The notes under the pieces: generated by a model | What the model saw: the letters and a program-made list of their open reading frames with translations, nothing else | Database searches by the model: none | What the model was told of the DNA's origin: nothing | Translations under genes and position numbers: made by a program | Shown here: in pieces, positions 1 through 64,000 of the stretch | Layout of the letters: each line of letters starts with the position of its first letter | How positions within the stretch are numbered: the stretch's first letter is position 1 | DNA from: Octopus vulgaris | Taxonomy: Eukaryota | Direction of reading: 5' to 3' | DNA: 64,000 bases | Assembly: GCA_951406725.2 (NCBI GenBank) | Contig: OX597825.1 | Location: 41,974,001 to 42,038,000 of the forward strand

Positions 1-289
1 CTGATACTGTAGTACATCTCCAGCGTTAGAAGCTGTGCAAAAGGCAAGAAGAAGAAGAATAGTACTTATAAAAATAAGAATAATAGTAATAACGCAAAAA
101 ATAATTAGGTTATTGAAAAAAATCAACAAATGTCAAAGTAACTGTAATACTGTTTGACCTGTACTGAATTATATTGACAATAATTGATATTGTGAACACC
201 AATATAATTTATAGTAATGGTAATAATGGTTGTGACAGGCATAATAAAATTAATAACACTAAGAATAATGTTAACAATACTGATAGTTC

Positions 290-1330
290 AAATAGTCCCA
301 CTACAACATGCATATTTAGTTATCACACACCAAATAGTCGGTGGAAGTCATGCATTGATGACATAATATGGTTTAATCTACTTTGGTCTAATAATATGAT
401 TATGCAATTATTCAAGGAATTGCTTACTGCTTTATAGAAGAATTTCCCTCTATTTAGTAAATATCACCATATTTTTAATAAATGTAAAATAAGAATTTCT
501 TTCTCATCTTTACCTAATTTAGCAAACATTGTAGCAGATATTAAAAAGAATAATATTAACAGCTTTACTTGTTACAATCTAAATAGTAATAATTTCTAAT
601 AATGACAATCGTAATTACATCCCCAATGATGACAACAATAGCAGTAACAGCAGCGGGGTGATAAGTCGCAATTGTCAGCAACAACTTCTGATAATGACCG
701 CCAGTTGACTGCTTCAAACTCCAACTCTTTTGACAGTTGCACAAGCTATAATAGAGGTGGCACTTATGTGGACAGTAACTATAACAACATGAATTTTGAC
801 TTAGATAAGAGTGAAACCAATTGGTGTAGCATCAGTGGAGGTGATGATTATATAAATAACATAAATTATGATAATTACTGATGACAATATTAACAATCCA
901 TGCAACAGCATCAAGAATTAACCTTGCAATGGCAGTACTATTATAAATATCACCATCTCTGTTGACTCTTATGTAAACCTTGATAATACAAGTGATTCTA
1001 ATAGGACTAACAATAATTATTACTCTGTAAACTGCACATGAACATTTTAATATTCCTACTAGCAACACAGAGAATACTAGTGTTCATAGGTCTCATAAGT
1101 TATGTAACTGTCAAAATAGACTCCTACGTGCACTTAATAATTTATACCTCACTATAATTATTATCTATAGAAGTGACATACAATCTAATCAGACCACATT
1201 TACCAATATCAGTTCAACAGCTTGAGAATTGAAGTAAAGATTTTATAATCCTTCTCATAACTTTCACTCATGGAAAAAATTAGGGAATTAAAAAAGCAAC
1301 AAATATTCTAACCTACCTGGAGCATAATCA
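290..1330 (+). mobile_element. Degenerate Penelope-like element, C-terminal linker plus GIY-YIG endonuclease (probably Nematis-type)
   Basis: Broken frames read IIWFNLLWS...EEFP...KYHHIFNKCKIRISFSSLPNLANI, then an Asn-rich linker, CNCQN and IIYRS. This matches the PLE pattern IIWFNPP...KIFNxxxxKxSYSCMPN...CNC. Many stops. Confidence 0.7.
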
Positions 1331-2759
1331 AACTTGCATTACTCTATTCCAGTAATGTCCTCTATAAATTTAGTTCACTAACAGTGAAATGCTTGCATTA
1401 CATTAGAAACATGTTCTTAGACTTCAAACATCTTATCTGATATACTTTGAATTACTTACTACTTAATCCCTAATCTATTAGCATTTATTTAACCTACACT
1501 TTGTGTCTTAGTTGAGTGTCCACATCTCGCTTAAGTACTAAATAATATTTATAACAATCTGTAATTTATACTTTTGTTTGACTTTGTTGATCACCTACCT
1601 CCAGAACTTAGCATTTCTTGGTTTACCAACTAACAAGTTACGTTGTCTTATTTGCTGCTTACTATCACATTGATTCACATCTTTATGTTCAAAAATTTGT
1701 AAAATACTTGATTCCCTTAGTCCCTTTGTTCTTTATTGCCTTTACTGTTATATTTATGAATATGTGTGTTTACATCTATCTATCTATCTATCTATCTATC
1801 TATATATCTACCTATTTGTCTCTCTCTCTCTCTCTCTCTCATTATATATATATATATAGGTATATATTTTATAATATATTATTATTAATATCAAGAAATC
1901 AATATTAGAAAATTCTTCAGAAAGATATATACGTGTGTAAAATAATTGTTGTATTACAAATATAAATATATATAAAAATATATGTAAATATGTATAAGTA
2001 TAAATATATAATGTATATACAAAAGTTTTGAATTATAGGTATATATATATTAATGTTTGTTTTTATGTTCTATTATAAAAAAAAATTTACATTAATCTGA
2101 TGGGTTACTCTATACTTTTATTGAGTACAAATTTATTATTCTTTAACAAGAATCTTGTTAACAATAACTTTGAAGCTTCAGTCATCTGACTATAATGTAT
2201 TAGAGTTAGTCTTACTTTTATATAGTCTCTGTTGAATTAAAATCTTCTTTGGATGGATGGTTTTGAGTGGAGTGGTAATTAGGTTTTTATGGTTGGTTGT
2301 TATGGAGAGGTGCCTTGAAGAAATTTTAATTGATTAAATTTGGGCTTATGTTATTGTTTATGTATGTAGAACTTTGTAAACAATCCTGTAGATGTTTGTC
2401 TTTTGTTAGATAGGTACAAGGTGTGACAGCATTTTTGTTACTTTTGGTGTTATTGGATTTAAATCTTTTGCATTGACAAGGTAAACATCAAAAGTACAAT
2501 GTCCAGTGTTTGAGCAGTTAGTAATTGGGTGTGACCACTTTTTTTTCTACAAAAGAATGTTGGTAGGTGGTAATTTTAGGCTGGTCATTTCTTTATTTAT
2601 TGTTGTTATTTAAGTTATTTCTTGTTTACATTTGTAAGGTGTGGGTTATTAGTCAGGCATGTCAAATCTTTGTTGGTATATACAATTGTTTTTCTTGTCC
2701 TTTGATGTTCACAAAATATTTGAGTAAAGGTGTGTGTCTATATGTTTCTCGTTAGGTGT

Positions 2760-5180
2760 TCTATAAGCTAGAAATGTTATCAATTGCAAAGCATTGGATG
2801 TGTGGATAATTAAAATATCCATCAAGTTGAACAGAAATGACAAAAATAACATTATTCAAGTTAATGCACCAACTGGTATCAGTGATGATGAAGAGATGGA
2901 GGTATTTTACTGGCAGCTTGACAGTGCCATCCAAGAAAAGCGAACCATACTTTATTGATAGGCGATTTTGATGCAAAGGTGGACATTAGGAATAATAAAA
3001 GTGAAAATGTTACTGGAAATTATGTATCTGGGTTAACAAGTGGAAGTGCAAAAATACTATTTCAATTCACATGTTACAAAAAAGAAATGAGAACAGTATC
3101 TTTTTTATTAAAAGAAGTGCCAGAAAAGGGACAGAATGAGAAAATATTTGATTTCCTACTTTCAAGTGGCCAAAATATAGTTCGGTACATGATGGCTACC
3201 AATGAAGTGAACACTGGAAGTGACCAAAGACTTGTCAAATGCAAAATAAAAATAAACACAACTAAAGAAAGGAACAAAAAACTAAGGAAGTCACAAAGAA
3301 CTTGCATGGAAAACCTCATATCAAAAGTCTCGGAGTTCCAGTTAGCCTTGAAAAATAGATTTGATACACTTTGGAACAAGACAGACAATAGCAAAACCAA
3401 GGAGACAATGAATATTATAACTGAGACAATAAAAACATAGCCAAGGAAACTATATCGAACAGAAAAAAAGGCAAAAGACCAAACATTACCGAGAGGTATT
3501 ATCATTCTCATGAATATCTGAAAAACAATGAAACAAGACTCATTTGCACAAAACATTGACTATACTGAATTATGTAAAACAATAAGGAAAAAACTCAGAG
3601 AAAATAAAAGAAAAAGTAAGTCAAATATGGAGATGATTAAGGAAACAATTGGAAACAACTAAAGTCTTAAAAGAAACTAAGCAAAGGATGGGGCGCAACA
3701 CACTCATTAAGCTAAATGACAAAGATGGAAAACAATTCACAGAGAAAAGAATGCTAGAAAGAATAAGAGAATTCTGTGTTGACTTATATCAATCAAACAA
3801 AGAAGTTTCCCAGACATTTTGGAGGCAAAAGTTAGAAATGTTATAAAAGAAATGAAAAACAATAAAACTGCATGTCTAGATGGAACTGAAATAAACATAA
3901 TAAAAGTGGTTGAACCAAGTACAGAGAAAGAAATAGTTAAACTATATACAAAACGCCTACGTATACATAAGATACTGGATAAGGGAAAAAGTTCTGAACT
4001 GATCCTTCTTTATACAAAAAAAAAAGGGATGCCACAAAGTTCTTAAGAACTACAGACCAATCAGGCTGCTATCACACACCTACAAGATCTTCTCAAATCA
4101 GCAATATTTGAGAGAAAGCTGGATGAGAACACTACAGCAGGACAAGCAGGCTTCAGGAAAATCTACTGTACAATTGATCACATAACTGCTATATACCAAC
4201 TGAGGGAAAAACAGCAAACTTACAGCATACCATTATGCTTAACATTTGTAGATTTTGAAGAAGCTTTTGATTCCATGGAAACTGATGATACATTAAGAGC
4301 GCTGGAGGAGATGGAAAGTGAAGGAGACTACATGAAATTATCAGAGAATGTGTACACCAACTGCAGAAGTACAGCAACTATCATCAGTAAAGTGATTCAT
4401 GTCAAGATTGGTAAGGGAGTCAGACAAGAAGACATCATATCACTCAAATTATGCAAATCTGTATTTGTAAAGGTTTTTAAAAAAATTGTATTGATTAGAT
4501 AAAGGATGCATGCTAAATCATCACAGATTTGTTGACCATATTGTACTCATTTCCAGAAGCATTAAAGATCCAACAGAAAACTAAAAGAAGAAAGCAAGAT
4601 ATGTGGATTCAGAAATGAAGTAATAGATGATAAAATAGTTGAACATGTAAACCAATACAGCTATCTTGAACAAATTATATGCTTAAAGGATCAGACCAAA
4701 GAAATTAAATGACAAATACAATTAGGATAGGCATCCTTTGGTACATTGAATTACATCATGAGCAGTAAATTGCCCATGTGTCTAAAAAGAATGGTTTTCA
4801 AAAAATGTGTGCTGCCTACCATTATGTATGCATCAGAAACATGGACTACCTACAGGAGTATTGAAAATAAATTAAGATCAACCCAAAGGACTATGAAAAG
4901 GAGACTGTTGAAGATTAACAAAATGGGTAAGTGGAGAAATACAGGAAAAGTGGAGCAGCAGTTTAACAGATATTACCTGGAAAATAAAAACTCTGAAATG
5001 ATCTTTTGCAGGATATGTGCTTAGAAGAAAGGACAATAGATAGAATACCAAATTGATAGAGTTTGCACCACACCCAGAAAAAAGGAGGAGAAGAAGACCA
5101 TGCAGAAGTTGAAATGAAGACTTTTTAAAATTCTTCAGCATCCAAATATGAATAAGAAAAATATCAGACGTTGGTTTGTA
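2760..5180 (+). mobile_element. Decayed RTE-clade LINE (APE endonuclease plus reverse transcriptase)
   Basis: Motifs in order: IIQVNAPT, IGDFDAKV, SDQRLV (APE); YRPIRLLS, QAGFR, FVDFEEAFDS, GVRQEDIIS, VLPTIMYASETW (RT and C-terminus). Frameshifted throughout. Confidence 0.9.
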
Positions 5181-6852
5181 TATCAAAATATTGAAATATA
5201 GTGGTAGCTACTGGTTGTTTCCCAGCTGTCAATATCATTACAAGATATGAAGCTAACACATGAGATTCAAAGTGGTCACTTGACCTGATAGAAATAGCAG
5301 TGTCATTTCTCTGAAATTTTATTCCATCACCTAAAAAAAGAAAGAATATATTGAGCAAATCTGTCCCAGATACCTGTAAACAAAAAACAGGATGGTCATG
5401 AATGGAATGCCTTTAATCATTAACCTGTTCAATCAAGGCTAACCCATAGTGAAACAACAACAAGAAGCCAAAATCATTTGCTAGTTGATTAGCTCAGTTG
5501 AATAATAAGTCAAAATTATAGAGTGTTATATGGATTGAAATAAATGAAAATATTCGTCATTTTTCTTGTCAGTTAGTTGTTTAGAATTGTTTCAATGTTA
5601 GGATTTATGACATAAATGACTTTTAGCTATATTTTAATTCAACTCAGTTTAATAGTAATTAATCAGACATAACGCGATTTACAATAATGGACTTCTGATG
5701 TTGTAACCTTAGGGGTAAACAATATTTTAATAAACAAAATGCTGGAATGGTATGGGAAACATTTTGAAGGTGAACTAACAACTAATCAATTATTATAAAT
5801 GCAATTATTATATTATAGGCATATATGCACTTGTTATTCAATTAAACATATATTCTTTATCTTTCAATAGTATTGGTATTAAAGCTGGAAACTATATAAT
5901 TCCTTTTGAGAGATGATACTGAAATAACATTAACAGCTGTTAGGTAAAGGTACTTCTTTACTGTCTACAAGCTTATAAGTACACATTTTATTACAGCCAT
6001 TTATCTATTTGCTCCAGTTTGCCTAATTGGATAAAAAAATAATTCACATTCATGATTGAGTGGTTTGTTGTAGGAATAACATTCGACTTTAAAGTGATGA
6101 TTTCCAAAAGTAAAACAAAAATACAGTAATCAAAAAGCATGCAACCATACAGAAATTTTCAGTGTCCCATATTTACCTTTCATAAATTATGTTAGTAGGG
6201 ATAAATCTGTTATTTTTACATCACTATTTTTACATCACTATTTTTACAAGAAAATAGTCCCTTTTGCTAGCATTGAGTAACATTGAATCATTTAATAATA
6301 TTAATAATCCTATTATATATATGCTAATAATAGATAATAATCTTAAGTATAGACACTATAATGAACAGTTAATTATGTACTGGTACTTCTATGTAACATA
6401 AATTTTTCTTGTTGGACTATTTATTGTTACCACTTTGTTTGAAATTTGAAACCTATTTGTAAAATGAAAAAAGAGAAAAGAAAACGAGAAAGAAAGAACG
6501 AAAAAAAGAAAGAGCATCTACAACACATAATCATGGTCAGAAATCATGTTATTTTAATTAAATTAATTTAATTAAGGTGTGTTTTTTTAATTTCGAACAC
6601 CACTGAAGGTTATTAATTTTACACAAATGTATTAGTTTTCTATTATGGGATATAAATTCTTAAAGACACGAATTTATGTATAACAATGAATAGTTTATAT
6701 AACAAAGAAATATGTTTATATTGAAATGCTTATATAACAGAAGGTTCAATAGAGTGTATAGCAAAACAGCCATTTCAACCTTTAGTAAATTAAGGGCAAT
6801 TCTCACTCATCAAACCTCAAACATTCATATCAACTTAGCCCTGCTAATTGCA

Positions 6853-6875
6853 TATATATATATATATATATATAT

Positions 6876-6922
<47 letters not shown>

Positions 6923-6976
6923 CATACATACATACATACATACATACATACATACATACATACATACATACATACA
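6853..6976. repeat. Compound microsatellite (TA)n(GATA)n(CATA)n
   Basis: Read directly; representative of dozens of such tracts in the window. Confidence 0.95.
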
Positions 6977-7200
6977 TTAGTAGAAGTAGCACAAACAAAT
7001 GATGAGAAGGTAAGCAAACTTTAGTTGAAATATGCAAATATACTTGTGACATATTTTAACTACCAAAGTCAATTTCATTGTAGTTTACTGTGTAGAAAAA
7101 TTCTTGCCTATGGTGAAAGATGTAAATACACCGTAATCAGCTCAATGGAGCACTCTTTTGGACCCCTATACATTTCTAGTTCCTTAGTCTTCCTAAGTAA

Positions 7201-7455
7201 GAGGGATGTGTCCACACTATCACATATGAAGCTTCATCAAGAAAACTTTTAAACCACACATTTCTAAGATAGTGCTATTCTTCATTCTCAGTCTTGCATA
7301 TTTTCCTAAGGCATCTCATATAACAGTTATTCAACTGGTCGATGTGCCTACAATAAGGCGTCCAAGTCTCTGCTCCATATGAAAGAGTTGTTAGGACAAC
7401 TGACTTATATACTTTGATTTTAGTCCTTACTGAGTCAATCATAATGCTTTCCAAA
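7201..7455 (-). repeat. Local duplicate of the RTE-BovB fragment at 10905-11168
   Basis: Near-identical ~255 bp (YKSVVLTTLSYGAETW region) sharing the same inactivating lesions. Confidence 0.9.
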
Positions 7456-7846
7456 GCAAGATAACTCTGAGCTGATAAGAAAACCACAGTTTTATAATAG
7501 AACTGTCAGTACTATGCTTATGACATCTTTTTCTCCACTACAGTGAAATTGCTTTTAGAAGTTAAAGTATGTCTCAAATATATTTGAACTAATCTGAAGT
7601 TTGTTTATTTCTCATCACTGTTTTATACTACTACTAATGTATTTGTCTGAACAGCCAGTTGGTGAACATAAGACAGTCACTGGTATTGACCATTGTATAA
7701 TAAAGCTTTCTGATCAACTCTGTGTAATCTGTTTTTAGTACCTCCTAATGAGGAAGGCTAAGGAACCAGAAATGTATCCGGAGAAGAAGACCATGCAGAA
7801 GTTGAAATGAAGACTATGTGCACACATACATACATATGCATATATA

Positions 7847-8636
7847 CAGGGTGTGATGGGTAAATTGTCGCTATTTTATATTTTTTATTTCACACATGCA
7901 CATAGTTTGCTTTTGATTTTGTCAACTACACAGTATAGTAGGGTAAGTTGGGTACCATCAGTGACAAAAATAGCACCATGTCACAATTCACTTGACCAGA
8001 AATTTGGAAACGACTTGCTGTACTGCTTGGCATTCACTATGGAAGCTTTAGTATGAATATTTCAGAGTGTTTGGGTATCAATCTGAGACATGTACCAAAA
8101 GTGATAGAAATCAAACAACTAGTCAACATCATGGTGTTTGGAGTGACCACTAGTGATGGCAACATTATGCCTCCATTCATCTTCCCACAAGGCCCCAGAC
8201 TTAATACAGAGGCCTACATCAAGTGACTGGAGGAGGTAGTGCCACCCTGGTTTAAGAGGGTAGTTGCTGGAAGACTCGATGTCTGGCAATGGGACTCTGC
8301 ACCATGCCACACAAGCAGGAGAACCCAGTCATGTCTGTCAGAGAATTTCTGCAACAACATCACCCCTAACACCTGGCCACCTAACTTCCCAGACTGCGAT
8401 CCCCTTGATTATTATGTGTGGGGTGCAGTTGAACAAGTGACCACCAAACCTCCCTGTAACACCCAGGATGAACTGAAGGCAAGGATTATGGCAGCATTCA
8501 CCAACATGAATAAATTTACTCTTTAGTATTTTAAGATATTTTTATGTAATTTTGGTAAATATATCTGTTAAAATGAGATGTCAGTATTATTTTCATTTTT
8601 GTGTAATTTGGATGACAGCTTATTCACTGCACCCTG
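7847..8636 (+). mobile_element. Internally deleted Tc1/mariner element, DD37D (maT) family
   Basis: Imperfect TIRs (CAGGGTG... / ...CACCCTG) flanked by TA. Protein WDSAPCH...WPPNFPDCDPLDYYVWG has 37 residues between the last two catalytic Asp. Confidence 0.9.
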
Positions 8637-9088
8637 TATATATACAGGGAACAGTATATATATGTACCGTCCAACTCATGCCAGTATGGAAGGGGGACAG
8701 TAAACAATGATGATGATAATGATGATGATGTACATATATATATTTAAAATTTTGTGCATAGGAGACTGATGCTCCTATTGTATTCTCATTTTTATGTAGC
8801 ATTCATTTGTTCATCCACTGCTGCCTCACTTCAGATTCTCTGTTTTATTTCTCTTCCCATTCATCATTCTCTTTCTTCTGTCATATGCTGACTGTTTGTC
8901 TGTCTGCTCCCTACCTTCTCTCTCTCTCTCTCCCTTTCTCTCTTTCTCTTGATATTTGATTCTCATTTTTATATCCTTCTCTTTTTCTCTCTTAGAACTT
9001 TAGTTTGTTTTCCTCTTAACCTCTGAACAATGTCATAAATATTGCAATGTATTTCTCCCCTTCCCCTGTCCTTTTCTGAACACTTACA

Positions 9089-9143
9089 ACTCCTGATGAC
9101 AATTTGCTAGCATCTTAATTGCAAGAATCTCTATCAGTAGAGT
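9089..9143 (+). ncRNA. Degenerate type I hammerhead ribozyme motif
   Basis: actc-CTGATGA-caatt...aattg-caaGAAtctctatca-GTA-gagt. Stems I and II are intact; GAAA and stem III are eroded. Confidence 0.4.
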
Positions 9144-9559
9144 AAAACAAGAGAGGAAGAAAAAATATAAAATAAAAGAGAAATGGAATATGAAAAGAAG
9201 AAAATTGTAGTTGCTTGGCTGGACACTTATTTTATTCTCTATCTCCCTTCTTTCTTTCTCTTGTAGCTTTCATAATTTCTCCTTTTATTTTGCAACACTA
9301 ACTACCTCTCATACAAGTTTGCCAAATTTCTCTTTAATCTTAGGGAAGCTCCAGACAGTGTTAATATCCTTCTACCACATCAATGTAGCTTTCTTGATTG
9401 TTCCGTTGTCATTAAAAAAAAATTACTTCCTAGTGTAAGTGGAAAGGACTCTTGCTTACAATTGTTTTTATAATTTGTTTCCATCTATGATGCCACTAAA
9501 ATTATGTATCCTGCTCTCAAACACGTGTGTGTTGTGAGGCAGCTCTAACAAATAAAAAG

Positions 9560-10420
9560 TCCCAAGCAAGACTGCAACAAATCTGCCATGAATACAACTT
9601 GCAGAAAAGTTGAGGCTGATACTGAATCTACCATGTCCAAATTTTGTTAGAAACGCTTAACCAATAAATAGCAATAGAAGGCAAATACAATGCATTATTC
9701 TTATGGGAAAGATAATCTACCAGTCTTTGCTAATGCACCAGAGTACATAAAACAGCTTTTTACTGCTGCTACTGAAGAATTCATGCATTTGTTTGAAGAA
9801 CATCAGAAAATATAATTCTGCCTTCAAAGTAACGTCCATTGGAACTAGCATCATCAGAAAAATAGGAAACGCATCAACCGTTGTGGTACAAAGGAAGTCT
9901 CCCACAAGATTGGTTTACTTCAGCCCCCTTCCCTGCAGCTGAAATTTGTTTATGCCAGACACATAATAGGAACACCATCTCACCAGGCACAGGATTTGAA
10001 TAAATTCTTAAACTTCAAGATATGATCCATGCTAAGAACAGTTATGTAAGGAGTATGTCTTTAGTCTGTTACTCATTTGCAGTTTCAAAGTGCAAAGTGC
10101 CATAAACACAACAGGCAATTTGGAGAATTTGCAAAGTGATTTGTTGCACTTGAATGCAAAGCGGTTACTGTCATCATGAATTGAAAACCACAGAGCAAAT
10201 GAGATATCATTCTGCATTATAAAGACATTGCTATCACAACTATAAATGAAACACACAGATCTTGTGAAGCATTGCAATATAATACTTTCAAAAGAAATAC
10301 GGCTGTTTTCATTTTTACTTAATCAAGGATTGAATCTGATATATGTCATCTTCATTAGTTAAAATTATGAACTATACTGTTCATATTAAGCACATATCAG
10401 TGAAATAAACAATCAGCAAC
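9560..10420 (+). mobile_element. Helitron RepHel N-terminal remnant
   Basis: Fragments GKDNLP, NIRKYNSAFKVTSIG, VQ...HKIGLL and DIILHYKD...INETHRSCEALQY resemble conserved Helitron N-terminal blocks. Confidence 0.7.
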
Positions 10421-10433
10421 ACACTCACATTAC

Positions 10434-10476
10434 TTGTGAGTGGATATGGTAGATGGAAACTGAAAGAAGCCCATCG

Positions 10477-10526
<50 letters not shown>

Positions 10527-10740
10527 TGTGTGTGTGTATGTTTGTGTGTCTGTGTTTGTCCCCCCAACATTGCTTGACAACTGATGCTGGTGTGTTTACA
10601 TCCCCATAACTTAGCGGTTTGGCAAAAGAGACTGATAGAATAAGTACTAGGCTTACAAAGAATAAGATCTGAAGTTGATTTGCTCGACTAAAGGCCGTGC
10701 TCCAGTATGGCCACAGTCAAATGACTGAAACAAGTAAAGA
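10434..10740 (+). mobile_element. 5'-truncated tRNA-derived SINE with internal (TA)(TG) microsatellite (octopus-type family A)
   Basis: Same body and 3' end (GCTCCAG...GGCCACAGTCAAATGACTGAAACAAGTAAA) as many other copies in the window. Confidence 0.85.
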
Positions 10741-10759
10741 GGGAGAGTACCCTTTGAGT

Positions 10760-12130
10760 TTAGACATTTTGAAGCTGGGAAAAGCACTCTCTTTTCCAGT
10801 GGGCAATTTCTCCTTAAACCATAGAAGTGGCTGGCCTACATTGCATCGTGAATTTGCCAGCTGACCATAAATGGTTTGTTTTCGTATTCAACCACTATTC
10901 CAGTGAGGGATGTGTCCACACTATCACATATGAAGCTTCATCAAGAAAACCTTTAAACCAAATGGTCCACACATTTCTAAGATAGTACTATTCTTCATTC
11001 TCAGCTTTGCATATTTTCCTAAGGCATCTCATATAACAGTTATTCAACTGGTCGATGTGCCTACAATAAGGCGTCCAAGTCTCTGCTCCATAAGAAAGAG
11101 TTGTTAGGACAACTGACTTATATACTTTGATTTTAGTCCTTACTGAGTCAATCATAATGCTTTCCAAAAGCTGTACTAGCCTTTCTAATATGAGTTTGGA
11201 CCTCCCTATCCAGTTAAGCATCACTTGTTACTGTAGCACCCAAATATGTGAAAGTATCAATAGTTAGTTTTCAGATCTTTGCTTTCAACAAACATGCTGG
11301 GCAAGATTTTTAGAGTGTTACCAGGATGTAACTAATACAACAGCTCAGCCTTTTTTTATGCTGACAGTTAAGCCAAAAGATCTGGCTGTTGCTACAAATC
11401 TCTCAAGAATATGCTGGATGTCCTTGAGTGAATGAGCAACTAGGGCACAATCAACTGCAAACAGAAAGTCTCTCAATGTCTGAGATGCAAATTTAGTCCT
11501 TGCTTTGAAATGCTTTTGGTTGAAGATGACTCCTATTGTCCTATATTTAAAAATAAACTTCCTCTTCTACACCGGAAAAGGCATAATCCCATATTACTAT
11601 AAAAAATAGTGCTATTTTTAGTATACTGGAGACTATACACAACCATGTTTTCTACCATTTTTAGCATCAAAAGGCAAGACCGACTGCCATTTGAGACAAC
11701 AGATGCCTTCATATTTATATGTAGGGACACAATGACAATTAGCATTTGCCTGGGAATCCCAAGCTTTGCAAGTACTTTCCACAAAGTCTACAGATATACA
11801 GAGCTTTGTAAGGTCAACAAACACCATATAGAGGTCTTTATTGTGCTCTCAGGCTTTCTGAATCTGTTGCAAACAAATATCATATCCACTGTCCCTTGAT
11901 CTGACTAAAACTCACACTGACTCACTGGATAGACAGAACCAAATAAGTATGTGTTAATTCAAGGCAAGATGACTCTGGGAAGGATTTTTCTTGCAACAGA
12001 GAGCAGCAGTATGCCAAGAGGATTCTTATATTTACACTTATTACCTTTATACTTATATAGATGTATAATTATTGCATCATTAAATTGTTGAGGCCACATT
12101 TGGATCATAAGCTCTGTTAATTTATCTCTC
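10760..12130 (-). mobile_element. Decayed RTE-BovB-like LINE (RT region)
   Basis: MVFVDLTK, WKVLAKLGIP, GRKHGCV, RDFLFAVDCAL, FTYLG, YKSVVLTTLSYGAETW. Confidence 0.85.
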
Positions 12131-12139
12131 AAAATATGA

Positions 12140-12690
12140 ATTTATTTCACCATTTATTAAGCTGTTGAAAACAATAAGATAGTTTGTTAACTATCTTCAA
12201 AGCAGTTGCCATTTGAATGAGAACAGGCATATAGAAAAAGACAGAGAAAAACACTAATAAAAAAGCACGAGAGAGATAGCCAACCTTACAGCAAACATAA
12301 TCAGTGTCTTACAAGTATCAAAATTACATAAACCAGACTGGAATGGTTTATGATGTGCCTGGTGGTCTAGCTTTAAACTGAGATGTATTTTTTTAATTGT
12401 GGACATGAAGAAAATATCTTGCTCTAGGAATTTATACTGTCATTGGAGATTCTTAAGATTTTTAAAAGATACAATTTTTCAAGAGAATATATCAAACATC
12501 TTATTGGCTTGTTAAGATAAGGTTTGATCTTGGAATGAATTTTCTATTTGATGTTGTAGCTGATATTTTCATTTTTTAAGTTTCCAGATTAATGCCAAGA
12601 AGGCTGTTGCATGTTTCTTTGTATGGGGCCTAAAGGTCAAAAGATGGTTGCTGTATCTGGGTTTAAAATTTTTCTTCCAGTGATCCAGGC
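12140..12690 (-). mobile_element. PLE GIY-YIG endonuclease C-terminal fragment plus 3' flank
   Basis: FKPRYSNH...LIWKL...IKxKI...PY...RCLIxSLEK...INS...SSCP; homologous to 15110-15620. Confidence 0.7.
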
Positions 12691-12729
12691 ATTGCTATAT
12701 ATATATATATATATATACATACGTACATA

Positions 12730-14265
12730 AGAGAAGAAATGGAACAACATGTAACAATTAGAAGCTGATAGTTATATGGAATGATCATAGTTTAATTATG
12801 GTTAAGATAACATAACATTTACTGCTGTTTCAGTTTGTTATTTTTGATGTAAACTTGCGTTTATCTCGTTCCATGTAACATCATCAAAATTATTTGAAGT
12901 TTACCAGAGGAATATTGACAGGAGATCGAAGGGTGGCAGGAGAAAAAAGGAAAAAAGAAAAAGAAAAGAAAAAGGCAAAAAGGAGAAAGGAAAAGGTTCG
13001 TCATGTCTTTAGGCTTACGTTTTTGCATCCTTAAAAGATGGTGTGTGTGTGTACAGTTGCTTCAAGTAGATGAATGGAGCAGTGAGGGAGTAAAAGAACC
13101 AGTTGACCGGTGGTGTTAGTCAAAAGAGTTATACCTAGTAGTAATACCAAGTATCATTAATCATAACATTATAACACTGTTTGAGTCCATTAGATAGGTC
13201 CTTATGATTACAAATAATGCCTTAATTAAAAATAAAGGGCACTCTTAAAAATTTAAGTGTGATATACGGTATAAATCTGGGTTACGTAAATAGGTGTAAT
13301 AAATAAATAGTGTTGTTATGTGTGGCCAGTGTTCACTATTCATTAATAAAATTAAAACAAATCAACTCAGCTAGAATAGGTTAATTCTTTGGTTATTTGT
13401 ATTTACGTTAATAGCAGTACTAGCAATTAGTATGTTAGTCAGTGATCTAACTTTAATGTGAATATATTAAAGAGAATTGTAGCTCTGGGTGTACATAGTA
13501 CATCTAAGATAAATAATTCAGTTAGTCAAAGTAAATTAAATATAATTGTGGTCTATGCTATTGTGTTGTGCTATGAGTTAAGGGTAAGGGTCAAAGGGAG
13601 GTAATCAGAGGTTAGACAAGTTAGCTAATAAACAGTAATGTAAGGTAGCAGTATTTAGAGAATAAGAATTTATCTTCATTAAATATGTTGTGTTTTTCAC
13701 GTCTTGTTTATTAAGCAATTCTGATTTGGCCATTAAAATGAAGAATTTCTCATTTATGCATAAATTGCAGCATTTATTTTTAAGGTTGTATGAAGATATT
13801 TTAGCTATTATTATTTTTTTATCATTACTACTATTATTATCGTTATCATGGTTAATATGATTATTAATATTAATATGAATCTTATTGTTCTTCCAGCTAT
13901 TTTTATTATTACTACTACTATTGTTATTGTTATTCTTATTATATTTATGATAATTATTATAGATATCGTAGCTATTATTAGTATTATTATAATTATAGAC
14001 ATTTTTGTTATTTGGACTATTTATATTAGGCTCCAAGTATAGGTACTTAATTTTTTGCTTATAGCCTGCCTTTCCCAATGCAATGTTATAATGTTTCTTA
14101 TACTAACTGAACACATCTTCATTAGACGAGAGATACAAAATTCTTTTACTAATGTCCTGGACAAGTCCTCTTTTTATAAAATTTGGGTGGTTGCTATGTG
14201 CATTTACAATAACCTCTAACTCATAATTTTCTTTATATATATGAAAGGTATTGGTATCCAGATGA
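12730..14265 (-). mobile_element. PLE 3' portion (RT thumb, Asn-rich linker, deleted endonuclease, long 3' region with HHR)
   Basis: HSNHPNFIK...RILYLSSNEDVF...YNIALGKAGY, then CCNLCINEKFFIL...LLNK. An HHR motif lies ~700 bp downstream and the element ends near a (TA)n tract. Confidence 0.8.
12815..12893 (-). ncRNA. Type I hammerhead-like motif at PLE 3' end (U3 core variant)
   Basis: att-TTGATGA-tgtta...aaacGCAAgttt...taaca-aact-GAAACAGCAGTA-aat. Confidence 0.55.
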
Positions 14266-14376
14266 CCCAAGGTGGCAGGTAACGCTATGTAAGTGCTATG
14301 TAATGACTGTAGCTAAACTCTTGGTTCGATAATGATACGAGTGAGGAGTCTTATGCAGGTCTTGTATGAGCATATG

Positions 14377-14408
<32 letters not shown>

Positions 14409-14409
<1 letters not shown>

Positions 14410-14978
14410 ATAATTAATGTAGGATAAAATTTTTTTCGGGAAAAAATTTTATCAATGGCCAGCATATCAAAAAATACCTTTAAGGGCTAAATTTATAAAT
14501 AATTTACAAGATAAGGGCAGAAAAAAAATTCTAATGCCAAATATGCCGAAACTTAAAATTGTCGATAACCATTATAATTTATGCGTCTCGAAACAAACTG
14601 ATAGAAATCTCTAAAAATTCATTATTACTGTATTGGTCCAATTTCGGAGTTAATTCATAAGAAAATTTTCCCCTCTTCAGCGGCAAATATGCGAGATATA
14701 AGTGAAATACTTATTCATACCCATGGAAAAAGCAAGCACTAAGTCCCAAGCAGACCTAAGCACCCCAAATATATCCAAAATAGAAAAATCTTTGGCACAT
14801 CTCGAGACACACGTGATTCGAACTAGAAACTTTCACAGAGTGATAGAATTCGGAAGTGAACACTATTCAATTTATAATTAATGTAGGATAAAATTTTTTT
14901 CGGGAAAAAAATTTTATCAATGGCCAGCATATCAAAAAATACCTTTAAAGGTTAAATTTATAAATAATTTACAAGATA
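14409..14978 (-). mobile_element. Retrozyme-like non-coding element: 464-bp unit with ~105-bp terminal redundancy and one HHR
   Basis: 14409-14513 is repeated at 14873-14978. HHR at 14625-14686. Flanked by (CTAT)n/(TA)n tracts; no ORF. Confidence 0.75.
14625..14686 (-). ncRNA. Type I hammerhead ribozyme
   Basis: ttgccg-CTGAAGA-gggg...ctcc-GAAA-ttgg-a-ccaa-TA-cagtaa. Canonical core, near-palindromic stem III, AUA cleavage triplet. Confidence 0.8.
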
Positions 14979-14994
14979 TCTTGACCTATCTTGC

Positions 14995-15054
<60 letters not shown>

Positions 15055-15109
15055 ATGAAAATCACATGTCTTGTGAAACACAACTACCCAAAGTTTCCTG
15101 GTTGTCATT

Positions 15110-15620
15110 TATACATTTTGCCATTTAGCAAGCTGGAAAAAACAAGACTGTTTGCCAACTGTTTCTAAAATTGATGACATTTGAAAAGGAAACATTCAAA
15201 AGGAGAAAACGAAAAAAGAGAAAGGAAAACATAGGGAAGATAATCAATGTTACAATGAACATATATTAAAAATACTTAATGAGATGAGAAGGGTTTAAGA
15301 TATGTCTGGTGGTTTAGCTTTAAATTCCACCAAGATGTATTTTTTTAAATGCAGACATGAAGAAAAAATCTTGTTCCTGAAACTTACAGTCATTGGAGGC
15401 GCTCAAGCTCTTTAAAGGCTATAGATTTTTGAGAGAATATGTTGAACATCATTTTGACCTATTAATGTAGGGTTTGGTTTATGGAAAGAGCTTTCCATTT
15501 GATGTCAAAATTAATCCTCTTTGTCTTTAAACTTCCAGATTAATGCTGAGACTGTTGTTGTATGTCTCTTCTGGCTTTCAAATTTTAAAATATGTTTGTT
15601 ATATCTGGATTTAAATTTTC
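15110..15620 (-). mobile_element. Second copy of the PLE endonuclease fragment family seen at 12140-12690
   Basis: Colinear nucleotide similarity; FKSRYNKH...SALIWKFK...IKWK...FSSCLH. Confidence 0.7.
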
Positions 15621-15621
15621 A

Positions 15622-16070
15622 AGGTACATAACCGAAGACCACACATCTTCCAGCAAGACTGCAACATTTCATAAGGTTAGAAAAAAGCTAAGTGTGGATG
15701 TGTGCCAATCTCTATGATCATGTTCTCCCAGACACATGGCCTCCTAGCTCATCAGACCTCAAATCACTGGTCTAGTGAGACAGAAAGGTCAATCAACAGC
15801 CCCATCGCACAGTCTCTCAAGCCAGCCATAACCAGGAGAGACTACCATAACCAGCACAAAGTCTAAAATTAATAAAGATTATCTGATTCAGGCATGTCAA
15901 CACTTCCAACCATGTATTGAAGCAACCATTGATGCTAACAGTGGATTCATTAAATAGCTGGGATAAAAAGATTCTCAAGAATATTTGTAACAATTAGTTT
16001 TAAAATACAGCTTTTATTTGATGAATTCTGAATTCATTGACATGATTTCAGAAAACTGATGCACCTTGTA
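15622..16070 (+). mobile_element. 3' fragment of a DD37D-like transposon
   Basis: RPHIFQQD...DTWPPSSSDL; ends in TGCACCTTG followed by TA. Confidence 0.6.
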
Positions 16071-16183
16071 TATAATATATAAATATAGTGTGTGTGTGTG
16101 TGTGTGTGTGTGTCTGTGTGTGTGCATGTGAGTGTGTGTATGAGTGTATATATATGTAAGTATATATGCATTTAAACTTTACA

Positions 16184-16530
16184 GGTGCAGGCATGGCTGT
16201 GTGGTAAGAAGTTTGTTACCCAATCACATGGTTCTCGGTACAGTTTCACTACACAGCACTTTGGGAAAAAATCCTCCACTACAGCCTCAAGCTGCTCAAA
16301 GCTTTGTGAGTGTTTTTGTGTCTGTGTTTGTCCCCTACAAGCACTTGACAACCAGTGTTAGTGTGTTTACATTCCTGTAAATTAGTGGTTCAGCAAATGA
16401 GACTAACAGAATAAATACCAGGGTTAAAGAAAAAAAATAAGTACTGGGGTCGATTCATTCAATTAAGAATTGTTCAAGGTGGTCTCCCTGCATGGCCACA
16501 GTCTAATGAATGACACAAGTAAAAGATAAG
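16184..16530 (+). mobile_element. tRNA-SINE family A; a further 3' half copy lies at 16597-16778
   Basis: Head GGTGCAGGCATGGCTGTGTGGTAAG (A-box) and family 3' end. Confidence 0.8.
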
Positions 16531-16539
16531 ATATATATA

Positions 16540-16590
<51 letters not shown>

Positions 16591-16778
16591 ATATGCTTGT
16601 GAGTCAGTGTTTGTCCCGCCAACATTGCTTGACAACCAATGCTGGTGTGTTTACGTCCCCGTAGCTTAGCGGTTTGGCAAAAGAGACCGATAGAATAAGT
16701 CCTGGGATTGATTTGCTTGACTAAAGGTGGTACTACAACTTGGCCACAGTAAAATAACTGAAACAAGTAAAAAGAGTA

Positions 16779-17196
16779 GGCTGTTATACTTTACGTTGTT
16801 GAGTGGTTACTGTTTACATCTCGCTCTGAGATTTAATAATGCTTACAGTCAGTTTTTCGAAATCAGTGGCAGACGTCACTAGAAAAACTCATATATTTGC
16901 AAAGCAAGCCTTGCCTTCCATCGTGACCTTGTGGTTACCGCCCGTTGATAAGAGACAATAATCTCGAAACCGCGGTCCGGTGCGTATCACTAAGGCTTAC
17001 GAGGAAGGGATGACTTCCCTTTGCAAATACCTAAAGGGCACCGAAAGTGTGTCTAAACCAGCTGGAGATGTCGATCTCCTGGGGCTAAAAGCTACAGTAA
17101 CACCCCCACTTTGTGGTTAGCCATATTGAGATGGCTGTTATACTTTACGCTGTTGAGCAGTTACTGTTTACATCTCGCTCTGAGATTTAATAATGC
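16779..17196 (+). mobile_element. Retrozyme-like element: 354-bp unit with 64-bp terminal redundancy and one HHR
   Basis: 16779-16842 is repeated at 17133-17196. Central HHR, extensive self-complementarity, CpGs retained, followed by (TA)n. Confidence 0.85.
16938..16985 (+). ncRNA. Minimal type I hammerhead ribozyme, U3-A8 core variant
   Basis: ccg-TTGATAA-gaga caataa tctc-GAAA-CCGCGG-TC-cgg. Palindromic stem III (ACCGCGGT) and GUC cleavage site. Confidence 0.8.
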
Positions 17197-17670
17197 ATAT
17201 ATATATATGTATACACACACACACACATATATATATATATAGATAGATAAGTTGTTGCATATCATGCGTCAGTTTCTATTTTTTTTTTATCATGACTCAT
17301 GAAACATTATGCCAAACATATAATATCACCACAGAAATTTTCCTGATGCTGTTACAAAACTACCACATGCAAAATGGTACGTAGGAGAGAACTTGTAGTT
17401 AGTTATTGCTCCATAGAGCATACATTCTACAATGAAGCCACCTTGCATATATACACACACATTTACACCTACACATACATATATATTTATGACAGGCTTC
17501 TACACACTTTCTATCTACAAAATTAATTCACCCATGAGGAATTGGTCAACCTAGGGCTATTGAGGAAGACACTTGCTCAAGGTGTCACACTGTGGAACTG
17601 AATCAAAAATTATGTGGTTGCACTGTGAACTTGTTAATCACATAGGCATGTGTGTGTGTGCATGTGTGTG

Positions 17671-17708
<38 letters not shown>

Positions 17709-18322
17709 TGTGTACGTGTGTGTGTAGATAGATAGATTGATAGATAAAGAGACTGATAGAGAGAGAGTGACAGACAGAAACAGACAGACAGACGGACAGA
17801 TATACAGACAGAGACATAATACTATTATCTTAATGTTTACCTTTTGTCCATAATCAATGATATTCTGTTGAAAAGATCAAATGTTTAAGTAACATTTATT
17901 TTGTTATCTTGTAACTTTTGTTTCTAAAATCTTTTATTCAGTCATATCAACACCAGTTATTACTTCAGTTTAGTACTTAATTTATCAAGTCTTATTTCTC
18001 AATTCTCTATGTTACAATACACAAACGAAATCAACATAAACACAACTCTGGTTTTACTCAATTTGAGCACACGCTACCTTTATACCTACCTACACCCTGG
18101 TACACCCTGGGAGCAGATAATAGCAGCTTAATTTCAAACAACTTGCAACCATCTTTAAAAAACAATGATACTGTGAATAATGTAATATACAAAAAGACAG
18201 GATAGTCATGACTGGATTCATTTTGATCATAGATCTGCTTCATATATACTGACAAGAGATTAAACAACAAGAGCAACAATGAGGTGAAAGAAATTGCACT
18301 GTCTTATTACTGCTATATTTAT

Positions 18323-18706
18323 CTTTTATCTGTTTTTAAGTCATTAGTCTGCGGCCATGCTAGGGCACCACCTTGAAGAAATTCGAGTCGAATGAATTGA
18401 CCTTAGTACCTAAATATTTTTAAGCCCGGTACTTATTCTATTGGTCTCCTTTTGCTGAAACATCGAGTTACAGAGATGTAAACCAACCAATTTGGTTATC
18501 AAGTGGTGGAGTGGGACAAACACAGACACACACACACACATATATGTAGAACAGGCTTCTTTTAGTTTCCACTTACCAAATCCACTCACAAGGCTTTGGT
18601 TGGTCAGAAGCTATAATAAAAAACATCTGCCCAAGGTGCCATGCAGTGGGACTGAACCTGGAACCATGTGGTTGGGAAGCAAACTTCTTACCACACATCC
18701 ATACCT
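18323..18706 (-). mobile_element. tRNA-SINE family A
   Basis: Reverse complement of the family; B-box GGTTCAGTCCC. Confidence 0.8.
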
Positions 18707-20173
18707 TCACCATTGACTTTAATCCATTATTTTACTTTTTCCTATTGATTTTTGAATATTGGCCATGCTAGTGCAATACAATTTCTGTTTTCTAGTTTGA
18801 GTAATTAAGTGACAAATTTATCTCCAACATTAATATCTATGAAATACACAAGTGTATTATGATAAGAATGGGTCATTGAAAATGAGGCTTGAGATAAGAG
18901 AGGTTTCCAGACAGACATTGCTCTGATCAGCTCAGCTCTCGTGAGAAATTACTGGCAAAATTTATCTGAAATCACCTGTAAGAGAGATTGTAACTCTTTG
19001 GATTATACAGTTCTTACCTCAGATTTTTCATTGTCTATTTCAATGCTTTCAGGTATTGGACTGTGGCCATGCCATGTTTTTGCTTTCGTGTTTATTGTCA
19101 ATTAAATCAAGCTTAGTAGTTGTCTTGTTTATGGCGCTCAGAAAAATGAAAGGTTAAGTCTACTTAAGCAGAATTTGAACTCTGAACATAAAGGGATAAA
19201 ACAACACACCTTGAGTTATTCTGTTCAATGTGTTATGTGCTAAGAATTCTTCCTTTCTTAATTTTGTTTATATTTTACAAAATATATTTTAAAATTATTT
19301 ATTCATGTTTCTATACTTATTAAATATTTTAATTTTCAAATTAACATATATACAATCTGAAGTCAAAAAAGGTCAAATAATTTCCAATTTCTCATAAATA
19401 TATTTAGAAATTACAGTATTACATAGAATAAACTTGAAACAATATTAAATTACTGTTATTCTATAAATGAAATTCTTTAAATTTCTGAGAAGGAAATCAA
19501 TTTCTTCTCTTACCACGACCTGTAAAGTTGTTCATGCAGATTTGTTGCATTTCTAAATTTGTTACAAATCATTTGGGTTATAACAGCTGGAGACTACATG
19601 CAGTTTTAACAACAAAGTGTCTATGCAGAAAAAAATTACTCTCTATTAAAGTTTTGAGCCAACTACATATTGTAATTGGAATTTACAAAAAAACAAACAA
19701 AACAAATGATGAAGACAGGTGTGTAAACAACAAAAGATGTATTAGTTTAACACTCAGGAAGTGACAGTCTTTTATATTTTAAGCCTATGCTCTTCAACAG
19801 AAAGGGACACAGAAATAAATGGGGAGAGTAAATAAAAAAAGGTTTAGTGGCTAGTGATAATCATGGTGAATATTATAATACTGTTCCCTGTTTCTGACAG
19901 GTGATTGGCTAGTGGTAATCTAGTAGACCAGTATTGATGGTTGAGCCATCAGTGGCTAAAGCAGCAATGCCATTCCAGAAGGGTTCATCCAACAAATCGA
20001 CCTCAATGCTTGTTTCAAGTCTGATACGTATTCTATTAGTCTCATTTGCTGAACCATTAAGTAACAGGAACATAAACAAACCAGCACTGGTTGGCAAGTA
20101 AGGGACATACACACACACATATATATATATATGCGTATATGTGTATATTATCATCATATTATATTATCATATA

Positions 20174-20570
20174 GGTGCAGGAGTGGTTGTGTGGTAAGTA
20201 GCTTGCTTTCCAACCATATGATACCAGGCTCATTTCCACTGGCAAGTGTCTTCCACTATATCCTTGGGCTAACCAAAGCCTTGTGAGTGGATTTGGTAGA
20301 CAGAAACTGAAAGAAGCCTGAGGTATATATGTACACACAAATATACACACACACACATATATATATATGTGTATGTATGTATGTGTGTGTGTATCCCCAA
20401 CATCACTTGGCGTGTTTACGTCCCCATAACTTAGCAGTTTGGCAAAAGAAACTAATAGAATAAGTACTAGGCTCCCAAAGAATAAGTCCTGGGGTCAATT
20501 TTATCAACTAAAGGCGGTGCTCCAGCATGGCCACAGTCAAATGACTGAAAAAATAAAAGTGAAAAGAGAT
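20174..20570 (+). mobile_element. tRNA-SINE family A (partial inverted copies nearby at ~19930-20110 and ~20800-20957)
   Basis: GGTGCAGGAGTGGTTGTGTGGTAAG head, internal microsatellite, family tail. Confidence 0.85.
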
Positions 20571-20702
20571 AAAGAGATCATCATCATTTAACATCTGTGT
20601 TCCATACTGGCATGGTTTGGATGGTATGTGTATATTTATATGTCTATATGTGTGTGTGTGTGTGTGTGTGTGTATATACACACACATTAATATATGTGTG
20701 TG

Positions 20703-20749
<47 letters not shown>

Positions 20750-21118
20750 GTGTATGTATATGCATTATACATACATAGACACACACATACACACACATGG
20801 GTTTCTTCTAGTTTCCTTCAATCAAATCCACTCACAAGTCTTTTGCCAGCCTGGCACTATAATAGAAGAGACCTGCCCAAAGTACTGCATAGTGGGACAG
20901 AACTCTAGACCACATAGTTGGAAAGCAAGTTTCTTAACCACACAGCCATGCCTGCACTGTCAAATTTGATAATGACCTAGAAATTGCAAATATATAAATA
21001 TAAAAAAAGAGAGAAAGAAGGAAGAGAAGATGAACATGATGTTTATTATGCTTGTATAATGGTGATCAATGAATAAAATGACTTCAACCATAGAGCATTT
21101 TAACAGGGAATATATCTA

Positions 21119-22389
21119 CACAGCAAACCAGTGAGTTACAACTGTTTCTGTCTATACTAGACATTCCTTGAGTTTTGGAAGCTAAAGATCTGGTGCCTGG
21201 GATATTAGACCAGTATTTAGGTAAATTTTACTCCCTGGTCCTAAATATGTCATCAGTTTTACCCCATCAGCTCTGGATATTGAGATATTATATATCTCTA
21301 ATTGTTATACATGCAATTGCTCAGTTGAGTTCATGACTACAAATTATTATTGTAGCTTTTGGATAAATTTGCTCCATTCATGAAAAATATGCTTGTTTAT
21401 GATTAAGTTACATCCATAGAATCAGATAAAAATGGAACAAGTGTAGAAAGTTATCAGATATTCAGATATCACATGCAAGTGGGATTTCAGAGACTTTCTG
21501 TGGTGAGCTGCCCAAGAACAGTCACATTTAATGGTCCAGCAGTAATCTTCCCTCATATGGATATCCCAATGTATCTTTTTTCTATAGTTCTTAAATCTTG
21601 GTGAAATTGTTTGCCCCATTCATCATGCAAGTCATCAAGATTGTCTTGGAAACAATACAAGTGACTGTGGAGGTAATGCACTTTGATGTACATATTTCAG
21701 CCAAGCTGACGCAAAGGAGAGCATGTTCTCCTTTTATTCAGAGTAGTTTTATGATCTTTATGGCTCCCAAGGAAAATTTTACAACCAGAGTGAACAAACA
21801 CCATGCTTCAGCAATATTCATTGAATCTTGGGAATGTGAGTCTTTCATGAGTATCCTGATTTTTGGTCCATTGAAAATATCTTTAGCTTCTCCATGATCA
21901 GTGCTGAAAATTTTCTGCACATAGAGTAAAAGCAGTCTCCTGTTTTGGCTGAATGCCTTCACAAAGTGTTACATTAAACCTAGTGTGATGTGCAGTTGTG
22001 GTAAAATGATTTTACCTCTGTCAACCTAGAGTTCAGAAATTATATTCTTTTCTCCAATGACCATGTTTTTTCTCTATCCTACTGTCCTAGAGACAGATAA
22101 AGCAGAGATACTTGTTGTATTCATTCTGCTGACCCCAGAGAAACTTCTCCATCCACACAGATAAGTCAATGGTAATCTATATGCCAAGGGTGATTGTTTC
22201 CTGTTGCTCCATTAACTTAGTTGAGTGACCAATTGGGATTATGCCATATTGATAAGTGCATTATCTAAAAAACTAGAGCTGCTAGAAATAGATGAAGTCA
22301 ATATTCTTATTCAGAGGCTTGAATATACCAAGAAGAAGGTTTAAAATATGAGACATCGAAAAACTTTTTTAGATTTGTACCCCATTGTA
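21119..22389 (-). mobile_element. Decayed CMC/Chapaev3-like DNA transposon
   Basis: LPQLHITLGLMxHFVKA, EAKDIFNGPKIR, IKVHYLHSH...DEWGKQFHQD...RY, DYCW. Family name assigned from memory of these motifs. Confidence 0.65.
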
Positions 22390-22444
22390 ATCAATGAAGA
22401 TCATAACTGATTATGTAGTACTTCAACAAGGGATACTCTTATGT

Positions 22445-22498
<54 letters not shown>

Positions 22499-22524
22499 AT
22501 ACATATACATACACATATATGTAT

Positions 22525-23440
22525 GTACTCATATAGTCTGCCTGCTATTCAACTGTATCTCTTGTGTTTCCATACCTCAAGGACCAGCCTTCTTCCTCAC
22601 ACACTTAAACTTTGTTCAGTTTAGCATGAAGCCTTTTAATGCTCAGTTTAGCTTCCGTAATTTGAATTTCTTCCTTAATTCCAATATAGATCCTGCTTTG
22701 AGAACTAGATCATCAGCTCATAGGATTTTCCAAGAATAACCAGTCTCAAAATCCTTTAGGATTGCCTGTAGGATTATAAAGAATATGAAGGGACAAAGAA
22801 TGGAGCTTTGATCAACTCCTACCTTCACACTGTGTAAAACAGAAATAAATGTTTGGATGGCTCATGAAAAGTACTCAGTTGCTTTTGTTAATTGGAGACA
22901 TAGTAAGCAGGTGAGGTGGTTGCTGTGAAAGTGTAGCAGCCAGAGTAAGAATAAGTTGGAAAATTTTTGGAATTCACTACTACTTCTGGTAGCAAAGGTC
23001 TTTTCAAGAGTAAATTGTATGAAGCTTATGTTAGAAATGTGATTTTGCATGATAATGAGGGATGGGCCTTGAATGCAGAATATTTTGAGGAAAAAGGAAA
23101 GAAATAATGCTAGCATGTTCCATAGGATGTGCACTGTAAGAGTGAATGAGTGATGAAGTACAAATGTGTTGAGTGAAAAACTAAGCACAAGAGGAATCAG
23201 ATGTAGTGTGCAAGAAAGAAGAGTGAGCTGCTACAGAGATCTGAAACATTTAGACACTGATGAGCTGTATAAAGATAAGCTGATCCCTTAATGTGGATGG
23301 AGGTTGCTGAAGAGAGAGATCTAAGAAGGCATGGGATAAAGTAGTGAAGACTGATCTCAGAAACTTGAGCCCCATGGAAAAGACTAAGGACTAGAGCACT
23401 TAGTGGCACTTGTGAAAACCCGTCCGTCTTCAAGAAACTA
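22525..23440 (+). mobile_element. RTE-clade LINE 3' fragment with inverted 5' segment
   Basis: Minus strand 22830->22525 reads VKVGVDQSSILCP...ILxADDLVL...xVH. Plus strand from ~22835 continues LGDIV...GCCESVAARVRISW...LYEAYVRNVILH. Confidence 0.75.
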
Positions 23441-23499
23441 AGATTCTGAAGGCACAGTACGTGTGTGTATGCACGTATGAATGTATGTATGCATGTATA

Positions 23500-23554
<55 letters not shown>

Positions 23555-23556
<2 letters not shown>

Positions 23557-24076
23557 CACTAATACTAATAATAATACTAATAATAGCTCTAGTAGTGAAA
23601 ATGAAAACGAATTGTCCATAAATAATACTAGTACCATGAATTATCCCCCCAGTTGTAATTGTAGGATTAGATCGAAATGTCCAGTATCTGGCTGCTGTTT
23701 GGTCCAAAATGTAGTTTATAAATGTACAATAGTGACTTCAAATAATAGCTATCTTTAATTTGGTTGTTCGGTGGATCTAAAAAAACGTTTAAACAATCAT
23801 TTTTCCTCCTTTAGGCTTAAACACAAGGCAGGTTGCACAACATTGTGCAGTAAAATTTGGGAACTGAAAAGAAATAATATAGAATTTAACCTAAAATGGG
23901 ATATAATAAGGAAAGCACAGCCTTATAAAAATAGTAGAGATGGTTGTGAACTTTGTTCTATGGAAACATTTGAAATTTTAAAACATAGGAATAATACAAA
24001 TTTGTTAAATAACCGTTCTGAACTAGGAGTATCTTGCATATATCACACAACCCGTATGTTTAAATATTTTAAATAA
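23555..24076 (+). pseudogene. PLE GIY-YIG endonuclease domain with one in-frame TAA
   Basis: ORFs 23465-23758 and 23771-24076 share a frame. TAA at 23756-23758 occupies the Tyr position of the YIG-like motif (YFG). Confidence 0.9.
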
Positions 24077-25064
24077 TAATATTGTGACCATTCCTAAATT
24101 TTTTTCAAATTCTAATTCTTTATAACTAAATAAGAATGAATATACCATACTAGCTTTTATTCAACATGCACAGATTACTAAAAAAACTTCATTGCATATT
24201 TAGAATTAAATTCTCTTTTTTTCCTGATAATCTCCTATATTAAATAGTAAAAATTCTATGTCCCTAAGGAAACTACTCAATTCATCTTGATTACCTCACT
24301 TCCGTTTTTTAATATATCACTGACCCCGGATATTTTTACCTAACTGATTAGTTTTTTTTTCCGTGGGTAGTAAATATTATGTCTAACAGATTCTTTAATT
24401 TAATTCATTAATAACAATTCACCATCTACCAAATCTGAGAAATTTACTCTTCTTGATTATTTCTCTTCCTAAAAATGAATCACCATCTACCAAACCTAAG
24501 AAAATGACTCATCTTGATTACTCCTCTTCTGCTTTTTCTAATATATATCATTGAACTCTAATATATTCACTTAATTAATAAGACTTTTGTCAACAGTTAT
24601 TGAGTATTATACATACTCATAATAAATGATAGATTTTTTTCTCCAAAATTAATGAATATTAGATTTATAATTCTTTTTTAATCCAACTTATTAAAATAAT
24701 CAACACCTACTAGCTAAGTATAAATCTGATACATATTGGTATATGTTTGTATAAGTGTAAAGGAATCTCTGTATTTTCTATAACTTTTTAGTATATAGTT
24801 GGTCATTGTGACCATTTAGCATTGACCTAGTTTTCTTGATACAAAATCTGTTTGCCAAATAGCAGTAAACAGCATCTAAGGCCTTATAATCCACTTTCCA
24901 CTTTAATTTCTTAAGGAATAACTTCTGACATTTATTTCACCCCTACCTACTTCTATAAATAGAAAATCTCTTTTGTCTCCATTCAACTGAATACCCCTCC
25001 CCACTTTCTAGCAGTTCAGAATAACTTAAAGAATATTCTTCAATCAGAAGATAAATTCTAATAC

Positions 25065-25300
25065 ATATTTCTTTACTACCCACAAGGGGCTAAACACAGA
25101 GAAGACAAACAAGGACAGACAAACGGATTAAGTCGATTATATTGACCCCAGTGCGTAACTGGTACTTAATCTATTGACCCCGAAAGGATGAAAGGCAAAG
25201 TCGACCTCAGCGGAATTTGAACTCAGGACGTAATGGCAGACGAAATACGACTACACATTTCACCCGGCGTGCTAACGTTTCTGCCAGCTCGCCGCCTTTT
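25065..25300 (-). mobile_element. tRNA-SINE family B with 11-bp TSD, nested in the PLE
   Basis: Head GGCGGCGAGCTGGCAGAAACGTTAG, B-box GTTCAAATTCC. AATTCTAATAC at 25054-25064 and 25301-25311. Confidence 0.9.
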
Positions 25301-25417
25301 AATTCTAATACCTTAATGTTCTTAACCTTCAAATCAACATATCTGTCTATATATCTACCCTCTTTATAATGTTATCAATTAATATGAAAATAAGTATATT
25401 GATGGAAAACCTCTATA

Positions 25418-25506
25418 AATGGCTGATGATTGCTCAACATTTTAAAACTGTTGTAATACTTACAATGTTTAATAAAATGATGTAGCGTGAAACGATCGTA
25501 CCAAAT
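25418..25506 (+). ncRNA. Type I hammerhead ribozyme at PLE 3' end with long stem II
   Basis: tgg-CTGATGA-[~59-nt hairpin]-GAAACGATCGTA-cca; palindromic stem III (ACGATCGT). Confidence 0.8.
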
Positions 25507-27282
25507 TACCGAAGATATTCTTGTTGCTTATTTTGATTATAATCACCCCATGGATTTATATGGATAACACCATACAAAATTCTGGTGCATCTAGCTTAAG
25601 TACCGTATTCATTTGAATCTAAATTTTGCTGAACTTATATATATACGCCTTCTTTTCACCTCTATCCATCTCCCCACCACCACTACCACCATTATCTTTT
25701 CAACTTCAGTATTCACTGTTGAAATTAAATCTGGGTAGAACTTTAGTTCATTAGTTTTTCCCTGATATCATTTAACTTTCTCACTCTGCCCATACACTAT
25801 GTCTGTCTGTCTGTTTCTCTCTCTCTCTTTCTCTCTCTTACAACCTACTGACCCACATGTAATCTCTCTCTCCCTCTTCATCTTTCTCTGATCTTTCTCC
25901 TGTCTGCTGTATTATTATTATTGATATTCTGCTGCTCTGCATCCATTTCTGTGTCATCTACTCATCACTCCATCTCTCAACTCATATGCATCACTGATCA
26001 TCTCCATTTTCTATCCACCATCTGCTCCATCCATTCCTCAAACCTGTCCTCTAATCACCAACTCTTTTCTATCTTCTTTCCTATGTTTCCTCTCATTCCC
26101 TACCTTTAACTTTGTCATACTTCTCATTCACTTTGAAACCTCTATTCTCCTGTCTCATTTCGCTTCTACTCACTCAAACTTTGAGGGTTCAACTCAACAC
26201 CTCATCATGACTATTTTTCCTCTCTTTCCAGCTTCACCCTAGTAAATCACACCCACTCTTTTATAACTAGAAAACTGTTCTATTCTCGTCCCTCTCTTTC
26301 ATACTTTAATCCCTCATCTCCTAGCATAAAGCTGCTTTCCTTTCTACTGTAGCTACACTCAGTTGTAGGAAATCTTAGTCTTATTGGATGCATAGCAGAC
26401 TCTCTTGTCCTGATGCTATGAAAAGGCATCCAGGATACTCTGTAAAATGCTTGAGTGGTTGACATTAGGAAAGATATGCAGTTATAGAAACTATATCAAA
26501 GCAGATATTGCAACATGATGCAGCCCTCAGACTTGCTGGATCCTCTCAAACCATCCAGTCCACACTAACATGGAACAAGGATAATGATTACAATGATGAT
26601 GACAATGATACACATTTTATGAGTGTGTATGTGGTATACGTATATGTATATACATAAATACATATGCATCTACACACACACATGCACGCACTCACATACT
26701 CTCTTTCTTGCAAGGATGAATAGTGGTTTATACCATTTTCAAATCCCAATACATCCGCCATATCCTTTTTGATAGCAGCAATTGATTGTGTGTAAAACTT
26801 CAATGACTCATTCCTTTGCATTTAACAATTACCAGAGCATTTATTATTATCAAACAATGTTCCTTTTTTTATCACAAATAATAGTACAGTGCAAAAGGGT
26901 TCATTCTTACAATGAATTAATTACTCCAAATACAATTGTAGGAGCCACAATTTCTGATTCTCAGTCAATTTATGCGTAACCCATTTTCAAATATCTTCAC
27001 TTGTTTACTTGTGTGTAAATGGCAGAGAACAGTCATAAAAGATACTACCAAGTCCATTGCAAATTGTAGAATTGATGTTCATGAGTTTCTTTCCAACAGT
27101 TTTTTAATTGGTTTTCATTTATGATGGACTTTGGTTTTCCTCATGAATCACTTTGGATTTTCCAAAGTGTAAATTATAAAACCATCAACGCACTGTTTGT
27201 AAGTTAACATAACTCTCCACAAATACCAAATTGGCATTTTTACTAGATTCAGTTACATTTAGTCCTTATTTAGCAAATGAAT

Positions 27283-27383
27283 TCAGGCTTGTTCAATCGT
27301 CACCATATCATTGAGGGGCACAGAATCAACCCTTTCAAGGAAAACACTATCAGGAAAGTGAAACCATGGATTATAAAAGCTAT
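27283..27383 (-). CDS. Candidate terminal coding exon of an unknown host gene
   Basis: Acceptor ttttgtattacttag, then open frame (x)SFYNPWFHFPDSVFLERVDSVPLNDMVTIEQA*. Non-repetitive context; no homology recognised. Confidence 0.25.
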
Positions 27384-29254
27384 CTAAGTAATACAAAATA
27401 GATTAACCCACTAGCTACTTTTCTTGTAATATATATTCACAGTTTAAAAATGACTCATATTTAAAACCAACATTGTAAGAAGTAACCCTTAATATCACCC
27501 CAATTTGCTTGTCTAATGAGGAAGAAATATGACAATGTGCCCTATTACTTCACCTGCATTTTCAAGCTAACTCAAAAATTTAATTATATCAACAGGTGAC
27601 AGGTACTGCTATTGTTGAGTAACTTTATATAGATTTTATAAATAATTTAGTAAACTTGGTACAAATTTAATTTTCTATAACTTGGATGACATCTTTTAAA
27701 ATAAGTTCAACAGAAATGTGAAAAAATATATGCCATTCTCTTTCAATATGAGAAAATTACTTCTGTAATAGCATATCATTCAACTTGAGTAGAGAGATAT
27801 TTTCTACTGATATTATAGATATATTTGTGTGTCTATAGATGTGTGTGTAAAAGGACATGTATATATATATATATATATATACATAAGGAACATTGGAGGG
27901 AATTGATATAAGAAGTAGATACAAGAAGGAAATTCATTTTCAAAAACTAATTTTTTATCATCTTTTCTGCATCGCTATTATCAATATGAAAATGATATTT
28001 CTGAGAAACTATTATCATCGACAATGAATGCTTTATTTTTAGAAGAAATTTTGTTGTTTTTTTTTATTAAGTTTTTTTTTCTCTTTATTTTGCAGGAAAT
28101 ATTTTTCTGCAAAAAATCAGTTTTAAAATGTACTGTATTGCTGAATATAAAACTAAGTTGTATATTGTTTCCAAACCTATACAACTGCAATGCAAATATT
28201 TTATTCATATTTATTCAAGCACACTTTTATTCAGCACACACTCACATACATGTACAGAGAGAGAGATTGGTAGATAGATAGTTACAGACATAGATATATT
28301 GCATACTGGCTCAACATTATTCTCATATTACAGACTAATAATTAAAACTAGAATAATGATAGCAGGTCAAAGGGAATTGAAAGTAAAATCAAGCAAGCCA
28401 GATAATATTGCCTACTGTTTTTATATCTGGTTTAAATAGATGTTCAGTCCCTATTGATCTGGATAAGATGGCAATAGTGGAGATAAGAAAAGTGTCAAGT
28501 TAAATATATGTCTGTTTTGTGTAGTTTAATGCAAAGAATCTTTTTGTGATGTTATCCCTTACTACAATTAATGAATATTATTCTTGAAGTTATTAGTCTC
28601 TTAGGATTGGTAGAGATTAAATTTCCATTGACCTCCACATAGGGTAGAGAGAATAAATAACCTTTAGTTCATTATGTATTCGTACTTGCCTTCAGGTTTT
28701 ATCATCTGAAGTAACAGCTAAACTAGCAAGTCAAGGGATAGAATGAATAATGGTTTGGGATGAGTATCTCTTGGAAGACAATAAATGTAGTAAACATTTT
28801 TAAAAAATGTATCAGATGGTGTCATTGTTATTTAACCTCAGGTCAACTTTGACAATGTGAAAACCTGATTAAAAGTCATTCCAACCTTAACCACCCATTT
28901 CATTCTTTTTCAAAAGCATGTTATAGGGCGCATAATCTAATGTGACCTTTTTTTAAGATAGGAAGGTGAGATTTTTAGGGTAAGTTGGCTGTTATTTCAT
29001 GCCTGCTGAATGCCTTCATACAAGTATTTTGATTGGTAGATACATATTTTTGTGTATAATATTAAAAGAAATATATCTTATAAAATGTCCCACTTCAAAT
29101 ATTTGATACTTATTCTCATTCTACGTCAAAATATCTTTCCTTTCTTACTAAAATGACTCTTGCTAATGTAGAATACTCTCTGGTTGTCTAAACTCCATTG
29201 ATTAACTTAAGACAAACATGTATTTCCAGAAAAGGAAATTAATTAGAGGTGAAG

Positions 29255-29820
29255 CATAATCTTCAAATATTGGGCCTCACAGAGGTGATGATTAGTGACA
29301 GAGTGATATGCTGAGCTTGAGAATATTAATGAAGCCAAGTGAAATTGTAATTGTAGCCATTGCTAGTGTCATGTAAATAGCACCTGTGAAATTGTAACCA
29401 TGGCTGTTGCCAGTAGCATGATCTTTGAAATGATCTTCAAATGTTGGGCCTTGTGGAGGTGAGGGACAAGTTGGTAAACATGATCTCCAAATGTTGGACC
29501 TCATGGAGGTGATGACAAGTGACTGAGACCCTGGTGATATGCTGTGCTTGAGAAGATTTGTCAAGTCAAGTGAAACCATTGCCAGTTTCATGCAAATGTC
29601 ACCCATAAAATCAGTCATGCAAATGATACCCATGCTGGGGGCATGTAAAAAGCACCCATTACACTCTCAGAGTGGTTGGTCTTAGGAAAGGCATCCAACC
29701 ATAGAAACCATGCCAAGTCAGACTGAAACCTGGTGCAGCTCTCCAGTTTACCAGTTCCAATCAAACCCTCTAACCCATGCCAACATGGAAAACAGACGTT
29801 AAATGATAATGATGATGATT
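29255..29820 (+). mobile_element. Non-autonomous retroposon with (GAT)n tail and internal partial duplication (related pieces at ~8665, ~20580 and ~26400-26600)
   Basis: 3' end ...AACCCATGCCAACATGGAAAACAGACGTTAAATGATAATGATGATG is shared among the copies. Confidence 0.65.
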
Positions 29821-30782
29821 GAGTATTTCAGGAATGAGCCTTCATTTACAATCTTATAATTTTCAAGTAGTAAGGGGACTTGCCTTAAGATCCAAGTACT
29901 CTGTTGTATAAATGGTTTGAGCTAAATAGTTTCTATGTATGCAAATAATGAGTAATATCTTGATTTGTTTGTGCTAATAGAAACTATGTATTAGTGAGTC
30001 AGTAAACAATCCTCTATATAACTGATGCACCAATTTGATATAATAACCAAACAGCTTACAACAAATTCCCTACTGGCTTTTAAGATAAGCACCACAAAGA
30101 TTTTTAGATCTAAATTTTAGTGTAGCATATTCACAACTTGATTGCCACTCAAACAATAGGCCAGTCATATCTGCTGATCATGAGTGATAGATTTAAGGAT
30201 TAACTGTATTGGATTAGGTGCTTTCATATAATTGCTCTGCTTAAGCACAGATGACAATGATTCCTTAATAACTATCACTGTTTCTAAATCAGGAGTTAAT
30301 TCCTTTCTAGAGATCAATAAGTTGTACTTGGATTAAAGAATATTTATAATTTTGAATAGATTGATGTTGTTGATATTATTTCTATTTAAGAATTCTTATG
30401 AATTCATTCTGATTTCTTAATCTATTTCGAAAAGCTCCAGAAGCTATTGAGTTTGGAAAATATTTACTTTTATTTCCCAAAGTTTATCTTCATCAAGCAT
30501 ATCAAGAGAAAATCATTTTGGTGAAACTTCAGAAATACACATGGTAGCAATTCAAATTGTTTCTAGCAGTAATATTATCAAATATACACATTACATTCTT
30601 TCATTAAAGGGGAGGCAGCACTTCTTCAATGTATCAATTTTGAACCTACAATTGAACCTATCACTAGTGATCAAAAGTCCACCATTGACAAGACCATGGG
30701 AAGTCAAAATCATGTGTTCTGGTGGCCTTAGCATTGGAGATGGTGGGGATTTATTTCCCCCACTAGAGACATAAACAAGTGT

Positions 30783-30846
30783 TCACTTTGTACCAAAAGC
30801 CCGTATGAGAGTTTCTCTCATGGTATCTACTGCAGTACAGTTTATT
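30783..30846 (-). CDS. Candidate terminal exon
   Basis: Acceptor gttcttatag; INCTAVDTMRETLIRAFGTK*; phase-compatible with 32246-32307. Confidence 0.2.
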
Positions 30847-32245
30847 CTATAAGAACATCCATGTTTAAGTGGGGGATAAATATTTCCTCTACAATAGATT
30901 AGATTTTTGTAATGATTGTATATATATTTTCAAACTATTTGTCAATATGCCAACGCCTTATCATCTCATCCTGCTACAACTTTTATATGTCAGTGATATA
31001 TGCTAATATAAAAATAAATATCATTTCATGCAAAGATTTAAATATACATTACTAATAATCTACATTTGAATCTCTGCTCATAATGTCAATAATCTTAAAT
31101 TTGTATGTAAATTAATAAATATTTCCTTAAGTTAGGTAAATAGGTGAACTAAATTTGTTACTATTTTAGAAAACTAATGTTAATAACATTAGAATTCCAC
31201 AGTGGTGGTGCTCAACAGAAGAAGGACTGTGCATATTATATAAGAGAAACTTTTAGAAGTCAAATATAAAGGTATCCTAATATGATAAGACACATGAATG
31301 GAAGTCGAGCTAGTAATTAAGGAGAATGAAAAATCTGTTGAGGCAACATAAGTGTAAGAAGCAATGAAATGATGTTGCAAAAGCTGTTTGGTGGTTTAGA
31401 GGTTGTCAGAGAATGGTGCCAACCTAATCACTATAATGGCTCTCTTCTGGATTCTGCTCAGAATACCAATTAAACAAAACACATGTAATCTATCTGTTTC
31501 ACCATGTCTAGAATTCATCCTTCCATTTAGTTGGCATCTTCACATTCTCCATAAATTTGTGCTTTTGTAGAGAACAAATTACTTTCTTATATTATTCCCA
31601 ACAGGCTGTGCTTGAATGTTTACACTTGTGATCAACACTGTTATCAACATTATCCCAAGAGATTAATTTCTATTTCTAAAGTGAAGCAGTGTCAAACTAC
31701 AACCAGACATCAATAATAACTTGAATGAGAAAGATTATTTCTTCATGTATGAGTGTATATATATATATATATGTCTGTTTGTGAGTGTTTGCATGAATGT
31801 GTATGGTGTGTGTGTGATTGATATATTTTTTCCAAGTTTATCCTAGTGTTATAATCACTATTAATAGTTCTTCAAAAAGAAAAAATGATTAATTTTCAAG
31901 TTGAAATTTCACTATGAAAAATATCTTTCATTGCCAAATTAATGTCTTATTTATTAAAACACAATCTAACACAATTTACTGATCTTTACTTGCAAAATAA
32001 CACCAAAATAATAACTATCTCAGCAAATTATCTTTTAAAGTACAATTTTTTTAAAATCTTGCAAGAATACTGTATCATTGACAAATGTCAATAGTGAGGA
32101 GAGATTTTTAATTTAGGTAATTATCATACTGGATTAATTGCACTTGTACTAATTAGATCAAATAACTATAATTATTCTAATAATTAAAATAACCAAATGT
32201 CTTGACTCATATACATTGTCCAAAATGCAATATTCAAATATATAC

Positions 32246-32307
32246 TTTTCTATATGAACTAAAGTTTGAGATTTCCAACCCACAGTTGCCCGAAAAGCTA
32301 CTTCATT
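32246..32307 (-). CDS. Candidate internal exon
   Basis: Strong acceptor ctttcatctttcag; NEVAFRATVGWKSQTLVHIE; weak donor gtatat. Confidence 0.2.
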
Positions 32308-33339
32308 CTGAAAGATGAAAGACCATTCCAGAACACACAAGGCAAACGGAAATTGATATTAATATAGCTGCCAAATGGTTCAGCTTTACTTTTCTTTCAC
32401 AGCTGCTACTTATCTTGACCTTGATGGTAACTATAATTCTCTCAGATATGCTTCTGGGTATGAGTAATAAGAAAGTAGAAGCTTTCTGCTTGTGTAAAGG
32501 TCAAGCCAATACAACTCTTCATCAAATGAAGATAGATGTTACTGATCAAATAGTTAATTAATAGATATTTCAAATCACACTGACTTTTATCTCTTACTCA
32601 ACTTAATTTTCCTTTCAGGTTGTCAAAAGAGTTTTTCACTAAGATATAGAATATGGTTTTAATTCTATTATTATTTCATCATGAAGTGTAATAATGGCTG
32701 AGTTGCTCTGGCAACTGAACTATACCAGATATTTCACAATTTATTATTTACTATATGGCCATTTTAAGTTCAGTTCTTACTGGGTTGGACTTTTTACTTT
32801 CATCTGAGGAATTGGTAAAAATAAAACAAGTAATATTTTGACCTGATTCAATCTTCTTACCAAATACACCTCATAATTAGTCTATGATTGGTCAATGTTA
32901 GTTCCCTATGTTGTGTGTTAGAACTAAAGTAAAGCACATAGCATGTATCATTTCTATGTCTGCTCCTACTTGATTGATAATCTTTAACTTCGTTTATTTG
33001 GTCCACTCTCCAAAATACCAGTTTAATTAGTGATTTCAGAATTTCAGAAACACCTAAACTTAAAAAGTCAAAAACGCTTATCAATAACTACAAAGAAAAA
33101 TAATTATCTTTTCTTTTAGTATTGTCATTTTAGCAAGTCACTTTGGACTTTATGTAAACAAAATGACCCCACTTCAAGATGCTATATACTTGGTGAACTA
33201 TGGGCTATATAATAAACACCACGGTAACCATATAAGCTCTGGTTTAAAAATACACATATGAAATAATTTTGCTATTTTCTTTCTGATGATAACTGGATGT
33301 GTAGGGAATAAGATTTCAACAGTTGTTTTTGAAAAAAGG

Positions 33340-34552
33340 AGGAGTATGAGAATAAACAATTTATTTAGAATATAGGAATAAATGACTGATCAAATGGGTT
33401 GTAAAGAAAAGAACAGCAGTCAGTGCAATAGTTAGGCATATCTTTTTCATTAACAGGTATGGCACATTCAAATTGCAAATGTTTGTAGAGTAATGCTTTC
33501 TCTATGCACAGATACAACTCAATCTAGTTTCCATCAGAGGTGGTGCATTTCTAGCATCATTGAACCCAACACCTGAATTCTCTTTGAAAAAATTCAGGAG
33601 TGTGTATCTACTTTTGACATCTATTTTCATCAAGTTTATCATCAGGTCGTTGTCCCCAAATATTGTTTTTCATTGAACCAAACAAGGGGTCAGAGTGTGC
33701 CAGAACTGAACCACACATTGAATAGGGAGCCACTGGCCAGCCCAATTTGTTGATTGCCTGATTTGTTGCCAAAGATGTATGTGGTCACATATTTTCATTG
33801 TGAATGTAGATTAGCTTCAGCCACTTGTTTGGTTCTCTTCTTCCTAAAGGTTTCTATTAGCTTTTTGAGTGTCTTAATATACTGCTTGCTGTTAGTGGTA
33901 CAGCCACATTCCGGAGAATGACGACCTTCTCATCACCCTAAAAAACTCAAGAGTCAGTAATCTGTACCAACCACTGTATCAGAAAAAAAAATAAGGTGCC
34001 TTCATTGGCTTCAAACACTTTCAACAGATAAGAGCAAGCTTCCAAACTTATCCTTCAAATCAGATGTCAATTACTAATAAGGTATCATTTCGCTCACACT
34101 TTCTGATACTCAAAACCGTCTAGCAACTTTTGTAATGCATTGTGCCCACAATCCACTTGTGCAGTGAGTTCACATTTATAACTTATCTGTCTGTGGGAAG
34201 CTATTTGTCTTTTCACTGGTAATTTATGTCATAGATTGCAATTGATGGTCTTCAAATGTATGATTTATCTTCAATGCTAGATTCCCCATTTTAAACTTCT
34301 TCATCTATCAGTGCATGTTGTCCTTCACAATGATTATTCAACCTTCTGTGAATGTTGAACAGCCTGAACAGTTCTTTGTCATGAATTCAATAATAGCACA
34401 TTGCTTCTACTTGAAACCCACAATCTGATGGCAGCAAATAACAGAAAGTAGAACTTCTATAGAAGAAGTGTTATGCTACTAACATATGCAACTTGAATGA
34501 CCTATGTCACTTAATATAAAAATTTGGTATTACTTTCAGTATAATCCTCATA
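33340..34552 (-). mobile_element. Highly decayed mariner element
   Basis: PYS...LAHSD remnant of YSPDLAPSD; mariner-like terminus TA-TGAGGATTATACTGAAAGT. Confidence 0.5.
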
Positions 34553-34599
34553 TTTAAGCTTGTTTTTACAATGAATTTCAGAAAAACACAATGTTTATT

Positions 34600-36100
34600 T
34601 ATCAGTTATTAAAAAATGACATTTTGATTCATTTTTTAGCACAATATTTGGAGCTAGGTACTGCTAATCTGATACAGCAAACAAGCTACAAAAGGTAGTT
34701 ATATGAAGGAAGAAAATGTAGTAGAAATTTGTTTTATCTGTCTCTTTTCTTTCAGTTTTCTTTTTCATTCATAACTGTGAAATCTCTTACTTACACTTTC
34801 ACTGAGCACAGCTTCTGTAGGTGCAGCTCCTTTTAGTATTCTGTCTTTCTAAAGTGAAAATTATCAAAATATAGAACATGTGAGGACAGTATGTTCTATA
34901 AAACAACCACTGTTCCTCGTATCACTATAAAATACACTATAATTAACTTTTTTCAAGATGTTGTCTGACTTAACATGAAGGCTAACTGATCATTATCTAA
35001 CTGAACATTACCTTAGTTTTAGGTCAAATTCATTCTATTGAAAGTAGCCAAGCCATGAATTTTCATTGACAATATTAAAGACTTGTCATGTTGGTGACTA
35101 TCTGAACCTTTTCTCAGTCACACCACTGACATTCTTGTTTTCTATTCAAAGCTGACCAACAAATAGTTCAAGAACTGAAACACTTGGTCAACTCCAAAGA
35201 AGGTTGTGAAATTACTTGGAATATAATCCAGTAACCTCATCACCTCAGTTTGTGATTAATACTGAAATTTGGAAGGCCAGTGTGAGGTCTGTGAGGCTTT
35301 TCATTTCTAGCTAAACAACTTAAGAGAATGGGTGCTGTTGGTAAGTTACCACTCTCAAGTCTTTAGTAAAATGGGTAAGTGATTTCCTCAAATGCTCCAG
35401 AGGCTCTCTAAAAGATTCACAAATACTTGAAGCTGATTGAGAGAGTACCAGATTAAGTAAATGTGTATAACAATATATAAATATGATGCTTGCACAAAAA
35501 ATCTTCTTTATTCTTGTTTGCATTCTGTTCAAATGCCCAGCCATCATTCTCATGCAACAAACTTTTGGCCTCAGGTGAATTCGTGAACAAATGTTTGAAC
35601 TTCTGACAGTGATGCAGCATTTCTATCTTTACTGACATTGACATATTCCCCAAAAACTTTCTTGAGGCTTTTCCTTTTTATTATCAAATTGCAAAATGTG
35701 TGACAATTGAGATTTCATTTGAAGGTTTGTAGTCTCATCAGATGTAACGGCAACAAAAGCTGTCTTTTTGATCACTGCCTTAATTTCACCTTAACTTGTA
35801 GCAGATATACAGTTAAATGGTCTTGCTTTGAATATCACTTGAAAGTCCAGAAAATGTTCAGTTGGCATTTTTCTTAATGAAACCCAGACATGACCTTAAA
35901 CTATCACTGTATCCCATTACTGTTTCACTTATAGCCAGAAAATGACCCTTACTGTTTGATCTTTCTGTTTCATTATGTCATCCAAATAGTAATTCTTTTT
36001 AGCAGTGAAGCTTCTTGTTGCAAAGGTTGGGAAAGTAGAGAGGAAACTGAGCTAATTGACTCTTTAACCATCTTGGGGGTGAATGAAAGTGTGGAAAATG
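34600..36100 (-). mobile_element. Decayed hAT (ZMYM1/Tip100-like) transposase
   Basis: FVAVTSDETTNLQMKSQLS, MMAGHLNRMQTRIK and YCYTHLLNLVL (CxxH motif). Confidence 0.7.
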
Positions 36101-36391
36101 TTTCTTGATTATAATCTTTTTAAATGAATTGAGGTTTCATTCTCACAAAACATTTAAGTGCTAGTTTGCCTTTTTACATAACCTTTTTTAAATATTGAAA
36201 ATTAAATTTTAAAATACTGCCATTGATGAAAACTTTACTTTTTGATCACGAAAACATGGACTTCGCTAGTTGCTTCTTTTCACTCTAAGTGTGAGCAAGT
36301 TGAAAAGATAACTCTGGAGTCACATGGCTTAAATTCGATTCTTAAGAAGGGATCGAGAATATTCTCCATACGTTAATTTTTTTTTAAAAAG

Positions 36392-36653
36392 CAGGAGTGG
36401 CTATGTGGTAAGAAGCTTGCTCTCCAGCTACATGGTCCTGGGTTCATTCCCATGGTATGGCACCTTGGGCAAGTGTCTTCTACTATAGCCTCAGGTCCAC
36501 CAAAGTCTTGGATTCAGTAGACGGAAACTGAAAGAAGCTAGTAGTGTGTGTGTGTGTGTGTGAGTGTGTGTGTGTGTGTGAGTGTGTTTGAGTCTGTGTT
36601 TGTCTCCCACCACCACTTGACAAACAGTCTTGGTGTGTTTATGTTCCTGTAAC
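36392..36653 (+). mobile_element. tRNA-SINE family A, 3'-truncated
   Basis: A-box and B-box head plus family body. Confidence 0.8.
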
Positions 36654-38589
36654 TCACTTGCATTGTCTCTCTTTCTAGCATTCCCTTCACAAAACGATCA
36701 GCAAAACAATAAATTAACTGCTTTTCCTTCTTTTCTTGCTAAGCAAACAAGACTTTTCTCTACTTACACTTGTTAAATAATATCGATTGTTTACAATTTA
36801 TGCTAAGAAATAAAAGAATGGAAAATACAAACAAGCATCATGCGTACAATGTGGATAGTGAAAATTATCAATAATTAATTTTATATTACACAAAAATTAT
36901 TTATCATAAAAGGAGTAAGACATGAAGTGCATGCATTGCATACACTTCATGCACCTTTGTTCCTGTATGTATATATGTTTTGTGTGCGTGTTTGTTTGTG
37001 TGTGTGTGTGTGTCAGTGTATAGAGCATCTGAAAAGTGATAAACTGATAGAAGCATTTGTCACCACTGATAAAAAGCTATTAGCTATGAAAATGCCTGTA
37101 AAAGGTGGTCAGTATTTCTCGTATAGGGAAGCTGAAACTCTGCTAAAAGGAGTTATGGTTACTGTTCTGCATAGCAGTATCAAGATTGCAGGTAAAAATG
37201 GAACTGATAAATTCATAGCAAGTCTATTAGCCATCATGGCTATATCTGACATGATAACTGTCAGAAACTCTTTAGTGACAGGTACCTGCATGATAATGAA
37301 CAGTACACTCTAATGTGGAACTTTATTACTGGACTATGCAGACTGGGTCCTGCCATTCTTGGTTATGTTACATATCTGATGATTTTTACCAGCAAGTTCC
37401 TCAGTGTCAACTAGTTTTAACAGTGAAGCTCATTATTATGGCATTGATCTGAATTGCCGATGCAATATAAATTATGACATAAGCATGTTCATTGATGAAA
37501 TAAGTGTACTAGCTTGATTAGTCCAAAAGGTAAAAATGTAGGTACATCTATTGATACAAGTAAGTCTGAGTGAATGAATAAGATAGTACACTAGTTGATT
37601 TGTTTAGAAAACGATGGAGTAAAGTGTCATCCTCACCAGCTGGTCTGGAGATAGACTCTGTAGATTTCAATTGTTTCATAAGCATGTAATGAATATAATA
37701 ATAGGAAATAATTTCTACAGAGATAAAACAAAGGATAAAAATAAATTGAAAGACACTGCTCTAGAGACAACCACATCTGGAAATGTGACAATAAATGACA
37801 ACAAGGTGACAATACTGATGATGGTGATGACACACTCATACATGCATACATATACTTGGATATTTCCAGTTAAATGTGTAAAGTAAAAATATCCAAATGA
37901 ATGAATTTCTCCCTCTTAAAGTATAAATTTAATTACAGAAGGGAGTAACTGACCTGTAGTCAAAATTAAACAAATTAAATTTTTAACTTATGACTGATTA
38001 ATTAAATTGTCATTGTGAATATGTCTTTCAAATTGATTGACAAATATATTCTTCAGAATAAGTGATATAGAAAGATCTTTGGGGATATATGAATATCCAA
38101 AATTTTAACATCCATTAAACCATTGAAATATTGTCTTGCTTCACATATCAAGAAGAGACAGCTAATTGACTCCCAACAGAATATTCAATTTCTTTTACCA
38201 TTGCATTTTAATTATAATGTACCTAATAAGGAAATAAGTCTCACAGACAGAGTCAGAGTAATAGACAGGAGGAAGAGAGAGGGGATGGGGAAGGAAATAC
38301 ACAGTTACTATTAATTATACAGAAATCAATCCATAGCAACTGAATAATTATAGTTAGCATAAATATACGCTTATATACATACATAGCTGTCTGCAAACAG
38401 TATTATACTGATCTTACCAACCAATTTTGCACTGGGCATTAGATAACAAGGAATGGGAGGTATGGAAAAATATAGTGACTGCTCTCTGATATTAGAGGTG
38501 AGAAAGTGTCATGTCCAGTTTCTACATATGATGATGGGAGGACTAATGGTTGAGAAGTTAGTGTTTATAATCACAGTTGGGCCTGTAGA

Positions 38590-39000
38590 TAAGATAACAT
38601 TTAACCTTTCTCATGCATATACCACATGTCCCCTTAATAGACACCGCAACACAGAAACAGTTGTATACAAGGAAGAGGTAACACCTAAAAATCCCAATGG
38701 GCAGTTAAATGTGCAGAAGTACGTGAGCATAACTGAAGGTCCTATCCAAACCAGATCCAACAACCATATGTCCTCCTTTAATATCCAGGAGAGCTGCTAT
38801 GTCAGCCCTGGTTAAACATTTATGGTCATTTAAGGAAAGCATCAAGGATTACATCATGTGGAAAATCATGGAGAAGTGCATGCCTTATTTAATGATAACA
38901 AAAAGTGCAGGTTATTCATAAATAACTGCCTCTGTGTTGCAGTGTTTGTTAAGAGAACATGTAGTGCTGTTTCTGCATGAGCATCTAGCTTCTGTCTCAG
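38590..39000 (+). mobile_element. PLE GIY-YIG endonuclease remnant
   Basis: TCPLN...TETVVYKEEV...KYVSITEGPIQTRSNNHMSSF...WSFKE...WKI...PY...KKCRL. Confidence 0.75.
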
Positions 39001-39466
39001 GTGTGGATCTACCTGCTAATATTTTCTTTACATTAGGTTTACTGCTAAAAATATTTTGAAGATGTGTCTATTAAAAATTTTACCAAAACAATTCATACTA
39101 CACATAAGTGTCTATCTAGTTTATCAACTAAGCTAAGGACAATTTTGCCCATACAAGTTTTTACACTCAGAGAGAAGGGTATGGAAGAACCAAAAGACAT
39201 TCTGTTGGTGTTTTCTCTTGAAGGCTAGCTGCTAGCAATGTTAAAGACAAGATACTTTACATGCTTGATCCCAAAAGAAAATGGTACTGGAAAGTTTTGT
39301 GGTTCACAACCCACCTCTCTCCCAGAGCCTAAAATATTATTTGGGCAAAATATACCGAAAGGGATTACGGTCTACCTTGGTAGAGAGAAATGGAGAAAGG
39401 CCTATTGTGTGTGGGGGAGGGATATGTATCTATCTGTGTGTGTGTGTGTGTAAATATATAATATAT

Positions 39467-39790
39467 GAAGGTACATGGCTGAGTGGTTAGAGTGTCAGGC
39501 TTACAATTGTGAGGCTGTGTTTGATTTCCGGACCAGGATGTGTGTTATGTTGAGTAAGACACTATATTTCATGTTGCTCCAGTTCACTCAGCAGTAGAAA
39601 TGAGTTGTGATGTTAGTGGTGCCTTTGCCTTTCCCTTAGATAACATTGGTGGTGTGGAGAATGGAGGCTGGTATGCTTGGGTGACTGCTGGTCTTCCATA
39701 AACATTTTTCTTGGACTTGTGCCTTGGATGGTAACTTTCTAGGTGCAATCCCATGGTTATTCATGACTGAAGGGGGTCTTTTACTTTATT
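39467..39790 (+). mobile_element. tRNA-SINE family C with CORE/Meta-like central domain
   Basis: TGGCTGAGTGGTTAG A-box; TTGAGTAAGACACT...TTGCTCCAGTTCACTCAGC central block. Confidence 0.6.
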
Positions 39791-39799
39791 TTATCTAAT

Positions 39800-40800
39800 G
39801 TATCCATAGAAGTCTATGGGTTGTTTACAGAGATGACACCATTGATGAGAGCAAGTACATTGATGGATGAAGTTTTAAAAAAAAACAGCATTGAAGACAA
39901 ACCACATCATGGGAGCTCATCAACTGACCATTAACAAAAATCATGAGTGATAGGTTTGATTTGTGCAGACAGACGAATCATGATCAGTGATTTTGTTGAA
40001 CAAATGAACTTTGGTCATAATGCAGATTTTGAAAGACCTCGAGTATCTGAACATGTATACTTCAGCAGTTGACATCCAATGTGAAGAAGAGAAGTGTGGC
40101 AGTTGGTTTCATCTGCTGGAAGTATTCGGAGGCAATGAAGACATGTTCATTTGCAATCTGGGGAATGGAGTTGAACAGTGACCATGTCTTTAGGATTGGG
40201 AATTGAAGTATCAGGTCATGGGATGGTGTCACATCTCTTTTTCTTTTGAACTTCTGTCTAAGAAGTTCAAAAGCCAGCAGCACAGAAAGTCATGATGGGT
40301 GTATTTGAGATCCATTAGGGCATTATTTTCCTTTATTTTCTGGAGTGTGACTGTAAAGTGAACAGCACATCAAGACACTCAAAGAGTTTAGTAGGACCAT
40401 TAGAAGAGACCAAATAAGAGTCTGAAAACAAGCTACATTCATCATGAAAAGATGAACAACACACTTCTTGATAAAAAATCAGGCAATCAGCAAATGAGGT
40501 TGGTCAGTGATTCTCCCATTCACTATATTGTCTTGATCTGGTGCTCTCTGACTTCCACCTGCTTGGTCCAGTGAAAGACTCACTTTGAGGACAATGATTT
40601 AATGACACAGATGCAGTGAAATTGGCTGTGAAGAAGTATGTGCAACAAGGGAGCCTGAAGTTTTCAAAAAGGATTTAAGAGATTAGTTAAATGCTAGTGC
40701 AAACACATCACCCATGGTGGAGACTGTTGTATAATGCCTTTGTATTGGCTATTTGAAGAATTAAATCAGTTAATAAAAGAGTTATGCTCATTTTTGCATT
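39800..40800 (+). mobile_element. Decayed mariner (DD34D-type) transposase
   Basis: EDKP...G, DRRI, KKFK...KVMMGVF, HSLYCLDLVLSDFHLLGPVK. Confidence 0.75.
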
Positions 40801-41747
40801 ACCACAGAAGTAGCCATTAGATTTATCTAAGTAATAAGAAAAATAATGGGAAATTAAATCCTGTGAGTTGAATAAAGAAAGAAATAGTCAAAGGTGACGG
40901 TTTAATTATGTGAGTAATATTGAGATAAAAGATAGCTTAGAAGTGTAAATGAAAGAAAAAAGACATATTAAAAGCTGTTTCAAAGTTAAATAAAGTGTAA
41001 ATGAAATAAAACAAAATATAAGAACCAGTATAGATGATGTAGGTAAATATGATGACAAGATATGAAGAAATTTACATAAATAACTACACAAATACAAAAA
41101 GACAATAAAGAATAAAACATACTATTTAAGTGCATTGGTAGATAAAATTCAAATGACCCAAGGGAATAATTAGAATCTGTCCAGAAACAAATCTCTTATT
41201 AGGACTGTAAAATAAAAAGATAATTAAATTAAATTTTGCTAGCAATACTAAAGATAATGTTTGAAGTGTGTTATTTTAAGGCAGAGAAATTTATTTTTAG
41301 TAAAACTAAAGATATATTACATTTTAAATAGTTATAAGTTCTAGATTATATCGATAAAAGTGGGTGGAAAGATAAATCTTATAAAAATGATCTAAAGGAA
41401 TTGAATTTATAATGAAATGAAATGAAATGAAATATATTGCACTAAAATGAGTGACTAACTCATGAAAGTATGACAAAAATAATACTAATAAAACTAAAGT
41501 GAAGATCAAATAGTGTATATGTTTAACTGGCAAAAACTGACCATTTATAACAATGTATGACAATGTGAATTACTAGGAAAAATATAATGCACAGGTAGAT
41601 GTCCTGAACTTTATAAGGAAGACTTTGGTAAGTAAGAATATAAGGTATAAATTAGTATGAGTGATAGACTTTCCACTCAAAATATGTACTTAATGCTCTA
41701 AACTAAGGAGGTGTAGGAGTAAATGTAATGATTATGTTACACTTGTC

Positions 41748-42159
41748 TTTTACTCTTTTACTTTTTTCAGTCATTTGACTGCAGCCATGCTGGAGCACCA
41801 CCTTTAGTCAAGCAAACCAACCCCAGGACTTATTCTTTGTAAGCCTAGTATTTATTCTATTGTTCTCTTTTGCCAAACTGCTAAGTTACAGGGATGTAAC
41901 TTAGTTACAGGGATGTAACACACCAGCATTGGTTGTCAAGCGATGTTGGGGGAGGGGACAAACACACACACACACATATATATATACATATATATATGAC
42001 GGGCTTCTTTCAGTTTCCATCTACTAAATCCACTCACAAGGCTTTGGTCGGCCCGAGGCTATAGTAGAAGACACTTGCCCAAAGTGCTACACAGTGGGAC
42101 TGAACCCAGAATCATGTGGCTGGTAAGCAAGCTACTTACCACAGAGCCACTCCTGCACC
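41748..42159 (-). mobile_element. Full-length tRNA-SINE family A
   Basis: Complete from head to tail in reverse orientation. Confidence 0.9.
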
Positions 42160-45100
42160 TAAGTTAATAAAACTTAAAATATATATAGAACTGAACTTGA
42201 TACCACCCAGGTCTAGAAATGCAGAATAAGATAGGATGGGATCATATTAAAAATAATAAATTCAATTAGTGAGGCAAATTTTATTTCATTGAAAATGTTT
42301 TTAAAAGTGCTGTGATTACAGAACTGTGACATAAGCACATTTTCAGTAATTAACTGAATATCTTACACACATTTATTTTGATATCAGTGCCTGTATGTTA
42401 TGTTATTTTCAGTATGATATGTTGTTTAAAACAATTTCATTTATTGAGTTTATAAGTATTGTTGTTTCAATCTGAAACTAATGCTTATAAATGTATATTT
42501 GATAACATATTCATTAAAATTCTAAGTGTCAAATAAATAAATAAATAAATAATTAAATAAATAAATAAATAATTAAATAAAGGCCAGAGTTATTAAGATG
42601 AAATGTTTGATGCTTCTTTATAAATAACACATCTATAAAATATTAGCTTGATCTCCATAAAGTCATTGTGTAGTATTGGTTGTACTGACATATACCAAAC
42701 CAGCCTTTGAAAAATGTTTTTATATGGTTGTCTGCCTGCAGGAAATAGCAGCCAACTTCTTTCAAATTCCACCTTAGCATCTTAAAAAAGGTCCTAGGTT
42801 GGTAATGGTTGCAACCATATTGATCACAGATAGATTCAGAGAGGTACTTGTCATCCATTATTGCTACTATTTTTAAAATTCCATTTCATTTTTCAAAAGC
42901 TTAATCTATTATAGTGCTTATATTGTGAGTTCCTGCCAATTTTTTTTAAATACTAATCATTGCAAGTTGCAGACAGGATCTGAAACTCAGTAATTTATTA
43001 CATTTTGTCTTGGCTTTTCCTTGTCAGAAAAATCAAGTCACCAAATTTACATGCGCTATGAAGTATATTGGTCTTCATCAATATGGTTTAAGATTTTGAT
43101 GACCAGTAATCTTATATAATGTAGCAGACTAGTATTTTCCTCTACTTTCAAAACAGTGACCAACAGCAACAGCTTGTGATCAGGCAAAAAAATTGTTCAA
43201 AATCTCATTTAAAAACAACAATAACATATGTATTCTACACTCTGGTTTAACAAAGCAAAATGGTATTATAAACAACAAACTATATTTGATATTTTCACAA
43301 AGAAAATAGTTAAATTGTAGTTTATTGCCAATTCCACTCAATCCAAAAAGAATAAATTACTTCAAATAATATTTTGTTCACATAAAATCAGAAATTAATC
43401 ATTCTTTTAAAGTAAAGGCAAAAAAATAATATAACATTTTGTGCATTAGAAAAACAATTAGATATTTTTTGAATAAACAGTGAAGATGAAAGAAATAATT
43501 AATTACTCAAATATGATAATGATGACTATCCTACATGGCCAAGGAGGATGACCACTGGCTTGTAGGATTACCATAGTCAGATACAATGCTCAACAGTATT
43601 CATATGTTGACTGTAATTACAACCAGTCTATAACTAATGGTAAAGCAACTTAAAATAATTGTCAATCTTATGTCTGAACATGAATACTAAAGCTGCTTCT
43701 CTAGACAAACAGAAGATATTGAACACAGTATTACTAACTAAAGAAATAATTGTCAGTTTTACCATACTGCAGCTGCTTATAATAGAACACTTGCTCTTAC
43801 CCTACTGTCACTGTTTATAATTTAAAGAACTAGACCAGTATGAGGGTTAAATGTCTTGACCATGGTCTCAAAATGATGCCAATGGCAGTTATATAAACCA
43901 TCAATCTTTCTGTTGGTTCATCTGGTACCACATCTATTCAGTATCTCCACTCTTATGGAATGAATCAGTAGATTATAATGTTGATTGACTGAGTTTTACC
44001 AAGCCCCATAGAATCTGTAGCATTAGTAAATATTGGATTTGTATCCCAATGGCTATTTAATTATAGTTTGTTAATAGGATTCTTAAATGCAATATCATGT
44101 TCATTTAATTTCTTCTAAATAACTTCCATCTGCCATATTCTTTTTTTCATATATGTTTGTAATTATTTATTTTTGTGATTTTTAGTAGCAAATATGCCAT
44201 CTTAATTACAACTGATTCTACTATGTTTAACAGCATTAGGCAATAAGAGTTGATATGTCATTTTAACAGATTAGGATGCAATTGATTCCAAACGCTCAGA
44301 TTCACATTACTGGTTGCCAACTGTTGCAAGACATTAATAAATGGATGTAAAAATGGATTTAACATTCATTTTATCAATTAATGTACTATCATATGAGCGG
44401 GCAATATGGCTAACTTGTGCTTGATGCAGTCCCTGAGATGGTAAACAGATGAAAATAAAATCTTCTTTAGCATAAAATGCAAGTATCTCTTTATCTTCAT
44501 CATTTTACTTGTTTCAGTCATCAGACTGTGGCTATGTTGTGGCACTGACATGAAGAGTTTAGTTGAACAATTCAAAAACTGGACTTATTCTATTAGTCTC
44601 TTGTCAAAAAGTAGCAAGGAAGACACAGAAACACAGGGACACACACATACAGACATAATACATACTTTCACAAATGCATATATGATGGGCTTCCATGCAG
44701 TTTCCATCTACCACATCCACTTACAAGGCATTGGCTAACATTTTCCCTAATTTCAAGGCTTGGTTTGAAAGTGTGCAAACAAACCCCACAAACTAGACTG
44801 TAACTGTAATTAAGTAGCCCAACCAAGTCACACTATTATACTGATTCTACTTGAAATTTATGCTAAGAGTAAACATGTCAGTAAAGTAAACAATTACTTC
44901 TTGTAATGATCCGATGGGAAGGTCATTTGGGGATTAAGACGACTAGTTGCACATGTTTCAAACTGATGAGAGTGACCATTCTATTTATGTCTGAGTGTGT
45001 GTACGCATGTGTGTGTGATAATATAATCTAGTGGTCCTGTTGTCTGGAAAGAGTGAGGAGCCAAAAGAGGAGAAAATAGTTAAAGCAGCAGAAAAGTAAT

Positions 45101-45206
45101 GTAGTATACATGCATGAATACAGGGGAAATTTGTATGTATATATATATTACATGGAAAAATACGAGCATGAAAAGTCATATTCTTCAGATTATAAATCTG
45201 GAAAAG

Positions 45207-45603
45207 TACAGGACAAGTTATTACACCTGTAAAAGTATAGGACAAGCTATTACTTCTAGTAAAGTAAAGAATAAAAAACTTTTTACTCAAAATATTGCAG
45301 CAAAGAATGCCAGTTCTTCTAATTTATCACACTTTACAGTTCTCATCTTTTAAATTTTATTGTACAAAACTGTTCAGCTAATTTGTAAGTTTGTCTTATT
45401 AGTCACTTTTTCTGTATTTAAGGTAGTAAATTAGCCAAATTCTACTTAGATAAGTATAGTGTTATTTGTAAACTATAATAAAATAAGTTTTAATATTAAA
45501 ATTTTAATTTTAGCTGCAATATTTTAAGTAAAAAGGTTTCTTATTCTTTACTTGAAGTAATAGCTTGTCCTATATTTTTACAAGTGTAATAACTTGTCCT
45601 GTA
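45207..45603. mobile_element. MITE-like element with ~95-bp imperfect inverted repeats
   Basis: tacaggacaagttattacac...aatattgcagc at the left is mirrored by gctgcaatatt...gtgtaataacttgtcctgta at the right. Confidence 0.75.
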
Positions 45604-46477
45604 TTCCATGTAATCCATGATCTTTCCAGGTATTGCTGTTATACGATAATGAATAATGTGTCAATAATTTAAGATTTTACCTTATAAAATACTGAAAGAT
45701 AATATTTCAATTTTTGCATGTAAGTGATGATAATATTTCAATTTTTTTCATGTTTAATTTAAATATATGTTGTGATTGAATTATTTGATATTACCCATAC
45801 ACACCAAATTAATGGCAGGGATTTTTACCATGTTGTTGGTTGCACCATGGCTCACCAAAAGTTACAAACAAGACCTCAAAACCATCAGTTACCATGCTCA
45901 CCTTTAGTAACCTAATTTTGAAATATTAGGAAGTCACAGGAATTCATTCAACAAAAAAATTCCAGTGATTCCAGGATGGGGGGACCCTCATCTCATTTTT
46001 TCCGAACCAAAATAAGGAATTTGCAGCATATTAGGTGGTGAGGGTACTTGATTCAACGCAAAAAAATCAATTTTTTTTCTTAGTGAAAATCGTGCGAGTG
46101 TTAATAATGGAAATTGACCATAATGCTGTTGTTATTTAGCCTCAAATCAACCCTGATTCTACAAAAGTATCATCAAAGACACTCCAGCCTCCAGCAAACC
46201 GTCTTTTTAGGGATAATCTGGGACATTACATACAATGGACGTGTGATTTAGGTAGGGGGATACTTTGGCTGCTATTTTTAGCGTGTTGAGCGGCCAGGTA
46301 GAGGCTCTTTCATTGGTTCGATTGCGTGATGAGATTCTTTTACACATATATGTAATATGTATATATATCATCGGTAGAAGTTAGAGAGTAAGTCAAAAGC
46401 TGAGAGTTTCTTGTATTGGCACTTATCAAACACGAATTTGTCCATTGTCACTCTGTAACTTCTGACGAAATAACTTT

Positions 46478-46902
46478 AAAAATACAAAATTTTGTCAAAA
46501 ACGTTACGCGTAAACCCTGTTCTATGTGACACATTCTACCAGTATCGGAAGTTTGAAAGTGTTTTTTTTTTTTTAATTAATTCAATAATCTGTACGTCTA
46601 ATTGAATAGATCCGAAATGGATGAAAGGCAAAGTCATCCTCGACGGAATTTGAACTCAGAACGTACAGACAGACGAAATACATCTTCTAAAGTACAAAAT
46701 TTTGTCAAAAACGTTAAGAATAAACCCTATTCCATGTGACACATTCTACAAGTATCAGAAGTTTGAAAGTGTTTAGTTAAAAAAAAATTAATTAAATAAT
46801 CTGTACGTCAAAGTCAACCTCGGCAAAATTTGAATTAACAACATCAAGACAGGCGAAATACCGCCTGTCTTGATATTAACGTTTCTACCAGCTCTCTGCC
46901 TT
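46478..46902. repeat. Diverged tandem duplication (~210-bp period) including SINE B pieces
   Basis: tacaaaattttgtcaaaaacgtta...taatctgtacgtc occurs twice. Confidence 0.85.
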
Positions 46903-47375
46903 ACAATATAAGCATTCATTTTAGAAATATATTCTTTATTCTTATTGCTTAAGCGTTACTTCTTACTTACTGACATTAATTTTCATAACATTTTATCTCA
47001 TAACTGCTGTTTTACTAATTTTTTGTTCAATGCGACTAACGATTCTGAATTCCTCATGTATTTTCCTATCATTTAAGCCTAAGAAAAGTATACTTTTAAT
47101 TTTAAATTAAAAAGTTTATTTTAATTGAAGATGAATATCTGCTGCCTTACTGCCCACTTGCGGTCTGATATATTTTGATGTAACTTTTTTCTACTGAACC
47201 AAATCTCAAACTATTCATGCCAAAGTGTAGCTGAGCAGGTGTCCTCTTTAAAACTATTGACAGTTTGAAATTTAGATGAGAACTGAATTAGTAGTGAACC
47301 TTGGAAGCTGCTGCGATTGACGAAATGGTGGACTTAAGAATATATTCAATTACTACCGTGGTTGAACGATACTCT

Positions 47376-47646
47376 ATTCTTTTATTTCTTTCCGTCATTT
47401 GACTGCGGCCATGCAGGAGCGCCGCCTTTAGTCGAACAAACCCACCTCAGGACTTATTCTTTGTAATCCTAGTACTTATTCTATCGGCACACACACACAC
47501 ACACATATATATATACGACGTGTTTCTTTCAGTTTCCGTCTACCAAATCTACTCACAAGGCTTTAGTCGGCCCGAGGCTATAGTGTAAGACACTTGCCCA
47601 AGGTGCCACGCAGTGGGACTGAACCTGGGACCATGTGGTTGGTAGG
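47376..47646 (-). mobile_element. tRNA-SINE family A (CpGs retained)
   Basis: Family match with intact CpGs. Confidence 0.85.
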
Positions 47647-48746
47647 TATATGTATGTAGTTAATCCAAACACGGAGAAAAATCACAAGAAAAAACAACAA
47701 TGCGAGGACGTGGTACAAGCGAAGTATTAATAAGGTGCTCAGGGAAGAAAAGAAAGGTTGTTTTACGTTTCGAGCTAGAGTGTATATGTATATGTGCATA
47801 TGTGTGTGTGTATGAGTGTATGTATGTATACATGTGTATATAGAAGCAACAGGTGAGGTCCGGAGGTGTTCGGTATAGAAAACACGTACTAGTGCTCAAG
47901 TAATTTGAACTTACACTCCAAAATCTTTATCGCCAACTAAATTACAGGGTAAAGAATGGCTATAAGAGAAATCCAGGTGAGCTGATAAGGAGATAATGAT
48001 GCAAATAAACAAACAAACAAACGCACTTGTGTTTAATATATAAAATATACACATAAATATACGTATAGGGATATATACTCTTTTATATATATAATAAAAA
48101 ACGGAAAATATTCTTATGAACATTCATGTCTAAGCATTTATATATTTACAGAACAGATTTACATGGAGCTCAAAAAATACAGAAAATTAAGGGGAGATGG
48201 CAATATATTTCATGTACGACACCTGTTTCTGGGAATTACATAATAGTTATAATGTTGGCAGATGGAGTGTTCAAAAAGTCAAAAATATGCAGCTAGTAGT
48301 GGACGCTTACAAACATTACCGCAAATCTGGCCTCTGCTTTCAAGGTGGAGAGATTGTGCTGAAGGAATGCATTAAGAATGAAAATATATCTCTAAAATTT
48401 TGTTTTGATGGTTCTTGTGTTGACCAAAACACCATACATATTGTGTATGTGTGTGTTTGTTATAGACACAGATCAGCATAGAAGATGAGTGTTAACTGAT
48501 GATGATATATGTATATGCTATTTATATCCTCATAAAAAGCAAAGTTTGTTTGTATGTTGACCACTGATAACACTAAATAAAATTAATAATATTTCAGGTT
48601 TTTCGTGTCATTTAAATTAATATGACTATTCTGCAGTGTTCTGAAAACAGAATGGTGGGGCCGAGGTAGTGGTGAATAGGCTCCTATTTCTTGCAATCCA
48701 CGTACAGTCTGTTTCGCCGTAATGTTTTTTACATAGTGAAAATATC

Positions 48747-49083
48747 TACTTGTTTCAGTCATTTAACTGCGGTCATGCTGGAGTACCGCCTTTAGTCGAA
48801 CAAATCGATCCCAGGACTTATTCTTTGTAAGCCTAGTATTTATTCCATCGGACTCTTTTACACACCAACATCGGTTGTCAAACGATGGTGGGGGAGTACA
48901 AACATACACACGCACATATACGACGGACTTCTTTCAGTTTTTGCCTACTTAATCCACTCACAAGGCTTTGGTCGGCCTGAGGCTCTAGTAGAATACGCTT
49001 GCCCAAGGTGCCACACAGTGGGACTGAACCTGGAACTATGTGGTTGATAGGCAAGCTACTTACCACACAGCAACTCCTGCGCC
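48747..49083 (-). mobile_element. tRNA-SINE family A
   Basis: Family match, head GGCGCAGGAG. Confidence 0.85.
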
Positions 49084-49157
49084 TATATATATTATTCAAA
49101 ACATGTAACTCTCAATAAATGTGTTGAGTGCCCTTTCTTTTGTTTGTCCTCTCATAT

Positions 49158-49206
<49 letters not shown>

Positions 49207-49763
49207 CGTTTAAATATTTGTTGTGCAAGATTTTTTATGTGAAGTCGTGTGTTGAAACAGATATTGTTATATTTCGGAATGGTCATATTGCCAGTTTAGC
49301 CAATAAAAACACACGCACTATATATTTGGTGTTATTTTGCTTCAGTGATATTTATTTTTTACATTAATCTTAATCTTATTTCGGCCAAAGTTCTTTCGTC
49401 ACACTCCTGTAACCGCATCAGTGGTCCTTTGTTTTCTTCTCACTTACTTGTGTCTCTCCTTACTAACCGTCAGCCATTTTGTATTTCTATTGTATGTCTT
49501 CATTTGCGCATGCTTATATCTCTATGTGCGTCTATGTTTATTTAGTGTGTGTGTGAGGGGGATGCCTGTAATATTTGTATCTTCTGGTTATATACATTCT
49601 TGTAATTTGTATTTTGTTTTTGTTGCTTTTGTTCTAATTTTGTTCATGTGTTTACATCCACCCATTATTATCATTACATATGCTTGTATGTATGTATAAC
49701 AACAATATTAGTAATAATAATAATAAATCTAATTGAAAAAAAAAAAAATAAATAAAAATAAAA

Positions 49764-49794
<31 letters not shown>

Positions 49795-50291
49795 CATATA
49801 CATACATATACATATATATATATACATATATACATATATATACATACATACATATACATATACATACACATACACATATATATACATATACATACACATA
49901 TATATACACACATACACACACATATACACATATACATACACATATACATATATATAGTTATTCATTTCTATTTCTTTAATTATCTGTGTATTTATTATGT
50001 TTGCAGGATCCACTATCGTCATATGTTGTGGTGTGCGCTATTGCTCCATTCTAGTTTTCTATTCAGGCTAGGTTTATTTTCTATTATATGTGTAGCTTCT
50101 GTAATTTGTCTAATTGTTGCATCTGTTCTATGTGTGGACAATATCTTAATCTCTATGTTATTGATTGATCCCCCGTGTTCTTGTTCAGCGTGTTGGTACA
50201 GAATCGATGAGCTTTTACCTTCCTTGAGTTGTCTCCAATGTTCATTCACCCGCTCACCAATGCTTCTTGCTGTTTCCCCTACGTATGTTAC

Positions 50292-50576
50292 TGTAACAAG
50301 ACAGTAACATACGTAGGGGAAACAGCAAGAAGCATTGGTGAGCGGGTGAATGAACATTGGAGACAACTCAAGGAAGGTAAAAGCTCATCGATTCTGTACC
50401 AACACGCTGAACAAGAACACGGGGGATCAATCAATAACATAGAGATTAAGATATTGTCCACACATAGAACAGATGCAACAATTAGACAAATTACAGAAGC
50501 TACACATATAATAGAAAATAAACCTAGCCTGAATAGAAAACTAGAATGGAGCAATAGCGCACACCACAACATATGA
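50292..50576 (+). pseudogene. PLE GIY-YIG endonuclease C-terminal half (mirror copy at 50019-50294 on the minus strand)
   Basis: [22 protein letters not shown]...HAEQEH...RQITEATHI...PSLNRKLEW. The apparent N-terminus of the track ORF is just the antisense arm. Confidence 0.9.
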
Positions 50577-50790
50577 CAATAGTGGATCCTGCAAACATAA
50601 TAAATACACAGATAATTAAAGAAATAGAAATGAATAACTATATATATGTATATGTGTATGTATGTGTGTGTATGTGTGTATATATATGTGTATGTATATG
50701 TATATATATGTGTATGTGTATGTATATGTATATGTATGTATGTATATATATGTATATATGTATATATATATATGTATATGTATGTATATG

Positions 50791-50854
<64 letters not shown>

Positions 50855-51169
50855 CAATTAGATTTATTATTATTATTACTAATATTGTTGTTATACATAC
50901 ATACAAGCATATGTAATGATAATAATGGGTGGATGTAAACACATGAACAAAATTAGAACAAAAGCAACAACAACAAAAACAAAATACAAATTACAAGAAT
51001 GTATATAACCAGAAGATACAAATATTACAGGCATCCCCTCCCACACACACACTAAATAAACATAGACGCACATAGAGATATAAGCATGCGCAAATGAAGA
51101 CATACAATAGAAATACAAAATGGCTGACGGTTAGTAAGGAGAGACACAAGTAAGTGAGAAGAAAACAAA

Positions 51170-51214
51170 GGACCACTGATGCGGTCACAGGAGTGTGACG
51201 AAAGAACTTTGGCC
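51170..51214 (+). ncRNA. Hammerhead-like motif (A9 position is C); mirror copy at 49383-49427
   Basis: ggacca-CTGATGCG-gtcaca ggag tgtgac-GAAA-gaactt-tggcc. Confidence 0.55.
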
Positions 51215-51328
51215 GAAATAAGATTAAGATTAATGTAAAAAATAAATATCACTGAAGCAAAATAACACCAAATATATAGTGCGTGTGTTTTTATTGGCTA
51301 AACTGGCAATATGACCATTCCGAAATAT

Positions 51329-51375
<47 letters not shown>

Positions 51376-51377
<2 letters not shown>

Positions 51378-53045
51378 AACACTGATTAGAGAAAAACATC
51401 AGCCTCACCTAGATTCGATCGATCTTGCTTCGACAGAATTTGCGACGTGTAAATTTAAGTACTTGCCTGTGTCTACTTCTGATGCACAAATATTATGTGA
51501 CGTCTTGGCGGATACTTGTTCCAGAGACGCGTCGTCGAACTGTTTTCCACATTCTGCATAGTGTCTTGCATCCCAGAGCTTCAGCCACAGGGAAATTCAT
51601 TTCGGCTAGATTCTTCTGGCCGAATGTAAGACGAGATATCACTGCTTGGTCTTGCCTTTTCTGCTAGAAATCGAAGGTGCACAAGCACATCTGTGCATCT
51701 CTTGGTATCTTCAACACACTGGACGCTCGTCTGAACCACATTCATATCGATTATGTTGAACCTTGACCGGTTTGTCAAAGCTTTATGTATCTCCTTACGT
51801 GCTTCGACTGCTTTACACGTTCGCTTGAAGCCATTCCTTTATGTGATATTTCAGCAGAATCGGTAGTGCGAGCCCTGGTATCGGGTTTGACATCACACTA
51901 CGGCGTCCATACCACGATCACTACTGACCGTGGTAGGCAATTCGAATTCCAGCTCACCCATGACCTTTCAAAAATTCTAGGGGCACAGTGCATTTGGACT
52001 ACTAGTTACCACCCAGCTTCAAACGGTAGGGTGGAACGCTTCCACTGACAATTGAAAGCTGTGATGCATGCTTATCATGACCAACATCAATAGAGTGAGT
52101 ATCTACACATTATCCTTCTGGGCTGCAGTCAAGGAGGATCTTAGATACTCTCCAGCGCAGCTGCTTTACGAAGTACCGTTATCCTTGCTTGGTTAGATAC
52201 TGGTCCCGGTGGACTTATCCTCCTAAGATCCTGCTCTCTTTCTTCAATCTTTCATTGATGACTCCTCGGCAAGAGACTATTACATCTTCGGCCCCGAAGG
52301 ATATTGCTCCGTGGACAAACATATTTCTTTGCAATGACTTTATGCAAAGTCCCCTCACACCACCATACACAGGGCCTTACTGTGTCCTTTCCAACACAAA
52401 TAAACTTTTCACTATAGACATTAATGGGACAAAAGAAGCTGTCTCAATTGACAAGGTTAAACGGGCTTTTACAGACGCTCTTACACTACAATCACATACC
52501 CATTACACATACACTGCTCATCACAGAACACATGCCACACCTTCGCGTTCCCCATCTTCACACTTGCACACACCTTCCCCAGCTCCATTTATATACGTCA
52601 CTACAATACACAGTGGTCGTCGTGTACACTGGCCCACCAAGTTGTGCAAGACTATCTATATCTGAACTGGCTGATATAGAGCAAAGTGTGAACTTACCTC
52701 AGAGCATTAACTTACCCTTTGTGCATGTTTTCATTTTGCTTTACTGTGTTATTTTGTACCTTGCTGTATTACTTTGTTTCTTTTTCAGCATTTTTCCTTT
52801 TTTCCTTTTGTATTTATGTGTTACCTTCCAGAACGTTTTCTCCTTTTTGCTGATCTCCCTTTCAGTTTAAGCAGGGGCTCATGTAGGAGCACTATTTCCC
52901 TTTGGTAGAATTGTTATCCGTCTATGTGTGATTTGGTTAGTGTAGCCAACCACTTTGACTCACACATAGATACACATTGCTGCCTGTATTGAGACATGGA
53001 AAAGTTTTTCATAAGTTCCATTCAGGCCTTGGGAGAAGTAAGACA
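51376..53045 (+). mobile_element. Ty3/Gypsy LTR retrotransposon 3' part: integrase, PPT and probable short LTR
   Basis: HSVLHP...RFFWPNV...C (HHCC), HIHID, YLLTCFDCFTR, ITTDRGRQF, YHPASNGRVERFH, PPYTGPY. Purine run aagcagggg precedes TG at 52882; LTR end uncertain. Confidence 0.9.
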
Positions 53046-53777
53046 TATTATCTCTCTGTCTGAACTCAACACCACGTGAAAATATCTAATGGGGAGACAT
53101 TCTAGAATTTGATACTGGATTATGAGACTGTTCAAAAATTTATCACGTTCCATATTTTCATATTATGAAGTAACTGTAAGTGTTATCTTTTGAATATGCT
53201 GCATACACCTAATTTGGATTTGTGACCTTATAAGAAGGAGCCTGAACATTCCTTCTATTCACCTAGGACACTGTTATGTCCTGTCTTTGAATGCTATGCA
53301 CGGTATGCCGGCAAGCAAACTTCATTTTAATTCTGTCACCAATTCCTCTTCCAATAAATTGCTATTGTTCTGTTAAGCCTTCTGAACATTGTTCATTATT
53401 CACATCTAGATGGAATTATAATTATTGCATTGCAAGATATTCTATTACCACTGTTATAAAACTTCAGATATTTTAGTGCCTATTCACTAAAACTGCATAT
53501 AAAGTAAAGCACACAAATATAAAAATGTTTCACAATCAAGTACCAGTATTTAAATATACTTAAATTTCTACTAGTATTATAAATATATAAGTATTTAAAT
53601 ATAGATAAATAAATGGATTACAGAATGAATAACAATATGCAATAAATCAACACGTAATTACATCAATAATAACTTGTAATAAATTGGAAAAGTTAAAAAA
53701 TAAATACAATTTGTGAGTATTATATTTGCAGATACACTCATAAACATGAGTAAAGATTTAGATAGCATGAGTAACTT

Positions 53778-54110
53778 TTTATCTTTTATTTGTTTCAGTC
53801 ATTTGACTGTGGTCATGTTGGGGTAGCACCTTGAGGGGTTTTTTTTAGTCAAACAAATCAACACCAGGACTTATTGTTTTAGCCTATTTTTTACTTATTC
53901 TCTCTGTCTCATTTGTCAAACCACTAAGTTATAGGGATATAAACATACCAACACCTGTTGTCAAGCAATCATGGGAGACAAACACAGACACAAACACTCA
54001 CACACACACACACACAGAGACACACACGCAATAGGCTTCTTTCAGTCTCCATCTACCAAATCCACTCACAAGGCTTTGGTTAGCACAAAGCTATAGTAGA
54101 AGACACTTGG
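53778..54110 (-). mobile_element. tRNA-SINE family A, CpG-depleted
   Basis: Family match. Confidence 0.8.
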
Positions 54111-55083
54111 CCTTTGGTGTTTGCCAAAATATGCCATTACAATGTTTTTCTGGTCATCTGTCATTGTACATAATTAAATTGCTGTCCTATGATTTCAAAA
54201 GTCTGTGAAAATATTCCACTGATAAATCTTTAGAATAATGGGCAGAATAACTGGCCATTCATAATGCTGGTCTTGTAAACAAGACCAATTTCCAATAGAG
54301 ACTGGCTCCAGCAGTCATGCTTGAATTTCCAGAGTCCTGCTATAAATATTATTAGATACTTCCCTATTGACTCTGTCTCTAGATTTAATCAATAGTAGAT
54401 GTGTAAGACAAGTTACCTATATTAACATGCTGTTTCTATTTTATTTTCAATTCAGTAAACTGGGTAGTTAGAACATATGTAATTTTGGCCTAAAGACCCA
54501 ATGCAGATTTACAGACAAGATAGACTCCATTGAACACTAACTTGTCCAATACCATATCATTTCAAACATTAATGTTCTTATGAAATAATAAACTAAATAA
54601 ATATCTGAAAAATTGTCCACATAATTCCCATAGTCAATTCACTACAATGGTAATAGTTACTGCAAGTAAAATATAAAGGTAATCATAACATTAAACAAAA
54701 CATTAGAAACTAATTAATTTCTCTTTTCTCTATAAATTTACATAGATTTTTTTTCCTTGTAAGTTCTTTTCTTTTCACTCGTCGTATATTAGTTTTATTA
54801 AATTTTCATTAAGATTCAATTAAAGTCATAAGTGTTCAAATGTTAGGAATCAGAGAATGTTGTGTTCTCCACACACAATGCACACACACACACACGCACA
54901 CACACACACACTCATGCACGCACATAGAAAGACAGACAAATAGATAGATAATACATGCATATACACACATGCATACATATAAACATACATACATGCATAC
55001 ATATTTATATATATATATATACACACACATTATCATACATATGCATAGATATATGTCTATGTGTGTATACATATACAAATATA

Positions 55084-55134
<51 letters not shown>

Positions 55135-55458
55135 GTGTGTATGTAAAGACACATACACGAGCAATTATATATAATATACATATATATGTAGTTATATGTA
55201 TGCACACACCCACACACATATATATATATGAATACAAAATACTTAATATATAGGTAATTGAAATAGAGACACTTAGAAGTTGATTTTTCTTATACTTATT
55301 TTCTATGCAATTAAAATTTTATTAGTGGAAGTAGATCGTATTTTTCTTTTCATATTGTTCTTATAAATATTACAAAAATTATTCTAAAATGTTCAATCAA
55401 CTAATCAGCATGACTGATTGCCTTCATTTAATTCATGTCAATATACTTTAATGAGAAT

Positions 55459-55467
55459 TTATTATTA

Positions 55468-55528
<61 letters not shown>

Positions 55529-55570
55529 CATCGTCATCATTAGTATTAGTACTAGTATTAGTATTCGTAA
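55459..55570. repeat. (TTA)n microsatellite
   Basis: Read directly; source of the poly-Leu ORF. Confidence 0.95.
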
Positions 55571-56199
55571 TAAGTAGGCAGAATTGTTGGAGAATTGGAA
55601 AATTCTTTGCAGTATTTCTTTCTTCCCATCAGAGTTCAGATTTGCCTTTCATTCTTTCAGGGTTGATAAATCAAGGGACTAGAATTACTGGTTCTGGGCT
55701 AAATTTGAAACTACTATTATTGTTGTTGTTATTGGTATTGTTATTTTTCATTATTTCCTTAACTTCTGATTAATGTATGTCACATCTCAGCTCGATCTTA
55801 CAGCATAAAGACACAACACTTTTCTCAACTCATGAGTTGTTCCATTTACTGCTGCCTACTGAATACTTATGATATTTGGTATTTGCAGCTTTTGATACCA
55901 GTATATTGCACTCTTTGAGATGGTCCCAAGTACACTGATTGCAATAGGTACTTCACTCAGTTTTGAGGCTCTGTCAACTCATTTCACTGCCATTGCTAGG
56001 TTTTGGTACTGCTTCCTGCACAACGCCCAGCATTTTTGCACTGTCACTTTGTCATGGCATTTTTTGTTCTCCCTTTGAGCCAGTTTTGAGCATCCACAAA
56101 GGTGGAAGGAACACCAGAAATGCTTTTCCTCACACAAAAGCTGCAAGAACTATCCAGAGGTTTTGCAAGCTCTTCTAAGTCTATTGCAATGCTGGAAAC

Positions 56200-57700
56200 C
56201 CTTCTGTATAGTCTGTAGATATTTCAGGGTCACAAGCATTTTGTCCCTTAGCCTGCATGCTTTAACTGAGGGGAGCAGCAAGGACTGAGCTAGTCTTAAC
56301 CTATGGAAGGGTTCCAATTGCAGTCTCTTATCAACCATAGCCATCCTGAGTTAGTTTCAGCTGCTGTGCCTATTTCCTTAATGGCTTTCTTCAGTTGTCT
56401 GGGTTCCAGATCTATCTTCTGCTAGAAATAGCGAACTGATGCAGATGGAAAGCTGGGGCAGCCAACATCAATGGGGAATGAAGCTGCATGCCAGCCCTTT
56501 ACAAGGGCCTTGTGGGCTAAGACCTGATAAATTCAATTTCTTTACTTGATGGGAAATAGTGAGGCTGTCTTCCCAAGGCACAGTGAGTTTAGCCATGATG
56601 AATGTGTCTGGTCAGAGTGATGTTACTCCTATCACCTCTGGGAAGACAAGTCTACCCCTCAAGTCCACTTGCACCTCCCAGTCTCAGGCTGAGTGTAAAA
56701 CAGAAAACAGATCCTCTTCCACTGCCTTAACCTTGGGTGCTTTGTCACCTTTCTTTCAGAATTTTTGTACCATTTGAATGGTGATGGCTGGTGTTTATTA
56801 AACTTCACCCTTTTGCAGATCAGTAGCAATTTCTGCATGAACCTTGTTATGTCTCCACTTGTATTGGCCTTCTTCCAGTCCCCCTCAGGGATCTATTCAA
56901 AATGTGATTCAAGGCACAAAGAGTTGCTCTCCATATTTTAAGATTATTCAGAGTAAGCAAGAGGTCAGTGACAGCACAAAGGAGGACAATCTTTCCTGGT
57001 CAGAACTCCAGATTTCTTCCCTGGACATTGGACACTCAAGTGCCTTGTCCAACTGCATCCATTGACCTTGGTGGGCAAGCTCTACTATCTTCAACTCATG
57101 TTCCTCTTCATTTGAATCCTGGATCCTTTGCCCTATGAGCTCTCTCCTACACACCTATTAGGGTTTTTCTATCTATTGGTGCTGTACTTACCAAGTCCTT
57201 GATATACAGCTCCAGTAATCTCCTGCTGTTTCCAGTATGTCTCTACTTCCTTCACAGCCTCTTGAGGTTTCCATTTTCTACCACACTTCATAAATTTGCT
57301 AGAATGTCTGACTTCCTCAGCCTCAGACAGAAGCAACGTTGTGATAGTTCTTGCCTTTATGGCTTTGAATTCCTGAGCTTTGAGGTCTTGCTGTACAGAT
57401 TGACTGGGGGATGCCCAGCCACTTTCACACTAACTTACTGCACAATTTTTCCATTGCCTTAATGTTAATCATAGAAAAGTCACAAAGCAAAAATGGCCAC
57501 TGCAGTCTGAGTATGATGCCATACTAGAAGCACTATACTTTGAATCTTCAAAGTAGCTGGCTTCTATCAACTTCTATTAGTCAGTTGCCTAGTTGAATTT
57601 TGATGTCTTCAGCATTGCCAATAACCTTAAGAGTATGATCAAACCTTTGCTCAAGGCAGCTGACTCCTTTTTCTTGTATTCTTGGCATTTGAGAACCTAA
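56200..57700 (-). mobile_element. Decayed HERO-like non-LTR retrotransposon (restriction-like endonuclease)
   Basis: QGQW, EGQYKWRHNKV, WEVQVDL...FP...TSLxPD...KLTVPWED, IDVGC, AAETNSGWLWL. Confidence 0.8.
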
Positions 57701-60225
57701 AATACGGAAAAGTCTAGAATCTGACGAAGCTAGTGAAAGTCTGCATTCGGAGTAGAAATTTAAGTTTGTAAGATGTCATATAAATTCATACGCTATGAGG
57801 AAAAAGTCTAACTGTAAGTACAACTAAATATTTGGACAGGCAAACAACTCTTTCTTTTCCTTACTCTTTATTTCAGGCCAAGATTCTAAAACATTAAATT
57901 TTCTATGCTGCATTGTAATTAAAATGACACTTCTTTTTGAGCACTATGTTTGAAATATGCTGAGTTAGATCCTTCTATATATACTTAGAGTATATTAAGA
58001 TTTTCAGCTCATGATACTTAAGCTTGTAATGGAATTATATATTTTCAAATCTTATTTTTCTCTTCTATTGTTACCATTAATATGTCAATGGTATCAATAA
58101 CCAATGTTAGCAATAGCAACATAGTTTATTATAAGTCTAATTTGGTTTACAACTAGCTAATGCTAAAAACATTGTAATCATCATCATCATCATTGTGTTT
58201 GGCTCTCATTATATGAAGATCATTTATTTGATTTTTCTCTCCAAAATAAAATTTATTCAAGTACTACCAATGAAATTTTCCTTTGGTGTACTTGGAAGAA
58301 GAAGAATAATTACCTGAGTAAAACTGGCACTCTGTAACTGAAGGTAAAATATTACAAAAGCTAAGAAAGTAATACAAAAATCAAAGCATACAACCAGATA
58401 TTGATGAGGAAGAAGTATAGTGAACAGTTAATAGAATTAATAGACAAGAATGTATAGTAGAAGAAAAGTATTCCAAATACTCAAATGATGTGTTATTTGG
58501 AAGACAGTAATAATAACAACAATAACGGTACTGACATAGTGTCCTTTACCTGATTCCAAATACTACAGTCAATTTGTATAATTGCTGAGTGAAGACATTT
58601 ACAAAACTAGCAGATGGAATTTTTATAAAAAGATGGGAGTGGATTAAATTTTCCTTTACATCAAGTAGTAGGACAATTCCACCCACAAATATGGGGAGAA
58701 ATTATCTCAGTCTGTGGCACTATCTGCTGTATTATTGATACAATCAAAACACTGGTTGAAGTTGACAAACATACTTCTCACTATAAATTTCTACCCAGTA
58801 CATTGGTCAAAGAAATATGATACCCTGGACGCTAAGTAGACCAATGGCACTTGTTGTGACTTTCGTGTTGCAGTATATAAGAATGTTCAAAGCAGGCTTT
58901 AGGGAAGGTGACTTGTAGTCAGAGAGCATAAAAGTGGACTTACAAGTCTTAATGGTACATGAAAGTCTCGTAGCAATACCAGTACTGTACCTAGTAGAAG
59001 ATGTTGAGACTAAAGGCATAAGATTAATGATGCAGAACAGATTGTCTAGTTGATACATTTGTTAGAGTAAACCACATCTTAGAGCTGAATGCTTGGAAGA
59101 AAATGGTTGGTTAAGCAAAACTAAGATAAATAGAAATAATGAAGAGCAACAGCAAATGAACAAAACCTATTTTCCAGAGCACCACCAGCCAAAATGGTAG
59201 CAAAAAGAAAAATATCATTAGTCCTTGCATCAAAAATATAGGAACAAACACAGCCCCTAACAGTACAATTTGTAGTACCATCCCTTCATTATACGCTAAA
59301 GATGAAATAATAATAAATAAAATTTCTCATAGACTCAGAAAAAATACAAAGAGAAAAATTACAGAGAAAGGATGACTTGGCAGAAAACATCTCAAATGGA
59401 TGTAAAGGAGCATTTCTTCTAAGTGACACCAAAATCCAGCTTTGGGAAAATAAAGTAAATTAACAGAATGGAGATCAACTAAGAATCACCATTATTCAAA
59501 GATCAAAGAAACAGTTAACAGATAAAATTACACATCTCTAGAGCCAAAATTTTCCAAAGGAGTTATGATGATACAAAAATAATTAGGTTAAGAATACAAA
59601 CAGTAGGCAGTAGAAGGTTTACTAGAAAAATTAAGATTCATATTATACCTAACTTAAAAGATGTTGGAGATTTCCAACATCAAATACCTCAAAAATACTT
59701 ATTGGTGCATTTGGTTTCACACGAATACACTATCAGAAATGGTAAAATGAACAGCAATGTAGAGTGCTCTACTCAAACTAATCTGAAAAATCTTTCAAGT
59801 GTTGTCTCTTTAGATTATATTTCTTTTTAATATTTGTGTGTTGTAATTATTTCTAGGAAAAAAGTATGAGGATATGTATGTATACATAAGTATGCATATG
59901 TATGTGTTTGCATGTATGTTATTATATATGTGTGTGTGTATGTGTGCCTATGCATGAATATGTATGCACACACATATATGTATACCTTAAAAATTGTTGA
60001 TATAGCTACTCATAAATTGACGGGCAAAGTCAACCTTAGCAGAATTCAAAGTCAGAATACAAAGAGAGAAAAGAAATACTACTAAGCATTTTTTTTTTGA
60101 TGCGCTAATGTTTCAATGTTTCTGTCTGTACACCACCTTCCAAAGTATTAATAAGCAAACAAGAAATTAGCTTTAAAAATTATTAACCAGGAAAGAAAAT
60201 TGTGAGTGTTTTCCAGGGTGAATTT

Positions 60226-61024
60226 AAGGGGTGCAGTGAATAAGTTGTTTAAGTTAAACAAAAATGAAAATAACACTGACATCTCGTTTTAATAGATATA
60301 TTTACCAAAATTACACAAAAATATCTTGAAATATTGAAAAGTAGATTTATTCAATAAAATTGTTGTTCGCTTCAACCACAGTCTCCAGACAACCTCAGAA
60401 TCTCCTGCAACTCTTCCAGATAGTCTCCTTGTTTAAGTTGGTGAATGCTACCATAATCCTTGCTTTCAGTTCATCTTTGATATTACAAGGAGTTTTGTTG
60501 GTCTCTCACTCAATGGCACCCCACATGTAATAACCAAGGAAGTTGCAGGGTGGGGAGTTGGAGGTTAATGTTTCACAGTAATTGCCTGACAACCCTGACT
60601 AAATCCAGCAGCCACCCTCTTGCCCCAGAGCAGCATTACCTCTTCCAGGCACTTGATGTAGGCCTCCATGTTGAGGTTGAGGCTGTGTGGGAAGATGAAT
60701 GGAGGTATAACATCATCACTCCAAACACCATGAGGTTGACTGAATATTTGAGTTTTATCACTTTCAGTACAAGTTTTGGGGACATGGCATGCCAACGGTT
60801 GTTCTGTGTGTTCATCATTTGTTCATATTGGAACTTCCAGCGTGAATACCAAGCAGTGCAGCATGTCGTTTTCAAATTTCTGGCAGAGTGAATAGTATCA
60901 TGGTGCTATTTTTCTGTGCCCAACTGACCCTACTATACTGTGTGGTTGACAAAATCAAAAACAAACAATGTGCATGTGTGAAATTAAAAATATAGAATAG
61001 TGACAATTTACCCATTGCACCCTG
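60226..61024 (-). mobile_element. Second copy of the DD37D non-autonomous element
   Basis: Colinear with 7847-8636 including both TIRs, but with different internal deletions. Confidence 0.9.
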
Positions 61025-61144
61025 TATACATATTTTTATAAAACTAGTATATATGTCTGTGTGTGTGCATGGATGCATGTACATATAAAGCACATGCCTT
61101 TATGCATATATGTGTGTATATAAGTCTGTATAAATATATATGTA

Positions 61145-61180
<36 letters not shown>

Positions 61181-61186
<6 letters not shown>

Positions 61187-61517
61187 TGTCACAAAAAGTG
61201 ATGAAGGGTACTAGTAAGCACCAGCATTGCTAGAAATAACAGTCAAAACAACTCTTAGCCACGGAAAAGCACTTATCTTACGACTAACAAGCGAGTCAAG
61301 CTCCCACAGTATCTCGGGCAGGGCCAGATCACCAGTAAGCACCAGCATTGCTAGAAATAAGTGTAGGGGTCTGACTATGTCCACGATGCGGTAGGGAGCT
61401 TGACTTCTTTGTCAGTCATAAGATAAGTAGTTTATTGTGGCTAAGAGTTGTTTTGACTGATATTTCTAGCAATACTGGTACTTACTAGTACCCTTACTCA
61501 CTTTAGTGACATCTATA
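61181..61517. repeat. Imperfect fold-back element (~150-bp arms) beside (TA)n
   Basis: tatagatgtcac...gggtactagtaag... is mirrored by ...cttactagtaccc...gtgacatctata. Confidence 0.85.
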
Positions 61518-61756
61518 GTTCTGTCATTCAGTTTAAATTGCCAATAAGCCACTTTTATTATTGATATATTCTTTTATTCTTTTCTTTTACTTGTTTCAGT
61601 CATTTGACTGCAGCTATGCTGGAGCACCACCTTTAGTCATACAAATCGACCCCAGGACTTATTCTATCAGTCTCTTTTGCTGAACCACTAAGCTATCAAG
61701 CACACAAACATACATATATATATATATATGTGTGTGTGTGTGTATGTATATATATA

Positions 61757-62201
61757 TATAAAATACAGTGTAAATTTAAACACATTAAGAGTTTCTATCC
61801 TTTATGCTAGAAAGAACAGCTAAAGTCTAACCCATTAATTAGGGATAAATTCTCGAAGGGAATGAAAAATAAAAATATTTACCCTCTCTTTCCTGGACCA
61901 TGGTTTCTCACTTATTTTAATAAAAAATTAATTTACCAGGTGAAGTCTTCATCAACAGGGATGCCAAAAATTAAATATATAAACAACGAGGCTAATCCAG
62001 CATGTGTCTTATTGCTTATACATTTTACCTAATTTATCCTTAATTAGTAGTTTGGACTTTAGCTGTTCTTTCTAGCTTAAAGGAATCCTATGATGGAAAC
62101 CTCTTAATGTGGTTAAATGTACACTGTATTTTATATGAATAATATATAGTCTATTGACTAATTTTTCTATACGCTAGGCCACTGGTAAAATCTTTATTAC
62201 C
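61757..62201 (-). mobile_element. (TA)n-flanked element with ~95-bp inverted repeats enclosing an HHR
   Basis: Inverted repeats at ~61757-61851 and ~62031-62136; HHR at 61891-61961. Confidence 0.7.
61891..61961 (-). ncRNA. Type I hammerhead ribozyme motif (U3 variant)
   Basis: cctg-TTGATGA-agact-tcac...gtga-GAAA-CCATGG-TC-cagg. Palindromic stem III and GUC cleavage site. Confidence 0.7.
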
Positions 62202-62628
62202 TATATATATATATGTGTGCACGCGTTTGTGTGTGTGTGTGTGTATGTATATATGTATATATATATAATATAATATAATATAATATAAATTGGACAAGGG
62301 CGATCGTTGTATTCTTTCCTGTCTTGAAGTTCACAGCCAAACTGCTGGGTGGGTTCACGTGAAAAATGGCATGCATGTGGAGATGGATGCATAGATTGGA
62401 ATGCGATTGTATTTTTCCTAGCCCCCGTACTTACCGAGAAAATCAATTGAAACTTTTTTCTAATGGAATTCCCGTTTGTTCCTCCATTAATACAACCAGT
62501 TGCTCCCACAGCCGGCATATACCATTTCGCTAGCAACAAGGGGAGTACAGGATGACAGTCAGCCAAAACTTTCGCTATGCTGTCTCTCTTCTTTCACTCT
62601 TTGTGGGGTTAATAATCTTAATCTTTAG

Positions 62629-62700
<72 letters not shown>

Positions 62701-62708
<8 letters not shown>

Positions 62709-63190
62709 GTCCATTTCATAAATCTTCTTTCAATTTCTGCTCTCTGCAAATAAAATCTTTTACGGATACAAATGCTTGCAAACACAGGGGTTAATGTACA
62801 ATTTTTTTCTATGTTCATAATTAAATCAATGTTTTAATGATAGACACAGGTCCAATAGAATAGCTCTCAGAAACAGACTACGTACAAATACGTCAATCAT
62901 CACGACACACACCTTCACTCACTCACTCTATCTCTCTTTCTCACCATCTTTCTTTCTCACAATGCACATGCACGCACACACACACACATCCATTTTATAT
63001 ATCTTCTTTCAATTTCTGCTCTCTGCAAATAACATTTTTACGGATAAAACTGCTTACAAAAATAGGGATTCATGTATAATTTCTTTCTATCTCTTGTTCT
63101 CTCTTTGTTCATAATTAAATCAATGTTTTAATGATGAGACACATGTCCAATAAAATAGCTCTCAGAAACAGACTACCAACAAATTCGTTC
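62701..63190. repeat. Diverged tandem duplication, ~280-bp period
   Basis: atcttctttcaatttctgctctctgcaaataa...atagctctcagaaacagactac occurs twice, each after (CA)n. Confidence 0.85.
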
Positions 63191-63382
63191 TTCACAATTC
63201 CTGAAGCTGTTTTCTGATAAGGTAGGGGAGGTAAGGAAATTTTCATACTACTGGAGACTCCAGTCGAAACAGGGGACACGAAAGGATAAGTTTGAGAAAC
63301 GCTGTTATAGATTATGCCTGACCGAAAACGATCACAGCCACATCATCCAAACAGACTGGGTGAAACTAGACTTAGCTGCTAG

Positions 63383-63417
<35 letters not shown>

Positions 63418-63525
63418 ATACAATGGGCTTCTTTTAGTTTCGGTCTTACGAAATCCACTCTCAAGGCTTTGGCTGGCCTGAAGCTATAGTTACCACATAG
63501 CCATGCCTGCATCTATATCATACAT

Positions 63526-63615
<90 letters not shown>

Positions 63616-64000
63616 ACACATATATAAAATATATATATAGATACATAAATATATATATATATTATATGTAGAAAAATACAAACTGGGACAAGAACGTAAA
63701 ACATTTAGAAGACGAAAAAAAAAACACGAAGCCTTCAATCTTCAGTCAAGAACCAGATCATCCTAACAATTTCGCTTGATTAATCTTGAGATCGCTCCGA
63801 TCCGGCCAGCCCCGAGGAAAAACTAAGCTATGAGCATTAGATTTCTTGGAAAAAGGATCGAATGTATACGAAACAGGGACAGAAAAATGGATGATGCCAC
63901 ACGAATATAAAATACAAAAAACAATACATATATATAGATATATTTATGTATACACACACATACATACATACATATATATATATATCAATATAGTATAAAA

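Follow-up and report, generated by a model that had tools for sequence, protein, structure and literature searches.

A hammerhead-bearing, protein-free repeat of Octopus vulgaris, likely a non-LTR retrozyme, with junctions resembling those of Penelope-like elements

Non-coding animal repeats that carry hammerhead ribozymes, the non-LTR retrozymes, are known from molluscs: those of mussel measure 350-390 bp, and it has been proposed that they are mobilised by Penelope-like elements (PLEs) (PMC7229834). In frogs, animal retrozymes have been traced to the pseudo-LTRs of PLEs (Li, Clavereau & Pollet 2026, bioRxiv 10.64898/2026.07.22.740005). Both PMC7229834 and this preprint treat the enzyme that mobilises animal retrozymes, and the circular template, as open questions. 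PLEs themselves leave a characteristic insertion layout, in which a full copy is preceded by a truncated copy with an inverted 5' arm adjacent to it (Craig 2021, bioRxiv 10.1101/2021.04.23.441226; Arkhipova 2013, PMC3846280); the same sources describe how the inverted junction bears palindromes, how TSDs are masked by the microsatellites targeted, and how one end has a tail of 30-40 bp. A PLE enzyme has been shown to nick both strands of AT-rich DNA and to begin reverse transcription from two internal positions that lie downstream of the hammerhead; the RNA that it uses in vitro is mainly unprocessed (Frangieh 2024, PMC11167929).

The class considered here is already known, as animal retrozymes and the PLE insertion pattern have both been described. 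A description of this particular family was not found among the listed papers on octopus or cephalopod hammerheads, ribozymes or Penelope, and supplements and Repbase/Dfam may list it. In its available text, the O. vulgaris repeat annotation counts 30 recently active Penelope families and does not use the word ribozyme; the review PMC7761336, in the portion available, makes no mention of octopus; and the giant squid genome paper reports 235 hammerhead matches. A retrozyme in a cephalopod would hardly surprise a specialist, and the value of the locus is that of a test case: in a high-copy family with PLE-type junctions, the questions of enzyme and template become testable by mapping ends and alleles. 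Such a family would also reclassify part of the “unknown/SINE” repeats in octopus genomes, and it would predict an abundant small, possibly circular, RNA.

Our best explanation, to which we give a probability of roughly 0.72, is that the element is a copy of a many-copy, protein-free hammerhead family, likely an animal non-LTR retrozyme, and likely inserted by the reverse transcriptase and endonuclease of a PLE acting in trans. Membership in the retrozymes is put as likely, not as proven.

The unit, its hammerhead and its fold

The window, that is, the whole stretch of DNA analysed, comprises 64,000 nucleotides (64 kb) of O. vulgaris, and all coordinates refer to it. The element consists of a 464-bp unit (14409-14872) joined head-to-tail to a 106-bp partial copy, making about 1.23 units in all:

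14409-14872, minus strand: full non-coding unit, 32% GC; its sense 3' end (14409) abuts a microsatellite, with a TATA overlap
14873-14978, minus strand: 5'-truncated second copy (partial tandem or pseudo-LTR), the last 106 nt of the unit, without the hammerhead
14423-14453, either strand: AT-rich hairpin of 13 bp, 14 nt from the sense 3' end, recurring at 14887-14918

The original prediction of a 464-bp element with a terminal redundancy of about 105 bp was borne out, as 14409-14513 and 14873-14978 are identical in 103 of 106 columns (97.2%) with their starts offset by 464 bp. The right copy has the family-majority letters at 14949 and 14952, where the left copy differs; because the majority letter stands in the right copy at both substitutions, the two terminal copies were probably identical at the time of insertion.

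The predicted lack of an ORF also held: the longest stop-free run in the unit is 63 codons and the longest from a Met is 52. Inside the element, no similarity to PLE proteins was seen in any frame, with no profile match at E<=10, although few of the PLE protein queries include the ORF N-terminus. A tblastn search of the element with 12 long relatives of the neighbouring ORF gave a best score of 18.9 bits, as compared to 17.7-25.4 bits in 30 shuffles. Derivation of the unit from a decayed PLE ORF was rejected, neither the profile nor tblastn giving a signal against the element. A tRNA gene scan returned 0 genes, and no A box was present; a tRNA-derived SINE was accordingly rejected. A B-box-like word lies at 14823-14815 (minus strand), with neither an A box nor a tRNA fold, and is probably due to chance. 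The 64-kb window holds no second copy of the element. Weak blast matches at 49166-49231 and 27635-27649 were dismissed as microsatellite or AT-rich chance matches, as were, as chance, the four loci returned by a pattern scan (0 and 1 in metagenome contigs, 0 in viral contigs and 3 in prokaryote genomes), all of which match over 22-26 nt only; one of them, L004, has no GAAA or stem after its core-like word.

One complete hammerhead motif is predicted on the minus strand:

14625-14686, minus strand: predicted type I hammerhead
14686-14681/14630-14625, minus strand: stem I, 5 of 6 positions paired, the exception being a C-A mismatch (14682/14629) beside the cut site
14680-14674, minus strand: core CUGAAGA
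14673-14670/14649-14646, minus strand: stem II, 4 of 4 pairs including one G-U; loop 2 has 20 nt
14645-14642, minus strand: GAAA
14642-14639/14635-14632, minus strand: stem III, 4 of 4 pairs, with a 3-nt loop
14633-14631, minus strand: AUA, the predicted cut falling between 14631 and 14630
14691-14689/14620-14622, minus strand: possible 3-bp extension of stem I; its middle pair, A-U in this copy, is G-C in the family majority

All the hallmarks of type I (CUGANGA, GAAA, UH, helices I-III and an open helix I) are present at 14625-14686, and the hammerhead descriptor matched the window at this site alone; by chance, 200 shuffled windows gave 1 match and 5000 shuffled units gave 0. The prediction of a canonical hammerhead on the minus strand therefore stands as to a complete type I motif, but “canonical” is too strong, because stem I contains a C-A mismatch, loop 2 is 20 nt long, Rfam gives no match, and the ribozyme fold of this copy lies 5.8 kcal/mol above the minimum-energy fold. 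Rfam hammerhead families gave 0 matches at the gathering score and were not among the 9 matches at E<=10; as these models reflect particular subtypes, the miss lowers “canonical” and not “hammerhead”. For an isolated 106-nt segment, the minimum-energy fold is not a hammerhead. The mismatch in stem I likely weakens the ribozyme of this copy, and a copy with a single hammerhead cannot itself release a monomer. An extension of stem I through atctc/gagat had also been proposed; the two words are complementary at 5 of 5 positions, but their pairing probability is 0.0, and the pairing stays absent with the hammerhead imposed. For the 3-bp extension, the change of 14690/14621 from A-U to G-C involves two CpG-type changes and is hence weak evidence of covariation.

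Outside the motif, the unit forms a long-range helix:

14798-14812, minus strand: 5' arm, 15 bp with G-U pairs (the 12 bp first reported are 14800-14811)
14581-14595, minus strand: 3' arm (the 12 bp first reported are 14582-14593)

The core of this helix (14811-14800/14582-14593) forms 12 of 12 pairs, two of them G-U, and extends to 15 bp, with pair probabilities of 0.95-1.0. Its stacking energy of -24.6 kcal/mol was equalled in 2 of 300 shuffles, while the best plus-strand helix (-13.9 kcal/mol) was equalled in 201 of 300. Full pairing on the hammerhead strand, as first described, thus holds and is strong by energy, but the length is ordinary (at least 12 bp in 214 of 300 shuffles and at least 15 bp in 29 of 300) and the plus strand also forms 10 of the 12 pairs. 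Folding of the whole unit gave a similarly divided outcome for the comparison with shuffled sequence that had been called for: the minus strand is favoured, with a z of -2.1 when linear (2 of 100 shuffles) and -1.9 when circular (6 of 100 shuffles; 61% paired), and the plus strand is not (+1.3 linear, +1.4 circular), but the effect is modest, as a z of -2 was likewise reached in 2 of 12 control tile-strands, each compared with 12 shuffles. These predicted folds lend modest support to a structured RNA.

Insertion junctions and copies in public sequencing runs

Three features flank the element, none of which figures in the earlier description:

14979-15001, plus strand: inverted arm at the 5' junction, about 23 nt, a reverse copy of unit positions 14521-14499
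14377-14410: (TCTA)n microsatellite, left flank
14999-15054: (TA)28 microsatellite, right flank; no TSD discernible

Read in the hammerhead sense, (TA)n is followed by the short inverted arm, then by the 5'-truncated copy and the full unit, and (TAGA)n comes last. The arm's outer end blurs into (TA)n, so that it could be 14494, and a 12-nt palindrome sits at its junction. In metazoan non-LTR retrozymes, TSDs exceed 4 bp when present; here the longest word common to both flanks measures 7 nt and lies away from the ends; the microsatellite hides any TSD. The surrounding 64 kb are AT-rich (29-41% GC per 2 kb) and rich in microsatellites. Two 3' ends are seen, at 14409 and at about 14494-14499, some 85-90 nt apart, in one locus plus 4 contigs. 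A partial tandem, an adjacent inverted 5' arm and an AT-rich or microsatellite target all occur at the locus, and the layout, as read from the sequence, matches the published PLE insertion signature.

Parts of the element were found in 20 listed public sequencing runs from 10 studies under 4 organism labels. In the four runs compared, out of 24 listed, 4735, 1422, 295 and 70 contigs matched the monomer, at identities from below 90% to above 99%. Because thousands of contigs span these identity bands, this assembled sequence indicates a many-copy, diverged family. Summed contig depth in run X1 was 35,000-1,136,000 per bin and is not taken as copy number; none of the runs found to contain it is recorded as RNA, X13 and X16 were guessed to be RNA, and no inference on expression was drawn from them. 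No listed contig piece spans the whole unit, the contigs being too short for dimers or circles. Of fourteen joints within contigs, 5 turn back in the direction of the start, 4 of these by crossing the unit end; another 5 switch strand and 4 skip a part, the 5 strand inversions lying at 5 different places in the unit; in a further junction table, 11 of the 12 listed entries cross the unit end. End-to-start junctions with sides of 47-51 nt occur in X1, X6 and X13, with no ORF between.

Sequence variation among these copies touches the hammerhead at several points. Among the 40 variants listed of 78, none falls in the catalytic core; one loose end varies at N7, a core position that is free. At 14629, the letter of the majority (99-100% in each of the four runs) re-forms the stem I pair that is broken in this copy, a variant at 14648 turns the G-U of stem II into G-C, linked minor variants at 14683/14684 keep stem I pairing, and a 2-nt deletion at 14662 (54% in X1) would lengthen stem II. 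The majority change at 14811 breaks an outer pair of the long helix, its partner being unvaried among the 40 of 78 variants listed. Counting the 24 majority differences (at least 50% in X1, among the 40 listed), 10 keep pairing, 1 breaks it and 13 are unpaired. As evidence the tally is weak, since any transition at a G-U pair yields a standard pair; in addition, 8 of the 24 differences are CpG-type decay in this copy, which mimics covariation. A second 3' end near 14494 is hinted at, thinly, by a (TA)n loose end before 14494 in 4 X16 contigs, near the outer end of the inverted arm (among the 24 of 321 loose ends listed).

The junctions bear on three explanations that differ from an RNA passenger of PLEs. 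In the first, the unit is a satellite-like sequence spread at the DNA level by unequal crossing-over or slippage, the 106-bp redundancy being a local duplication. Tandem retrozyme arrays may indeed expand like satellites (bioRxiv 10.64898/2026.07.22.740005), but the copy of 1.23 units seen here is isolated and sharply bounded within a microsatellite, with one end bearing an inverted arm, and it is the only one in 64 kb; a maintained ribozyme also argues for an RNA stage. We regard this explanation as the most improbable of those considered.

The second has a SINE-like element moved by a LINE (RTE, CR1, L1-Tx1 or Dong/R4), with the arm produced by twin priming or a repair-templated fold-back. 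It gains something from the LINE RT relic in the window and from the B-box-like word at 14823-14815, and junction repair can produce a short fold-back; moreover, these four LINE groups are given as recently active in the O. vulgaris repeat annotation. The element ends in neither poly(A) nor a simple repeat belonging to it, has no A box and no tRNA, and shows many T-runs on its sense strand; a partial tandem with an inverted arm that is duplicated and not merely flipped is the PLE pattern, and type I hammerheads are tied to PLEs (PMC7229834; PMC4209133). All of this weighs against a LINE, which we consider very improbable as the mover.

According to the third, what is taken here for an independent family is the terminal part, pseudo-LTR with tail, of a PLE family that is autonomous, and the locus is a stump of it. 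PLE pseudo-LTRs do carry hammerheads and most PLE copies are 5'-truncated (PMC4209133; bioRxiv 10.64898/2026.07.22.740005), and hammerhead stem II is where the ORF of the anole PLE begins (PMC11167929). An X16 contig of 890 nt would fit as well: it runs along the unit over 14786-14613, beyond which it has 719 nt unlike the unit, and it could be a subfamily, a flank or an autonomous parent PLE. Yet the unit end joins its own start both here and in contigs of X1, X6 and X13 with no ORF between; there is no PLE protein similarity in any frame, few queries including the ORF N-terminus; and stem III is full, unlike that of the minimal PLE hammerhead (PMC4209133). A stump is therefore, in our judgement, unlikely.

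Penelope-like relics and other features of the window

The nearest coding remnant lies to the left of the element:

13704-14264, minus strand: decayed Penelope/Poseidon-type ORF relic with RT thumb, Asn-rich stretch and endonuclease C-end

Its internal part between the Asn-rich stretch and the endonuclease C-end is missing, and it has one in-frame stop. A word-index protein search with this neighbouring ORF gave no relative, while an exhaustive protein search gave 199 relatives at E<=0.001. The two best named ones are Octopus bimaculoides and O. sinensis proteins with 52-53% identity; the Octopus protein relatives carry wrong names in the databases. Among 151 proteins, the relatives show YRDD in 43 and C-x-L-C-x-x-E in 17, together with YIG-like motifs, which we take to be Penelope/Poseidon features and by which we class the relic. 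Pfam gave no name for the relic nor for 10 of its relatives. Asn-rich inserts have been described in PLE ORFs (PMC3846280).

A profile built from 39 relatives places the relic at 14264-13920 (70 bits) and 13922-13704. The same profile finds PLE-like pieces at 198-1288, 12385-12676, 15310-15633, 23546-24073 and 38621-39013, so that PLE ORF relics occupy at least six places of the 64-kb window; it has no match between 14264 and 15310. The hammerhead unit was also considered as the 5' pseudo-LTR of the adjacent relic, and this was rejected because the relic lies beyond the microsatellite and begins with the RT thumb instead of an ORF start. Relic and element are probably separate insertions into one microsatellite-rich patch. 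Copies extending into a PLE ORF had been named in the original prediction as evidence against it; at this locus the unit leads into no PLE ORF start, and the overall outcome on this point is mixed. A blastn comparison of the unit with six PLE regions of the window, made for homology to a PLE pseudo-LTR, gave weak AT-rich matches only.

Several other features of the window deserve mention. Diverged copies of a PLE endonuclease C-terminus lie at 12341-12676 and 15288-15663 (minus strand), with blocks 71-86% identical and about 2.95 kb apart, and flank the neighbourhood of the element. Further PLE ORF relics are found at 198-1288 (plus strand), 23546-24073 (plus strand) and 38621-39385, the last with matches on both strands, which suggests another inverted insertion. 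A near-perfect palindrome of 1.4 kb (49600-50996, centre about 50297; 96% over about 1400 nt including microsatellites) carries mirror-image GIY-YIG-like frames at 50019-50384 (minus strand) and 50211-50576 (plus strand) that have no Pfam match; it has the look of a PLE insertion in inverted form, or else of a fold-back in the assembly. At 2922-4502 (plus strand) there is a decayed LINE, with Pfam matches to an endonuclease (E 0.006) and RVT_1 (E 7.8e-5), both below the curated cut-offs. Between 16344 and 17199 lie several direct repeats of 50-80 nt, 72-92% identical, which are probably SINE-like fragments.

Proposed origin and comparison with known systems

The insertion extends 348 nt past the predicted cut site and over the unit junction. 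Because of this, we infer from the sequence that the template was longer than the unit, a single self-cleaved linear monomer being impossible. The proposed route is as follows: read-through of a genomic tandem would yield an RNA longer than the unit, possibly then cut by the hammerhead and made circular by a host ligase; a PLE enzyme would nick an AT-rich microsatellite and reverse transcription would start at 14409, 222 nt downstream of the cut site; the observed 1.23 units would arise by copying through the whole unit and 106 nt of the next before a stop; the short inverted arm that closes the 5' junction would come from priming on the other strand or from a fold-back; and private changes, in part visible here and including the stem I mismatch, would have followed.

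Mobilisation by a PLE is favoured by the match in anatomy, by the recurring tandem and inversion joints, and by the PLE relics in at least six places of the window. Against a PLE passenger stand the lack of an identified autonomous partner in the window and the putative tail of about 85-90 nt, longer than the 30-40 nt of PLEs. The full anatomy was read at one locus.

Reverse transcription of a circular or multimeric RNA had been anticipated. A template longer than one unit fits, and the unit junction recurs in other contigs, but a circle is not supported over a linear multimer, as the locus has one hammerhead. With regard to the template alone, an uncleaved linear multimer is somewhat favoured and a circle falls a little short of even odds. 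The more specific version of our best explanation, in which a 464-nt RNA is cut by the hammerhead, ligated into a circle and read about 1.23 times, is tentative. The insertion crosses the cut site and the unit junction, the terminal copies agree at two family-variable sites (14440/14904 and 14468/14933), the circular fold has a strong closing helix, and retrozymes of coral, mussel and axolotl accumulate as circles (PMC7229834), all as expected of a circle. However, the locus has only one hammerhead, a linear multimer predicts the same sequence, the z for circular folding is only -1.9, and the PLE enzyme in vitro mostly uses unprocessed RNA, with ribozyme mutants still inserting (PMC11167929).

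A bolder extension of the passenger reading, which we offer as a doubtful possibility, is a very abundant octopus retrozyme family with the full PLE signature in its dispersed copies, two starts of reverse transcription (14409 and about 14494-14499), an unusually long tail of 85-90 nt, and the 890-nt X16 contig as its autonomous parent. If true, it would offer direct evidence, at the level of insertions and from outside the vertebrates, for PLE enzymes acting in trans as the movers of animal retrozymes, and alleles within partial tandems could separate circular from linear templates.

Compared with the minimal hammerheads of PLEs (Cervera & de la Pena 2014, PMC4209133), the motif is likewise of type I, and helix II can exceed 4 bp; unlike them, it combines a helix I of 6 bp with a helix III of 4 bp and lacks an additional nucleotide before G10.1, and because of these three features it is closer to the canonical type. 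With endonuclease-bearing PLEs (PMC3846280; Craig 2021; PMC11167929) the locus shares the partial tandem, the inverted 5' arm with its palindrome, the AT-rich target, the lack of a discernible TSD and a 3' end downstream of the hammerhead. It differs in lacking an RT-EN ORF, in an arm of only about 23 nt and in a 3'-end offset of about 85-90 instead of 30-40 nt; with no ORF for RT and GIY-YIG between pseudo-LTRs, the element as sequenced is not an autonomous PLE.

The PLE-derived animal retrozymes of the 2026 preprint (bioRxiv 10.64898/2026.07.22.740005) resemble it in size (within 51-972 bp), in PLE relics nearby and in monomer-like dispersed copies, although by the definition given there, under which two complete hammerheads mark an active retrozyme, the locus is a “monomer” and not “active”. 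That preprint links retrozymes to PLEs through their co-occurrence and through pLTR homology, in vertebrates and with four invertebrate outgroups, none of them molluscs; here the link consists of insertion anatomy, pLTR homology not having been found against the six PLE regions of the window. As compared with metazoan non-LTR retrozymes (Cervera & de la Pena 2020, PMC7229834), the unit of 464 bp is slightly above their range of 150-450 bp, and the locus is a 1.23-mer with one hammerhead, an inverted arm and no discernible TSD. What it shares with them is the non-coding nature, a GC content below 50%, the head-to-tail arrangement, the many copies, and a type I hammerhead with a stable stem III.

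Follow-up and report, generated by a model that had tools for sequence, protein, structure and literature searches.

A hammerhead core with U3-A8 in a likely 354-base retrozyme unit of Octopus vulgaris

A 64-kb stretch of Octopus vulgaris DNA (the window throughout) contains a hammerhead core with U3-A8. The 354-base unit around it is likely a retrozyme. Cleavage at GUC is predicted for the dimer only, and U3-A8 was likely inherited and not gained at this locus; to this reading as a whole we give a probability of about 0.7. The core variant itself is rare but already known, and the finding therefore adds little chemistry. The locus marks a probable retrozyme family overlooked by standard annotation, and in a small compass it lets one ask why some hammerheads work with U3-A8 when others do not.

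A complete type I hammerhead motif

Positions 16945–16951 of the window read TTGATAA (UUGAUAA in RNA), corresponding to hammerhead core positions 3–9. Judged from its sequence, this heptamer belongs to a complete type I hammerhead motif, of which it forms the core (Table 1). A sequence-only reading of the window had proposed that UUGAUAA replaces CUGAUGA through changes at positions 3 and 8. Alignment to the Rfam HH9 consensus, in which the core is CUGAUGA, bore this out, with departures at these two positions only. The same reading had held that positions 3 and 8 form a tertiary Watson–Crick pair, which is established for C3-G8 (PMC3884650), and that the exchange of C-G for U-A keeps Watson–Crick pairing between them, as it does. 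On these sequence grounds, and from one copy, U3-A8 is plausible as a compensatory pair that may reflect selection for function, as the reading had suggested.

The core surrounds a three-way junction with a Watson–Crick 3-8 pair (U3-A8, a published variant), and stems I, II and III are all present, with stem I open. Stem I consists of the pairs G16944-C16978, C16943-G16979, C16942-G16980, C16941-G16982, G16940-C16983 and C16939-G16984, and the bulged U16981 within it could be a sign of decay. The stem III base pairs A15.1-U16.1 and C15.2-G16.2 are intact. The cleavage triplet, GUC at 16975–16977, has the NUH form of type I hammerheads. The putative docking elements, UUAC in loop 1 and CAAUAA in loop 2, match the HH9 consensus loops in sequence.

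Table 1. Positions of the hammerhead motif, the unit that carries it and the adjoining repeat in the window
Feature	Position	Strand	Remarks
Retrozyme-like insertion of about 1.18 units (a full 354-bp unit and a further 64 bp)	16779..17196	+	
Terminal direct repeat, left copy	16779..16842	+	Differs from the right copy at 3 of 64 positions
Terminal direct repeat, right copy	17133..17196	+	Followed by (AT)n/(AC)n microsatellite
Long imperfect hairpin arm (136 bases), ribozyme at its tip	16894..17029	+	MFE fold
Flanking SINE-like dispersed repeat, outside the element	16582..16774	+	Self-BLAST; alignment of 8 copies
Complete type I hammerhead motif	16931..16990	+	Rfam HH9 match 16927–17000 and the pairs listed in the text
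Internal loop 1 UUAC, putative docking element of HH9 type	16935..16938	+	Faces UA at 16985–16986; HH9 consensus alignment
Stem I, 5' strand	16939..16944	+	Pairs with 16978–16984; 6 bp, U16981 bulged
Hammerhead core UUGAUAA	16945..16951	+	U3 = 16945, A8 = 16950
Stem II GAGA/UCUC (4 bp) with loop 2 CAAUAA (16956–16961)	16952..16965	+	
Core G12 A13 A14	16966..16968	+	Intact
Stem III palindrome ACCGCGGU, perfect	16969..16976	+	2 bp in the monomer; 8 bp in the two-copy duplex (cofold)
Predicted cleavage site GUC^C	16977..16978	+	HH9 alignment, core numbering

Detection by Rfam and by descriptors

The Rfam model RF02275 (Hammerhead_HH9, clan CL00010) was aligned to 16927–17000 over its full length (1–77 of 77) with 32.2 bits. 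The E-value was 3.7e-6 in a 701-base search and 3.4e-4 when the whole window was searched against 4227 families. This score lies below the HH9 gathering score of 52, which the motif would have to reach for membership of the family, and a standard scan is therefore silent on it: at gathering thresholds, the Rfam scan of the whole window returned 0 matches. The octopus motif resembles HH9 in its full-length match, its loops (UUAC and CAA-AA) and GAAAC...GUC, but differs in its shortened palindromic stem III, its U3-A8, the stem I bulge and the score of 32.2 bits.

The TTGATAA heptamer occurs 27 times in the window (8 copies on the forward and 19 on the reverse strand) and so is uninformative by itself; the context is what counts. 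A strict hammerhead descriptor gave one match in the window and none in 200 dinucleotide shuffles, and a relaxed descriptor gave two matches against a shuffle mean of 0.14. The strict descriptor was composed after the motif had been seen, so the Rfam E-value is the less biased figure. The second relaxed U3A8 match, at 26990 on the reverse strand, is without G10.1-C11.1 and was taken as chance. No further hammerheads were detected in the window with the canonical descriptor carrying C3G8, C3A8, U3G8, G3C8 or A3U8 cores. It had been expected from the sequence alone that CUGANGA motif searches would miss this core; CUGANGA descriptors and Rfam gathering cut-offs both fail to report the motif.

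Anatomy of the 354-bp unit

The locus holds 1.18 units and one ribozyme, with no tandem array, and apart from the terminal repeat there is no second copy of the unit in the window. The unit is 44.9 % GC, and no ORF of at least 90 aa is present inside 16779–17196. Folded as a circle, the unit reached −111.0 kcal/mol against −85.1±4.6 kcal/mol for 60 shuffles (z=−5.6). The other phasing gave a z of −5.0, with about 65–69 % of bases paired in both phasings, and the reverse strand likewise folded strongly (z=−4.0). Animal non-LTR retrozymes are described as self-paired, non-coding elements of 170–400 nt with less than 50 % GC (Cervera and de la Pena 2020, PMC7229834), and dispersed retrozyme monomers have also been described (10.64898/2026.07.22.740005). 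The octopus unit agrees in length, GC content, lack of coding sequence, type I hammerhead and self-paired circle, and we take it to be a likely case of an animal non-LTR retrozyme dispersed as a single unit.

Given this repeat anatomy, which is that of a mobile element, we think it highly improbable that this copy now serves its host as a domesticated regulatory ribozyme. Amniotes, with their conserved HH9 motifs in introns, would be the precedent for such a role, and HH9 is indeed the best Rfam match here. However, the score falls short of the gathering threshold, stem III is predicted to be too weak for the monomer and no host exon was found nearby.

The insertion begins a few bases past the 3' end of the SINE-like repeat at 16582–16774, and none of the seven other aligned SINE-like copies runs on into the 64-bp repeat. 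This position of the repeat, right past the SINE end, argues against a reading of the element as a 290-bp hammerhead-bearing SINE-like insert flanked by an unusually long target-site duplication. Sixty-four base pairs is long for a target duplication, and predicted folds show base pairing between the repeat and the inner region. The inner 287 bp does fold well alone (z=−4.8), and the target duplications of retrozymes may exceed 4 bp (PMC7229834), but we consider this reading very unlikely.

Instead of being a free retrozyme, the unit could be the pseudo-LTR (pLTR) of an autonomous Penelope-like element (PLE) whose insertion was truncated and has a long 'tail'. No RT or GIY-YIG/endonuclease ORF adjoins 16779–17196, as would be looked for in a pLTR. 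The window does contain PLE remnants, families with U3-A8 have been described in the pLTRs of PLEs (PMC4209133), and a preprint derives retrozymes from pLTRs (10.64898/2026.07.22.740005). PLE insertions bear terminal extensions and some prefer microsatellites, but the redundancy here is 64 bp against tails of 30–40 bp (10.1101/2021.04.23.441226). The ribozyme is canonical, with a 4-bp stem II, docking loops and no extra base after A9, unlike the minimal metazoan PLE motifs, and when folded as a circle the whole unit pairs strongly with itself. Comparison with the 3' regions of the PLEs in the window gave no convincing likeness (the best of six comparisons scored 33 against 26.3±3.8, with 5 of 100 shuffles as high). 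A pLTR origin of this copy is accordingly judged unlikely, and a free non-LTR retrozyme is the preferred reading of the unit.

Predicted folding of monomer and dimer

Secondary structures were predicted with folding models that include neither tertiary contacts nor Mg2+. In the monomer, linear or circular, the active fold had a modelled probability of about 6e-5; the ribozyme is predicted to be trapped by a helix between 16942–16945 and the 3' half of the palindrome. For two 66-mers the MFE structure was a double hammerhead (−43.1 versus 2×−18.2 kcal/mol). The MFE structure of a modelled whole-unit tandem was likewise a double hammerhead, with a strict ensemble share of just 0.027. Self-cleavage of the motif is thus predicted by the models for the dimer only, and dependence on the dimer is established for palindromic motifs with a short helix III (PMC4209133; PMC7229834, axolotl; PMC6765202). 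The solo genomic copy is probably inactive by itself, since its palindromic stem III is of the dimer type and the locus holds a single ribozyme, and it is probably a dead-end insertion unless it pairs in trans.

The same models were evaluated with four cores. In the 66-mer pair, the probability of a double hammerhead with both cores open was 0.272 for U3A8, 0.002 for C3G8, 0.118 for C3A8 and 0.003 for U3G8. In the whole-unit tandem it was 0.027 for U3A8 versus 0.000, 0.000 and 0.002, respectively. In these models G8 lets stem II GAGA/UCUC shift two bases out of register and A8 does not: the slip pair 8:11.1 had a probability of 0.83 with C3G8 (0.83–0.87 across the G8 cores) and 0.00 with U3A8. 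C3 stabilised the inhibitory monomer helix (MFE −20.4 versus −18.2). As a control, stem II was varied, and the native sequence ranked fifth of 64 variants for preferring U3A8 over C3G8; the median variant also prefers U3A8, about 4-fold. The models suggest that the surrounding sequence suits A8, with U3-A8 avoiding both the stem II slip that comes with G8 and the stronger monomer helix that comes with C3. In this setting U3-A8 is predicted to perform better than C3-G8 because G8 lets stem II slip.

Origin of the U3-A8 pair

Two indirect lines of evidence favour U3-A8 as an inherited state of the family. One is the surrounding sequence, in which stem II is predicted to slip with G8 and to stay in register with A8. 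The other is a likelihood estimate for an inherited U3-A8, which was 0.98 at a decay of 0.023 per site and a prior of 0.01 but varied with the assumptions, from 0.08 to 0.99 over 12 settings. U3-A8 is also a family state elsewhere, in two of 56 published family representatives (PMC4209133, Fig. S3). The decay value was estimated from the terminal repeats, with their three mismatches in 64. CpG decay was considered as the source of both changes and rejected, as neither site lies in a CpG context.

In the opposing account the family is an ordinary C3-G8 retrozyme family, C3U and G8A were gained independently after insertion and the apparent compensation is a coincidence. In its favour, C3U and G8A are transitions, mismatches are already present at 3 of 64 positions of the terminal repeats and stem I carries a bulge. 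However, exactly two transitions at positions 3 and 8, while 13 further core sites stay unchanged, have a probability of about 1.5e-4 to 1e-3 (about 1.5e-4 at a decay of 0.023 per site), and neither position is a CpG site. In addition, C3-G8 is predicted to slip with the present stem II (0.83), so that an ancestor combining this stem II with C3-G8 would have been a poor ribozyme. We therefore regard independent mutation as quite improbable and inheritance of U3-A8 as the better account.

Relatives were sought outside the window. A GTDB scan with a U3 and A/G8 pattern gave 55 matches, of which three had a 4-bp stem II and none was a full type I hammerhead; GTDB thus provides no relatives and no covariation test. 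A blastn search of phages and plasmids gave no match.

A further possibility, which we put forward tentatively and consider doubtful, is that the unit belongs to an undescribed animal retrozyme family that has become locked into a tertiary-stabilised U3-A8, its stem II having drifted after the swap to GAGA/UCUC, which would misfold with G8, so that return to the consensus is blocked. If true, entrenched U3-A8 families would escape CUGANGA descriptors and Rfam cut-offs, and would provide a natural system in which to test how a ribozyme core becomes evolutionarily entrenched. More generally, if the probable retrozyme family and the predicted advantage of U3-A8 over C3-G8 at this locus were confirmed, retrozyme counts based on CUGANGA only would be too low, and peripheral sequence would be able to fix a non-consensus core.

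Other elements in the window

The window is AT-rich (29–41 % GC per 2 kb), with many microsatellites and dispersed repeats and with LINE and integrase remnants, and is read as non-coding animal DNA. Pfam searches of 23 of the 60 long ORFs of the window found LINE and integrase remnants and one weak low-complexity match, and no host gene. A tRNA scan of the window found 0 genes. A broken LINE-type element at 2922–5024 (+) retains endonuclease (PF14529, E 0.006) and RT (PF00078, E 8e-5) fragments, and an integrase core remnant at 51767–52665 (+; PF00665, E 5e-8) is probably from an LTR retrotransposon.

A SINE-like family with an internal microsatellite is represented by diverged copies, about 67–90 % alike and with no tRNA gene detected, at 10433–10741, 16582–16774, 18318–18711, 20172–20567, 41747–42161, 47375–47646, 48747–49095, 53775–54112 and 61573–61728. 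A pair of 260-bp direct repeats (7201–7455 and 10905–11168) is 94.7 % identical.

A near-perfect inverted repeat of 2.08 kb at 49261–51336, centred near 50295 and with arms 96.4 % identical, looks like an inverted, 5'-truncated PLE insertion. Each arm carries the C-terminal part of a Penelope-like ORF with its endonuclease end (50211–50573), which has no Pfam match and is 54 % identical to P0001 (547 aa, with RT and GIY-YIG-like motifs by eye). Each arm also contains one minimal hammerhead-like motif, at 51176 (+) and 49421 (−), in which the core is CUGAUGC, with C as nucleotide 9; an additional G, GAAA and a stem II of 6 bp are also present. One copy has C where the other has U, a difference that preserves a stem II pair, and co-folding them gave no double hammerhead. 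This motif may be degenerate or another core variant. Broken ORF remnants at 23450–24076 (+), adjoining an (AT)n microsatellite, and at 13605–14102 (−) have no matching Pfam family; by eye, we take them to resemble Penelope-like GIY-YIG endonuclease ends. No hammerhead was found near either of them.

Proposed mechanism

By analogy with known elements, tandem source arrays elsewhere in the genome would be transcribed, and double hammerheads would cut the RNA into 354-nt monomers. A single unit, linear or circular, would keep its ribozyme trapped, and two units would pair their palindromes, swap stem I strands and open both cores, as the folding models predict. The monomers, again by analogy, would be circularised by a host ligase and then reverse transcribed in trans. 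The helper is probably the enzyme of a Penelope-like element; remnants of such elements are present in the 64-kb window, and one Penelope-like enzyme begins reverse transcription inside its template (PMC11167929).

The cleavage site is about 200 bases away from each end of the insertion, which suggests that the template was not a cleaved linear monomer. The permuted 1.18-unit insertion would result if a circle were copied a little beyond one full turn, or if the template were a multimer. Within the core, U3-A8 would maintain pairing between nucleotides 3 and 8 and so the placement of the ribose of nucleotide 8, to which a general acid role is ascribed (PMC2920678), and in this sequence it would also sidestep the stem II slip and the strengthened inhibitory helix.

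Comparison with known hammerheads and retrozymes

Natural covariation to U3-A8 was reported in 2011 (PMC3088659, section 8 and Fig. S6), and about 1,300 matches to a U3-A8 descriptor were reported from S. mansoni in 2014 (PMC4209133). Among the 56 family representatives in Fig. S3 of the latter paper, 53 are C3-G8, two are U3-A8 and one is the uncompensated U3-G8; one of the U3-A8 representatives carries the identical heptamer UUGAUAA. The tolerance of the core varies with the individual ribozyme (PMC2920678). When a type III hammerhead was scanned with mutations in pairs, rescue was seen with G3-C8 alone and the other double mutants of the motif had low activity (PMC9901934), so that rescue by U3-A8 appears to depend on context. 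No paper on a hammerhead or retrozyme family in octopus was found in the literature, and no canonical U3-A8 hammerhead with docking loops was found in an animal retrozyme, in a search that had most subscription papers outside its reach.

The octopus motif shares U3-A8 with the first natural examples (Perreault et al. 2011, PMC3088659), where such pairs are stated to have been active in vitro earlier. The core variants in Fig. S6 of that paper name bacteria, phages and a marine metagenome, unlike the octopus motif, and the U3-A8 carriers among them are not distinguished in the available text.

The hammerheads of the S. mansoni Cercyon PLEs (PMC4209133) are similar in their U3-A8 covariation, in the UUGAUAA of one family representative and in a dimer-dependent type I architecture. 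However, the Cercyon motifs are minimal and pLTR-linked, with one more base following A9, a helix III loop that is small or absent and a poorly defined loop 1, whereas the octopus motif is canonical, with docking loops and no adjoining ORF. The minimal PLE form, with its long helix II, inserted base after A9 and poorly defined loop 1, does not describe the octopus motif; canonical hammerhead motifs do occur in plant PLEs (PMC4209133).

The closest known elements are the axolotl HHR_Amex1 and the mussel units of 350–390 bp (PMC7229834). The octopus element differs from these retrozymes in its U3-A8 core, which does not appear in the available part of their description, and in being known here from one locus of 1.18 units and from its sequence alone. 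It has in common with them a type I hammerhead, a GC content below 50 %, the lack of coding sequence, a self-paired circle, conserved loop 1–loop 2 elements and a weak helix III with a palindromic tetraloop.

Follow-up and report, generated by a model that had tools for sequence, protein, structure and literature searches.

A dispersed hammerhead retrozyme family of Octopus vulgaris with the insertion pattern of Penelope-like elements

The non-LTR retrozymes of metazoans, as characterized in the accessible parts of Cervera and de la Peña (2020; PMC7229834), are non-coding units of 150-450 nt that carry a type I hammerhead, have a GC content below 50%, give a highly paired predicted circle and come with duplications of more than 4 bp. 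Ligation to circles was shown for the coral, mussel and axolotl retrozymes, the axolotl hammerhead has a short palindromic helix III, and coral arrays reach 62-mers (PMC7229834). Penelope-like elements cut and extend both strands at AT-rich DNA, with two adjacent internal start sites that bound a tail (Frangieh et al., 2024; PMC11167929), and leave an inverted truncated copy and a 30-40-bp tail that is usually on one end (Craig et al., 2021; 10.1101/2021.04.23.441226). U3-A8 minimal hammerheads with core covariation have been reported for the Cercyon Penelope-like elements of Schistosoma mansoni, in a study that also linked palindromic helix III to dimeric cleavage (PMC4209133). Finally, Li, Clavereau and Pollet (2026; 10.64898/2026.07.22.740005) argued for a Penelope-type mobilizer of retrozymes from co-occurrence and pLTR phylogeny, mostly in vertebrates. 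Retrozymes, the U3-A8 pair and the Penelope hypothesis are already published.

Here we describe a family in the octopus that resembles the animal retrozymes in its type I motif, its non-coding 354-nt unit with a GC content below 50% and a highly paired predicted circle, its short palindromic helix III, which parallels that of the axolotl, its rare loci with two hammerheads and the target duplications found across the family. In contrast to the arrays described in the available text of PMC7229834, the octopus copies are dispersed, truncated and inverted, and they mix U3-A8, U3·G8 and C3-G8 cores; both the hammerhead and the circle are predictions here. Whereas the mobilizer of animal retrozymes has so far been argued from co-occurrence and phylogeny, the octopus family, without pLTR homology, carries the Penelope insertion signature itself. 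In the literature covered, which included few subscription journals, we came across no description of a retrozyme from a cephalopod, of a retrozyme with the Penelope insertion signature or of a LINE that targets a retrozyme, although Repbase or supplements may list the family.

The copy in the window

The window is a stretch of 64,000 nt of O. vulgaris DNA (contig OX597825.1, positions 41,974,001 to 42,038,000 of the forward strand), in which a young, highly structured and terminally redundant retrozyme-like unit had been proposed (Table 1). The 64-bp direct repeats with a period of 354 are indeed present, 61 of the 64 bases being identical between 16779-16842 and 17133-17196. Two of the three differences, TG and CA, fall where 84 of 105 motif matches read CG, and have the appearance of CpG decay. 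The proposed youth of the copy stands only at a moderate level: the nearest copies are 97% identical, and the repeats bear signs of this decay. CpG retention was borne out, with an observed/expected ratio of 0.84 in the unit stretch versus 0.27 for the window. The 354-nt unit has a GC content of 0.45 and no ORF of at least 120 aa.

The terminal redundancy itself does not hold up as a designed feature. Since 42 of the 140 arms mapped for the family exceed one unit by varying amounts, the redundancy of the window copy is accidental, the chance length of one 5´-truncated arm of 1.18 units, and the redundant 64 bases do not include the ribozyme. A plant-type LTR retrozyme, with fixed LTRs that each carry a type III hammerhead and with a 4-bp duplication, was rejected given a repeat without ribozyme, variable ends and a type I motif. 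A target duplication was looked for in both flanks of the window copy and none was found. The repeat in the left flank presumably resembles cephalopod SINEs.

All eight helix pairs named in the original prediction, including 16894-16904/17019-17029, lie where it placed them, and the predicted fold contains the rod by which stem I was said to continue as a long interrupted helix. The 418-nt stretch is highly structured (-130.1 kcal/mol, z -3.37), with an energy that none of 100 shuffles reached. When the 354-nt unit was folded as a circle, the + strand gave z -5.45 with 9 G·U pairs and the minus strand z -2.52, compared with z -3.01 and -1.11 for the two flanks (60 shuffles each). An Rfam scan of the stretch returned nothing at the gathering score; the Hammerhead_HH9 model matched 16927-17000 on the + strand with 32.2 bits (cut-off 52; E 4.3e-6). 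The core reads UUGAUAA (U3-A8), not CUGAUGA. Judged from its sequence, the motif is a putative type I hammerhead with a variant core that falls below the Rfam cut-off, and ribozyme activity is predicted.

The window copy is an ordinary solo member of a dispersed family. With one hammerhead and 1.18 units, it lies outside what the available text of Li et al. (2026), where solo copies are counted as family members, defines as an active retrozyme locus. A single hammerhead with a palindromic helix III makes it a poor source of a 354-nt circle, and the copy likely cannot release such a circle and is probably a dead end.

Table 1. Features of the retrozyme copy and its flanks, in window coordinates
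Feature	Position	Strand	Basis or remark
Single-arm insertion, 1.18 units of the 354-nt repeat	16779-17196	+	5´-truncated; 3´ end at family site B
Upstream 64-nt direct repeat (unit 1-64)	16779-16842	+	5´ edge is the truncation point of this copy
Predicted hairpin (helices 3-4 of the alignment)	16851-16889	+	Kept across subfamilies, without two-sided changes
Predicted interrupted rod prolonging hammerhead stem I	16894-17029	+	Fold and alignment helix 5
Insertion site of an L1/Tx1-type LINE in other copies	16920-16933	+	Empty in this copy
Type I hammerhead motif	16931-16990	+	Rfam model match, fold, covariation
Hammerhead stem I	16931-16944/16978-16990	+	
Hammerhead core UUGAUAA (U3-A8)	16945-16951	+	
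Hammerhead stem II, four pairs	16952-16955/16962-16965	+	
Hammerhead GAAA	16966-16969	+	
Helix III palindrome	16970-16975	+	
Predicted cleavage after GUC	16977	+	
Second repeat copy, from its start to site A	17133-17148	+	Site A: putative reverse-transcription start 1
Tail of ~48 nt with hairpin, site A to site B	17149-17196	+	Site B: putative start 2
Left flank, SINE-like host repeat outside the element	16594-16778	+	Edges approximate; other copies at 16344-16524
Right flank, (TA)n/(CA)n microsatellite	17197-17250		

Copy number and hammerhead variation

Further copies, which the original prediction had asked for, are abundant in the 2.8-Gb genome. The exact stem II region has 98 matches (96 with TTGATAA, 2 with TTGATGA and none with C at position 3), and a second motif 3´ of the ribozyme has 1,119 (control, 0); the drop from 1,119 to 98 across the cleavage site is due to subfamily variation in the hammerhead. 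A search with the unit gave 65 matches among 40 scored candidates, the best 97% identical. The largest contig contains 92 motif matches, including 15 inverted and 4 tandem pairs. Scaled by length, these correspond to ~1,140 matches in the genome, a value so near 1,119 that large hidden arrays are unlikely, and scaling from this contig gives a dispersed family of roughly 900 loci. No tandem arrays were seen, and no array of three full units was present among the loci. Loci with two hammerhead-bearing units are rare (L032, L033, L053 and L313), and two further tandem pairs have only one complete motif each. Contigs of four public runs, which are not on record as RNA, contained family fragments without an informative joint or end. 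At the level of the family, the copies, covariation, unit size and GC content uphold the retrozyme assignment; the designed redundancy and the role of the window copy as a circle source were not upheld.

A 3´ motif with 4,054 matches was discarded as a family count, as 57 of the 65 matches examined lie in another element. This high-copy element (L116, L117 and L119-L175; ~3,500 copies, extrapolated from the 4,054 matches) carries a tiny two-arm retrozyme insertion together with its target duplication, and has what we take to be a Helitron-like 3´ end.

The 3-8 core pair and stem II covary across copies. Among 141 motif matches, a sample that is enriched for the window subfamily and counts copies rather than events, the 3-8 pair was U-A in 108, C-G in 20, U·G in 8 and other in 5; 136 of the motifs keep the pair in one of the three states. 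Helix III is palindromic in 119 of the 141, in six sequence forms. Covariation of the 3-8 pair and the palindromic helix III together suggest cleavage as a dimer, and the sequence variation suggests that the hammerhead is under selection. We also aligned 42 copies (41 of the 72 near-complete copies plus L203), excluding the inner stem I pairs, which were misaligned. In this alignment 91.6% of cells pair, 45 cells are changed on both sides (reached by 0 of 500 shuffles) and 12 pairs are changed on both sides (21 of 500 shuffles), all figures being inflated by the relatedness of the copies. The rod, helix 5 of the alignment, comprises 37 pairs with 94% of cells paired and 6 pairs changed on both sides, and stem II covaries among the aligned copies. 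RNAalifold recovered only part of the rod and missed stem II, and its covariation term was small (-0.97).

An 80-row tree, for which the commonest type was thinned at random, places the C-G copies in one group (support 99/98); nested within U-A are seven U·G copies that have short branches and a GUU site. The tree is unrooted and gives no direction of change. Other copies have C at position 4 of the core. Weaker cleavage is expected of the U·G/GUU and C4 cores, yet copies of both types have spread in the genome. For rare core variants, slower cleavage has been reported (PMC7151607). The octopus subfamilies represent a natural series of such variants. Compared with the Cercyon hammerheads, as described in the available text of PMC4209133, the octopus pair is located in a full-size retrozyme hammerhead, and all three pair states occur in related subfamilies.

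Other HH9 matches in the genome were discounted as kin, having no sequence in common with the unit, and a pattern search with the canonical core returned one match, which is unrelated. L270:1-270 and L104 probably represent a sister retrozyme family, which has a U3-A8 core and weak similarity (E 0.007) to unit positions 270-315. Seven other loci (L103, L105, L107, L109, L111, L112 and L115) represent hammerhead-like repeat families with canonical cores that are unrelated to the unit in sequence. The window also contains a loose hammerhead-like motif on the minus strand (14640-14700), found in L263 as well, within another repeat (465-bp direct repeat at 14426/14891).

Insertion ends and Penelope-like elements

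Insertion ends were mapped for 96 elements of the window subfamily, after removal of one duplicate (L027) and three segmental copies (L015, L034 and L035). The 3´ ends of the 140 arms fall at unit positions 13-19 (site A) in 62 cases, at 58-70 (site B) in 54 and elsewhere in 24. The two sites, ~48 nt apart, thus account for 116 of the 140 ends, whereas the 5´ ends are scattered. Head-to-head inverted pairs with outward 3´ ends make up 44 of the 96 elements: 28 are A+B, one is A+A, none is B+B and 15 have an end elsewhere. A+B was thus found in 28 of 29 scorable pairs (p 4.9e-8). The inverted arms overlap by up to ~300 unit positions. Non-simple target duplications of at least 8 nt flank 34 of the 96 elements versus 387 of 9,120 mismatched flank pairs (4.2%), and 34 of the 140 arm ends sit in (TA)n. 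A second sample, not selected for the hammerhead, comprised 23 of 30 loci chosen by a 3´ motif, with overlaps and two LINE-bearing loci dropped; the end windows were slightly wider. Here, all but one of 35 arms (34) have their end at A or B, and the A+B combination is present in 11 of the 12 elements with two arms.

A linear cleaved monomer was also considered as a template. The 5´ ends of the arms form no cluster at the cleavage site: unit positions 175-207 contain none in the hammerhead-selected set, a count biased by that selection, and positions 202-204 contain 3 of 35 in the second sample. No arms of mixed subfamily were seen. Partner arms are 4.8% apart on average versus 8.5% to others, and rank in the top tenth in 47 of 71 comparisons, which fits one RNA or two alike. 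In the longest arm (888 nt), the arm's own units are 1.1% apart versus 4.5% between the element's two arms, a low divergence suggesting that this arm may stem from a later DNA duplication. Two loci, L178 and L180, have a common inner junction (unit 269/185) with the A and B ends swapped.

This insertion pattern is the published Penelope-like signature, and the family works like a non-autonomous Penelope-like element, with two 3´ ends that bound a tail present on one end. The likeness to the elements described in the accessible parts of Craig et al. (2021) and PMC11167929 extends to inverted 5´-truncated copies (44 of 96 elements), partial tandems (42 of 140 arms), AT-rich targets and the presence of a hammerhead. 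In contrast to those elements, the octopus unit has no ORF, its tail is ~48 nt rather than 30-40, its hammerhead is full-size with a long stem I rather than minimal, and it has no homology to the Penelope-type loci compared. We consider it very probable that the family is real and inserts in a Penelope-type manner, both together. The strict one-A-one-B rule means that each of the two cut DNA ends uses its own priming site, which was unseen in the assay of the anole element, where the start site showed no strand difference in the available text (PMC11167929).

The octopus genome encodes Penelope-type elements with long intact open frames. With the two start sites on a 354-nt RNA, these frames make the question of the mobilizer testable in vitro. 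A young autonomous family (L315-L331) has frames of 771-781 aa and the zinc motif described for Neptune and Nematis by Craig et al. (2021). Its minimal hammerhead reads UUGAUAA (U3-A8). The family has two 3´ ends and a ~40-nt tail with a hairpin, and its A end follows TTTAC, as does that of the retrozyme. B plus inverted A was observed in both of the two inverted cases among 17 loci. All 17 ends seen are in (TA)n, a stricter preference than that of the retrozyme (34 of 140). We regard this family as a candidate partner on the basis of likeness at the level of motifs. When four retrozyme copies were compared by BLAST with 62 Penelope-type loci from a few families, no homology was detected, nor any to the terminal repeat of an autonomous element.

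Two apparent signs of a partner were set aside. A Penelope-type reverse transcriptase fragment is joined to the retrozyme 5´ end with 7-nt microhomology (L034:4249-4860 and L035:6779-8800), but represents one event, duplicated, with the 3´ side lost; the joint lies inside a ~6-kb segmental repeat. At L030, the retrozyme was inserted, with duplication, into an old element from which the adjacent GIY-YIG fragment derives. Two more Penelope-type families with long frames (L232-L251) have minimal hammerheads that read CCGACGA and TTGAAGA, indicating that non-canonical cores are common in the O. vulgaris genome.

Proposed cycle and a LINE within the unit

We think it reasonably likely that the family was inserted by a Penelope-like reverse transcriptase-endonuclease copying a predicted RNA circle and, as a separate point, slightly more likely still that a circle from ribozyme cleavage is the template. 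In such a cycle, a rare two-unit locus would be transcribed and, as the covariation and palindromes suggest, two hammerheads would associate via helix III to excise an RNA of unit length, which by analogy with other retrozymes would be ligated to a circle. A protein presumed to be of Penelope type would cut AT-rich DNA with the observed 10-15-nt stagger, and reverse transcription would be primed at site A by one DNA end and at site B by the other, proceeding around the template for a variable distance. Single arms and head-to-head pairs of A and B are the products observed, and most of them are shorter than two units. A circular template would explain how two-unit loci are regained without arrays despite truncation at most insertions.

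The same end pattern would arise if a Penelope enzyme copied linear, uncleaved multi-unit transcripts, with a slow or dispensable hammerhead, no circle, and length regained when the enzyme jumps between templates or DNA is duplicated. In the accessible text of PMC11167929, insertion of the anole element in vitro did not require hammerhead cleavage and uncleaved RNA was the main substrate, and 8 of 9 Xenopus dimers failed to cleave in vitro (10.64898/2026.07.22.740005). In the octopus, amplification of the U·G/GUU subfamily, the lack of a 5´-end pile-up at the cleavage site and the one dimer that looks like a DNA duplication (the 888-nt arm) also fit linear templates. Nevertheless, we judge copying of linear RNA unlikely, if well short of negligible, as the compensated 3-8 pair and the six helix III palindromes are hard to explain without selection for dimer cleavage and no long arrays were seen that could supply long templates.

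It is very improbable that the family is a SINE-like element mobilized by LINE machinery, or else a viroid-like RNA that became endogenised and replicates from RNA to RNA. Target duplications of 10-15 bp fit LINEs too, the family has a physical link to a LINE and the unit is highly paired; however, the copies lack a poly(A) or repeat tail, and LINE priming on one linear RNA does not fit two internal 3´ ends and overlapping inverted arms. Moreover, the LINE lies within the unit and has a separate duplication, and the minus strand folds much less well. Least probable of all is that the window locus is itself an active source whose terminal redundancy yields a 354-nt circle. Its intact core, its strong circular fold and its position near the least diverged copies are offset by a single hammerhead, which would make one cut and no unit-length RNA, by a redundancy that lacks the ribozyme and has a copy-specific length, and by the signs of CpG decay. 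We retain Penelope-type copying of a circle as the preferred reading.

Several retrozyme copies begin at unit 142, behind a common poly(A)-signal-like end. This LINE-end motif has 45 matches in the genome, of which we examined 30 (L282-L311). In 27, the LINE end directly abuts a retrozyme, of the U-A, C-G or U·G subfamily; in three, the target motif is followed by other sequence, which in one case is the LINE's own 5´ end. A 5.3-kb LINE copy (L118:1384-6460) has a knuckle ORF, an endonuclease, a reverse transcriptase and a zinc domain, and is flanked by a 14-nt duplication. Thus, an L1/Tx1-type LINE targets one fixed site just 5´ of the hammerhead. The element has the Tx1 traits of an ORF2 with endonuclease, reverse transcriptase and zinc domain and of a single target sequence, which make it a putative Tx1 member on domain layout and target; 17 homologs of its protein have 29-36% identity, and none of them is named Tx1. 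Ribozymes release R2 RNA in rDNA, a model for the release of LINE RNA. We tentatively suggest, while considering it doubtful, a three-layer system in which a self-cleaving circular RNA would mimic Penelope start sites and hijack the enzyme, its core would evolve among C-G, U-A and U·G, and it would be parasitized by a LINE whose RNA would be released by retrozyme transcription and ribozyme cuts.

Tx1 elements with a specific target have been described that insert into transposons, into satellites or into small RNA genes (PMC4494074). The octopus LINE shares its domain layout and a one-site multicopy target with those described in the available text (Tx1L in Tx1D, Keno in U2 and Tx1-Mar), but its target is a hammerhead retrozyme. 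A second, related type of LINE end is present in L032, L076 and L084.
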